DNA of 63,221 nt, counting the filler, from Olpidium bornovanus S191 (lineage: Eukaryota > Fungi > Olpidiomycota): assembly GCA_017911155.1 (NCBI GenBank). It is 23 parts of 23 records of this genome, joined end to end, with 100 filler letters (N's around TTAATTAATTAA, not from the genome) between each part and the next. Parts side by side here need not be neighbours in the genome. Positions count along the whole stretch, not along the records: positions 16,405 to 19,985 come from JAEFCI010011771.1; 22 more parts are not named here. The stretch is one strand, 5' to 3'. The notes under the pieces are model-generated. The model saw only the letters and a list, made by a program, of their open reading frames with translations. It ran no database searches and was not told the DNA's origin. Position numbers and translations under genes: made by a program. Below, piece after piece: positions 1 to 63,221 of this stretch; position 1 is the stretch's first letter, and each line of letters begins with the position of its first letter.

Positions 1-786
1 GGTCGAGTGCGTCGAGACCGCGGCGAGGCTCTTCCGTGCGGTGCCGAGATCCGGTTGCCGAGCCGCCCGCCTGTACGACTCGCTAGGCGAGCTTTACCGC
101 AAGCCTGAGCCGCCAAACATGTCTCCGGGCCAGAAGGCGAAGTCCCTGCGGGACCTACCGAGAGCCGTAAGGATGTTCAAAGAGGCTGCAGAGTTATTCG
201 AGGCGGAGGGAGACGGGTAAGTCTACCCAGGAAGGTTGGGGTCTCCCAAATCCTCCAGGTTTTTTTTTTTGTGGGTCAGTACAGGTTTCGATGCCCGTTG
301 CTGAGATCTGGGCTTTGATATTTGCACGAAACTTTTGCACGTATTCGGGGTGCCCCCAGCCGCTACATATTCTCCCTAGCTAACGTCGCGGCGACGCAAG
401 CGGAGTCGGGCGCGCACGCCGAAGCGGTCAAAACGTACGAGCGCGTCCTGCCACTGGCGAGCGTGAACTCGGCGCTACAGTTCAACGTGCGCAAGTACGC
501 CTTCAACGCCTGCGTGTGCGCGCTGGCCGCGTCTGGGGGTGACTGGGTCGACTTGGAACGCCGCCAGGCCGCCTACGGGGACGCATACCCCGCCCTCTTC
601 CGCGATTCGCGCGAGTTTGCCCTCCTTGCCGGCCTGGCCGCCGCCGTTCGCGAGGGCAACGACGCTGACGCCTTCGCCGACCGGTGCCGAGAGTACGACG
701 CCCTCTCGCCACTCGAGCCCTGGGTCGTTCAGGTCTTCCTCGAGCAAAAGAAGAAGCTCGAGGGCGGTGTCGAGGATTTCAGATAG
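1..786 (+). CDS. SEC17: alpha-SNAP / Sec17 (NSF attachment protein), 5'-partial, exons <1-216 and 360-786
   Basis: Spliced translation reads VECVETAARLF...RAVRMFKEAAELFEAEGDG|RYIFSLANVAA...AVKTYERV...KYAFNACVCALA...FRDSREFALLAGLAAAV...EYDALSPLEPWVVQVFLEQKKKL, matching the C-terminal half of alpha-SNAP. GT donor at 217 and AG acceptor at 358-359 join in frame. Confidence 0.88.
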
Positions 787-1612
787 CGGCGTGGCCCTTA
801 GTTGCGCGAAATACCCCCGAAAGAGGGGGGGAGGGGGTGTGGGCGCTGGGAAGGAAAAACAGCGACAACCGGATTGCCGGACAGGCTTTGCTGTCCGGAA
901 GCGGGAATGTTCCTGGAGTTTTGTTCACTGGGGCCCGTTTCAGGTGCTGCCTTCTGGAGGTAGCGCGGGCGTCGTGGTCAAATTGCGGTTCGGCAAACCT
1001 GACCCGCCCAAAATGCAGTTCTGCATCGGCTGCGGAAATTGGTATGCCGGCGGAAAGGGGCAGCGGCCGACCGGAGGTGTCGGGTTAGACTTACTTGCGC
1101 GGCAGAACTGCCATATAAATACTATGCGAAAAAGTATTTTTAGATGATGTCAAGGATGATGTCAAGTTCACCCTGGTACGTGGCCTGGTGCAGTTACACC
1201 GAAGAATAATGTTCACGGAAAAGGATTTCGAAAAATAGCACTACGTCTCCCAGCACTAAACTTTCCAAAAAAGGTCGGCGCGCACGCAGCAGAGCCAGTC
1301 TTTTGCGTCCTCAATTCCCGCCCACCCGTTCGCCGCATTTTGCCGCGTTTCCCGCTCACAATTCTATATGTGGTGTGACAAGCGCACTCCCCGGCACTGG
1401 CGGAGCCGTCTCACTGGGCACAAAAGTGCGGCCACTGCACTTGGCAGTCGAAAAGGAAGACATCAGACCAACTGACTCTGCGCCGAACGGCGCAAACGCC
1501 GCTTTTTGTCTTCGACTTTTGTCCGCAGGCGGTGCCGAGCGCGCGCAGGGAGCGGGGCGGCGGGACTGGAAGTCGGAGTGGAAGACGTCGGGGGTGGAGG
1601 GCAGCGCGGCAG

Positions 1613-1929
1613 TATTACATCATCAAAATCGAATTAATTGAAAACTGCTCCAGCAGCAACAAAGAGGAGTTACGCGCAAGGGAAATTCATTGTTCGCTTA
1701 CGCAGAGAACAGATACTGAATAATGATTATTCCTGGCAGGTCTTATGCTTAATATTGTGAAGACAACAGAAATAAGTTTGCGGCGCACAAGGCTGTATAT
1801 CGTGAAGCACATAAAGAGAAAATTGCAGCACATAAAGCTGCTTTTGAAATAGACAATAGAGATAAAATTGCTGTGCGGAAAGCTAAATATTATGAAACAA
1901 ACAAAGTAATGCTAGGAGGCGTGCCATAA
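1613..1929 (+). pseudogene. Decayed GIY-YIG-type endonuclease fragment (C-terminal part plus basic helical repeats) resembling giant-virus/phage homing endonucleases
   Basis: AT-rich island in GC-rich DNA. It translates as IKIELIENCSSSNKEELRAREIH, then after a frameshift and stops MIIPGRSYA*YCEDNRNKFAAHKAVYREAHKEKIAAHKAAFEIDNRDKIAVRKAKYYETNK. This resembles the IELIENYPCNSKEEL.ARE...NK.IPGRT.KEY...NKEKI pattern I recall from NCLDV GIY-YIG proteins. The GIY-YIG motif itself is not visible. Confidence 0.55.
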
Positions 1930-2090
1930 CAGCTTTTTGGCGACGTTACGGGGGGCATTTCTAATATTTGGAGATGCCGTCGAACCTGGACTGAAAAAAG
2001 TATGCATCGAGAGATCAAAATCTCGGCTGGTGTTTTGGGTGGAGGGTTAAGGTCTGTTTCAGAAAAACTGGACATTTTTGTCCGGTTATC

Positions 2091-2124
2091 GGTCACGTGA
2101 CCAGCAACCATTTGCGGCCGCAAA
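2091..2124. promoter_or_regulatory. Adjacent perfect palindromes GGTCACGTGACC (E-box/CDEI/CLEAR-like) and TTTGCGGCCGCAAA
   Basis: 12-bp palindrome at 2091-2102 and 14-bp palindrome at 2111-2124 in noncoding DNA. The 12-mer recurs exactly at 15714-15725. Confidence 0.4.
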
Positions 2125-2231
2125 GCACTGCAGGTCCCAACCATTGCGGGGCGCAAACTATGACGTGACTAGCAACCGTTACGACAAAGCTGGAAAGGAA
2201 CACGTGCGTAGCGTTGACTTTCTTGTTTTTA

Positions 2232-2331
2232 NNNNNNNNNNNNNNNNNNNNNNNNNNNNNNNNNNNNNNNNNNNNTTAATTAATTAANNNNNNNNNNNNN
2301 NNNNNNNNNNNNNNNNNNNNNNNNNNNNNNN
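2232..2331. other. Artificial contig linker (first of 22)
   Basis: N44-TTAATTAATTAA-N44. Identical linkers at 4792, 9143, 11018, 13852, 16305, 19986, 21917, 25336, 26715, 30537, 35039, 38667, 40617, 45764, 48464, 49873, 51939, 54509, 55901, 57367 and 60248 (start positions, 100 bp each). Confidence 0.98.
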
Positions 2332-3590
2332 GGGACTCGAAGGAAGGAAATAATGGGCAATGCCGTGACGTGATAGATAAAACGGGACTCTGCAAACTGG
2401 GTCCCAGGCACCTCGCGAAAGGCAACGGCGTCACCGAAACAAACGACGTCGCGGGATCGGAATCGTTTAATACCGTTTCCGAAAGCGCGGTTCGTGGAAA
2501 AAACCGTGCCGAAGATTTCTGGCGGCGTGCCGCTGACAGCCCATCCTGCTATTACTTTGCGGGAAGCGTCTTTCTCAATCACTTTCTGCAAAAGCAAGAC
2601 GGCGCAACTCAGGGAAGGCTCCGACGGCGACGGCGCCGCGGTGGTCGCGGGGATGGCGCTGCGGCGGCGGCTGTGTGGAGGCGAGGGCGCAGCGTCGGAG
2701 AGCAGCGGAAGCGACCGGCGACGGAGAGCCGCGACCAGTGAGTGACGGCGCAGCTGAGTGAAGGCTGAGATGATGGCGGTGCAGAGTGGCGGTGACGCCT
2801 GACAGCAACGCGACGCCGGCAGGCGACGGTTGTGCACGACTGCGGCGACGCGCAGCCGCGTGAAGGGTGCGACTATGGGGTCCGAGTTGGGCTGTCCAAC
2901 GGTGGGCGGGACGAAACTCCCCAGCCGACGATACCGGCGCCCTCCACACAGAGCGCCAGGTTCAAGTGATTGGCGCCTTTGTCAACCGCGAGGTAGTGCT
3001 GCAGTGTGCAAACTTTCTGCGGGCTCGCCAAGCCGAATCCGGCCGCCCGGCCACCCGTCCGTCCTCCCGCCCGGCGCCGGCGCGGCGCGCTGCGGCTGAC
3101 GGCCATCTGGGTCGACATTAGCACGCGGCAGTTTCTGAAGCCATTGGTTGGCCGTCTTAGCAGTCGCAAATTGTCGGACAAAGCCGCCGGCAACGCCCAT
3201 TGCGTACACCGTCCAAAATCTACACCTCCCGCGCCTTCTTGTCAGGGTCGCCGTCCCTCTTGCGCAAAAAGTCGAAGTCCGGAGGAAGGCGGAATTTGAC
3301 CGCAGACTCGCCATACATAACCTAACCGAGGTGGTGAACCGCGGGGTCTTGATGATGAGGCGGGATAGGCAGACGGGGATGCCGCTGTTTTTTTCCCCGC
3401 TACACCAGCGCCGCGGACGGCCAGGCTTGGCCACGCGGGCGCAGTTTTCGGGTAGCACACTCTTCCGTTCACCGGTTTTGGCCGCCCAAGCGGTAATGAT
3501 GCGTGCGCTAGCGCCGTTTTGACAACGTGGGAGACGACCAAGTACTTTGCGTGGGCCAGATTTGCGAAAAGTCGCAACTTCTGCATGGAT
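2332..3590 (-). CDS. Unidentified multi-exon protein-coding gene (partial)
   Basis: Protein-like segments bounded by plausible GT/AG sites: MQKLRLFANLAHAKYLVVSHVVKTALAHASLPLGRPKP | VMYGESAVKFRLPPDFDFLRKRDGDPDKKARE | MAVSRS...LQHYLAVDKGANHLNLALCVEGA | KVIEKDASRKVIAGWAVSGTPPEIFGTVFSTNRAF. Family not recognised. Confidence 0.45.
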
Positions 3591-4744
3591 TCGTCTGTAT
3601 GTTGGTTTGGTGTGAGGGTTACGGCCCGGGTGTCCGCACACAGCCGGGCAACAACAGCAGACTGCGCAAAATTGCCCGTTCCCTCTCGCAACAAGGAACA
3701 ATGGGAATCCCAGTTGATTCGAACCTGATAAGCCAGACCCGTCGGGCGAAAGCAACTTGCCCAACGGTCCAACGGCCGTGCTTCTTTTCCTGCACGCCAG
3801 AAATAAAGTTTTACCGCCCACTCGCCTCCCCCCCACTCCGCCCGACCCCCTTCGCAACGTGGCCTTCCCTTTTTTTCTTTTTTTTACGCTCATTTAGCTG
3901 CCCGCCCAGCCACACGGCTCATGGCACACACGCACATTTTCTCGCCCCGGACTCTCCCGAATCGCCACAACCATCAACGGCGTGTGTGCGTGTGCGTGTG
4001 TGTGTGTTGTGTGTGTGGAGGAGGGGGGGTGGGCAGGCTCAGGGCGGGAAAACAGGATTATTGCTGATTGAAAGCGGACAATTCGCCCCAATCTGTCGTT
4101 CACCAATCGCACCTGAGCGGAGTTAGCGTGGCGGGGCGCACAATGCCGAACGCGGCGCAGTAGCACACGGCGAGCGGGGCCGCGGCGGCGCAAACGTGCG
4201 GGAGCACGCATAGCGTCGTCATAAGCAGGAGAAAGGGGGTGGGGCGGTGGCCCGGCGGCAGGCGAATCGGAGGTGGACCTTTTGTGTCATTCACGCGTTT
4301 TTTTTTTTGTTTTCGTGACCCCCCTTCCGCGCCCGCCCCCTCACTCCTCTTCCCCCCCCCACCTTGCCCCCCTCTGCCCCCCAGCGCCGCCCCCGCTTGC
4401 GCGACCTCCCCTTCCCCTTCCCAATTCCCGTTTCCCCCTGCGCGCACGCCCGTGCTGCCGCCGGCAGAGTAGGAGTAGGAAGGGGGTGGAAGGGAGGGGG
4501 GGGGGGCGGGGGGGCCTGCTGCTCGTGGCGGCCGGGGGGGGTGGCTCCGGGGTGATCTCGCGGGGCGGCCACCTCCCCCCCCCCCCCCCCCCCCCGCCCC
4601 CGCCGCGCGCAAGGCTTCGCCCGCTCTTCCCTCCCCGCCTCGCCTCGCCTCCCTCCCCCCCTCCGCGCGGGCACAAAGAAAGGGGGAAGAGGGAAAGCGG
4701 GCGCGTCGTTCGGCCTTCGCCTTTTTCGGATGCGCACGCCACTG

Positions 4745-4791
<47 letters not shown>

Positions 4792-4932
4792 NNNNNNNNN
4801 NNNNNNNNNNNNNNNNNNNNNNNNNNNNNNNNNNNTTAATTAATTAANNNNNNNNNNNNNNNNNNNNNNNNNNNNNNNNNNNNNNNNNNNNCATGACGTG
4901 AGCGTTGAGACGCCGCAAAGATGCCACATTAC

Positions 4933-5882
4933 CTGCTCCGGCGTCTTCAATGTGAACTGGCTGTTCATATAATACGTCGAATTCCTTCGTCATAAGTAAC
5001 AATGTCGAATGGCCTATGACCGGACAACATATCCCCCATCAGTATAAGCCAACGGCGCTCAACTTGATATCCAATACACTTGCCCAGTCTATGCACTGGC
5101 GTAACCGATGTCACCTGTTATCAACACGAAGATCTCCTCGTCCGGGCTCCACTCCATGCAGGCAATTCCGGTGTCCACTGAGCCACAACAATCAGCCTGC
5201 GTCGAATTTGTTGAGAGATAAGTAGCAAAACCGGAACAAACCCCGAAGTCCCCCGGGCTTAAACAAAACCGGGCACTTCGCGACACGACGCCGATGAGAA
5301 GTTCCCGAGGGCCGAGGACTGAAATCGCACCTGTCCTTTGCAGACGAGGAGAATATCCCCCTGGGCAGTCGCGACGCAAACGGCCTGTTGGAGTTGGAGG
5401 TACCTGATGCCGACGATGGCACTTTGCGCCGGGACCCTTTGTCTGTCAACCACGAGGGGAAGATCGAAGAACTGGGACAAGTCTGCGAAGACGACCGCAG
5501 TGCGCTCTGTTTCGTCCGTAGCGGAACCCGTAGCGTAGCCGGCAGGCGGAACTTCGACATTGACGTGCCATAACGTAACCGAGTTGTTCCCTGCGTCGTG
5601 TCCAGCGTCATAGCATACTGTGGCGACAAAAACCGACGAAGAGTCGGCGTCGACCGTTACTCCCGCCCAGACAGCCCGGCACGCTGAGGGGCCGGCAGCG
5701 GCAGCATCGAAATTCGCTGCGACTTCTGGGCTTCCAATAGGCGTGTCTTCTCTTTGTAAGTGGCTTTTGGCGAGGCTTCGAGGGACGCACTTGTCAGCAA
5801 CTTCCCCCTGTGGAACTCCGAGCGATTTCTCCTTCGCCCACAGGCGACTAGTTGCCTGTGTCAAAAGCGTCAAGTTTCTCAT
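4933..5882 (-). CDS. ELP1: Elongator complex subunit 1 (Elp1/Iki3), N-terminal part, 3'-partial
   Basis: Starts MRNLTLL at ATG 5882. Then IVGIRYLQLQQAVCVATAQGDILLV; exon 2 ADCCGSVDTGIACMEWSPDEEIFVLITG; exon 3 HSTLLLMTKEFDVLYEQPVHIED. These are characteristic Elp1 WD40 motifs, and the GT-AG junctions are in frame. Confidence 0.92.
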
Positions 5883-7371
5883 GGCGCGGTCCCGTTGGCC
5901 GGCGCGCTTCTGTTTCGGCTCTGCCGCGCGTGGCTTGTCTCCTCTCGCGTCGGTGTTTCGGCGGCGTCGGCGGCGTCGGCGGCGTCGTTGTGGCGCGGGT
6001 GGGCAGCGCGACGCAGGCTCTCCTCCTCCTTTTGCCCCCTTTTCCGGCTCGGACACGCACGCCGACACCAAAAAACAAAGGGAGAAAAAAAAAACCCCGC
6101 CTCTTACTTGATCAGGGCACGCACGCCTTGCAACACCCCTCCGCACGGCGGGAAACAGGCGGGTGCACTCCAGCTACTTGGGCATCGAACCCGTGCCGCC
6201 AGCTGCGTGCCTGTCCCACTGCTCCCCACCTGGGCCGTCCCCCTCCCGTTTGCGCCCGCCAGAGCTGCTCAGCTGCGCCTGTCCCGTCATCACCCATACG
6301 GTCTGCGCACCTGGCCCTGCACCGGTCTGGCGCTACCTGCCTGCGTCCCGGCCAATGGGGCATAATTGTTCCTTCCATCCAGAAAAAGAAAAAAACCATA
6401 TGGTCTTTCTGTAGAGAACATCCCTCCGACCACCCACGCGCCACTCAACAGGCGTGCCATTCGCGCCGAGGCGGAATTTGACGTTGTGCACTTCCCCACT
6501 GTGTGCTTTAAGAAAACCGGACAATTGCAGTGAGTTTGGAGGACTCCCGCAGTTCCTGGCGGAAAAGGGCAAGTTGTCCCACAAAACAGAAAGACGTGGC
6601 ATTGTTACCAATTGAAAAACACTGCGGCTTTGCACACAATGTGAAGATCTCTGAATGAGAAGAGGACTTTTGGGGGGTTCAAGGGTTCATTTGCTCGCCT
6701 TCCCCCGCCGCTGTCTGTCTTCTCTATTCTTCCCAACTTTTTACACTTGATCCGCGGCCAAATTACCCGCCTGCCTCGAATCTTAATATGAACCGTTCTG
6801 AAACGATATAAGTGCAATTATAAATATTGCTTGGGAGAGGGACATTTGTCGGGGCGCATGGTCGAGCTCACAATTTTATATTGTGCACTCCATGCCCGCA
6901 ATAACGTTTGTCAGTCATGGAACAGATACAAGGCACTCGCACTGATCTATTTCTTCCTCAAGTTCTCGACAGTTTCAGCTTACTATCAGCGACAGTATAT
7001 TTCGCATTGTGCAAAGTGCACTGCCACTTGCATTGACACAGACCACAAACCTGACGGCATGCCCGTCAAGCACCGGTCACACTCCCTCGCCGAATTGCAA
7101 TCGACACCGCTGCTTGAAATCCTCGTGAGAAAGCCGTGTCAGAAATCTCTGTCGGAATCCCAGTCAAAACTTCCGTCAAATCCCGGTCAAATCTGCATCC
7201 AAGCCTGCCTTCTCTGAGGAAACGTGGGGTGTTCAGCCCTGATCGGCGTATTTTGGGCCAATGTTATCCTCCGCCCAGTAACCAAGGAAGGGCTACGGCG
7301 CCGGAAAACACACCGACAACGAGACCCCCGCCACGCGAGCGTTTTCGCCGAAAGCTCTTCTGCGCGGCAGG

Positions 7372-9142
7372 ATGCCGCCTTCGCCCCCGCTGCCATTGCT
7401 GCCGCTAGAGCTGGCGCATCCGTTGTTCCGTCTGTTGCTGCCGACGAGACCAGCCTCTCCGCATTGCCCGGTGCGCGCACGTTCCGCGTCCCGCTTTGCG
7501 GGAAGAGGGCGACCCGCAAGTGGGCGGCGCCTTCCGCGCATCTGGCCCACTTTGGCCATTCCGGCGCGGACGGCGAGCACGTCCCGACGCGAGATTCCGA
7601 CATTGTACGCGTGCCTCGAACGGATACGGAAACACAACTCAGACATAAATGCGTTCACAGCCTTCCTGGATGCACAGGAATGCCGCGCTGCCCCACGTTC
7701 TGCGGTGGGAAAACGGCCGCTGGATGGCCTGCCGCTCGCCGTGAAGGATAACCTGTGCACCAGGTCGCTCCCAACGTCGTGCGCATCGAACATGCTTCGC
7801 GGTTTTGTTTCTCCCTTCGACGCCACAGCCGTCCGCCTCTTGACAGACGCAGGCGCTGTCGTTGTCGGGAAGACGAACATGGACGAGTTCGGAATGGGGT
7901 TTGTTGACCGTCCAACTTGTCTGCATGGAATCCGCAGTCCTGGACGCTCCTGAATGTTTATCCTGGGCCCTTTATGCAGCTCCGCGAACGTCTATAGCGC
8001 TTATGGGCCTGCATTTAACCCATGGCCGCTGCTCCAAGGCCGAAGTTTCGAAGCAGTTCGCGGCCTCCGCCGGGTTGCTGGTGGGAGCTCGGGAGGTAGT
8101 GCCGCCGCCGTCGCTGCGGGTATGTGTGCATCGTAAGTCTTAGCAGGCGGAACATTACTCGTTTAGCTGTGGTGCCAACTTCTGGGATGAGTGTGCATGT
8201 AAAGGAGCTTGCGAACCGGTGAAATCATGAGCAAGAGCAGCGCCTTCTTGAGAGTCCGCAGGTCGCGGTTGTCCTCGGCAAATGCTGCGCCAGCCGGATA
8301 TCTGAAACTGTTTGTCGTCGCTTCTTGTCGCTCACATCCATCATAACCCAGCGCTCTTGGATCTGACACCGGAGGTTCCGTCCGCCTTCCAGCGGCATAT
8401 TGCGGCGTCGTCGGTCTAAAGCCTTCATACGGCCTCGTATCTCGGCACGGCCTCGTCGCATATGCCAATTCGATGGACACGGTAGGCGTGATTGCGCCAG
8501 ATGTTGACCTGACGTCAAAACTTTTCGGTAAGGTTGCGGAATTTTGTGGTTGCGATTATATTGGTGTCTGACGCGCCATTTTGTCTACGTGGGATTTTTC
8601 GGTCAAGGACACGATAGGATGACTTTGTTAAATTTCCGGCTTCCGTATCTGTTCTCCGGATCTTCAAATATATGAATGATTCACCGCGTGATTCATAGAG
8701 TTAATCTCGAAGCACGATCCATTAGATTCCACGTCGCTGTCAGAAGAACTGCGAGCTGCTCTTCCGAAGACCGACACACCGGCGAAGGAGGGCGATTTGT
8801 CTGGAATGCGCATCGGTATCCCTCAGGTGCGTCTGCCAACGGTTTCTTAGGTGTCCTTGACGAGGAAGTTTGTCTACTTACCCGTTTCGCCGTAAATTCG
8901 TGCACAGGAGTACCTGGTCACCGAACTTAGCCCGTCTGTTTTGCGGGCTTGGAGAGACTGTGTGGGCCGACTTCGAAAAGCGGGCGCGCAAGTCGTCCGT
9001 GTCTCTTGCCCCCACACGCGACATGCGCTTGGCGCTTACTACGTCATCGCGATGGGGGAGGCCAGCTCAAATCTCTCCCGGTACGATGGTGTGCGCTATG
9101 GTGCGTCTCGTCCCATTGCCCTAGGTTACGTTTCGTACCGAG
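7372..9142 (+). CDS. HER2: Glutamyl-tRNA(Gln) amidotransferase subunit A, mitochondrial (GatA/Her2/QRSL1), 3'-partial, at least 5 exons
   Basis: [23 protein letters not shown]|[40 protein letters not shown] (Ser-cisSer-Lys amidase signature) and [22 protein letters not shown]. The N-terminus is Arg/Pro/Ala-rich and presequence-like. Spliceosomal introns are present. Confidence 0.95.
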
Positions 9143-9287
9143 NNNNNNNNNNNNNNNNNNNNNNNNNNNNNNNNNNNNNNNNNNNNTTAATTAATTAANN
9201 NNNNNNNNNNNNNNNNNNNNNNNNNNNNNNNNNNNNNNNNNNCATGATAGATCAATGACCTTTTTACGCGGGCGCGGCTTTCTGCAG

Positions 9288-9900
9288 GAGCGGCTCCGTG
9301 TGCCTCGATGTGATCAACCAAACCTGGTCGCCGATGTTTGGTGCGTCGCAGGAGAAAAAAAAGTCCGCGATTACCGGCTGGCGCTGCGCGTGCTAGCGAC
9401 TGCCGCAGATGAATGATCTGACGTTCAATTGTTCCGTCGTTTGTGGCGGACCCGTGGCGGGAACTGCAGATATGATAAACATATTCGAGGTCTTCCTGCC
9501 ACAACTATTGCGCTACCCGAATCCGACCGACCCGCTGAATGGCGAAGCAGCAGCATTATTGATGCGAGAGCCATCATCATACGAGGCGAAAGTGAAGGGT
9601 GCGTCTTTAGAGCTTGGCTGAGAACTCGCGCGGAGCAAGGAAGCTCTTCGCGAAAATCCTGCCGAACTGCAACGTTGTGCGTGGCAGATGGCGCGCGCTC
9701 AACATTATTATTATTTTTTTTTTTGGCTGCATCGACCTTTCTGCACTTTTCCGCGCGCATCCGCTCCTCAATCAGACTACGTGCAACGGTTTGCGACCAA
9801 GGAGGCGGCGGACGCCGCCGCGGACGAGAGCTCCGAGGAGGAAGAAATGTCGTCCGTGTGCTCGTTTTCGGACGACGAGGCCGCCGGCACGGAGCTCTAG
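9288..9900 (+). CDS. UBC8: Ubiquitin-conjugating enzyme Ubc8/UBE2H, 5'-partial, last three exons
   Basis: [17 protein letters not shown]|[43 protein letters not shown]|DYVQRFATK...acidic tail, ending TAG at 9898-9900. Confidence 0.95.
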
Positions 9901-11184
9901 CCGCTTTTCCTTTCCTTATCGCTCCTTGCGATGGAAACAAAGGGGCTGATGTTGGTTATCCGCCGGACGGAAAATCGTTGTCGCCCGGTTCTAATCATTA
10001 TTCTTCCCCCCCCCCCCCCCCCCTTCCCTCCCCCCCCCCACTCTCAACCCTCTTTTGACACCTTGTTTTACTTGCGAATGTGTTCATTAGCGCCTTTCCT
10101 TCCCACCTTGCACTGTTTTTCTCCTGAATCCACTTTACCCCGTCCAAACAACACGCGGAGAAATCCTCGGATCGCGCAACTTTGAGAGAACCTGAAACCG
10201 AGCGTGGGCGCCGGGTGGCTCGAATGTGCGGTGTGTATTGTCCCCCACTGAAACGACAACACCGGTCGCGCTGCGTTCCCTGCTTGATTCGGGACCGCCG
10301 CACCGGGCGCGACAAACTTCGCAATGTGACGGCGGTGCCACCCCACCTGCGAAACCGAGACCGGTTCCGCGGGGGACGGCCGGGTAGTGGGAAACCGGGG
10401 GAAGATCATCGTTGTACAAGGATCGCACGGCGCGGGAAGAAAGGGGCGTGCGAGCGCTTGTTCCTTTTTTATTTTTATTTTTTGTTTTTTTAGGTGGGGA
10501 AAGGGGCGGGGAGGGGGTGACGTATTTCTCTCCGGTCCCGTTTTTCTCAGATCCGAGACGGCGTGGGGCGGGGGAGAGGGAGGGGACAGCCGGCGAGCTT
10601 GTGCGCACATTGTGCGCTTTCTGCTGCATCGCTTGCTCGACGCTGTTTCGACCGGTGGCAGGTGACCGGGCGGGAGAGAAGGGCCTTCTTGGCTCTTGCG
10701 GGCCAAGGTTGAACCGAGAGCTGCGAGCCCGAAGCTCGACGGGAAGAGTTCAAACCGCCAGAAACCGTGGCTGGGGTAGGGGAGGATGGAGGATGGGGGA
10801 AGATGCGTGGTGGCCAGCGAAGGCGGGGAGATTCCGCAGCGGTTGTTTGGGTTTTTCTAATTGACCTCCTCTCCCTGCCATCGGGTAGCACCTGTTGAGA
10901 TAACTGCAGTAAATTCAGCGTTTTGCTTGCATTCTCTCGGCTTCTCAGTTTCGTGCAGGCGCGAATGGTGCCGGGGCGGGAAGGCGGGATTTTCGTTTAC
11001 AAGGATGGAGTGGGGAGNNNNNNNNNNNNNNNNNNNNNNNNNNNNNNNNNNNNNNNNNNNNTTAATTAATTAANNNNNNNNNNNNNNNNNNNNNNNNNNN
11101 NNNNNNNNNNNNNNNNNAAAAAAAAGAAACCACGCTCCCCTCCCACGCGCTCTTTCCTATTTTGCCATGGCAACGGGCCGCACG

Positions 11185-11244
<60 letters not shown>

Positions 11245-11591
11245 ACCCCCCTCACCCCCGTTTTGAGCACGTTGAAATTTGATCTGTTGCCATTTGGCCC
11301 AAACGCCGGCACGGGGACAACCCGGACAAGCCGTCGGCCGATTACTTTACTGCGCGCACTGTTGCTGGCGGATGCACTTGATCAACGGGAGAATTATTCC
11401 ACATTAGAGTATTTGGATACCAATTAGCTATAGATATGCATTTATTGTTTATTCGAAGTAGCGCTTGCATCCTCCCCGCGGCACCGACCACAGTTCGAGT
11501 CTGGCAGCCAACCCCTCTCCCAAATGTGCCGCTGTCTAGCACATTCCGCATATAAAGAATGGCCCGTAAATACGATTACCAGCTGAGCGCA

Positions 11592-11665
11592 GCTTCCGTG
11601 GCGCAATTGGTTAGCGCGTCCGACTGTTAATCGGGAGGTTGGCAGTTCAATCCTGCCCGGGAGCG
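11592..11665 (+). tRNA. tRNA-Asn (GTT), intronless
   Basis: Acceptor stem GCTTCCG/CGGGAGC, D stem GCGC/GCGC, anticodon arm TCCGA-CT GTT AA-TCGGG, T arm GGCAG-TTCAATC-CTGCC. A T6 Pol III terminator follows directly. Confidence 0.96.
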
Positions 11666-12485
11666 ATTTTTTGTGCAGGAGCTGGGAGAAAGCAACTCTT
11701 CCTTTTCCCCCGTTATTTTTTGCTTGGTAAGGGATTTCGCCGCCCGCCGACGCGGAAACAGTCACACCAGAAGAGAAGAAGAGAAGTTTTCTCGGAAAGA
11801 GATGACCCGATCGCAAACCAACGGCTCCGCGAGCCTGTCTCTCGGGCTCCTGCGCGCAAATCTTTTCTCTGGCTGCTTTCTTTTTCTCCCCGCGGCCCTC
11901 CCTGATAGAAGCGCCGCTAGGGGCCAGCGGGCGCCTCCCCACGAACGCGATGAGGGGCAGCTGGAACGCAGCTCTCGGCGCTCATCTTGCGGAACCGGCA
12001 GCAGCGGCAGCAGCCACGGAGGCGGGAGCCTCTGGAAACCCGAAAGGCCCCCACGAGAAACGCCGGAAGGCTGCCCACGTGTTCACTTTGGAAACCCCCC
12101 ACTCCGCCCCTCTTCCCCCCCGGCCGAAGGTTCGACGGGGTTTTGATCGAGCACGACCGCTTCAGATCCTGCTGCAGGCTCGTTTGCAGGCTGGCAAACA
12201 AAGAAAGAATTTTTTTCTCTTTGGAGGAGAGGAGGGGAACTTTAGGCGTTCTAAGTACGGCTTTTTGCCTTTGCCACCGTAGATTCGCCGCCAGGTGCGG
12301 CTGCGAACTTCGAAGATCGATATTATTTTTCTCCGGCAATCCCGGTTTTTTTGAGATTCGACCCCTCCGAAATTTTCGCGTCTGTTTCGTCCGCTGCCGT
12401 ATTTTTTTTTTTCCTTCTTCTTCTTCTCGGCGGGCAAAAAGAGTTTTTTTTTGGCTGGCCAGAAAAGAAAAAACAAAAAAAAAAA

Positions 12486-13264
12486 CCCTGCGATCTCCCC
12501 TCGCGGTCGTCGTGACTTTGCTTCCGCGCCGGCTTTTGGTCGTGATCGCCACGCGTGCGCGCAAAAAAAAGAAATTACTGACAATGTGCTTAATATTACT
12601 TTGCCTTACTTCCTTTGTAAGGTTCTTCTGCAGCTGCTTTCTGCAAGGGAAATGTAAGATTGCTTTTACTGTATAAACTTATCTTTGTTTGGTTAGGATA
12701 TTCACAGTAGTACTTTTTGTTTCAGCGGCGGAATGAGCATCTCACCAGGGTACAAAACTCTGCTACACACCTCCAGCCTTGCACATTTATTCCAAGGGGT
12801 TTGGAAGGTTGAAGAATGGATCGTAAGGTGGCATTGACAGATGTGGGTTTCAAGAGGACGAAAAGGCCCGTATCTTTCACAAAGGACCACGAAGAAGAAG
12901 TTACGATGATGGAATTTTTGTGAGTATTGTCATCTGCTTTTTTGTTTCATATTATTTGTATTGACTTTGATCCTTGACTTTTCCTGCAAATTACAGGAAG
13001 CACGACTTTACTATGGCATAGCTGGTTCCCAAATGGAAACACCTCTTTCGGAAAGACCTGCCTATCGCAGAAAGTTCTTGAGCTTAGAAATCTGATTGAT
13101 TTAGAGGGAGGGGTATTTGGAAAACAGCAAATGGTCGTCCTACCTCTACCTGCAACATTTTCTAATAAAAAAATTACCCTGCGGTCTTCCCTCGCGCGCG
13201 TCGTGACTTTGCTTCCGCGCCGACTTTGGTCGTGATCGCCTCGCGCGCGCTCGCGCAAAAAAAA
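12486..13264 (+). repeat. Pair of ~85-bp imperfect direct repeats ending in A-runs, flanking a ~600-bp low-GC segment
   Basis: Copies at about 12486-12570 and 13177-13264 share CCCTGCG.TCT.CCCTCGCG..GTCGTGACTTTGCTTCCGCGCCG.CTTTGGTCGTGATCGCC.CGCG...GCAAAAAAAAG. Confidence 0.8.
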
Positions 13265-13951
13265 GGAGAGAGAAAAAAAAACGCCGTTTTTACAACGTGA
13301 AAAAGAAAAGAAAAAAAATTGCGGCGGCGCCGAAGTCGGGGGTCAGCCGGACAAAAAAAAAAAAACAGCCCCGGCAGCCTCTGCGGGCGCCGAGTATTTT
13401 TCTGCGCTTCGCCCGCGTTCGCCTGGTGACGCTTCTCGTGCCCGAGCCGGGGACGGCGAAGATGCTCCGGTGATGATAACTATACCGCGATCGCAGTGTA
13501 AGGTACGTGCAAACTGTAGTAAAGGATCTCGGAGAGGGGCTTGGGGAAAGTTGCCCACAGGTATCATCGGCTCGATCCCAGAAAAGGCGCTCGCGCCTTG
13601 ATGAAACGCGCCTTCCTGATAATTGCGAGAGGTCCGCGAAGGCGGGCCTGCAGTAAACCTGGAAATTTTTTTCAATTCTGTACTCAGGTGGGACCCCACA
13701 CCTTCATTCTGTCTAGGCTGATTCACAGCAGCTTCCCTCTCCTTCCCGCTTCTCTGGTCGTAAGTACTCTGGCCACAGGAGCCTCCCCTGCTTTACTTCC
13801 TGGCCGGCAGGAGGGGAGCGTGCTGCCAGGCCCTCGTCCCGTTTCCTCATGNNNNNNNNNNNNNNNNNNNNNNNNNNNNNNNNNNNNNNNNNNNNTTAAT
13901 TAATTAANNNNNNNNNNNNNNNNNNNNNNNNNNNNNNNNNNNNNNNNNNNN

Positions 13952-14002
<51 letters not shown>

Positions 14003-14622
14003 AAACAAAAAAGGCCTGTGGTCGCCATCAACAGTATCAGATTGTGCGGCTGGCCTGCATCTGTGAAGAATGCTGTTCACGAAAAAACTCGGCCCGGAAA
14101 AAGAAGGGAGGAGGCGCAAAGGAGGAGAAGGGGGGGGGGGGGGGGGGGGGGGGCGGGGGGGGTGGAAACCTGGCGTGCTGAACCCGGGTTTCCGGGAGGT
14201 TCCGACCTGGGAAGCTCAGGGAACGCCGGACGCGGCGCTCGCGGTTAGGGTTCACCGTGCAGCCCGACCGCAACCCCCTCGCGTTCGAAACAACAACAAA
14301 AAGAAAAATCCGCAGTTTTCTGACGCAGCAGAAACAGAAGACGACAATCAAACGAACTCTGGGACGAGAGAGCCGCCCGGCGCACTGGAGCCAAAACCGC
14401 TTGCAGACCCGACCGACCGCGAAAGTAAAACGTCTTTCCCAGGATCGGGGAGCGAACGTTGTCGGCAGCGACATTCGCGTTGCTCGGCGTCAGCGCCGAC
14501 GGTTGGCGGTGCGGCGGGAATTATCAAGGTCAAATCTTTGAACTGCCCTGTCATTTCGGAGGTGTTATAGTACCCGGGCTATGCATTTCTTTCTTTCTTT
14601 GTTAATCCGAAATCTTCCAGAA

Positions 14623-15021
14623 TCAGGCGTCCTTTAGCATCTGGTTCAGCTTGCCGCTCGCGTCCAGGGCCTTGAGGTCGCTGCAGCCGCCGACGTGCTT
14701 TTTGCCAATGAAGATGTTGGGGACGGTGTTCTGGCTCGTGAACCCTTTGAGATAGTCGTGGATGGGCTTCCCGTTCTCGACGGTGTCCAGCTCGACGGTC
14801 TCGTAGGCCACGCCCTTGGCCCGGAAGATGCCCTTGGATTCCTCGCAGTATGGGCAGTCGGTCTTCGAGAAAACGAGGACCCGGTGGCGGTCCAGGAGGC
14901 CCCTCACGTGTTCGGCGGCGTCGAACTTCCCGCCGCCGGCGGGGGCGTCGTCCGGCTTCTCCTTCTTCTTCGAGAAGTCCACGTAGCAGACGCCGTCCTT
15001 GCAGACCTGCTCGCCGCCCAT
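14623..15021 (-). CDS. GRX: Dithiol glutaredoxin (CPYC), intronless
   Basis: VLVFSKTDCPYC...TVPNIFIGKKHVGGCSDL: CPYC active site with TVP and GG motifs. First ATG at 15021; the frame stays open upstream to at least 15174. Confidence 0.93.
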   Translation of the reverse strand: MGGEQVCKDGVCYVDFSKKKEKPDDAPAGGGKFDAAEHVRGLLDRHRVLVFSKTDCPYCEESKGIFRAKGVAYETVELDTVENGKPIHDYLKGFTSQNTVPNIFIGKKHVGGCSDLKALDASGKLNQMLKDA

Positions 15022-16404
15022 CGCCGCTCCGGAGGTGTGGGCCGAGCGGCGGAGCGCGGGGACCCGAGCCGGAGTCGTCGCGGTAGAGGCGTGGATAAAG
15101 CGCCGGAAGGCGGGGGACGGAGCTGGAGCCGCTCGCGCGCGGCGGAGACGGAGGTTCAGTTCGCGCGACCTCACGCGGGTTTGCGGGGGGGGGGGGGGGG
15201 GGGGGGGGGGGCGGGCGAACGGGGGGGAAAAACCCTCCGCGGATCCCCTTCCCCCCCCCCCCCCGCACGCCCCCAGTGGTGCCCCGGCACGTTAGCCATC
15301 TAAAAAATCCGCCGCTTTAACCTCGCCGCCAATCCCTTCGCGGCGGAGCGCGACGCAGTCCGCCGTTGCCACCCCTCCGCATCCCCAACCCCACCCCTCC
15401 CCCGGCCTCCTCCTGCCACCGGATACGCCTGCCGTCGTCCACTCTTTGACGGAGCGGCGCCCCTTGTGCGGCGGCGGGAGGGCCCTCGTTTTTCGTTCCC
15501 GAGGCCCGGGACCGGGGCCGGCAGAGCTCACCTCGGCAGACGGCGGTCGGGCGGCACGTCACGGTTCGCTTCCCGCGTGCCGCCTGCGGAAGCAGAAAGG
15601 TGTTGACCAGGTAGGCAGAAGTTCGCGTGAAGGAGGAGGAGGTCATTTTTTTTTTTTTCCTTTTTTTTTTTTTTTCCTGTCGCAAGTTGTGAAACCGCGT
15701 GAGGCGCTCTACGGGTCACGTGACCATTTACATTGTTTTTGCCGGGAGGAGCCGGCGTATCCGGCTTTTTCCTCCGCTTTCGGGGCACGAACACTTCCCG
15801 ACGCGGACTCTCGCCCGCCCTCCTGCGCCCCGGACCGCCGTGGAACAGGACGGTGATGCTCGGCTCCGCTCGGCTTGGGCGCGCGAACGGGCTGCGTTGC
15901 GCGCGCGTCGGTCGGGTTCCCCACGGCCGACGGCGTGCCCGGTTCAGACGCCGATCGCAAGTTTCGAACCAGACGGCGTGCGCGTAGCGCCGACTCGCAG
16001 AGTGTGCGATGCAAAGCGGTGGAAATCGAAACAAGCTGTCGTTGGCAGCGGACGGCTACGCTAACCCTGACCCATTCCCTCTTGGCGGGGAGGGGATGGG
16101 AGGGGGGTGTGTGAAAGGGGGTGGTTCGCTGGGATTGCCTGCATTGGCTACATCATCGTAGTAAACGAAGCAGCGGAAGAAGAAGCTAGGCCGGGGTAGT
16201 CGGCATTTGTTTGCGCCAGCGGCCTGGACATAAGTATATTATTAATTATATATAGATTAAGTAATGGAGGGACCCCCTAGCACGGTAAGGCGTTCAGCAT
16301 GCCGNNNNNNNNNNNNNNNNNNNNNNNNNNNNNNNNNNNNNNNNNNNNTTAATTAATTAANNNNNNNNNNNNNNNNNNNNNNNNNNNNNNNNNNNNNNNN
16401 NNNN

Positions 16405-17414
16405 CATGCCTGCAAGAGCTCCGTCTGTGCGACGTCTCCGGCGTCGACGACGAGGCTTTGGAAGTGCTGGCCGCGCTTTTTTCCTCAGGCTCTCTGCGGG
16501 TCCTGGAGCTGGCCAGGCCCGCCAACGGCAGTAACAATACGATCCCGATCACCCCGTTGGCGCTGATGCGGCTGATCACTGCCGTGGGACACGGACTGGA
16601 AGAAATCCAGCTCACGGACTGTGGCACGGCCGTCACCGATGAGGTCGTCGTCGAAGGCGTCGCGCGTCTATGTCCGCGGCTGGTCGAGGTGGGAATCTCA
16701 GGAAGCGAAGGCATTTCTTCTGAAGCTCTCAAACTCTTTTTCACGGTGAACCTGGAGAGCGCCTCCAGGATCCGGACTCTGGAACACGACAGCAGGGTGT
16801 GCAGAACAGGTTTTCAGAGGATCGATTTCTCGAGGCTTGGCTTACCGGCTTCGACGGAGAAGACGGGAGAACGGCTCTTACAGGATGAGCCGGAAGAGGA
16901 CGATGACGATGACGAAGGCGACGGGCGCCGCGCTTGTCGCGCGGCGGAGGGCGTCAACGACGAGGTCCTGGCAGCGCTTTCCTGCCATTCGGGTGGGACG
17001 CTGGTCGAGCTCAACATCAGCGGCGCCGACGGTCTTGTCCACGGGCTCGACGCGCTATTCGATCCGAAAGAGCCGCTGGGCGCGGACAAAAACAAGCCGA
17101 CATTCGTCGTCCCTCCTCCCTCATCCGGCGGCGACACCTCGCGCACAGCGGCGGCGGCGATCCGCAACAAGGTGGAGGCGGGAGACCGCGATCCGGCACT
17201 GCCTGCCCTTCGCATCCTCGACGTTTCGTGGGTCCGGGCCGTCGACGATGCGGCCCTTGACCGTCTCGCCGTGGAGGCCCCTGAGATCCGCGAAATCAGC
17301 GTGTGGGGGTGCCACCGCGTCTCCGATTGCGCCAAGGTGCGGACACGGAGCGGCTTTGCCAAGCTGATCGGTCGCGAGCGCGAGCCCGAGTCTGCTGCCC
17401 TCCAAGGGAGGTGA
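16405..17414 (+). CDS. RAD7: Rad7 LRR nucleotide-excision-repair protein, C-terminal part (5'-partial)
   Basis: RNI-like LRRs (LQELRLCDVSGVDD, LEEIQLTDCGTAVTD, LVELNISG). The C-terminus LRILDVSWVRAVDDAALDRL...IREISVWGCHRVSD...LIGRE matches the Rad7 end (LDLGFVRCVDD...VFGDNLVT...LIGRQ). Confidence 0.75.
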
Positions 17415-17625
17415 ACCGCCGTCACCGCCCCCCCGCTCGACCCTCCAATTGGGACAGGGAATCATTAATGCAAACAAAACAAGAACGGTTTGCTCCAGAT
17501 ACACATAAAAAAATATCCCGCCCAAAATCGTCCCTTCTCATAAGGTTGTTGTGCTTTCTATTCTCGCTTTGATTCGCAGATTCGCACAAGTTTGTTGCTT
17601 GACCACGCTCGCAATTTCCCGTCTT

Positions 17626-17626
17626 C

Positions 17627-17683
<57 letters not shown>
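17626..17683 (+). repeat. (CT)n microsatellite
   Basis: Near-perfect CT dinucleotide run in intergenic DNA. Confidence 0.9.
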
Positions 17684-17685
<2 letters not shown>

Positions 17686-18121
17686 CTCCCTCCTATCTTC
17701 TTTACCCAACGTTTTGCCCCGCTTTGGCCCTATGTCCCGCGTTTTTGCGGCCAGTCTCGCACGACCGAGAAAAGCGGAAAAGGCCGGGCATAACGTCGCT
17801 GAAACCACTTTTTTCGTTTCGTTTCTTTTTTTTCTTCTTCCCGCTGGAATGCTACTCGAGCCACAATATTTCTTGGCTGGAAAGCGTTGGTATTTTGCCG
17901 TGCGGAAGCGTCCGGTTCGGTCGATCGGAAGTCGTAATATTGCTGTCCTCCTTTCTGTCAAAAAGAAGCCAAACTTCGCGGGGTTCCGTGTTTTTTCACG
18001 CATCAGTGCCTGCCAGAAAAAAACGTGACCAAAATAACGGCCGCCAGAGAAGGCAGACACCGAATGCACCGTTTTTCATTTTTTCAATTTTATCGTATTT
18101 TATCTTTTCTCGGCCCCTTCG

Positions 18122-19676
18122 TCACGTAACGTCCGGCTCCGGACGACGGGCCGTGTAGCATTTTTCAAGGTCCAGCTTGTTGTGGTGGTGGTACTTTCCG
18201 TCCTTCGGGCCGAACCACACGTGTCGCGGATTTATGCACTTGCCGGGCTTCACATCCTGCAAGCGGCCTCCCGTTTTTCTCTCGAACTCCTCCGCGGACC
18301 GGGCGGCCCGCTTTATCTCCGCATCGCTCGCGCCGCCCCCGGATGTCGGCCTCCCGCCTGCGTGGTTAACGATCGCGCCGCCGGGTTCGAGGTTCGACTC
18401 CTGGTCGAGCATTCGCATCTCCAGAGGCGTGGGCGGCTTGCGGAGCTCTTCGACGTTTCCGTCCAGCAGCAGGCGGACCGCTTCGAGAAGACCCCTGCGC
18501 CGACTCGCCTCCCAAAGCCGCGCTCGAGGGCCCGCGCGGGCGAGGGCGGCCCGCTCCAAGACTCTTCTGAACGCTGCTGCGCGCTTGGCGACCGTCCCCG
18601 CGGAAACGAGCATCGCCCGGCCGGCCGGGTAGCATAGGTCGCTGTCGCTGACGCCGGGCGCGAGGGTGCTGATCGCGACGGCCACTGCGGCGGCGGCGCA
18701 GCCGCCAGGAAGGTACCCCTCGACCTCGCCGGCCTCGTTCGCGATGCTCAGAACCGAAAGGGCGCGGGCGGACAACAGCCGCCTGTGCCTGTCCTGCTCG
18801 TCGGGCGAGATGCCGTCCGGCAGCGTCCCGCAGCCCTGGACGCACTTGTCCAGCATTTCGGCCGCGCTTGCGAAGCCGCCGGTGATCCGGCACTCCTTCA
18901 AGATTTCTCTCACTTGCTTGTAGACTGCAGCAAAGCGCCAGACCGTCGTGCCCAATAACCTCTGCTCGAGGGGAAGGATGAAAAAAAAGAAGCATTTCGT
19001 CAAAATAAGTAACTCTCGCTACTCGCCGCGTCCGCGCGTGAACGAGCATAACAGTCGAGGGGAGAAATAAAAAAAAACGACAGGCGTACTGCCACTTGTC
19101 TCATTGTCAATGACAACTCCTCTTCCATCGCCACGACGTACGCGCACGCGGCGATTGCCAACGACCGTCTCGGCGTGCGGGCTGGCCTCTTGGACACCAC
19201 GCACTCCCAGAGGAACTTGATGCGGTCGCGCTTCTGAATGAGGTTCAACCCAGAAGATATTTGTCGGATCTCGGCCAATGTCCTTAACTGCGGGGGCAGG
19301 AACGGAGAAACCCGGGGTGAGGCAGAAGGGTTAGAAGCCGAGTTCGTCAGAGCCAGACCAGGGCAAAAAGAAAATAAATAAATAAAGGTCGCCCAAGCCA
19401 AAGCCGTACGTTCTTCATCTCCTGCTCCGAAGGGTGCCCGCGGGCGGTCCCGGACGACGGCACGGTCGTGGCGCTGGCGGGGAGGAACAGACCGCCGTCT
19501 GGTCCGGCGACGAGAGCTCCTTCGCTCAGGACGAGACCGCAGGAAGCGCAGAAGGACTCGTTGCCGTCCGCCGAGGAGGCGGTTTCGGAGCTGCCGCACT
19601 GCTGGCACCGGCTCCGGGCGGACCCTCTGCTGCCTGCAGGAAGAGGGTCCCCTGGAAGCGGCGGCGATGGTCGCAT
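18122..19676 (-). CDS. TFIIB-related factor, BRF2-like (Pol III TFIIIB subunit), apparently complete, 3 exons, roughly 435 aa
   Basis: Zn ribbon RCQQCGSSE...FCASCGLVLSEGALV. Cyclin fold 1: LAEIRQISSGLNL...IAACAYVVAMEEELSLTMRQVA|RLLGTTVWRFAAVYKQVREIL. Cyclin fold 2: RLLSARALSVLSIANEAGEVEGYLPGGCAAAAVAVAISTL. C-terminal ASDAEIKRAARSAEEFER resembles the BRF2 TBP-anchor SDSEIEQYLRTPQE. Splice sites at 19409, 19288 and near 19085/18965 are in frame. Confidence 0.72.
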
Positions 19677-19925
19677 GACCGGAAGCGTGCGCGCGCGGCC
19701 GACTCGGTTTTTTTTTTTTTTTTTTTTTTCCCTTGGGGCCCCTTCAGGGCGGGCCGGGGGGGGGGGGGGGGCCCGGGCGGGGGGGGGGGGGGGGGGGGGC
19801 CTTTTTTCCCCTTCCTTTCCTTCATTTTCTCCCTTTGTTTTGTGTTGGTGTTTTGGGGAGGCGACCGGAGCGGCGCTGAGGCGACCGGAGCGGCGGGGGG
19901 GGGGCCGGGGCGGCGGGGGGGGGGC

Positions 19926-19985
<60 letters not shown>

Positions 19986-20085
19986 NNNNNNNNNNNNNNN
20001 NNNNNNNNNNNNNNNNNNNNNNNNNNNNNTTAATTAATTAANNNNNNNNNNNNNNNNNNNNNNNNNNNNNNNNNNNNNNNNNNNN

Positions 20086-21076
20086 CCATGTTGGTTGGGT
20101 CTTGCAATCCCGCAATAAGTGGCATCGATTGCCGCGCGGGTAGGCGACCGTCAATGGAGCGGCCACCCAGTTCCGGCGGCCCGGTGGTTTGGGACGCCCT
20201 CTTCGCCGACCGGGGCGACCCTGCTGCCGCCCGAGCTTCCGGAACTGCAATGTCGACCGGTTGCCCCTGATATTGCAGAGCACCCTCCTGCAACTGCTGG
20301 TCGTACTGCGCATATACGTCTCGTTCGGCACGCAGCCTCCGTTCGGCGGACCGGTAATGCGCAGCCGAATACCGCGGTGGCCGAAGTTCGGCAGAAGGCG
20401 GCGCGCCACGAAAATTATCCCGGGATTCGATTGCCAAAGGAAGCCCCAGTTTGATCAAAACTCGCCGGTCGTCGTCCGTTACCGGCGGCGATTTGAGGTG
20501 TGGAGACGTTGGAGACCTGGAGCGCGCTCGGGAACGTCGACGGCTGCCTGGGGAAGATCCCGGTGGACCTCCGTCAGATCTTATCGGAGAGCCGGCCGAA
20601 CCCGGTTGGAGGGACGCCCGCCATGTTTGCATATCAAGCGGTAGGCCCGACCGGACCTCGTTGACAAGGCCGCGGGGCGCCCGCTCACCTACGTCGTCCA
20701 AATAATTGCGTTGCGAGCGCCGGAGACGTTTAACGTCGACCGGGGCCGTCTGTCACAACACTCCCTGCAATGCCGGTGACCAACCTTCGACAATTCGTCT
20801 GCTGGAACCACCGGCGGACGCCGACGGATGTTGCCACCGCGGACTGCGGGAAGCGGCCGCCGATGAAACCTCGATCGCCAAATGGGGTGTTTGCAATGCG
20901 TCCGAAACCCGGGGGTGCTGCAGCCCCTGACCATGCTTCCTTTTAGCGCTTCCGCCGGGGGCCGGGGGTCCAAGTCTCACGTCGTCAGCAAGGTCGTCGT
21001 AAGAAGTCGAATGGCGGAACGAGGACCTTTTCCGGTAACCGCGCGCCGCTCGGTCGACGTGGTCAGGCCGGCTCAT
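20086..21076 (-). CDS. Hypothetical low-complexity protein (partial, possibly frameshifted or transposon ORF1-like)
   Basis: Open frame 20701-20086 (MDDVGERAPRGL...RRLRAERDVYAQYDQQLQEGAL...) with a second protein-like frame upstream (20753-21076). No family recognised. Confidence 0.3.
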
Positions 21077-21180
21077 TCTGTTTTGATTCGCCTTTCGACG
21101 AATGCAACGGGTTTACTCCAAAGCGGCCTAAAAATGCAGAACAAAATTGACAGATCGATGTTTCGGCAGCGAGCGAGGGG

Positions 21181-21255
21181 CGTTTAAACCTGACCCCGAC
21201 CCCAGCTCCGCCGTGGGGGCGTTTAGACCTGACCCCGACCCCAGCTCCGCCGTGG
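21181..21255 (+). repeat. Tandem ~38-bp direct repeat
   Basis: CGTTTA(A/G)ACCTGACCCCGACCCCAGCTCCGCCGTGG occurs twice, at about 21181 and 21220. Confidence 0.9.
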
Positions 21256-21565
21256 CCCTGGGGTCTGCCATTCACTCGTTGGACGCCCCGGCACGCGAAA
21301 ACCCGTTGCGACAGATTCCGGTCAGAGACCAAGCAAGTTGCCTAATGCACGCGGCATCACCCGAATTATGCCGTTGGCATGGGAACCGAGGAATAACGGC
21401 GAAATCGAAACTGTTTGGCACCACACTTGGGAACACCACGGCGATTGTTCGACCACGCCGCAAGTCCATTGAGAACAACCAACAGTCAATGCGACTGTTC
21501 GAGCACGCCGCCTGCCCACGGAGAACAAACAACAACACGATGCCAGCGCCGATCTCCGGCGTGAG

Positions 21566-21781
21566 AGGGCACGCTTGCTTACGATTTCGTGGGCTGCCGG
21601 TTTAATTGCGGCGGCGTCACTAATTGCCAGCTGGCCATGTGGGCGAGCAAAAAGGCCCAAATATTCCGAGCCAGCGTGGGAGGGCAAGCTTGCTTACAGT
21701 TGCGTGGGCTGCCGTGTTAATTGCGGTGGCGTCACTAATTTGGCCATGTGGGCGAGCAAATTTGCCTAAATATTCCGAGCC
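21566..21781 (+). repeat. Tandem ~110-bp imperfect direct repeat
   Basis: AGGGCA.GCTTGCTTAC...GTGGGCTGCCG..TTAATTGCGG.GGCGTCACTAATT...TGGCCATGTGGGCGAGCAAA...AAATATTCCGAGCC at 21566-21672 and 21681-21781. Confidence 0.9.
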
Positions 21782-22069
21782 GCGCGGATTGACGCCCATG
21801 GAAGCGCGATTGGGGTCGCGGGTCGCAACCACCTGGGCCCCGAAACGTGGCGTCACTGGCTACGCGGTCGCTGCAGTTTTCAGTTGCGAAACTCTCCAAG
21901 CAAACGCCGGGCGCAANNNNNNNNNNNNNNNNNNNNNNNNNNNNNNNNNNNNNNNNNNNNTTAATTAATTAANNNNNNNNNNNNNNNNNNNNNNNNNNNN
22001 NNNNNNNNNNNNNNNNATCAAAAACATTTCGGGTCTTCCGGGCGTGTGAGGTGTTGGGACCTCTGTGTC

Positions 22070-22960
22070 ATACTCTGTGCCTGAATCTGCGTCAGAATTT
22101 GCTTCTGAATCTGCGTCAGAATTTGCCTCTGAATCCGCATCTGAATTTGCTCTGATTCAGATGAATCTACGTTTGATTCTACATCTGAACTCGAGTCTGA
22201 TTCTGCATCTGAAATCTCCGTCAGCTTGTGAGTCTGAATCTGTGCCAAATTCTGCGTCTGAGTCTGCATCAAATTCTGCCTCTTGATCTATGTCTGATTT
22301 TGCATCCAATCCTGCGTCATATTCTGCATCTGAAACTGCCTCAAGAGTCCCTGTCTGAATCTGCAATGTCAGACTCTACATCTCAGTCTGTGTCAGAATC
22401 TGCTCGTAATTCTATGTCAGAATCTCTGATCAAACAAACAAGCAGAGTCTGACGCATAATGTGACAGATTCTGCTTATGAAGCTACGTCCTGCGTTGCTT
22501 GTTTGTTTGATCAGATTCTGCTTATGAAGTTTCGTCCTGCGTCAGATTCTGCGTCAGAATCTGCATCAGATTTGGCATAGGAGCCTTCGTTTGATTCTGT
22601 GACTGAATCCACGTCAGATTATGCATCTGATTCTGCACCAGATATTGCTTCTGTATCTTAAAAAAACCGCATCTGAGTCTTGTTATTCCGCGTCTGAGTC
22701 TGCATCAGATTCTGCGACTAAATATGAGTCAGATCTGCATCAGGGTCTATGTTGGAACTTTGCGTTGTCAGATTATGCGTCTTGGTCTGCGCCAGACTTT
22801 GCGTCAAAATCTGTGTCGCATTCTGGTATGGAACTCTGCTGGATTCTGCGCCAAAATCTGCTTCTCGATATGCGTTAGAATCTGTGTCTGAATATATGTT
22901 AGATTCTGGTCTGAATCTGCCGGGCAGATTCGGCGCGTGGATCTGCGACTGGTTCTTGCA
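22070..22960 (+). repeat. Degenerate 12-bp-period minisatellite (TCTGAATCTGCG / TCAGAATTTGCT), Ser/Glu/Ala-coding-like but broken
   Basis: About 900 bp of TC(T/A)GA(A/T/G)T(C/T)TGC(G/A/T) units. Short frames read SESASEFA or DADSEANS, but stops interrupt every frame. Confidence 0.88.
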
Positions 22961-23080
22961 AAAGTAGTGCGCCGCTGCCAGCACGATTGCCAAAGAAAGA
23001 CCATCAGTTTGCCCCTTCTATCAATCGGGGTTCGAGGTTCGAGTTCTAGAGAACCGTGGAAGTCGCAACCGACTGGTTCA

Positions 23081-23275
23081 TTACCGGTGGAACGTGGTTA
23101 GGAATCGCGGCCGTTCGGTTCGGAGTTGTTCCAGCTTATTTTCACACTCACCGTTGTACAACTTGGCATGGAGGAAAACAACAAAAAAATGGTAGAACAG
23201 TCCCATCGCACTGACTGATACCACTGCCGCTATGAAGATAGTTTGGAGACCAATGTTGGCCTTATTACGTCGCAT
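23081..23275 (-). CDS. Possible small single-pass membrane protein (64 aa)
   Basis: MRRNKANIGLQTIFIAAVVSVSAMGLFYHFFVVFLHAKLYNGECENKLEQLRTERPRF: basic N-terminus, hydrophobic helix, then a short coiled-coil-like tail. ATG-initiated. Confidence 0.25.
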   Translation of the reverse strand: MRRNKANIGLQTIFIAAVVSVSAMGLFYHFFVVFLHAKLYNGECENKLEQLRTERPRFLTTFHR

Positions 23276-23597
23276 TGACGGTTTCTGAGATTCGCGTCTC
23301 TAATGCGGCCATTTTGTACGTGCATAAAATTCGATTCTCGTGCAGCGTCCCCGATTGGTGGGTTTTCGAACATGTTCAAGAGTCATAGGTCAATCGGACG
23401 TTAACAGGCGGTGGCTCACCGGAACCAAGGGCGGAAGTTGGAGACGCTGCTACACTTTTAACCGCAGAAAGGATGCGACGAAAGTCAGCAAAATTTATAC
23501 CCTCCAATGGCGACATGGGGCGCAAGGGAAAGAGGGAAGAACTGGTGGCAAACTTCCAATGATCAGACTGGTGCGCAAATAAGCCATCGTTTCCCCG

Positions 23598-24049
23598 TAC
23601 CGGCAGTTTTGAATTCCAAAAACCATAATGTCCGTTGCCCGCGCGGTTGAAGGCTTGTCGAGCGTCTCGGCCTCCTCGTCCTTCTCGACCATGGTGCCGA
23701 CAGCCCTCCACTCCGAATCGTCCAAGGGGCTAATGGTGGGGGCGCGACGTCCCGGGGTGATGCGGACGACCTCGGGCAGCTTGGAAACATGGACGTTGTG
23801 AGTGAAGTAAACGTAGCGCTAGGCATTGAGGAATCCCAAGACTCGGGTCGCGATCTTGCGCACTAGTTCCGGGCTCGCCGTGCGCCGGTTCGCAATCAGG
23901 ACAGCCTCCGATGTCATGATGTCTGCGATGGCGTGCAGGCCCGCGGCGTGCATGGTCTCGCCGGATTCTGGAAGTTGGGAAGTCTGAGCTAAAAAGGGTC
24001 ACGTTAGGCCGGCAAGCGCATGGTCGGATATCCTTACCGACGAGGTCAA
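23598..24049 (-). pseudogene. HIS1: ATP phosphoribosyltransferase (HIS1) 3' part with an in-frame TAG
   Basis: VDLV|ESGETMHAAGLHAIADIMTSEAVLIAN...KIATRVLGFLNA*RYVYFTHNVHVSKLPEVVRITPGRRAPTISPLDDSEWRAVGTMV...ATDIMVFGIQNCR aligns with yeast His1 (VDLVESGETMRAAGL...TAQRFV...TPGRRAPTIS...ASDIMVFEISNCRV). TAG at 23821-23819 replaces the Gln of AQR. Confidence 0.88.
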
Positions 24050-24514
24050 CTGTCCGCCGCAGAATCGGATCGATATGGCGCGTTTCATAGCGTTGACAGG
24101 TGTAGAAATTGTGACCAGCAAGTCCAAAGCAAAGCAGAAACTGGCATGCCACCAATGTGCAGAGCTGTCTGGCATGTACGCCACCTATCGCCACCTGTCT
24201 TCCAATGAATTAACGCAATGAATTAACGCTGGACAGACGTCTGGCTCTGGCCAGATAGCTGAAATGTCTGGTGTGTCGGGCTCGTATTATGGAATGCCGG
24301 GTGCAGAGTGACTTGAAAATTTTCAGCAGGAAGCGCGCGGTGCTCCGGCCGCTTCCCCCCGCTCCCCCGCCTCCCCCGCCCGGCCCGTCATTTTCTCTCT
24401 CTCTCTTTTTCTCTCTCTCAATCTCTCAATCTCTCTCTCTCTTTCTCTCTCTCACTCTCTCCCCTTCGCCCCACCCGCTCCCCTCTCGTCGTCGTCCGGG
24501 GCAGTTGTCCCCCG

Positions 24515-24545
<31 letters not shown>

Positions 24546-25282
24546 CCCCCCCCCCCCCAACCGCAGCCAGGCCAGGCCCCCCCCACCCTCCCCACCTCCA
24601 GGGCGCTCGGCTCCTCCTCCGCCTCCGGCTGCTGCTGCTGCTGCTGCTGCTGCAAACGTAAATTCTCTCTCTCTTTTTCTCTCTTTCCTTCTTCCTCTCT
24701 TGCCTCAACCGCACTCCCTGCCTTTCCGGTCTCCCACTCCGTCTGCCTCCCCCCCCTTTCCCCTCCACCCCTCCCCTGCGCCTGCCCCACGCCCGGCCCC
24801 GGCTCCGCCGCCCCCCCGCCCCCCGCCCCCGGCGCCGTCCTTACCGCGGTCGAGATACGGGAGAAGGGTGCGGGGCGGGGGTGGGGTTGGGGGGGAGTGT
24901 CTCTCTTCCGTCCTCCGGCGCAGAACCCCGCCCCCGTCGTTGAGATTTACGGTCCCCGCCCCCCGTCGCTTGCCTTGCAGAAACTTATCATCCCACGCGC
25001 ACGCCCAGGGAAAAGCGTTTCGCCAAGCGGGAAAAAAAAAAAAAAAACCAGGCCAGGGGCCGCGCGTCCCCCCCTCCCCCGCTTCCCTGCCTCCGGCCTG
25101 GGCCCGGTGAGGGCCGCTCTTCCGCCGCGTGAGCCGCGTGTCCTCCGACCCCCGCCCGCCGCCGGGCCCCTCCCCTCTTATTTTTAAGGGGAGGGGAGAA
25201 GGACGTGGAGGCCGGCGGCAGTCCGTTGGCTCTTCCGTTTACTGATGTGTACCCCGTTCCGCAAACTTCTCCGTTCGCCGGA

Positions 25283-25326
<44 letters not shown>

Positions 25327-26041
25327 CCCCGCGCGNNNNNNNNNNNNNNNNNNNNNNNNNNNNNNNNNNNNNNNNNNNNTTAATTAATTAANNNNNNNNN
25401 NNNNNNNNNNNNNNNNNNNNNNNNNNNNNNNNNNNGCATGGCCTCGTTCCGCCGAACTTTCAGATACACATTCCCTAAGGAATGTGATGGAGCATTGTAT
25501 TTCTATCTCTTTTGGATCCATTCGACGGGCGTTTTTTTTTTCCTACCACGCGGGCCAGCACAAACCCCGGTAGCCGCCGGGGGCTTATACGATTTCGACT
25601 TCGCTCCGGCCGAGTCCGGTCCTAAGACCTTGCCCAGGGCGTGAGTTCCGGCTCCCCGCCAGACCAACGTTCCAATCTCAAGAACCGACGAAATTCATTC
25701 CCAAACAGCCATCACTCAAAGCGGCAGGATTCACGTTTTTAGGCAGTAATTGGGCGTCTATGACCTGTTAAAACGTCGTCGGGTGCGTCGCAAAACGTTT
25801 AGGAACGCAGGTGTGAAACGGAGTGCGGCTCCGCTGCCAATAGCGTTAAGGGAGTTCGCAGTACAAAAAGTGGGCAAAAGGGCTATCGGAAGGTATAGGG
25901 AGGATGGGCGTATAAAAGCGCTTCTGCTCGCCAACAGCCCTGGAGGGAGGTCGTTGCACAAAAAGAAGGCGAAAAAGATTGTGTGCGAATGGGAGAGAGG
26001 GAAGATGGGCGAAGGGTTCAACGAACCCGGACACCAAAAAA

Positions 26042-26714
26042 TCACAGACTTCCGCCGGCCTTCAGATTGTTCAGGACTGCCATCGCAACCGTGACCACGG
26101 CGGTCATGATGGGCACCGCGCCGATGTACGAAACAAAAAGCAGCCGCGCCATGTCAGCCTCGAAGTAGCCATGGACCTGGCATATCTGTTCCGTCGAATA
26201 TTCGAGCAAGTTTCGTCATCAACCACAGGTCAAAGAAGAAGCAGTCAGGGAACAGGGAAAAACGGGCCGCAAACGGGTGGAAGCACGTCGTCCCGTATCG
26301 CACCTGGATAAGGTTAATGGCAGTTGGAGAGCTGCCAAGGAGGACGAGGACGAGCAGGAAGACTGGATCGTCCGCAAGCGCTCCCATGAATGGCCGTGCA
26401 GCGAAGACGACCGGAGCAGCGATGAGGGGCGACACAACGAGGCGGCCGAGGAGTACGAGGGTGATCGTCCGGTAATTTGGAAGCTGGGTGAGTTTCATCA
26501 TCCGGCGAGGGCGACATGAGACACTGGAGGACGACCGCGAGGAGCACGGGGACGACGCAAGCGCCTGTGGCACTAGCGTCGACGTAGATGTAACATGCGA
26601 GATTAGGGCGCAACCGTCCTGGGGCTTGGAGAGCGGGGACACCGACGCGGGCTTTACGCCTTCGCAATCGGTCGTTCTACAGCGAGGCTCGGTCGACTCC
26701 TCCGTGTGGTCGGA
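26042..26714 (-). CDS. Auxin-efflux-carrier (AEC/PIN-like, Mem_trans) family transporter, C-terminal part (5'-partial)
   Basis: LLGRLVVSPLIAAPVVFAA...LADDPVFLLVLVLLGSSPTAINLIQ|ICQVHGYFEADMARLLFVSYIGAVPIMTAVVTVAMAVL: the DP.F..V......PTA.NL.QICQ motif of fungal AEC proteins. TGA at 26044-26042. Confidence 0.85.
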
Positions 26715-27732
26715 NNNNNNNNNNNNNNNNNNNNNNNNNNNNNNNNNNNNNNNNNNNNTTAATTAATTAANNNNNNNNNNNNNNNNNNNNNNNNNNNNNN
26801 NNNNNNNNNNNNNNCATGTCGCAGCACGCAGCAGTCGGGCGGCTACAACCAAAAAGACTTCGCGCTTTGGGAGTTGCCTGTTCCTTCTCGACGAAATCAA
26901 AGTTTTCGACGAGTTGGAGGTTCTATTGAGTGAGCATAATGCCATCCACGCCTGCGCTTCTCGTACAAGACCTTCAGCACAAACACGCGGTATTTCCAGG
27001 ACGTGCTGTCCCTTTGCTGTCCAAATTGTAGTTGATTCAGATCCGTTAGAATTACACTTCAACTCGTTTTGCATCAGCGCTCACCAATTCTGACCAAGAA
27101 TAATGTCAAAGCCCATATTTTCCTGGACAAACACATGTACACGCGACGCAATGTCGTCGACGATAACTGTTGCATCCGGAGAATGACGAGTACTGGCCGT
27201 TGGAAGACAACCTGTTTTGAATTATTCGACAACGCCATCGTACACGGCACGGCCGTGCTGTCACTTCCGGACGGCACCGAGGGCCGGTACATGACGGCTC
27301 ACTCCATCTCACGGCGTTTGTAGGTCGTACATGACCACTAAGGGCATGTACTCCCGATCGGCGCCAGGCAGGCGCTGTCAAAGGATTTCGAGAAGTTTTG
27401 GTAGGAGCGGACGGGCAGCGGCAGGCTAGGTTACGCAAGACTGGAAGCCTTGGTTACGGGCGAGCGCACGGCCTCGGCAGCAAACTCTCGTCCCTCTTTG
27501 TAAGGCTTCTTTGACGCGTGTCCTCGACCAAGCTCCGTTTGACGGCAGTTCGGGACGGCAATGGTAGATGCTCCACACGAGGAGAGGGCCAGAGGCAGGA
27601 CGAGTATAGATTATTGCTACGCTTCGTCGGGGAGCAAGGTGGAATCGCTAAAAGTCGTGCACTTTAACACGTAAGGATATGCGTAACGTCGCGGATAGCA
27701 GATACGTCGCCTGACTTCGAAATTTTGGCGAC

Positions 27733-27930
27733 TTATGAAGGGGCAGTTCCAATAAAGGCAGAGTTTTTCAGTAGACAAGCGGTGGTCATCAGACGCAACG
27801 GGTGCGCAGCATAATTTTTGTCACCAAGAACATAAGGTGCTGTCTCAGCCTGCGATGATTGGTGAGAATCGTAGTAATTCTTGTGCGCGTGACACCCGTC
27901 ATGAAGTGATAGACCGGACGCAGTCACAAG
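27733..27930 (-). mobile_element. Probable decayed PIF/Harbinger (DDE_Tnp_4) transposase fragment
   Basis: LVTASGLSLHDG...APYVLGDKNYAAHPLRLMT resembles the V.AG.PGS.HD...Y.LGD.GY....LMTP second-Asp region of Harbinger transposases. Low-GC island with no intact long ORF. Confidence 0.4.
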
Positions 27931-28429
27931 CCCGTTTCAGTTTGCATGGGTGTTTCATGTTATATTCGTTGAGGTCTTTAGTGAACCCAACATCAACTGG
28001 TTTCGTAATGCAGAGCTGCATGCATGTCAATCGACTGTGATGGTGTTTGAAAGACGAGAATTTTGCAGTTGCGTGCAGCTGGTACTGGTCGCCCAGAAAG
28101 CGGCATCTAGGAACTTGTCTCAATTCATTGTATTACGCTTAAAGCAGTAATGGCGCAAAATTAAAACCAGCGTCTTCTTCAACTGCTCAGACGCACTGTT
28201 TACTAGATGGGTTAAACGGCGTAGTCGTGAAATGACCATGTGATCAGTTCATTAGCGAATTCGGCTCCCTGGCCTGTCCTGATCCGCTTCGTAACACCGT
28301 CAAGCTACCGCAGTGAACTGAAAACTTACGGCGAAAATGCATCAACCCATCTGGGAAAGAGATGCTGCTATCGGATGCTGCCGATGGGGCTTTCCGAGAA
28401 GCAGATCCCTTTTTTTTTTTTTCTTTTCC

Positions 28430-28460
<31 letters not shown>

Positions 28461-28557
28461 TTGAACGAGCACACCTTTCCGGCCCCTTTCCCCTGCCGCC
28501 CGGCCCCCCTCCCCCCCTCCCCCGGAACCCAAAGCACACCGCGGCGATCGCCGGCCA

Positions 28558-30536
28558 ATGCCGCAGCTGTTCAGTGACTCCGACGGCGACCGCCCGAACG
28601 CCGGCGGCTCCGACGCCGCGGCCGGCCGCGCCGAGCACAGCCGCCGCCACGACCGCTCGCCGCCGCACCACGCCCGGCTGAAGCCGCAGAACCGTCCCCA
28701 ACTGGGCGAGCGCGTCCAGCAGCCACTGCCCGCGTTGCAAGACGAGCAGCGGCAGCGACAACAGGTGAGAGTGCACGCGGACCGTCCTTCTGCAGGCACC
28801 GGCGGGTTCCGGACTCGCCCTGACGGTTTGCCTCTCGTGGCCAGCCGCAGCTCAGGTCGGATCCGGAGGAGGCGAGTCCCGAAAACCCAACAGCGATGTT
28901 TAAAGGCGGAACGCCGCGCGCAAGGCCCGCTGCTCCTCCGCAGGCCGTTCGAGACGCGGACGGAGCGTCCCCCAACGGCCTCTCGGCTTCGGCCGAAGAC
29001 CGTTCTGCACACTCCACACCGGTCGTCAGCGCCCGGGGTAGTTGCCCTGCAACTGGAAACCCGAACGGCACTAACGACTCTCGGACCGGAAGCGTGTACC
29101 GCGAGCGGAGCCCGTACAGGGCGCACGGCCACTCGCAGCGCGAGTCGCGGCGAGCAGAACGCCGCCAGGAGATTACGGAGCCTACCGTGACGCGGGGGCG
29201 TCCCCCGCCAACATGGCATCGGGGCCGAGCGCGCTGTGTCGGCAATCGGCCGACCGGCCGAAACTCGGCAAACGCCAAGCGCAGACAGGTGGATTCCAAC
29301 GGCCCTCCGTCCGCGAACCGCGGTGGCAGGGGAAACCGTGCGCCGTTGCAACCAGAGGCGGCGGCTTTTTCAAACGTTACCGCGCGACACCCGCGGCCTA
29401 CTCTCTCGCGCTCTCGTCCTGAGCGCGCGTTCGGCGCCTCTCGCGCGCGCGGCCCGCCGTACAGTGTTGAACGCACCGGAAAAGGACTCTCTGCCCCCCC
29501 GTTGGACGGCAACGGGGCATCGAATCCGGCGCGACTCGAGAGGGTGGCGCAGGGCATAACGCAGATTGCGGCGGAAGTACGTCAGTGATTGCAGTCAGCA
29601 ACTTGACGTATTCCCTGCGTCTTTCCAACGACTTACTTTTTAAATTCGCTTCCCGCGTCAAGATTGAGGTGGCAAAGCGCGAATTTGCGTTTTATGATGA
29701 GAAGGTGAGGGACGGAGCCGCCTGTTGGCGAACAGCGCGTATGCGACCTCTGGGCCGGAGCTGACCAGTGATTTGCACCTGTAGGCTCGGGAGGCGGCGA
29801 AGAAGTTAGAGGAGGTCGAAAAGCGCTTTCATGACACGCTGGAGGAGATGAAACTGTTGGGTTCGACGAGCGATCTCGACGCGTACCGGCAAAGTCGCCG
29901 TCGGCGACATGACGAAAGCGAGGAGGAGAAGCCGAGTCTACTAAAACGTCGTCGATTGAAACCGCCACCGGCCGCTGCCGGCATTTGCGCAAATTCTTCT
30001 GAAAAAGATTGCAGAAAGAAACAGGCAGAGTGCTCGGCATCGTCGAGCAGTTCGACGTCGTCTGATAGCGAGAGCGACGACAGCAGCGAATCTGACTCAA
30101 GTTCCGTCCGATATACTCCGGAACCTGCCTCGCCGCAATCTATGGTGCCGGCAGCGGCGATTACAGTCGTCTCGGCAGACGTCGTTAACAACGAATCCGC
30201 CACCACGCGCACTCGACGGGAAGAGGGCGCTGTGTCACCGGTACGAAAGCGACGGGAAGAGAGCTGCGAACCGATATTTGGAAGCCGGAAAGGCGGACTT
30301 TTATCCGCACCGACAAACGTGCGATTACGCTCCGAGAAAAGGGAGACCTGCTTTACTGTAAAGCTGGTGCATGCGATAAAGGCGTTTTCTAAGAAGCCGC
30401 GATGCATAATGATGAATCCGTGGCCTGTGACCAACGGCTTGGAAGACGTCATGGCGACCAGTGATCTTGGGGGGTGGGCATTTCGCGCGTTGTTGTCCTT
30501 CACCCAGCGTTTGCGGGATGTCCCTTACTTTAACCC
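28558..30536 (+). CDS. Unidentified multi-exon protein with coiled coil and Ser/acidic low-complexity region, 3'-partial
   Basis: In-frame spliced segment RLERVAQGITQIAAE|IEVAKREFAFYDEK|AREAAKKLEEVEKRFHDTLEEMKLLGSTSDLDAYRQ, then an open frame to the contig end. Confidence 0.55.
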
Positions 30537-31700
30537 NNNNNNNNNNNNNNNNNNNNNNNNNNNNNNNNNNNNNNNNNNNNTTAATTAATTAANNNNNNNN
30601 NNNNNNNNNNNNNNNNNNNNNNNNNNNNNNNNNNNNAACGCAGCGCGCTTGTCTTCAAGAGCACCGCAATTTGTGGGCGGCTCGCTACATCTGGGGCAAC
30701 GGTTGCTCACGATTGCGTTAGCTTTGTCTGGGCGTCTAGTGCGACGAACCAACCATGTGGAGCGCAGCAAAGCGTTACAGCAGGGCTTTTCGCCCACGCC
30801 CCTCGTTCCTCTTATTTGACGCCTTTATCCCCTCTTGAAGGCCCCGAGTTTGCAACTTGAGTTTTTGGTCAATTGGCGAGGGGAATGGGGGCCGCGTGTT
30901 GACCACCGGTGCGCATTCGACTGACTCCCTACCAGCGGTTCCTTTTTTTTCCGGCGGGTATTATACCACGGCCGGCAGTTCGATGCGATCGTCAAGGCAC
31001 ATTGACGATATCGTGTGTCTTAGGGCGCGAGGTGGCCAAAGACGGACCGGGCGGCAGCTGCGGTTGGCCTGTAAGCAGTCGTGCGATTGGGGGACGCGGG
31101 AGTTCGGGCTCGCGTCGACGCTCCCACAGCTGGGAATCCACTTTCCGCCTCCCCGTCCCTTCCCCGGGCGGGCGGGCGGAAATGGGGAGGGAGCGGGGCG
31201 GGGCGAGGGCTGGGCGGATTTTTCATCCGGCGCCGCCCGCTTGGGCCGCACGCGACCATTCGTCCGAGGAGGCGCCGACCGACGCAGCGGGCAGCAAATT
31301 GCGACGCGGCGGAAAAAACCGGCCCACAATCCCCGATTTTCACGGCTCCGGCCAAACCCGCGCGCGCTCTTACGCACGGCACCCAGAGGCATTCTTCCGG
31401 CGCCCCGTTTGCCGATCACTTCTGTTCCTCCGGAATCTCGGCCGCGGCACAAAAAGGGAGAGACATCAAAGGCAAGATAAAACGAAACCACCCATCCTCG
31501 CCCGAGAGAGAGAGAAAAAAAAAAACCCCCCCGCAACCCGGACTTTTGTCTTTTTTCCCTTTCCGAAAAAGGAGTCGAATCGGATTCCCATCGCTGCCGA
31601 GCGCATCTTCGAGGACAAGCGAAAGCTTCTGCGCTTTTCCCACCTGATCGCACAGAAGAAAAAAAAAAAAAGAAGAAGAAGAAAAAGAAGAGGGAACGAG

Positions 31701-33177
31701 ATGTTCGCACACCTAGGACGGCGTCGGGGGGGGGCCGTGCTGGCCGCCCTCCTGCTGGTCGGTCAGAATCCCGCCTGTGGTAAGAACCAGATCCAGCGAG
31801 CGGACGCTGGGATGACCCCGGCGGGGCCCCAGTACGAGCTGGAGAGGATCTTCGGGGCCTCGGCGCTCGTCCAAGAGCAGAAGGAGTGCGCTCCGTCGTT
31901 CCGGGCCCGGCGCAGCGTCTCTTCGGCTTCTCCCGGCGATCCCTCCGCGGACCTCGGGGGGGCGGTCGGCAGGGGGACGGAGCGCGCCTCGCACTTTCTG
32001 TCCGAGTGGGTGAGGACCGAGGACGGTGGGTTCGCGAAGTTCGCCGGCGGCGGCGACGGCGCGAGCCCGCATGGCCGTAAGAAGCACCGGCGCGCGACCG
32101 CAGCCAAAGAGGCCCCGCGGCGCCTCGCGCGCCGCGGACTCCGCTCGTCCGCCGAGGATTACGGGGTGTGCCCGAGGACGCCGCCGCCGCTGCTCGGGCG
32201 CTCCCCCGTCGACTCTGACCTGGCCCGCCTCTTCGCCGGCTCTGAGTCGCCCGCGGCCCGCGCCCGCCGGGGCGTGATTCCGTTGCCCAAAGACAGCCAG
32301 GGTAGGAAAAATGTCTTTTTTTGGTCTTCACACGATTCGCATGGGGAGGGGGCCGGTGTTCTACCGAAGGATCATAAACCGTACTGCCTGAGTTACCAGT
32401 TCGGCGGCGAAATACGGTATAGGGGTTTCGCCGCCGTCAACCCTGTACAGGTCTGTGACCGACCGCCCTATTTGACCTCTCATCTCTTCGCACGACGAAC
32501 GAAACCCGTAGGCATCGCGCCTGACCCCTTCGTCGAAACCGAGAGCGGTTTTATTTCGCCAAGCGACGCTCCGTTCCACGGCGACAACTCCGGCCCGCCC
32601 ACTGATGGGGAATCAGGTGAGAAAGAATGTGCGTGAGAGAGAGAGAGAGAGAGCCAAAAGAAAAAAACCATACTTCGTCCGCAAGAAAACCACCCCCTTC
32701 CTCCCAACAGAAATTCGGTTGTTGCCGGCGAATCTCGCGGGTGTGGGGTGGGGAGGGCAAACGCAGTCGCCTTTTTTGTTTTTTATTTCAGTAAACCCTC
32801 CAAGACCTAAGAAACAGGTCCCATTTTTCCCACTTTTGTCAGCTGACAACCAAGGCAACGCGCCGCCGCCTTTCGGAACCGGCGGCGCCGAAGGAGACGG
32901 CGACACCTCCGGCGGGATCGAGAACCCCGTTCCGAACGCCGAAGCCAGCGAGACCCGCGAGCCCGGCCCCGGTTCTGCAGGCGAGAACGGCGCCGGAGAC
33001 GCCGGGGAGGAGGCCGGGCCGCCCGACTCGTCCGGCGAAAACGCGGCCGCCGCCGTCAACAGCAAGATAACAGGGGCCGGAGACGCCGAAGAGGAGACCG
33101 GGCCGCCTGACACGTCCAGCGAAAACGCGGCCGCCGCCGTCAACGGCAACCAATCGCCCCAAAGCGACTCTGGATGA
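31701..33177 (+). CDS. Unidentified protein with N-terminal hydrophobic segment and C-terminal acidic 28-aa duplication; candidate secreted protein
   Basis: ATG at 31701 gives MFAHLGRRRGGAVLAALLLVG. Donor 32617 and acceptor 32842 join in phase 1 (SG|ADNQGNAP). The last exon has an 84-bp tandem duplication (32989-33060 and 33073-33144). TGA at 33175-33177. Confidence 0.5.
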
Positions 33178-35439
33178 GGCCTGACCCCGCGTCAAATTAG
33201 CCAAAAAAAGGCCTCCCGGGGAAATGCTCAACGTCTCAATGCCAAGAAAGATGGCCGGATCAGGAGCGGCGCCTCCCCGCAGCAACTTTTTTGAACCCGG
33301 GGGTGGCGTGGGCGGCGGGTCAACGTTGAACGAACCTCTTGGGTGCTTTTTTTGTTAGTTGTACCCCGCTCTCTTTGTTTATTTGTTACACCTTCCCATA
33401 TTTTTCCTGTGTCATTTTCATTTTTTTTTTCTTCTTCTCTCTTCTTTGTAAATTTCGAGATCTTCGTGCGTCTATGAAATTTCCTGGCTTGCTGTCGCGT
33501 TTGCTTCGTGCGCGAACTTGGACATTGGGAACGGTCTACTTTTTTGTTCATCGGTTCTCAGTTCTCTCCAGTCGGAGGGGGTCGTCTCTTTGGGGGGATT
33601 TTACTGTACCGCGCATTTATTTGGACGAAGACAATTCCGAAAACAAAACAACTGACGTCACGACTAAATCCGACAAACTTCGGAAAAGGTTTCCCCCACT
33701 TCCGAAGTTCACGACGGTTAAGGACTAGTGGGTTTTCCAATAGAGATAACTGCAGCAAGGCGGGGGGAGCTGGGCCCAGGTCGCTGAAACTAATGGGCCC
33801 GGCCCGCGCCTAAGCGGCGATTGCAATAAAAGGGCTGGGCCGGGACCCGGGCATCACTTGCAATGAACGCGTCTAGGCCGGGCCAAGAGCAAGCCCCGCC
33901 GGCCCACAACAGTTCTGGACGTGACCAGGTACTCTCCACTCCCACCTTGCAACGGCCACACCAGCTTTTCCCCGCATTTAGGCCCACCCACTTGGCAGCT
34001 GGTTCCCAACCAGCAGAGAGCACAACAAAACTTGAGCGGGGGCGGAGGTGGGACGAGGCAGGGGGCGGTGCGGGGAAGCGGGGCGGAGAGGCGGAAGGGG
34101 AGGCGGTAAGGAGAGGCGTGTTGGGTGAAGGGGGGAAAGGAGGGCGGCGTGGTTGGGTTGCGCACAGCAACGGATCATGTGCCCGACAATATTAAATGAA
34201 ACATTAATCACACCCAGCAATGAAAGAGTAAGCCGACATTGCGGAATTGACGGGACGGGAGGTGAATGGAGAAGGGGTTGATTTTTTTTTTTCCTGTCAT
34301 TTTGGAGCCAGAAATGAAGACGGAAAGTACGCATAAGGCAAGCACGGGGCACGGTGTACGACGGTTCGGAAATGGTCCTGCAGCGCTGGCATTTGGTTTC
34401 GGAAGACGACCCTCTCCTTCGTTTTATTTTGCTTTTACTGTGTTCTACTGCAAGGCATTTCAGATCTTTCTGCAACACTCCTCGCACGACGGAAGGCCGC
34501 AAAGTAAGGAATACATCAACACGCATCACGATCACCCTGATCCCCGGTGTGCTGCCTCCTCAAAACCGTGCGGGAGAGAAAACCTGCACGACTCGCAGTC
34601 GGGAGCAGCGGAAGTGCCGCAGATGAAGAGAAAAAGAGTACAGCCCCTTCTGCCTCCAACTGCAGGGATAGAAAGAAACCCAGCAGGCAAAAAAAAAGAA
34701 AAGAAAGGAAAAAAAATTACAGAGCATCCGTGGGCAGCGAGAAGGGGTTCCTTGTTGGTTTGCGAGCATCATGTGAGACATGGTGGCCAGTTGAACCGTA
34801 GTGCGTTGCGGTTTGGAAGTCCGTTTGGGAGTCCCGGTTTATTCAAGACGCGTAGCGTTTCTAAAACTACGGTCTACAAGTAGCTTAATTATAGTCCAGT
34901 ACATTTCACCTCCCCGACATGGAGGTGGAAATTATGGAGGTCGATATGGAGTCAAACTTGTGAAGTTTGGTCAAGGCAAAAGGGTGGTTGTTGAGGCTGC
35001 GCAATTCAATTATTACGACGATCATTTTGCAAGCTAGCNNNNNNNNNNNNNNNNNNNNNNNNNNNNNNNNNNNNNNNNNNNNTTAATTAATTAANNNNNN
35101 NNNNNNNNNNNNNNNNNNNNNNNNNNNNNNNNNNNNNNCACGCCCTTTGCGCGGTGCGCGTTGTTCTTGCCATCGCTGTGCGCGCCGTTCTTGTCATTCT
35201 CGATAACGGCGCCCGCATCCACGCCGCGCACAAAAAGGCCCGAGAGGAGCCCCGCATGGGGCTCTGGCCAATGGAAATAGTCGGCAACGACTCTGCAGCC
35301 AATAAGCGTGCAGAGACGAAACGCCCAGGGCGTAACGAGACGCCCATGCGTAACGAGACGCCCATGCGCAACACGGCGCACGAGAACCACGCAAGGGTAC
35401 ATTGAAACACGACGACGTCCGAACGCCAAGACCCGTAAT

Positions 35440-35512
35440 CGAGCAAGGCTTGTCTACAGCGTATATAAGCCGTAGTCGAGCAAAGCTCGTCTACGGCGTA
35501 TATAAGCCTGTA
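35440..35512 (+). promoter_or_regulatory. Duplicated ~37-bp LTR promoter unit, each copy with TATATAA
   Basis: CGAGCAA(G/A)GCT(T/C)GTCTAC(A/G)GCGTATATAAGCC occurs twice in tandem, about 150-200 bp upstream of the LTR end. Confidence 0.6.
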
Positions 35513-35663
35513 TACATCGTAATCAACGTTGAAAGGCACAGAACTTCCCCGAACCCGCGCTCGTGAACACCTCGATCCAGATCTAGCCAGAAATCCCACA
35601 AGTCCCCCGAATCTGTTCCTCGATAGCACTTTTCTGTGCGTAGCAGATAATAGACTAGTTACA

Positions 35664-35676
35664 TGGTAGCAACGCC
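35664..35676 (+). other. Primer-binding site complementary to the 3' end of initiator tRNA-Met
   Basis: TGGTAGCAACGCC directly after the LTR-terminal CA. Its complement ...GGCGTTGCT-A-CCA implies a U72/A73 end compatible with the A1-U72 initiator pair; the yeast Ty1/Ty3 PBS TGGTAGCGCC is similar. Confidence 0.75.
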
Positions 35677-36625
35677 CCAGATCTATAGCCTGAGAAAACC
35701 AGGAAGATGAGCAGCAACGATCTCCCTCGTGTGCGTGTTCCTCCGAACGTCACGCCCGACATAACAGAGTATTTTACCAAGCTCGCCAATCGTCAAATGG
35801 AGGCCCTACGCGCCAAAATGACGGCGCAACTTCAAGCGCTGCAAGCGCATAATCACCAAAACCACATCCCTGTCGCCAATTCAGCCGACAGAAAGAAGCC
35901 GTCAGAACAAGAGCGCACCGTCGCCAAATTGCTGCGGTCTGCCATGAAAAACTTCACGGGCAAGGACCGGCGGCCCCATATCCTGCACTCCTCTCTGAGC
36001 AAATTCGAGAAGTATGCGGACCTCATGCGCTTGCCAAGGGCCGGAAAAAGGCATCGCCTTCAGCGCCATGCTAGAAAATGACGCCATTATCTGGTACGAA
36101 TTGCTTAATCAAGTATACGAATGGAATGAATTCCGCGATGAATTCCTCCCCCGCTTCCGGGACCCGCAAGCGGAAGAAAACACGCGTGCTCAACTTCACA
36201 AGCTAGAGCAAAAGGCTTCCGCGAAGAAGTACACAGAAGAATTTAAACGCCTCGCAGCGTGTGTTTCAGACTTGACGGAGGCCGACCGCCTGCAAACCTA
36301 CAAACGTGGTCTAAAAGCCACATTGCGCCACGATCTCGCCATAATGAAGGTTGCCACCTCCGATGACGCTGTCCGCGAAGCGGATGAACTCGACGATCGC
36401 ATTTCAAGAGCGGAAACGCGCCGAAGGAAAAACGGAAAAGGTGCGGCGTGTCAAAGAAAAGCTCCGGGACCGCAAAAAACAGACTGGCAACACAAGGCTG
36501 GCCCTGGACCGCGAGAAGCCAAATTCGGTCGCCAAAGCCGTGGAAAGACAGGAATTACGTGCCAAAGGCGCTTGTTTTTACTGCAAGCAACTTGGGCACA
36601 TCGCCATAGCGTGCCCCAACAAAGC

Positions 36626-36666
36626 AAAAAACTAGAAGGCGGCGCACCCACCGGCAACGCGTCGCC
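36626..36666 (+). other. -1 programmed ribosomal frameshift signal at the gag-pol junction
   Basis: Slippery heptamer A AAA AAC (36626-36632) in the gag frame, directly before the gag TAG. A 5-nt spacer leads to the stem GGCGGCGC (36638-45)/GCGTCGCC (36659-66). Pol (KKLEGGAPTG) is in the -1 frame. Confidence 0.85.
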
Positions 36667-38282
36667 CTCTTACGGACCGGGCAAGGTGCTAAAAGCGGAC
36701 AAGAAATATGATTCCTTCGATATCCGCATCGCCTTGAACGGACAAACGGTGCTGGCCACCATTGACAGCGGATGCACGGGAGCCCTCGTCTCCGACACAT
36801 TCGCCACCGCAGCCGGATGGAAAACAGCGACAGGAGCACAGACATACCTAGAATTTGTCAGCGGCAGAGTCGCCTCCTCTGATAAATACGTCCAGGTCGA
36901 CGCAACCATCGGCAACACCGTCCAACCGCTCAGGCTCTTGGTCGCTCCAATCTCCACAGATGTCCTCCTCGGTCTGGGGTGGCTTCAAAAACACAATCCA
37001 ATCATCGACTGGAAGCGCGGGACGCTCTCCCTCGGAAGCCACCAGCTGCGCGTGGAAAAAGCGCGGAAGAACAGCTTCAATATCCGTATTGTCAACACAA
37101 CCAACCGAACCTCCAGAATTGTCGAATCCGTTAGCGAACGACGCCTGTTTAAGGATGCGCGAAAAGGGCTGTGCTTCCGCGTCACCAGCAGGTCAGAGAT
37201 GGTCCCGAAAACTCCAGAAAAGGACCAAGATCACCCGTTTAAGGACATCCTTTCCCGGTTTGCGGATGTAATGCCCGAGACTCTCCGACCTGTCGGGACG
37301 CTCCGATGCCGCACCCAGGGAATCGAACACGAAATCCGTCTTACGCCTGAGCATAAACCACATTCGCAGCCCATCTACCACCTTAGCGTAGTGGAACTGG
37401 AAGAATTACGACGTCAGCTGCAGGAACTCCAAGCTGCCGGGCATATCCTCCCGTCACGCTCGCCTTGGGGGGCTCCAGTTCTCTTTGTCAAGAAAATGGG
37501 CTCCGAAAAGCTCCGGATGTGCGTGGATTTCCGCCGACTAAACAGCATGACGATTAAAGATGCGACTCCCCTCGTGCTTCCTGAGGAAATGCGGCATCGG
37601 CTGGCCGGGGCGCGCTTTTTCTCCACCCTAAACCTCACACAAGGCTACTATCAGATCCCGGTCGCCCTCAAAGACATCGAAAAAACAGCCTTTCGGACTC
37701 GCGACAGTCATTTTGAATGGACCGTCATGCCATTCGGCCTTTGCAACGCACCAGCCACGTTCACAAGGTGGATGAATGCCGTCTTGGGCGACCTGATGGA
37801 TATGTGCGTCGTCGCCTACATGGACGACATCTTGATCTACTCCGAAACCAAGCAAGATCACAGGAATCATCTCGAACAAGTTCTCCAGCTTTTCCGCAAA
37901 CACCAAGTCTACATAAACTAGCCAAATCCACGTTCGGCAAGACGAGCGTCGAATTCCTTGGTCATATCTTTGACGAAACCGGGATCCGCATCAAAGAGGA
38001 TTACAAGCTTGTAATCCTGGAATGGCCGAGGTTGCAAAATAAGGCGGATTTGGATCAATTTCTTGGATTAGTAAACTATTTCAAGAACTGGATCAACAAC
38101 TACGCTGCAATTTGCGCGCCGCTGAACGCGTTACGCAAAAAAGACGCCCCTTGGACATGAACAGCAGAACACGAAGAAGCTGTAAAAATACTCAAACAAG
38201 CGCTTGTGACGTCCCCCGTGCTACATTACTTTGACCCGACATTAGCGACCATCATCCATAGCGACAGCTCCGCATATGCCGT

Positions 38283-38666
38283 TGTCCGGGTTGAATTACG
38301 TGACAGTCTTGTTTAGCTTTGGCCATGTTTAGCTTTCCCCGCTTGCCACCGCCACTCTTAGTTTCCCCCGCTTCTCACCGCCACCCTACCCCGGTAGTTT
38401 GCTACGGTCTTGTGTGAATAAAAAGAGACGAGACGAAAGCTCCCTGTGCAGCACACCACATATCTGGTAGCAACGCCTAGCCTCCTGTTCAGCAACAGCA
38501 CGTCCGGGGTCCGCAACTCGAAGGACTGCCTGCCACCGCGTGAGACGCCGCCGCGGGAGAGAAGGGTTGGTCCGCCGAGACGTTGAGCCCAGGAGTGAGG
38601 TTGACCCGGTGGAGCCGCGCGGGAGGGAAGAGTTCGGTTTCGCTCAGCCACCGCTTGCGCGAAGAG
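38283..38666 (+). mobile_element. Second LTR retrotransposon (5' LTR 38283-38460, PBS 38465-38477, leader) nested in the RNase H of the gypsy element
   Basis: The RNase H frame stops at DSSAYAV. The sequence that follows starts TGT, contains AATAAA, ends ACA (178 bp), and is followed after 4 nt by the same TGGTAGCAACGCC PBS. This LTR does not resemble the host element's LTR. Confidence 0.85.
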
Positions 38667-39536
38667 NNNNNNNNNNNNNNNNNNNNNNNNNNNNNNNNNN
38701 NNNNNNNNNNTTAATTAATTAANNNNNNNNNNNNNNNNNNNNNNNNNNNNNNNNNNNNNNNNNNNNCATGGATCAGCTGCTCAGGATGTTGCGGCCCTCA
38801 AGTTTGGCCAGTCACCTCCTCATTCGCCCCTCGCCGCTTCCCGTTTGGTTTCCGTCGCCTCCAGAAAGCGTACAGTTTCCCAAGCAGGGTTAAAAAACAC
38901 AGGCAGCCAATTTTGCTTTTTCTTTTTCTTTCTTTTTAATGTTTTCTCTTGCTCTCCTGTTCCCGCCCCGGGGCTCCCCCAATTACAGTCGGGAAGAGCG
39001 GGCCTCGCGGCCCCTTTTACTTCAACCTGCCGAGAGATTTTTATAAAAAAAAAAAAAAAAAACAAAAGAGAAACCAAAAAAGCACTGGAAACTGGTCGGA
39101 TTGGGCGGGCCGGAGATGGGAGAGAGTGGGGTGGGAGGGACGCGGGGGAAAAAAAACAAAAAAAAAACCAAAAAAAAAAAAAAAAAAACCGAGGCCGCCG
39201 ACTTTTACCACGGGCGGGCGCCCTCCGCAGCGCGCGCAGATTCCGATCTGGGTAAGTACGTTCGGTCTGAATCTTTTTCGTTCTCGAAAAGGTCGGCGCG
39301 CGCGCAAAGTGCAGGGTGGGGAAAGGGGGGAGGAGGGGGCCGGAGCGGGGCGCGCGCCGGCGGCGGCGGACCGGGCGCGGGGTCTCTCCCGAGAAATCGC
39401 ATTTTCCTTCGTCCCGGGCGCGGCCCTCCCTCCCCCCCCACCTTTTTTTCTTACATTCTTTTCTAAGAGAAAAAAAAACCCCCATCCCCGAGCTTGTTCG
39501 CCCTCCCCCCCTCCACACGCGCGGGCGCGTCATCGA

Positions 39537-40616
39537 TCACCCCCTCCACCTCTCGCACTGGACTCTCTCCAGGAAGGCGTCCGCCCCGCCGCCGGCCAAA
39601 CCCAGCGTGATCCTGTCCGCGGCGTAGTTCAGGACCAGGCGGGCCTGGCGGTCCGTCAGAAGCCGGCACGGCGGGCGGTGCCCGCGGGGGTCGAGGAGCG
39701 CCGTCGCCGCCGCCCCGCCGCCCCGCGGAGGCGCGTCCGCGCCGGCGCACGCCGCCCAGAGAAGGATCCGCTCGCGGATCTCCCGCGGGAACGAAGAAAA
39801 GTCGAGGAGGGCCGGCGACCGTCGCCGCCCGCCGGGGTCGCCGCCTCCGGACGCGGAGGAGGCGGAGGAGCCCGGGGGCCCCTCCCCCGAGAGCGGAGGA
39901 AGGGGGTCAGGGGGAGCGGGCGGTCGGCCGAGCGGCGGAGCGACCGCCTCCGGCGCGGCGGCGGCGGCGGCGACGCCGGCGGTTTTTTTCCGCGGTTCGC
40001 GCGGACTCTCCAGGAGGGTCGCCCGCCCCAGCGCGAGCAGCCGGAAAGCCTCGGCCCCGACGAGTTTCGCGAGGCGCTCGTTGCGCGCGAGGAGAGCGTC
40101 GGCCGCGGCCCGGACGTTTTCGTACGGGAAGTCGTTGCCGTACAGCTCGAGGGTCCTCAGCGTCAGGTTTTGTTCGAGGGCCCACAGCAGCGCGGAAGCG
40201 CCCTTTTCGATCGGGAAACGGGACGAGGGCGGAGGGTGGTTGGATGTTTGGGTTGGGCGGAGGGGTGGGCCAGAGAGAGAGAGTGAGAAAGAAACGGAGA
40301 GAGGTTTTCGGAAGGTCCGCGTTACAGGAACTTTTATTATTATTGTTTTGTTTTCTTTTACGCCTTTTTCCAAAAAAAAAAAAAAACGGAGCGTGCGGCT
40401 CCGCGAAGGCGGAACGGATCAACAATTCGCAAAGAATGAGAAGGGGAACGAGATGGACAGAGAAAGAGAGAGAGACCAAGAAAGAGAGAGAGAGATCTGT
40501 TCCTCGGACTCACGTCTTGGGCGATGTTGTTGCCGTTCAGCGCGACTGTCCTCAGGTTGCTCCTGCCCGTGCGGAGCAACGTCGCGGCTGCCACGGCGCC
40601 CGGCGTGCCGACCATG
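39537..40616 (-). CDS. RNI-like leucine-rich-repeat protein, C-terminal part (5'-partial)
   Basis: LRTVALNGNNI, GASALLWALEQNLTLRTLELYGN, then LDFSSFPREIRERIL...LLTDRQARLVLNYAADRITL...FLERVQCERW, a C-terminal pattern I recall from fungal RNI-like proteins. Confidence 0.75.
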
Positions 40617-42794
40617 NNNNNNNNNNNNNNNNNNNNNNNNNNNNNNNNNNNNNNNNNNNNTTAATTAATTAANNNNNNNNNNNNNNNNNNNNNNNNNNNN
40701 NNNNNNNNNNNNNNNNGAGAATTGGGAAAAAGGCAAAGGTGAGCGAAACCTTTCGCAAACCTGAACGGAAGGGCCAGGAGCTGCCACACAAAGCCCGGAG
40801 TTACGCAGGAAAGTTTTTCGCGGCGCGCGGCGTGAGCGCGGGTTTCCGCTCGCCCGTCCGCACGCCAGAGGGCATCCACACACGAGTTCTTCCAGCTGCG
40901 CCCACGTGGACCCGACGTCGTACGGCATGCTTTTTTTTTTTTCCTTCTTTGTTTTCTATCTTCGCTCTTTGTCTCGTTCTTTATCGCGGCCGCCTCGGGC
41001 GTGGGCGCGAACGTTTTCCCTTCCTAGAGGAGGGGGGAGGATGTGAAAGCGGCGAGCTCCGCCAAACCGTCGAAGCCGGCCGTGGTACTCGACGGGGGCG
41101 GGCGACGGCTGAAAATGGGACACGACAGCGCGGTCGCCGGGGCGCTTTCCGCGAGAAACGCGGATTGGGGGTGGGGCCAGAGGGGAGGGAAAGACTACAA
41201 CGCGGGGAGGGCGAAACCAACGGCCCTCCGGCCTCACACCCTCACTTCCCCGCATGCATGCATGTTTGGCACTACGCTCCACGCAGACTGAAGCGTAGAC
41301 CTCTGCCCTTATCGGTGATGACGGCTAACTCCTTTGTGGCAGCGTCCGGATGTACGGCATCAGGCAGCGACCTCCCAGCCCCGAAGCGCCGTTTTTTTGC
41401 GCCAACCGGCTGTGGAGACAGGCCAAGTGTCGAAAGCGCAGAGGTGGCCTCGTGCTGGAGAGAGAAACGGTGGAGGAAAAGGACACCGGCGGAAAAAAAA
41501 CCCCCCGCTTTGCCCTGGAATTCGACTACTGCTAGCTTGTGCAGGGCATGAATCTAACCGGATTGCCAATAAGTGCCTGTGGCTGGCCTCCCGTCAAGGG
41601 ACCTGCTAGTTGGACCAAGACGAGGCTGCGGCTTACCTCGTGGCGTAAAGTAACCACTTGGCAGTCGTCATTTGTTTGTGCTGTTGCACACCTCGGCGTC
41701 ATACTGCTCCCGCTTTGATGTTCCCTCTTCCGTTTATAGCCCAAGACTATGGTGCAAGTCAACTCAAGGGGCATGGTTTGATTTTTGTTTGGAATATTAA
41801 TTGATTCCGTGCGTTTAACGATGGTGTGGCACGGCGTGGCATCCAGTGTCCAGGAAGGCCCCTTTGTTTGGTTGCGCATTCCAAGCGTGGGCACAGCCCG
41901 TGTCGGCATGCGTTGCATGCAAAGGTAAGCGGCACGCGTCCAAGATTCCCATGTGTGGAAACCAGTATTTAGAGCGGGCCACATCACAAAAGGGGCACTG
42001 CGGTGGGATGCACACCTGGGATGTCTATTCAACCGGGTAACGTGACCAGCTAGCTGCTATAAAATGAGTTTGTGTGCTTAATGCAAGTGCTCCTGCCAAT
42101 GCGCGGTTATCATCGAGCGCTAGTGTAAGACACCCGACACCTTATGGGGCAAAAACGCGTATGTAAATCTGGTTAGAGAGGAGTACCATCGACCAGCACG
42201 CAGACTAAAAAAAGAAAGATGCGTGTAAGCTCAGGACTCTGACAGCTGGCCACTGGAACAGAGGTCTCAAAGTTCACAGCATCATCCGGAAATTGTCAGA
42301 CGGTGTCCTTGCGGAACCTCTGCTGCGCGCTCAGATGACGAAGTGGGTATGCGCTGTACGCAGGCCTCCAGCAGCCGGTCCCTGGAGCCAATGGCCAAGC
42401 CCTCAAGCGTCATTATCCATCGCCCGTTTTGTAAAAGGCCCTGTGAAGAGAGAAAAACGACAGGTAGCTGCACCGTTTCTAATGCACTGCGTTCTTTGTA
42501 TCGCTCTTCCGGCGTGCTCAGGCTGATTTGGTCAACCTGCGTGACAGAGTGATGGGGCCATGTGCACCGGACGTGTTGTCGGCGGATGAGGTGGGACTGC
42601 AACGGTTGGCCGAACGTGCATTGTCTGGCCTAATAATTTGTCATTTCCTGTCATTTTGTGTGCGTGTGTCCTGTGCTTTCTGTTTCGGGTGCGGGTGCGG
42701 GCGAGAGGTTTGATCTGGGATCTTATAATCTTTTGTCTGCTTTAATTCCCCATTGTTTCTTTTGCCTTCATTTTGCGGTCTCGGTCTCAGGCCC

Positions 42795-43035
42795 GATTTT
42801 GGTCTGGACTTCCCTCCCAAATGGATTCTGGTTTTGGTCGAGACTTCTCTCCCAAATGGATTCTGGTTTTGGTCCAGACTTCTCTCTCCAATGGATTCTG
42901 GTTGACTTCTCTCCAAAATGGATTCTGGTTTTGGCCCGGACTTTTCTCCAAAACGGGTTCTGGTTTTGGCCCAAACCCCTCTCCAAAACGGATTCTAGTT
43001 TTGGCCCGGACTTCTCTCTCAAATGGATTCTGGTT
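42795..43035 (+). repeat. 35-bp-period minisatellite, about 7 degenerate units
   Basis: Consensus GATTCTGGTTTTGGYCNRGACTTCTCTCCAAAATG repeated head to tail, with one internally deleted unit and no spacers. Confidence 0.9.
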
Positions 43036-43859
43036 GCTTGTTGGGGCAGATTGGAGCTTTACTTGGAGACCGTGCGGCTTGCTATCCCCGAGTCAAGCAA
43101 GCCTAAAGGTGGCCAAGTGGGGACCCCCACAACAGAAAATGCGGATGCATCATCAGAAAAATGGAATCCTTTTAAAACCAAACAGAAGATAAATGCTTCT
43201 TGCTTCCGGAATCCTTTAACCAAAGCGAAAGTGGATGAACTTGTAAAAGAAGCCACCGACCGCTTTTTCAATCAACATGCCGGCAAGGTAGCCTCCCTTG
43301 TGTCAGATCTTTATCTATATAGAAAAGATTCGTTGAGATTTCCGCAAATGATCTGCCAATCTATGCCATGCAGCTTTCACTCCGAAGTAAGAGTGGATGC
43401 CAAATAGACTGCTTTTGCAAATGGATAGGGAGGAATGGTAGAATAGGCCAAATATGTTTCTCTTGAAAGGCGAAGAGGCCACCAATTCTTGAACGGTATG
43501 TTGCAGCCGATGCGTGCTGGTACGAAGAGTTTGCCTGTGTAGACCGTTCGCCAATTGAATGTGTCCCCATGCCACCATCATTAAAAGAAGGCCAAAAGTG
43601 CTCCATTGCGAGATGTTTTTACTTCGTTCTCAGCCGTCCGACCGCCGACCGTTTTATAACTTTGCGGGGAAGTGCGCGGGGGCAGTGCAGCGGTTTCCCC
43701 AAAGTTTTATGGGAATCGGTGCGGTGGGTCCCGAGAAATCGGGGTTCGAAGTTTGGCAAAAAAAGTGGGGAGGGTGTGCTCAGAGTCTCCCGTAACACGT
43801 TTGGGGCCTCCCCCCTGTTGCTATGGCAATGGTGAGCTGGGGGTATTCCACGTAAAGTT

Positions 43860-45379
43860 AAAAATGACCCAAAAGGCGCAGAACGGCGCAGAACAAACAC
43901 AGAGACGCGCAGAAGAGCCAGAGGAGGGCAGGGAGAGGGTAAGGAAAGGCGACAAAGAGATACAGAGGAAGAATACTCATCCCGAGCTTCGACCAAATAC
44001 GCACCGCAACAGAGGCAACGCCAGAGGCAACCAGGGTCACAACAACCGACCCGTTGCCCGCGTTGCCCAGCACAATGTCAACAATGAGAACGAGGCCGTG
44101 GGAACACGGCATTGTTCATGCTGAGCGGGCCCTGGTTGCCAAGGAGTTTGATAGTACCTGTTCCGAGGCAAGGCGTTTTCGTGTCTGTGGCCGAGCGGAT
44201 GTTTTTTTTCGGCATTCGCCGAAATCAACGATGTCACCGATGACATCACCGACAACACCTCTCCCCCACTAAAATCCTCAACGGTCCACGAGTGCGCCGG
44301 GGTACCTCCACGGTCAGATGCAGGGGAGCATCAAATTGACCACGGAGCCCGGCCGCATCCTGAGGCGAGTGTTGTCTGTGTCATTTCGGAATGTGAGATC
44401 AGGGATTCCTTGATGAAATCAGTGATACCTCCTTCTCCGATGTCCTATGATGTCACATCTGCAATTACGGCCCTTGCGGAATTCGATTTGAATCCAATTG
44501 CCAACCGCCCCACGATGCCAGACCGGTCCATCCTTGTCGATTCGGGCGCGAGCCACCATATGTCACCGGATAGATCGATGTTCTCGACCTTCGACGACAA
44601 GAAAGGTCCGAACATTCGATCCGCCACGGATCCGGAGACCCCTTGCTTGGGGACCGGGTCGATCCCGCTGATCGACAGCCACGGAGATCCGCTGCGGCTC
44701 GACAGTGCGCTTTACGTCCCAGGGATCAACAAAGCGCTCCTCTCGGTGACGCAGGCCGTCGACCGCGGCGCAACCGTGGTCTTCCGCCCTACAAAGCAAG
44801 GAAGGATCTGTGAGATCCGCCGCGACGGTCTGGTCGTCGCGCGCGCCCACCGTCATACGGACGGAGGCTTCTATCTTGATGCAAAGTCGGTACAATCATT
44901 GACCGATGCGGCTCGGCCCGAATCGTCGGATTCATCCGCTTCGGCTCACCACGCCACAGCTGTTTTTTTTGGTATGGCACGATCGCCTCTGTCATCTTCA
45001 TGCGGACGCGACCCGACAAACCTCTCGGCTCGTCGACGGGATGCCGGACAAGCTCGAGAAGGGTCCGGACCAGCTCTGTCCTGGCTGCATGATTGGCAAG
45101 CAGCATGCGCAGCCTTCGCACCGGTCAACGACCGAGTACAGTGAAGTTTTGCTGGTGCACACGGATGCAGCTGGACAGATCGGATACCTCTCGTTAGGAT
45201 CGAATAAATACACGATCACCATCATTGAGCATACCTCCAGGTACGCAAAGGTATATTTCACTGTCACCCTCGGTCAGGAGATCATCAATCACGTCTCCGA
45301 TGATTATCTCTCCTGGATTGAGCGCTTTACGGGCCGAAAGGTCCGCATCGTCCGCTGCGATCGTGGTTCTGACTACATG
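43860..45379 (+). mobile_element. Ty1/copia retrotransposon fragment: decayed gag, protease, GAG-pre-integrase and N-half of integrase core
   Basis: ILVDSGASHHMSPDRSMF...LYVPGINKALLSV (copia PR), WHDRLCHL...CPGCMIGKQ (HHCC), LVHTDAAG...KYTITIIEHTSRY...VRCDRGSDY (rve), in PR-IN order. Frameshift at the T8 run near 44964. Homology ends abruptly at 45379. Confidence 0.93.
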
Positions 45380-45686
45380 TTGAACCTATGGTGGTGCCAC
45401 TCCGCGAGACACCAAGTTCCCATGGCGAGCCATAGATAGAGATAGACGAACGACCTTACGGGCCATTGTATTAGCCAGTGAGCTAGCGTCATGCAGTAGT
45501 AGGGTGGACCTAGTGGGTCCCTCGGGGCTGTGTTGGCCCCGGGGCGGTGACCTCCGGGGCTGTGTTGGCCTCGGGGGTGGTAAATAACCTATGGTCCGGG
45601 TGGGACCCCGGCTCCGCCCGGATTCCGCCCAGGTTCCACACACCCCCCCCCAACACGTGGTGGAGAACGGGTTCTTTCCCCGAGCG

Positions 45687-45763
45687 CCATCCCCATCCCG
45701 CGGCGGAGAGCGATCCCCGCGGGCACCATCCCGCCATCCCCATCCCGCGGCGGAGAGCGATCC
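45687..45763 (+). repeat. 30-bp direct repeat at contig end
   Basis: CCATCCCCATCCCGCGGCGGAGAGCGATCC occurs at about 45687 and 45734. Confidence 0.8.
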
Positions 45764-45879
45764 NNNNNNNNNNNNNNNNNNNNNNNNNNNNNNNNNNNNN
45801 NNNNNNNTTAATTAATTAANNNNNNNNNNNNNNNNNNNNNNNNNNNNNNNNNNNNNNNNNNNNCCACCCCCCCGCACAG

Positions 45880-45911
<32 letters not shown>

Positions 45912-46084
45912 AAAAGAAAACAAAAGGGGGGAGTAATTTGTTTAATGCCTCGTATATCATATTCGCTTCTCCCCATACAGAAATCGCAGTGCGGGGATCA
46001 CATCTCCTTATCGTTCACACCCTTCCTCCACCCCCTTTCCCCTTTTTGGCGCTCCCCCCTCCCCCAAAACATTTAATCGTTCAC

Positions 46085-46122
<38 letters not shown>

Positions 46123-46817
46123 CCCGCCCCCCCCCCCCTCCCCCCCCCCCCCCCCCCTCTGCGGCCGCCGAGCTCGCTCTTCTCAGTCGGCGGCCCGTTG
46201 GCCTGCGGCGCCGACGTGCGTTTGTATGGCGTGAAGTGTAAAAACGTTCACACCATATGTGAAGCATATAATATTTTGTTTTGTAAAAAAAAAGACGAAT
46301 AAAATGCCAGCGGCGAGCGTGCCGTGTCCTCCTCGCACTCCACCCCGTGTTCTCCACCCCAGAAATTTATTCCGGTCCCGTTTGTAATTCAAATGATTCC
46401 TCAGCAAAAACAAAAAAAAAGGCAGGCGGTTGGCGGCCAACTTGACGGCTGTCGGCTGGTAGCCGCGTTTGGTGCAGTCTCGTTGCTCACACGCTGAGTG
46501 ATTTTGATATGGGAGGGGGGGGGTGGTGTCCACGTAGCGAAAGGGGGGCGGGTGTCCGCGTGGTTGTGCCCAAAAATCCCTTACCCCCCCCCCCCACACA
46601 CACACACACAATCTCCGCTGCCCGCTGCCCCGCCGTGGTGGGGTGTGCTCGTCGCTCTCTCTCACGCTCTCGCGCTCGCTCTGTTTCCGCATCACCAAAA
46701 AATCCGCCCCGTTCTCGGCTCGGGAATTGCGCAGGGGGTTTTCCCCGCTTTTTTCCTTCCTTTTTGTGCCTGGCGGGCAGTGAGTGAAACACAATATATT
46801 ATATAACGGGTATATGA

Positions 46818-48260
46818 TCAAGGTAGTCGGCGGTTGGCGATGATGCCTCGGGGGCGGGCACTTGGGCTCGCGCCCGACGAGACGGCGAGCCCGGGGAGCA
46901 ACGGGCGGGCAAACTTCTGTTTCTTGTTCGAACCGTCCGGGGAGTCCTCCCGCTTCTTCTTGAGGCCGCCGCCGCCGCCGCCGCCGCCGGGCGGGCAGAC
47001 CTTGCGGCTCGGCGGCGGCGGCGGCGGCGGCGGCGGCATCTCCTGCTGCTGCTGCTGCTGCTTTTCCGCCGCAGACCTCGAAAACGCCTTTCCCGACCTC
47101 GCGGACAATTTGCGCTTCTTGCTCGCTCCTCCCGGCTGCGCGGGGTCGGGGCCGCCGCCCCAGCCGCTCGGCTTCGCGCGGTCCTTCTCTCTCTCGGAGC
47201 AAGCCTTCACGTCTTTGGCGTCGGCCTTCTCCGTTCCGACGAACTCGAGAAACTCCAGATCCGATTCGGAACCCTTTTTGGCCGTTGAGAATTATGTTAA
47301 ACGAAAAAAACCCGGCGGGAGGGAGGGGAAGGGGGGGGGGCGGACTCGGCCCCGAATCACTGATATCCCGAGGATGAGAAACTTACGTCGCTGAGAAGAG
47401 AATTCTTGTCGCTATCTTCCGACATGTACGCGTCGTTGCCCTCGGTTTTCCTTAGAATTTTCCTCAGGCGCTGAAGGGGGTAGACCCACGTCAGCCAGGT
47501 GGCCTAAAACAGGATCCCGCGTCAAAGCACGACATGGGTGGCGACCCCGTTGAACGTCCCTTCCCTTCTTTGTTCAACTTAGGACGAAGCCGCGCCCCGT
47601 CATCCACTTCCTCAAATCTGTCGGCAAGGTACTGGCGCTTCTCCCGTTGCTTGGAAACCGCGGGAACGGGGAGGCAAAAAAAAAAAAAAAAAAAAAAAGC
47701 GTCAGACGAACCCTCCCCTTCCCCCCCTCCCCCCTACCCTGCTTCCCCGGAAAAACCTTTCTCCGGATCCTCGCGTAGAAAGAGCGGGAAACACCAGATT
47801 GCAGAAAGAAAACAACGGACTACAAAAATTCCGGGGCCGACGTCCCGAATTTACGAACTCGGTCGGCCCTGGCATCGTCGTCCAACATCTCGGGAAAGGG
47901 ATCTCCTTCCTCGTCGTCCTCGAAGACCTCCTCGTAGTCGAGGGCGTCCACTTCGTCCTCCCGTTCTTGCGCGATCCGCAGCCGCTGCTGAGCTTCGCTG
48001 GCGGCCGCGCCGGCGGCGCGGGGCCGGGTCTTGTTCGCCCAGTAGTAGGCGCGCTCCTTTGCGCTCATCTTCGCGTCTTCCGGCGCCAGCTTCTCGGCGT
48101 CTTTGCGGCTCAGCATTTGCCTCATCTTCCGGTCGAGGGCCGCCTCATAATTCTTACGCTGCTCCTCCGCCTGCGTGGCCTTTTCCTCCGTCCAGCCCGG
48201 CGGCGCTTGGCGGAGGAAATTGTACCGCTTCGCGTTCGGGGTCACCTTGAATCCGTCGTC
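46818..48260 (-). CDS. TFG1: Transcription factor TFIIF alpha subunit (Tfg1/RAP74), 5'-partial, multi-exon
   Basis: DDGFKVTPNAKRYNF...DEVDALDYEEVFEDDEE...RLRKILRKTEGNDAYMSEDSD, matching the fungal Tfg1 motifs FKV.P...WY.F, DYEE.F.DDEE and K.LRK.E.N..Y.SD. The 3' end is uncertain. Confidence 0.72.
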
Positions 48261-60437: not shown

Positions 60438-63221
60438 ATTATACAAATTATATCCGCTCACGGCGGGGGTATTGTTAAATTCATCGGCGACGCAGTGCTT
60501 TTTTACTGGAAGCTCGAGCTCCCCGAGTCAATGGACGACCCCATGACGGAAGAGGAGTTGGCCGTGGAGAAAGGCGAGATCGTTCTGAAGGCCTGCGACT
60601 GCTGCTTAGAGATGCTCATTAAGTTGGGCCAGTTCAAGATTGACATCCCTGGATGCAACATTCACCTGCTGAAGATCCACCTCGGCATCGGCGCCGGCCA
60701 GATATTTGACGTACACGTCGGCGGGATGCCGGGACGATGGGAGCATTTCATTGCGGGCGATGCCGTCCACCAGCTCGCGAATGTACTGGACATCGCAAAG
60801 GCCGGGGAGCTTGCAGTTTCGCTGCCTGCACTCCGGTGGTTCCAAGAAGTCATCGAGCTCGGCAAGTCAGACGTTGCGTACTACAACAAGCGGTGCATCC
60901 TGCTGCACGGCCTGGAAAAGAGGACGCGGAAAGCATACGGCCGTCTTCACAGTGACAACAGCATGATGGCTTTGTGGGATATTAACGGGCGGACGAGCCC
61001 GTTAGCTCAATACCTGTACAAGATGTACATCAACGAAAATGCCCAGTTCAAGCTGCAGACAGACCTGAACCAAACGGCGCTTTTCAGGTTGAACTCGCGC
61101 TTGAACGATCTCATGGGACTGAACGAGCTCAGGCAGGTCACCACGGTGTTTATCAAAGTTGGCTCGTTGCGGTTTGACTCGAAGGATTCGCTGCTCGAGA
61201 CGCAGGAAGCCATGCAGGCAGTGCAGCGGGCTTTAAAGCGATATCAGGGGTCACTGCGGCAGTTCCACGTTGACGACAAGGGCGCAGTTATTTTGGTTTT
61301 CTTCGGTCTACCGCCACTCGCGCACGAGAGCGACGCATCCTTCGGCATCAAAGCGGGTATGGAGATCTGCGTTGCCTTCAAGCAGATTTTCCCGGATTTC
61401 GCAATCGGCATCACGACCGGCGTCGTTTCGATCGGGGGCGTGGGAAACGCCGTCCGCACAGAATATGCAGTGGTACGTTGCCCGTCCGAGGGTAAAGGGG
61501 CATCGTACCATCCTCCCTAATCTCGTCCGGCCTCCACCCCCTCCTTTTTTGGCCGCGTTGACCAGATGGGCGACTCCCTCAACATGGCTGCCCGGCTGAT
61601 GTGCAACAAGAAAGCGAAGGCCTCACTTCTGTGCGACGAGCGGACCTACCGACTGTGCGAAAAAGAGTTCGTTTTCGAAAGCATCGGCCTCGTCAAAGTC
61701 AAGGGCAAGGACGAGCCGATTCCGGTTTATCGCCCGACCGCTTTCCAGAAAATGGTTAAGGACACCATGGGCAGCTACCCCAACCTCAACAACGAGCTCG
61801 TCGGACGGAAAAAGGAACAGGAAACGATCGACAGCGCCCTTCGAGCGTACGAGGCGGGTAGCAACGTGACCCTTGTCTTGGAAGCTGAGCAGGGTCAAGG
61901 TCTGACGTCACTCGTGAGGTACCTCCGAAGAAAAGCAGCCGACTCAGCCATGCAGCTGAGGTGGGGATACGTCTTCAGTGCACGACTTTCGCCGTGCGCG
62001 AAAGAGGAGCGGGGCCGGCGCTGGTGGGGTGCGGGAAAAGGGGGGGAGGAGGGGAAGTGCGGTGGGGTAGGTCGGTGTCGGGGGGAACACGCCGTCGTGA
62101 GAGCGGAGAAGTGGAGGGAAGGGTCCGGGAGAAAAAACGCGTTTTGGCTATTTGTTTAGGTTTCGGTTCGTTGTCGGATGGCTGATTTATTTAACGTGAC
62201 GCGGCGGGGCGCGCGCCTGACAAATCAAAAATCAAAACACACCCAAAACGCACAAAAAACAAAAACCAAAAAAAAAACCAGTGGAGGGAAGGGCAGCGAG
62301 CTCGAAAAGGACACCGAATTCTTCATCTACCAAGAAGTCGTCACCGATGTTTTCCGCCTGCTCGACAATGCAAACCTCGGCAAGGATGGGAAGACCCAAC
62401 TCAGCAAGGCGGCGCTCGACGCGCGGACAAAGAGTTCGGACAGTCTGTTGGACGCCGAGATCGGGAGCATGGACAGCGGCAGGGGCGAGTCGGCTATGGC
62501 GCCGCGCGGGCTGCACCCGGACAGCCCCACGCAGCCGAAGGCGTCAGAACCGCTTCCTCCCCTCCCGACCCTGCGGCTGCCTTCAGCGCTTGTACAGGAA
62601 ATAAAGATGTACAAGTCTAGGCGGGACCTGGGAAGCGCGGAGGTAGCCCAGGCGGAAGAGAAACAGACGGTCGAGGACCTCCTGCGACGAGGCATATCGC
62701 TGATCGGCGAGCCGGCCTCAAAAATTCGCTGTTTCGAAAGCGTATATCCGCAAGGGTTGGGAATGGACAGCGACATGGTGACCGGATCATCGGGCGTACC
62801 TCCTTCGCCGACTAATGAGGAAGACGCGGCGAGCGCCGCGGCAAAGAAACGGGAATTTATGGAACTCTTCATCAAAATTGTGAATTACGTAACCGACCGC
62901 GCAAAGCTGGTGTTTATTCTGCACGGCCTGCAGTTCATGGAACCGCTGTCCTGGGACCTGACCATGGAGCTGATCGCAAATTGCCCCGGTGCGATGTTCT
63001 GCTTGGCGACTCGACCGGCTCGGCAGTACCCGGCGTTAACTGGGGAGATGTTAAGAATGCTACGGAAACGTCCTTCAACTATGTATGTCACGGTCAGCAG
63101 CATGAGCGAAGAAGAGATTGGGGTTCTGATTCAGCGGCTATGGAAGCGTAGCGTTTTATCTTCCGTTCAACCGAGCATCGTGCGGGCTATCTGGATGCAG
63201 TCGGGGGGTTCGCCCCAGTAC
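60438..63221 (+). CDS. Soluble adenylyl cyclase (ADCY10/sAC)-like: tandem class III cyclase domains plus STAND-like P-loop domain; partial at both ends
   Basis: C1: VKFIGDAVLFYW...LKIHLGIGAG...EHFIAGDAV. C2: ELRQVTTVFI...QFHVDDKGAVILVFFGLPPLAHE...IGITTG...RTEYAV|MGDSLNMAARLM...VKVKGK. Then LVGRKKEQE. The last exon (from about 62280) is open to the window end, with KLVFILHGLQFMEPLSWDL...SGGSPQY; it is absent from the ORF track, presumably because it has no stop inside the window. Confidence 0.9.

What the first reader, a model, noticed from the sequence alone, without database searches (positions are those of the whole stretch)
18122..19676. Apparent BRF2 orthologue (third TFIIB-family factor) in a fungus
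Seen in sequence: a complete 3-exon gene of about 435 aa with a Zn ribbon, two cyclin folds and a C-terminal SD.EI...R...E segment. It lacks the TFIIB B-reader (D...EWRTF), the Brf1 IVSEVTF motif and the long Brf1 C-terminus. Blocks line up with human BRF2: LTMRQVA/LTMGAIC, SIANEAGEVEGYLP/ELANETWLVTGRHP, ASDAEIKRAAR/ISDSEIEQYLR. Established: BRF2 serves gene-external type-3 Pol III promoters (U6, 7SK, with SNAPc) in vertebrates, and model yeasts have only Brf1. Inference: early-diverging fungi may keep a BRF2/SNAPc-type Pol III system lost in Dikarya. The position matching the redox-sensing LPPC pin reads KPPT, so that cysteine switch would be absent.
Basis: partly seen in the sequence, partly recalled or inferred. 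Interest (0 to 1): 0.82.

Follow-up and report, generated by a model that had tools for sequence, protein, structure and literature searches.

The report
BRF2-like Pol III factor in Olpidium
This is a real, expressed and spliced gene of the root-parasitic fungus Olpidium bornovanus for a very divergent TFIIB-family transcription factor that most resembles BRF2, the factor animals use to transcribe U6-type small RNA genes. Whether it is a true BRF2 orthologue is likely but not proven.

Summary
On the minus strand, 19676..18122, there is a three-exon gene for a 434-aa protein, identical to the NCBI hypothetical protein BJ554DRAFT_3846 of Olpidium bornovanus. RNA-run contigs from four runs carry both predicted splice joints exactly.

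The protein has a four-cysteine TFIIB zinc ribbon. An AlphaFold model shows two confident cyclin repeats followed by a short helical tail. It lacks the TFIIB B-reader motif, the Brf1 C-terminal domain and any Rrn7 signature.

The BRF2 reading is partly supported:
- Human BRF2 is the only significant solved-structure sequence hit (E 3.6e-7) and the top Foldseek PDB hit.
- Arabidopsis PTF2, the plant BRF2 homologue, is the top Swiss-Prot model.
- The nearest fungal relatives are from Basidiobolus and Mortierella. They carry sub-threshold BRF2-type second-repeat Pfam hits, and the Basidiobolus protein has a clear BRF2-type C-terminal TBP anchor.
- A connector about 11 residues longer between the repeats is shared with BRF2.

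The margins over Brf1 are small. The protein's own anchor match is marginal (p about 0.03). The LPPC pin cysteine is absent. No tree with real BRF2 or TFIIB references could be built. A separate Brf1, SNAPc and the U6 promoters in Olpidium could not be checked. I rate it a new, divergent member of a known kind, of moderate interest.

The parts
19410..19676 (-). Exon 1 (89 aa): start codon at 19676, N-terminal tail, zinc ribbon, linker, and the start of cyclin repeat 1.
   Evidence: Sequence reading. The splice joint 19287|19410 is seen in contigs of four runs. Pfam PF08271 scores 29.1 bits.
19527..19616 (-). Coding region of the TFIIB-type zinc ribbon (residues 21-50; C24, C27, C43, C46).
   Evidence: Pfam PF08271 covers residues 23-60. 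Model strands lie at 32-34 and 41-43. All four cysteines are invariant across the 16-sequence alignment A2.
19288..19409 (-). Intron 1 (122 nt, GTACGG...CAG).
   Evidence: Skipped in contigs of X1, X2, X4 and X3, with CT..AC on the plus strand.
19090..19287 (-). Exon 2 (66 aa): the core of cyclin repeat 1, including the LTMRQVA block.
   Evidence: HMMER alignment to human BRF2.
18962..19089 (-). Intron 2 (128 nt, GTACGC...CAG).
   Evidence: Skipped in contigs of all four runs.
18122..18961 (-). Exon 3 (279 aa plus TGA): the end of cyclin repeat 1, the long connector, cyclin repeat 2 and the C-terminal tail.
   Evidence: ORF. 100% identity to P0001. Covered by RNA contigs.
18509..18805 (-). Cyclin repeat 2 (residues 208-306).
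   Evidence: AlphaFold helices 208-231, 240-255, 261-271 and 276-306, pLDDT about 85-95. Aligned to BRF2 residues up to 240 by HMMER and to BRF2/TFIIB cores by VIA-align.
18428..18439 (-). There is no cysteine here.
   Evidence: Read directly. P332 is invariant among the four fungal sequences. No significant similarity to the BRF2 C-terminal domain.
18263..18328 (-). Residues 367-388 (SDAEIKRAARSAEEFERKTGGR): a predicted amphipathic helix and candidate TBP anchor.
   Evidence: Model helix 368-384, pLDDT about 60. Smith-Waterman score to the human BRF2 anchor 37-mer is 34, reached by 2.6% of shuffles.

Best explanation
The gene encodes a fast-evolving member of the BRF2/PTF2 branch of the TFIIB family. 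That would make it a second, short TFIIIB subunit of Olpidium bornovanus.

By analogy with human BRF2, the inferred mechanism is as follows. The zinc ribbon reaches into RNA polymerase III. The two cyclin repeats clamp the TBP-TATA complex. A C-terminal helix holds TBP. Together these recruit Pol III to TATA-containing, gene-external promoters such as U6.

The vertebrate redox-sensing cysteine of the LPPC pin is not present, so that regulation would be missing.

What is shown: the gene, its splicing and expression, the domain architecture, and the best resemblance to BRF2. What is inferred: orthology, the Pol III role, TBP anchoring and the promoter class.
For: - The gene is real and expressed. 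Both splice joints are exact in contigs of four runs, and the protein is identical to the NCBI Olpidium protein.
- Architecture: zinc ribbon, two confident cyclin repeats and a short helical tail in a 434-aa protein. Human BRF2 has 419 aa.
- Human BRF2 is the only significant hit among all solved-structure sequences: E 3.6e-7, residues 20-258 against 3-240. No TFIIB, Brf1 or Rrn7 hit appears.
- The top five Foldseek PDB hits are BRF2 chains (6.7e-7 to 2.4e-6), ahead of TFIIB (3.5e-6) and yeast Brf1 (3e-5).
- The top Swiss-Prot model is Arabidopsis PTF2, O81787 (1.7e-10). Girbig et al. list this protein as the plant BRF2 homologue.
- VIA-align gives the longest alignment with BRF2: 228 residues, model 85-374 against chain 65-364.
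- ESM Atlas features: the two best clusters are chordate BRF2 at 0.95, and the third is a plant cluster carrying PF21886. The C-terminal half alone is nearest to a plant PF21886 cluster at 0.93.
- The nearest eukaryotic relatives in a 1.8-billion-protein library include Basidiobolus P0005 and Mortierella P0006. Their second repeat hits PF21886, the BRF2-like C-terminal cyclin repeat (E 4.7e-5 and 5.3e-4), rather than the generic TFIIB repeat.
- P0005 carries a clear BRF2-type TBP anchor at its C-terminus: score 52 against 25 +/- 3.7, reached by 0 of 500 shuffles. Its best solved-structure hit is BRF2.
- Olpidium repeat 1 is closest to these two fungal proteins (z 12 and 10, against 6.5 for a Brf1). 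The three fungal lineages form a clade with support 89/99.
- The connector between the repeats is 51 residues in Olpidium, 53 in Basidiobolus and 52 in human BRF2, against 41 in a Brf1 and 35-46 in archaeal TFBs.
Against: - All similarities are weak. Only five non-self hits reach E<=0.001 in the library, all at 35-39 bits. They include a canonical Brf1 (P0003, 37.9 bits) and an archaeal TFB (37.0 bits), at the same level as the fungal BRF2-like proteins.
- The fungal profile scores BRF2 at 52.8 bits and yeast Brf1 at 52.2 bits.
- In the Swiss-Prot models, human BRF1 ranks second, ahead of BRF2.
- VIA-align Z is 12-13 for every TFIIB-family member and even for cyclins.
- P0001 itself has no PF21886 hit, and its PF00382 hit is only E 0.13.
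- Its C-terminal tail has no significant match to BRF2 or to the Basidiobolus tail (z 0.2). The anchor motif is marginal (p 0.026) and lacks the aromatic residue at the position of Y in EQYL.
- The LPPC pin cysteine is absent.
- The tree has long branches and no BRF2 or eukaryotic TFIIB references. A clade of Olpidium with Brf1 is not rejected (p-AU 0.26).
- A separate Brf1 in Olpidium, SNAPc and the U6 promoters were not testable.
Confidence: 0.58

Rival explanations
1. It is a lineage-specific TFIIB/Brf-like paralogue of early-diverging fungi (Olpidium, Zoopagomycota, Mortierellomycota) that arose independently of animal BRF2. The short length and long connector would be convergent. Its polymerase and its targets would be unknown.
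For: - Similarity to BRF2, Brf1 and archaeal TFB is at about the same low level.
- The tail of P0001 is not significantly like that of BRF2 or of Basidiobolus.
- Mortierella proteins lack the anchor motif.
- Plants show that the TFIIB family readily spawns lineage-specific paralogues (PMC7865254).
Against: - The Basidiobolus member has a highly significant BRF2-type C-terminal anchor and a PF21886 hit.
- For P0001 alone, BRF2 is the only significant hit among solved structures.
- BRF2 or PTF2 top three independent kinds of search.
- The connector length matches BRF2 to within two residues.
Confidence: 0.22
2. It is Olpidium's own Brf1 orthologue, strongly diverged and shortened, serving all Pol III genes as the only Brf factor.
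For: - A canonical Brf1 (P0003) is among the five best library hits.
- Human BRF1 ranks second in the Swiss-Prot fold search.
- Olpidium plus Brf1 as a clade is not rejected.
- The presence of another Brf1 in Olpidium could not be checked.
Against: - There is no Brf1 homology domain (PF07741) and only about 130 residues follow repeat 2.
- Canonical Brf1 is strongly conserved: the flatworm protein scores 175 bits against yeast Brf1. P0001 gives no hit to yeast Brf1 at E<=10.
- The connector is of BRF2 length, not Brf1 length.
- Repeat 1 is closer to the fungal BRF2-like proteins.
- Brf1 was found in every eukaryote sampled by Girbig et al., so loss of the canonical form would be exceptional.
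Confidence: 0.1
3. It is the Pol I factor Rrn7/TAF1B, whose cyclin folds are notoriously divergent and escape TFIIB profiles.
For: It has a zinc ribbon plus two cyclin folds that Pfam TFIIB models barely detect, and its length of 434 aa is comparable.
Against: - No hit to the Rrn7 Pfam models or to the Rrn7 zinc-ribbon model at E<=10.
- No Rrn7 or TAF1B chain among the sequence hits or the top 50 Foldseek or VIA hits.
- No Rrn7/TAF1B entry in the top 30 Swiss-Prot models.
- The fungal relatives hit PF00382 and PF21886.
Confidence: 0.04

Closest known systems
Human BRF2 (TFIIIB50; PDB 4ROC, 5N9G, 8ITY)
   Same: - Size: 434 against 419 aa.
- Order of parts: zinc ribbon, linker, two cyclin repeats, short helical tail.
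- It is the only significant solved-structure sequence hit and the top Foldseek PDB hit.
- The connector between the repeats has the same length, 51 against 52 residues.
- Blocks in repeat 1 (LTM...) and repeat 2 (ANE....G..P) align.
   Different: - Identity is only about 18-19%.
- There is no LPPC pin cysteine (KPPT at 330-333), so no C361-type redox switch.
- The TBP-anchor motif is only marginally recognisable and lacks the central aromatic residue.
- There is an extra tail of about 40 residues with a K-L-D motif shared by the fungal proteins.
- The SNAPc partnership is untested.
Arabidopsis PTF2/BRP5 (O81787), the plant BRF2-like subfamily
   Same: - It is the best structural match among reviewed UniProt models (E 1.7e-10).
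- Plant clusters carrying PF21886 are among the nearest language-model matches, including for the C-terminal half alone.
- Girbig et al. treat it as the plant BRF2 homologue.
   Different: - PTF2 is longer (527 aa).
- It was described as plant- and alga-specific (PMC7865254).
- Its polymerase specificity is itself unsettled.
Basidiobolus meristosporus ORY08317.1 (P0005) and Mortierella KAF9986957.1 (P0006), unnamed fungal TFIIB-type proteins
   Same: - They are the nearest fungal relatives.
- They form a clade with the Olpidium protein at 89/99 support.
- They share the long inter-repeat connector and a K-L-D tail motif.
   Different: - Identity is only 26-27%.
- P0005 has a clear BRF2-type C-terminal anchor, Olpidium only a marginal one, and Mortierella none.
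- They have sub-threshold PF21886 hits, which P0001 lacks.
Brf1 (TFIIIB70/90)
   Same: It has a zinc ribbon and two cyclin repeats. The profile of the fungal proteins scores yeast Brf1 almost as high as BRF2. The Pol III context is likely shared.
   Different: - There is no Brf1 homology domain (PF07741).
- The protein is 150-250 residues shorter.
- The connector is 10 residues longer.
- P0001 alone has no significant match to yeast Brf1.

Membership tests
TFIIB family (TFIIB/Brf1/BRF2/Rrn7) | N-terminal four-cysteine zinc ribbon of TFIIB type | tested here: met
   PF08271 scores 29.1 bits on exon 1 (cut-off 29) and 25.8 bits on the whole protein. C24, C27, C43 and C46 are invariant in alignment A2.
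TFIIB family (TFIIB/Brf1/BRF2/Rrn7) | Two tandem cyclin repeats | tested here: met
   The AlphaFold model has five-helix repeats at 84-199 and 208-306 with pLDDT 85-95. Foldseek gives probability 1.0 to TFIIB-family cores and VIA-align gives Z 12-13. The sequence signal is weak (PF00382 E 0.13).
BRF2 (TFIIIB50) / BRF2-like | Closest to BRF2 among TFIIB-family proteins (reciprocal-type test) | tested here: inconclusive
   In favour: P0001 hits only BRF2 among solved structures, BRF2 tops Foldseek PDB, and BRF2 clusters are the top Atlas features. Against: the fungal profile scores BRF2 52.8 against Brf1 52.2 bits, the library hits to Brf1, TFB and the fungal proteins all lie at 35-39 bits, and no reference tree was possible.
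BRF2 (TFIIIB50) / BRF2-like | BRF2-type C-terminal cyclin repeat (Pfam PF21886) | tested here: inconclusive
   P0001 has no PF21886 hit at E<=10, either whole or as fragments. Its fungal relatives P0005 and P0006 hit it below the curated cut-off: 23.9 and 20.5 bits against 27, E 4.7e-5 and 5.3e-4.
BRF2 (TFIIIB50) / BRF2-like | Short C-terminal domain without Brf1 homology blocks; total length about 400-450 aa | tested here: met
   434 aa, with no PF07741 hit. About 130 residues follow repeat 2.
BRF2 (TFIIIB50) / BRF2-like | Molecular pin with conserved LPPC and the redox cysteine (human 357-363, C361; PMC4671959) | tested here: not met
   There is no LPPC. The nearest look-alike is KPPT at 330-333, without a cysteine. 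The Basidiobolus and Mortierella relatives also lack it. This rules out membership of vertebrate BRF2 in the strict, redox-sensing sense. It does not rule out the wider BRF2-like branch, where conservation of the pin is not established.
BRF2 (TFIIIB50) / BRF2-like | C-terminal TBP anchor domain (human 374-419) | tested here: inconclusive
   Smith-Waterman of the human 380-416 segment against P0001 scores 34 at residues 367-388, reached by 2.6% of shuffles. The predicted helix 368-384 has pLDDT about 60. There is no HMMER hit of the tail to BRF2. The same test is clearly positive for Basidiobolus P0005 (52, 0 of 500 shuffles).
BRF2 (TFIIIB50) / BRF2-like | Coexists with a separate canonical Brf1 in the same genome | not testable with these tools
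The assembly is a binned metagenome of 29 Mb with BUSCO 75%, so absence would not be informative either.
BRF2 (TFIIIB50) / BRF2-like | Works with SNAPc at PSE plus TATA gene-external promoters (U6, tRNA-Sec) | not testable with these tools
   There was no access to SNAPC1/3/4 queries or to Olpidium U6 loci. The piece itself holds no Rfam family.
TFIIB (Pol II) | Conserved B-reader (EWR.F) and B-linker; high conservation; about 320-350 aa | tested here: not met
   The alignment consensus GPEWRAF reads GPDGGLF in P0001. There is no significant hit to any eukaryotic TFIIB chain.
Brf1 | Brf1 homology domain (PF07741) and a strongly conserved cyclin core | tested here: not met
   There is no PF07741 hit and no hit to yeast Brf1 at E<=10. 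By contrast, a flatworm Brf1 scores 175 bits against yeast Brf1.
Rrn7/TAF1B | Rrn7-type zinc ribbon and Rrn7 cyclin domains | tested here: not met
   There are no Rrn7 Pfam hits at E<=10. No Rrn7 chain appears among the sequence or fold hits.

The most novel reading that the evidence does not exclude
Olpidium, Basidiobolus, Mortierella and probably other early-diverging fungi retain the ancestral opisthokont BRF2-dependent, gene-external (type 3, SNAPc-assisted) Pol III promoter system. Dikarya, flies and nematodes lost it. In these fungi the system runs without the vertebrate redox-sensing cysteine. BRF2 would then be ancient, shared by plants, fungi and animals, rather than a vertebrate invention, and the redox switch would be a later add-on.
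Probability: 0.3. Interest if true: 0.65.

Novelty: new member of a known kind. Interest (0 to 1): 0.45.

Why it matters
BRF2 was introduced as a vertebrate-only factor (Gouge et al. 2015, PMC4671959). A later survey extended it to plants but found none in the seven fungi it sampled, all of them Dikarya, and it sampled no early-diverging fungus (Girbig et al.). I found no open paper that links Brf2 with early-diverging fungi.

A BRF2-like factor in Olpidium, Basidiobolus and Mortierella would fill that gap. It would push the origin of the second TFIIIB back to at least the opisthokont ancestor. It would place the loss of BRF2 within fungi somewhere on the lineage leading to Dikarya.

It would also give experimentally tractable fungi, such as Mortierella and Basidiobolus, in which to ask three questions. 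How did U6-type promoters move from gene-external to gene-internal control? What does a BRF2 without the redox pin do? Does SNAPc travel with it?

The evidence for this particular protein is moderate. Much of the general idea is already implicit in the Pfam family PF21886 and in the plant data.

Tried and rejected
- Three word-indexed protein searches returned only the query proteins themselves and archaeal TFBs. The queries were exon 3, the fungal alignment A1, and Basidiobolus residues 1-310. No named BRF2, TFIIB or Olpidium Brf1 sequences could therefore be collected, and the requested four-family tree could not be built.
- The exhaustive library search gave only five weak non-self hits.
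- The metagenome scan gave 13 loci. Twelve matched only the zinc-ribbon region and the thirteenth (L009) matched residues 14-252 at 22% identity. None was used.
- Pfam on the cyclin fragments of P0001 gave nothing useful.
- The tails of P0001 and P0005 alone found no BRF2 in the solved-structure sequences.
- Shape searches in the ESM Atlas, VIA-align Z scores and AlphaFold DB clusters did not discriminate among TFIIB-family branches.
- I suspected a three-residue indel before the GR.P motif that would separate BRF2 from Brf1 and TFIIB. The alignment did not bear it out, so I dropped it.
- Rfam found no RNA gene in the piece.
- The Rrn7 and canonical TFIIB readings were rejected on the membership tests above.
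Full report
THE GENE

The piece 16405-19985 is the whole 3581-bp contig JAEFCI010011771.1 of the Olpidium bornovanus assembly GCA_017911155.1. Its GC content is 62%.

I read the following gene on the minus strand:
- Exon 1, 19676..19410.
- Intron 1, 19409..19288.
- Exon 2, 19287..19090.
- Intron 2, 19089..18962.
- Exon 3, 18961..18122.

Both introns begin GTACG and end CAG. The 434-aa product is identical to the database protein P0001, named 'hypothetical protein BJ554DRAFT_3846 [Olpidium bornovanus]'.

Laying contigs of four public runs on the locus confirmed the model. Three of the runs are guessed to be RNA, from at most three studies. Every run joins 18961|19090 and 19287|19410. One 1500-nt contig spans the full coding region plus both untranslated ends. 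The only sequence difference is a synonymous T>G at 18413.

DOMAINS

Pfam finds only the TFIIB zinc ribbon. It scores 29.1 bits on exon 1 against a cut-off of 29, and 25.8 bits on the whole protein. The four cysteines are C24, C27, C43 and C46.

Pfam barely sees the cyclin repeats. Repeat 1 gives PF00382 at E 0.13 and repeat 2 gives nothing.

An AlphaFold model was built on a 16-sequence alignment (mean pLDDT 68.7). It gives two confident five-helix repeats, at 84-199 and 208-306, with pLDDT mostly 85-95. Helices follow at 310-329, 334-344, 368-384 and 417-426. Foldseek matches the model to TFIIB-family cores with probability 1.0, and VIA-align gives Z 12-13.

The would-be B-reader reads GPDGGLF where the family consensus is GPEWRAF. 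There is no Brf1 homology domain and no Rrn7 signature.

WHICH BRANCH OF THE FAMILY: EVIDENCE FOR BRF2

- Among all sequences of solved structures, P0001 has one significant hit, human BRF2. The E-value is 3.6e-7, over residues 20-258 against 3-240. TFIIB, Brf1 and Rrn7 chains are all in the Protein Data Bank and are not hit.
- The five best Foldseek PDB hits are BRF2 chains (6.7e-7 to 2.4e-6), ahead of TFIIB (3.5e-6) and yeast Brf1 (3e-5).
- The best reviewed AlphaFold model is Arabidopsis PTF2, O81787. Girbig et al. list this protein as the plant BRF2 homologue.
- VIA-align's longest alignment is with BRF2: 228 residues, model 85-374 against chain 65-364.
- ESM Atlas features put two chordate BRF2 clusters first at 0.95 and a plant PF21886 cluster third. 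The C-terminal half alone is nearest to a plant PF21886 cluster at 0.93.

WHICH BRANCH OF THE FAMILY: EVIDENCE AGAINST A FIRM CALL

- The protein is extremely divergent. An exhaustive search of 1.8 billion representatives gave five non-self hits, all at 35-39 bits. They were a metagenomic fragment, a canonical flatworm Brf1 (P0003, 175 bits to yeast Brf1), an archaeal TFB, and two fungal proteins.
- A profile of the fungal proteins scores BRF2 at 52.8 bits and yeast Brf1 at 52.2 bits.
- Human BRF1 is second in the Swiss-Prot fold list.

THE FUNGAL RELATIVES

The two fungal hits are Basidiobolus meristosporus ORY08317.1 (P0005, 466 aa) and Mortierella antarctica KAF9986957.1 (P0006, 535 aa).

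- Their second repeat hits Pfam PF21886, 'BRF2-like C-terminal cyclin repeat', at E 4.7e-5 and 5.3e-4. Both are below the curated cut-off. It does not hit the generic TFIIB repeat.
- P0005's best solved-structure hit is BRF2, at 40 bits against 31 for Brf1.
- I tested the human BRF2 anchor segment 380-416, as printed, against each protein by Smith-Waterman with shuffles. Basidiobolus scores 52 against 25 +/- 3.7, reached by 0 of 500 shuffles, at its very C-terminus. That is a convincing BRF2-type TBP anchor. Olpidium scores 34 at residues 367-388, reached by 2.6% of shuffles. Mortierella scores nothing.
- Domain by domain, Olpidium repeat 1 is closest to Mortierella (z 12) and Basidiobolus (z 10). 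The Brf1 gives z 6.5 and the TFBs z 7 or less.
- In a small ML tree the three fungal lineages form a clade with support 89/99. The grouping with Mortierella survives removal of Basidiobolus. Without Mortierella, Olpidium, Basidiobolus and Brf1 form an unresolved trio. Forcing Olpidium with Brf1 is not rejected (p-AU 0.26).
- One architectural character agrees with BRF2. The stretch from helix 5 of repeat 1 to the GR.P of repeat 2 is 51 residues in Olpidium, 53 in Basidiobolus, 52 in human BRF2 and 69 in Mortierella. It is 41 in the Brf1 and 35-46 in archaeal TFBs.

THE C-TERMINAL TAIL

Gouge et al. define a BRF2-specific pin (LPPC, 357-363, with redox-sensing C361) and a TBP anchor (374-419).

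Olpidium has KPPT at 330-333 and no cysteine there, and the fungal relatives also lack LPPC. The equivalence of KPPT with the pin rests on position only.

The tail alone has no significant match to BRF2 or to the Basidiobolus tail. The candidate anchor helix 368-384 is modelled with pLDDT of about 60. It lacks an aromatic residue where BRF2 has Y in EQYL.

So the vertebrate redox switch is absent, and TBP anchoring by the tail is plausible but not shown.

MECHANISM PROPOSED

Most likely (about 0.58), this is the BRF2-like subunit of a second TFIIIB. The inferred roles are as follows:
- The ribbon reaches into Pol III.
- The cyclin repeats sit on TBP-TATA.
- The tail helix sits on TBP.
- The complex serves TATA-containing upstream promoters.

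Only the architecture and the resemblance are shown. The polymerase, the partners and the targets are inferred from human BRF2.

The rivals are an independent fungal paralogue (0.22), a degenerate sole Brf1 (0.10) and Rrn7/TAF1B (0.04).

WHAT COULD NOT BE DONE

No tool searches the Olpidium genome. A separate Brf1, SNAPC1/3/4 and the U6 flanks therefore remain unchecked. The assembly is a conservatively binned metagenome of 29 Mb with BUSCO 75%, so absences would prove little in any case.

LITERATURE AND NOVELTY

- BRF2 was called vertebrate-only in 2015.
- Girbig et al. found homologues in plants and vertebrates but none in the seven Dikarya they sampled. They sampled no early-diverging fungus.
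- The plant BRP5/PTF2 branch had been described as plant- and alga-specific.
- I found no open paper that connects Brf2 with early-diverging fungi.
- The existence of the Pfam family PF21886 shows that a broader BRF2-like family is already recognised.

I therefore rate this as a new, divergent member of a known kind, with moderate interest (0.45). The stronger evolutionary claim is a retained type-3 Pol III system in early-diverging fungi. I give it a probability of about 0.3.

Noticed in passing
window 16405-17414 (+): This is the 3' part of a convergently oriented neighbour gene, cut by the contig edge. It is called as a 331-aa product in the public annotation. Its C-terminus matches the leucine-rich-repeat region of yeast DNA repair protein Rad7 (PDB 5zb2_A, E 1.6e-5) and, more weakly, F-box/LRR protein 17. 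It has no Pfam hit.
   Followed up: partly
window 19141 (minus strand, inside exon 2): Run X2 holds a minor contig that joins 18961|19142 at depth 10.6, against 36.4 for the main joint. It uses an alternative GTACGT donor inside exon 2. This removes 52 nt of coding sequence and shifts the frame.
   Followed up: no
window 18413: T>G on the plus strand in all three runs guessed to be RNA, but not in run X3. On the gene strand this is CGA>CGC, a synonymous change in an arginine codon. It is probably a strain difference.
   Followed up: no
window 19707-19985: The contig end upstream of the gene consists of long T runs and then very long G runs with short direct repeats (ggcgaccggagcggcg occurs twice). 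This may be low-complexity sequence or an assembly artefact. The promoter of the gene cannot be read from this record.
   Followed up: no
window about 17627-17685: A (CT)n microsatellite of about 55 nt lies in the 0.7-kb region between the 3' ends of the two convergent genes.
   Followed up: no
P0005 residues 428-464 (Basidiobolus meristosporus ORY08317.1): An unnamed fungal protein carries a clear match to the human BRF2 TBP-anchor segment at its C-terminus (score 52 against a shuffle mean of 25, reached by 0 of 500 shuffles). It also has a sub-threshold PF21886 hit. This is better evidence for a fungal BRF2 orthologue than the Olpidium protein itself provides.
   Followed up: partly
P0001 417-419, with P0005 and P0006/P0013 (alignment A1): A short basic K-L-D motif ([KR]KLD[LQ]) is invariant in the tails of the Olpidium, Basidiobolus and Mortierella proteins. 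However, it lies before the anchor-like motif in Basidiobolus and after it in Olpidium. Its meaning is unknown.
   Followed up: no
ESM Atlas, query P0001 185-434: The second-nearest cluster to the C-terminal half (0.90) is an unnamed 247-aa protein cluster whose commonest phylum is Basidiomycota. This hints that BRF2-like remnants might exist in some Dikarya.
   Followed up: no
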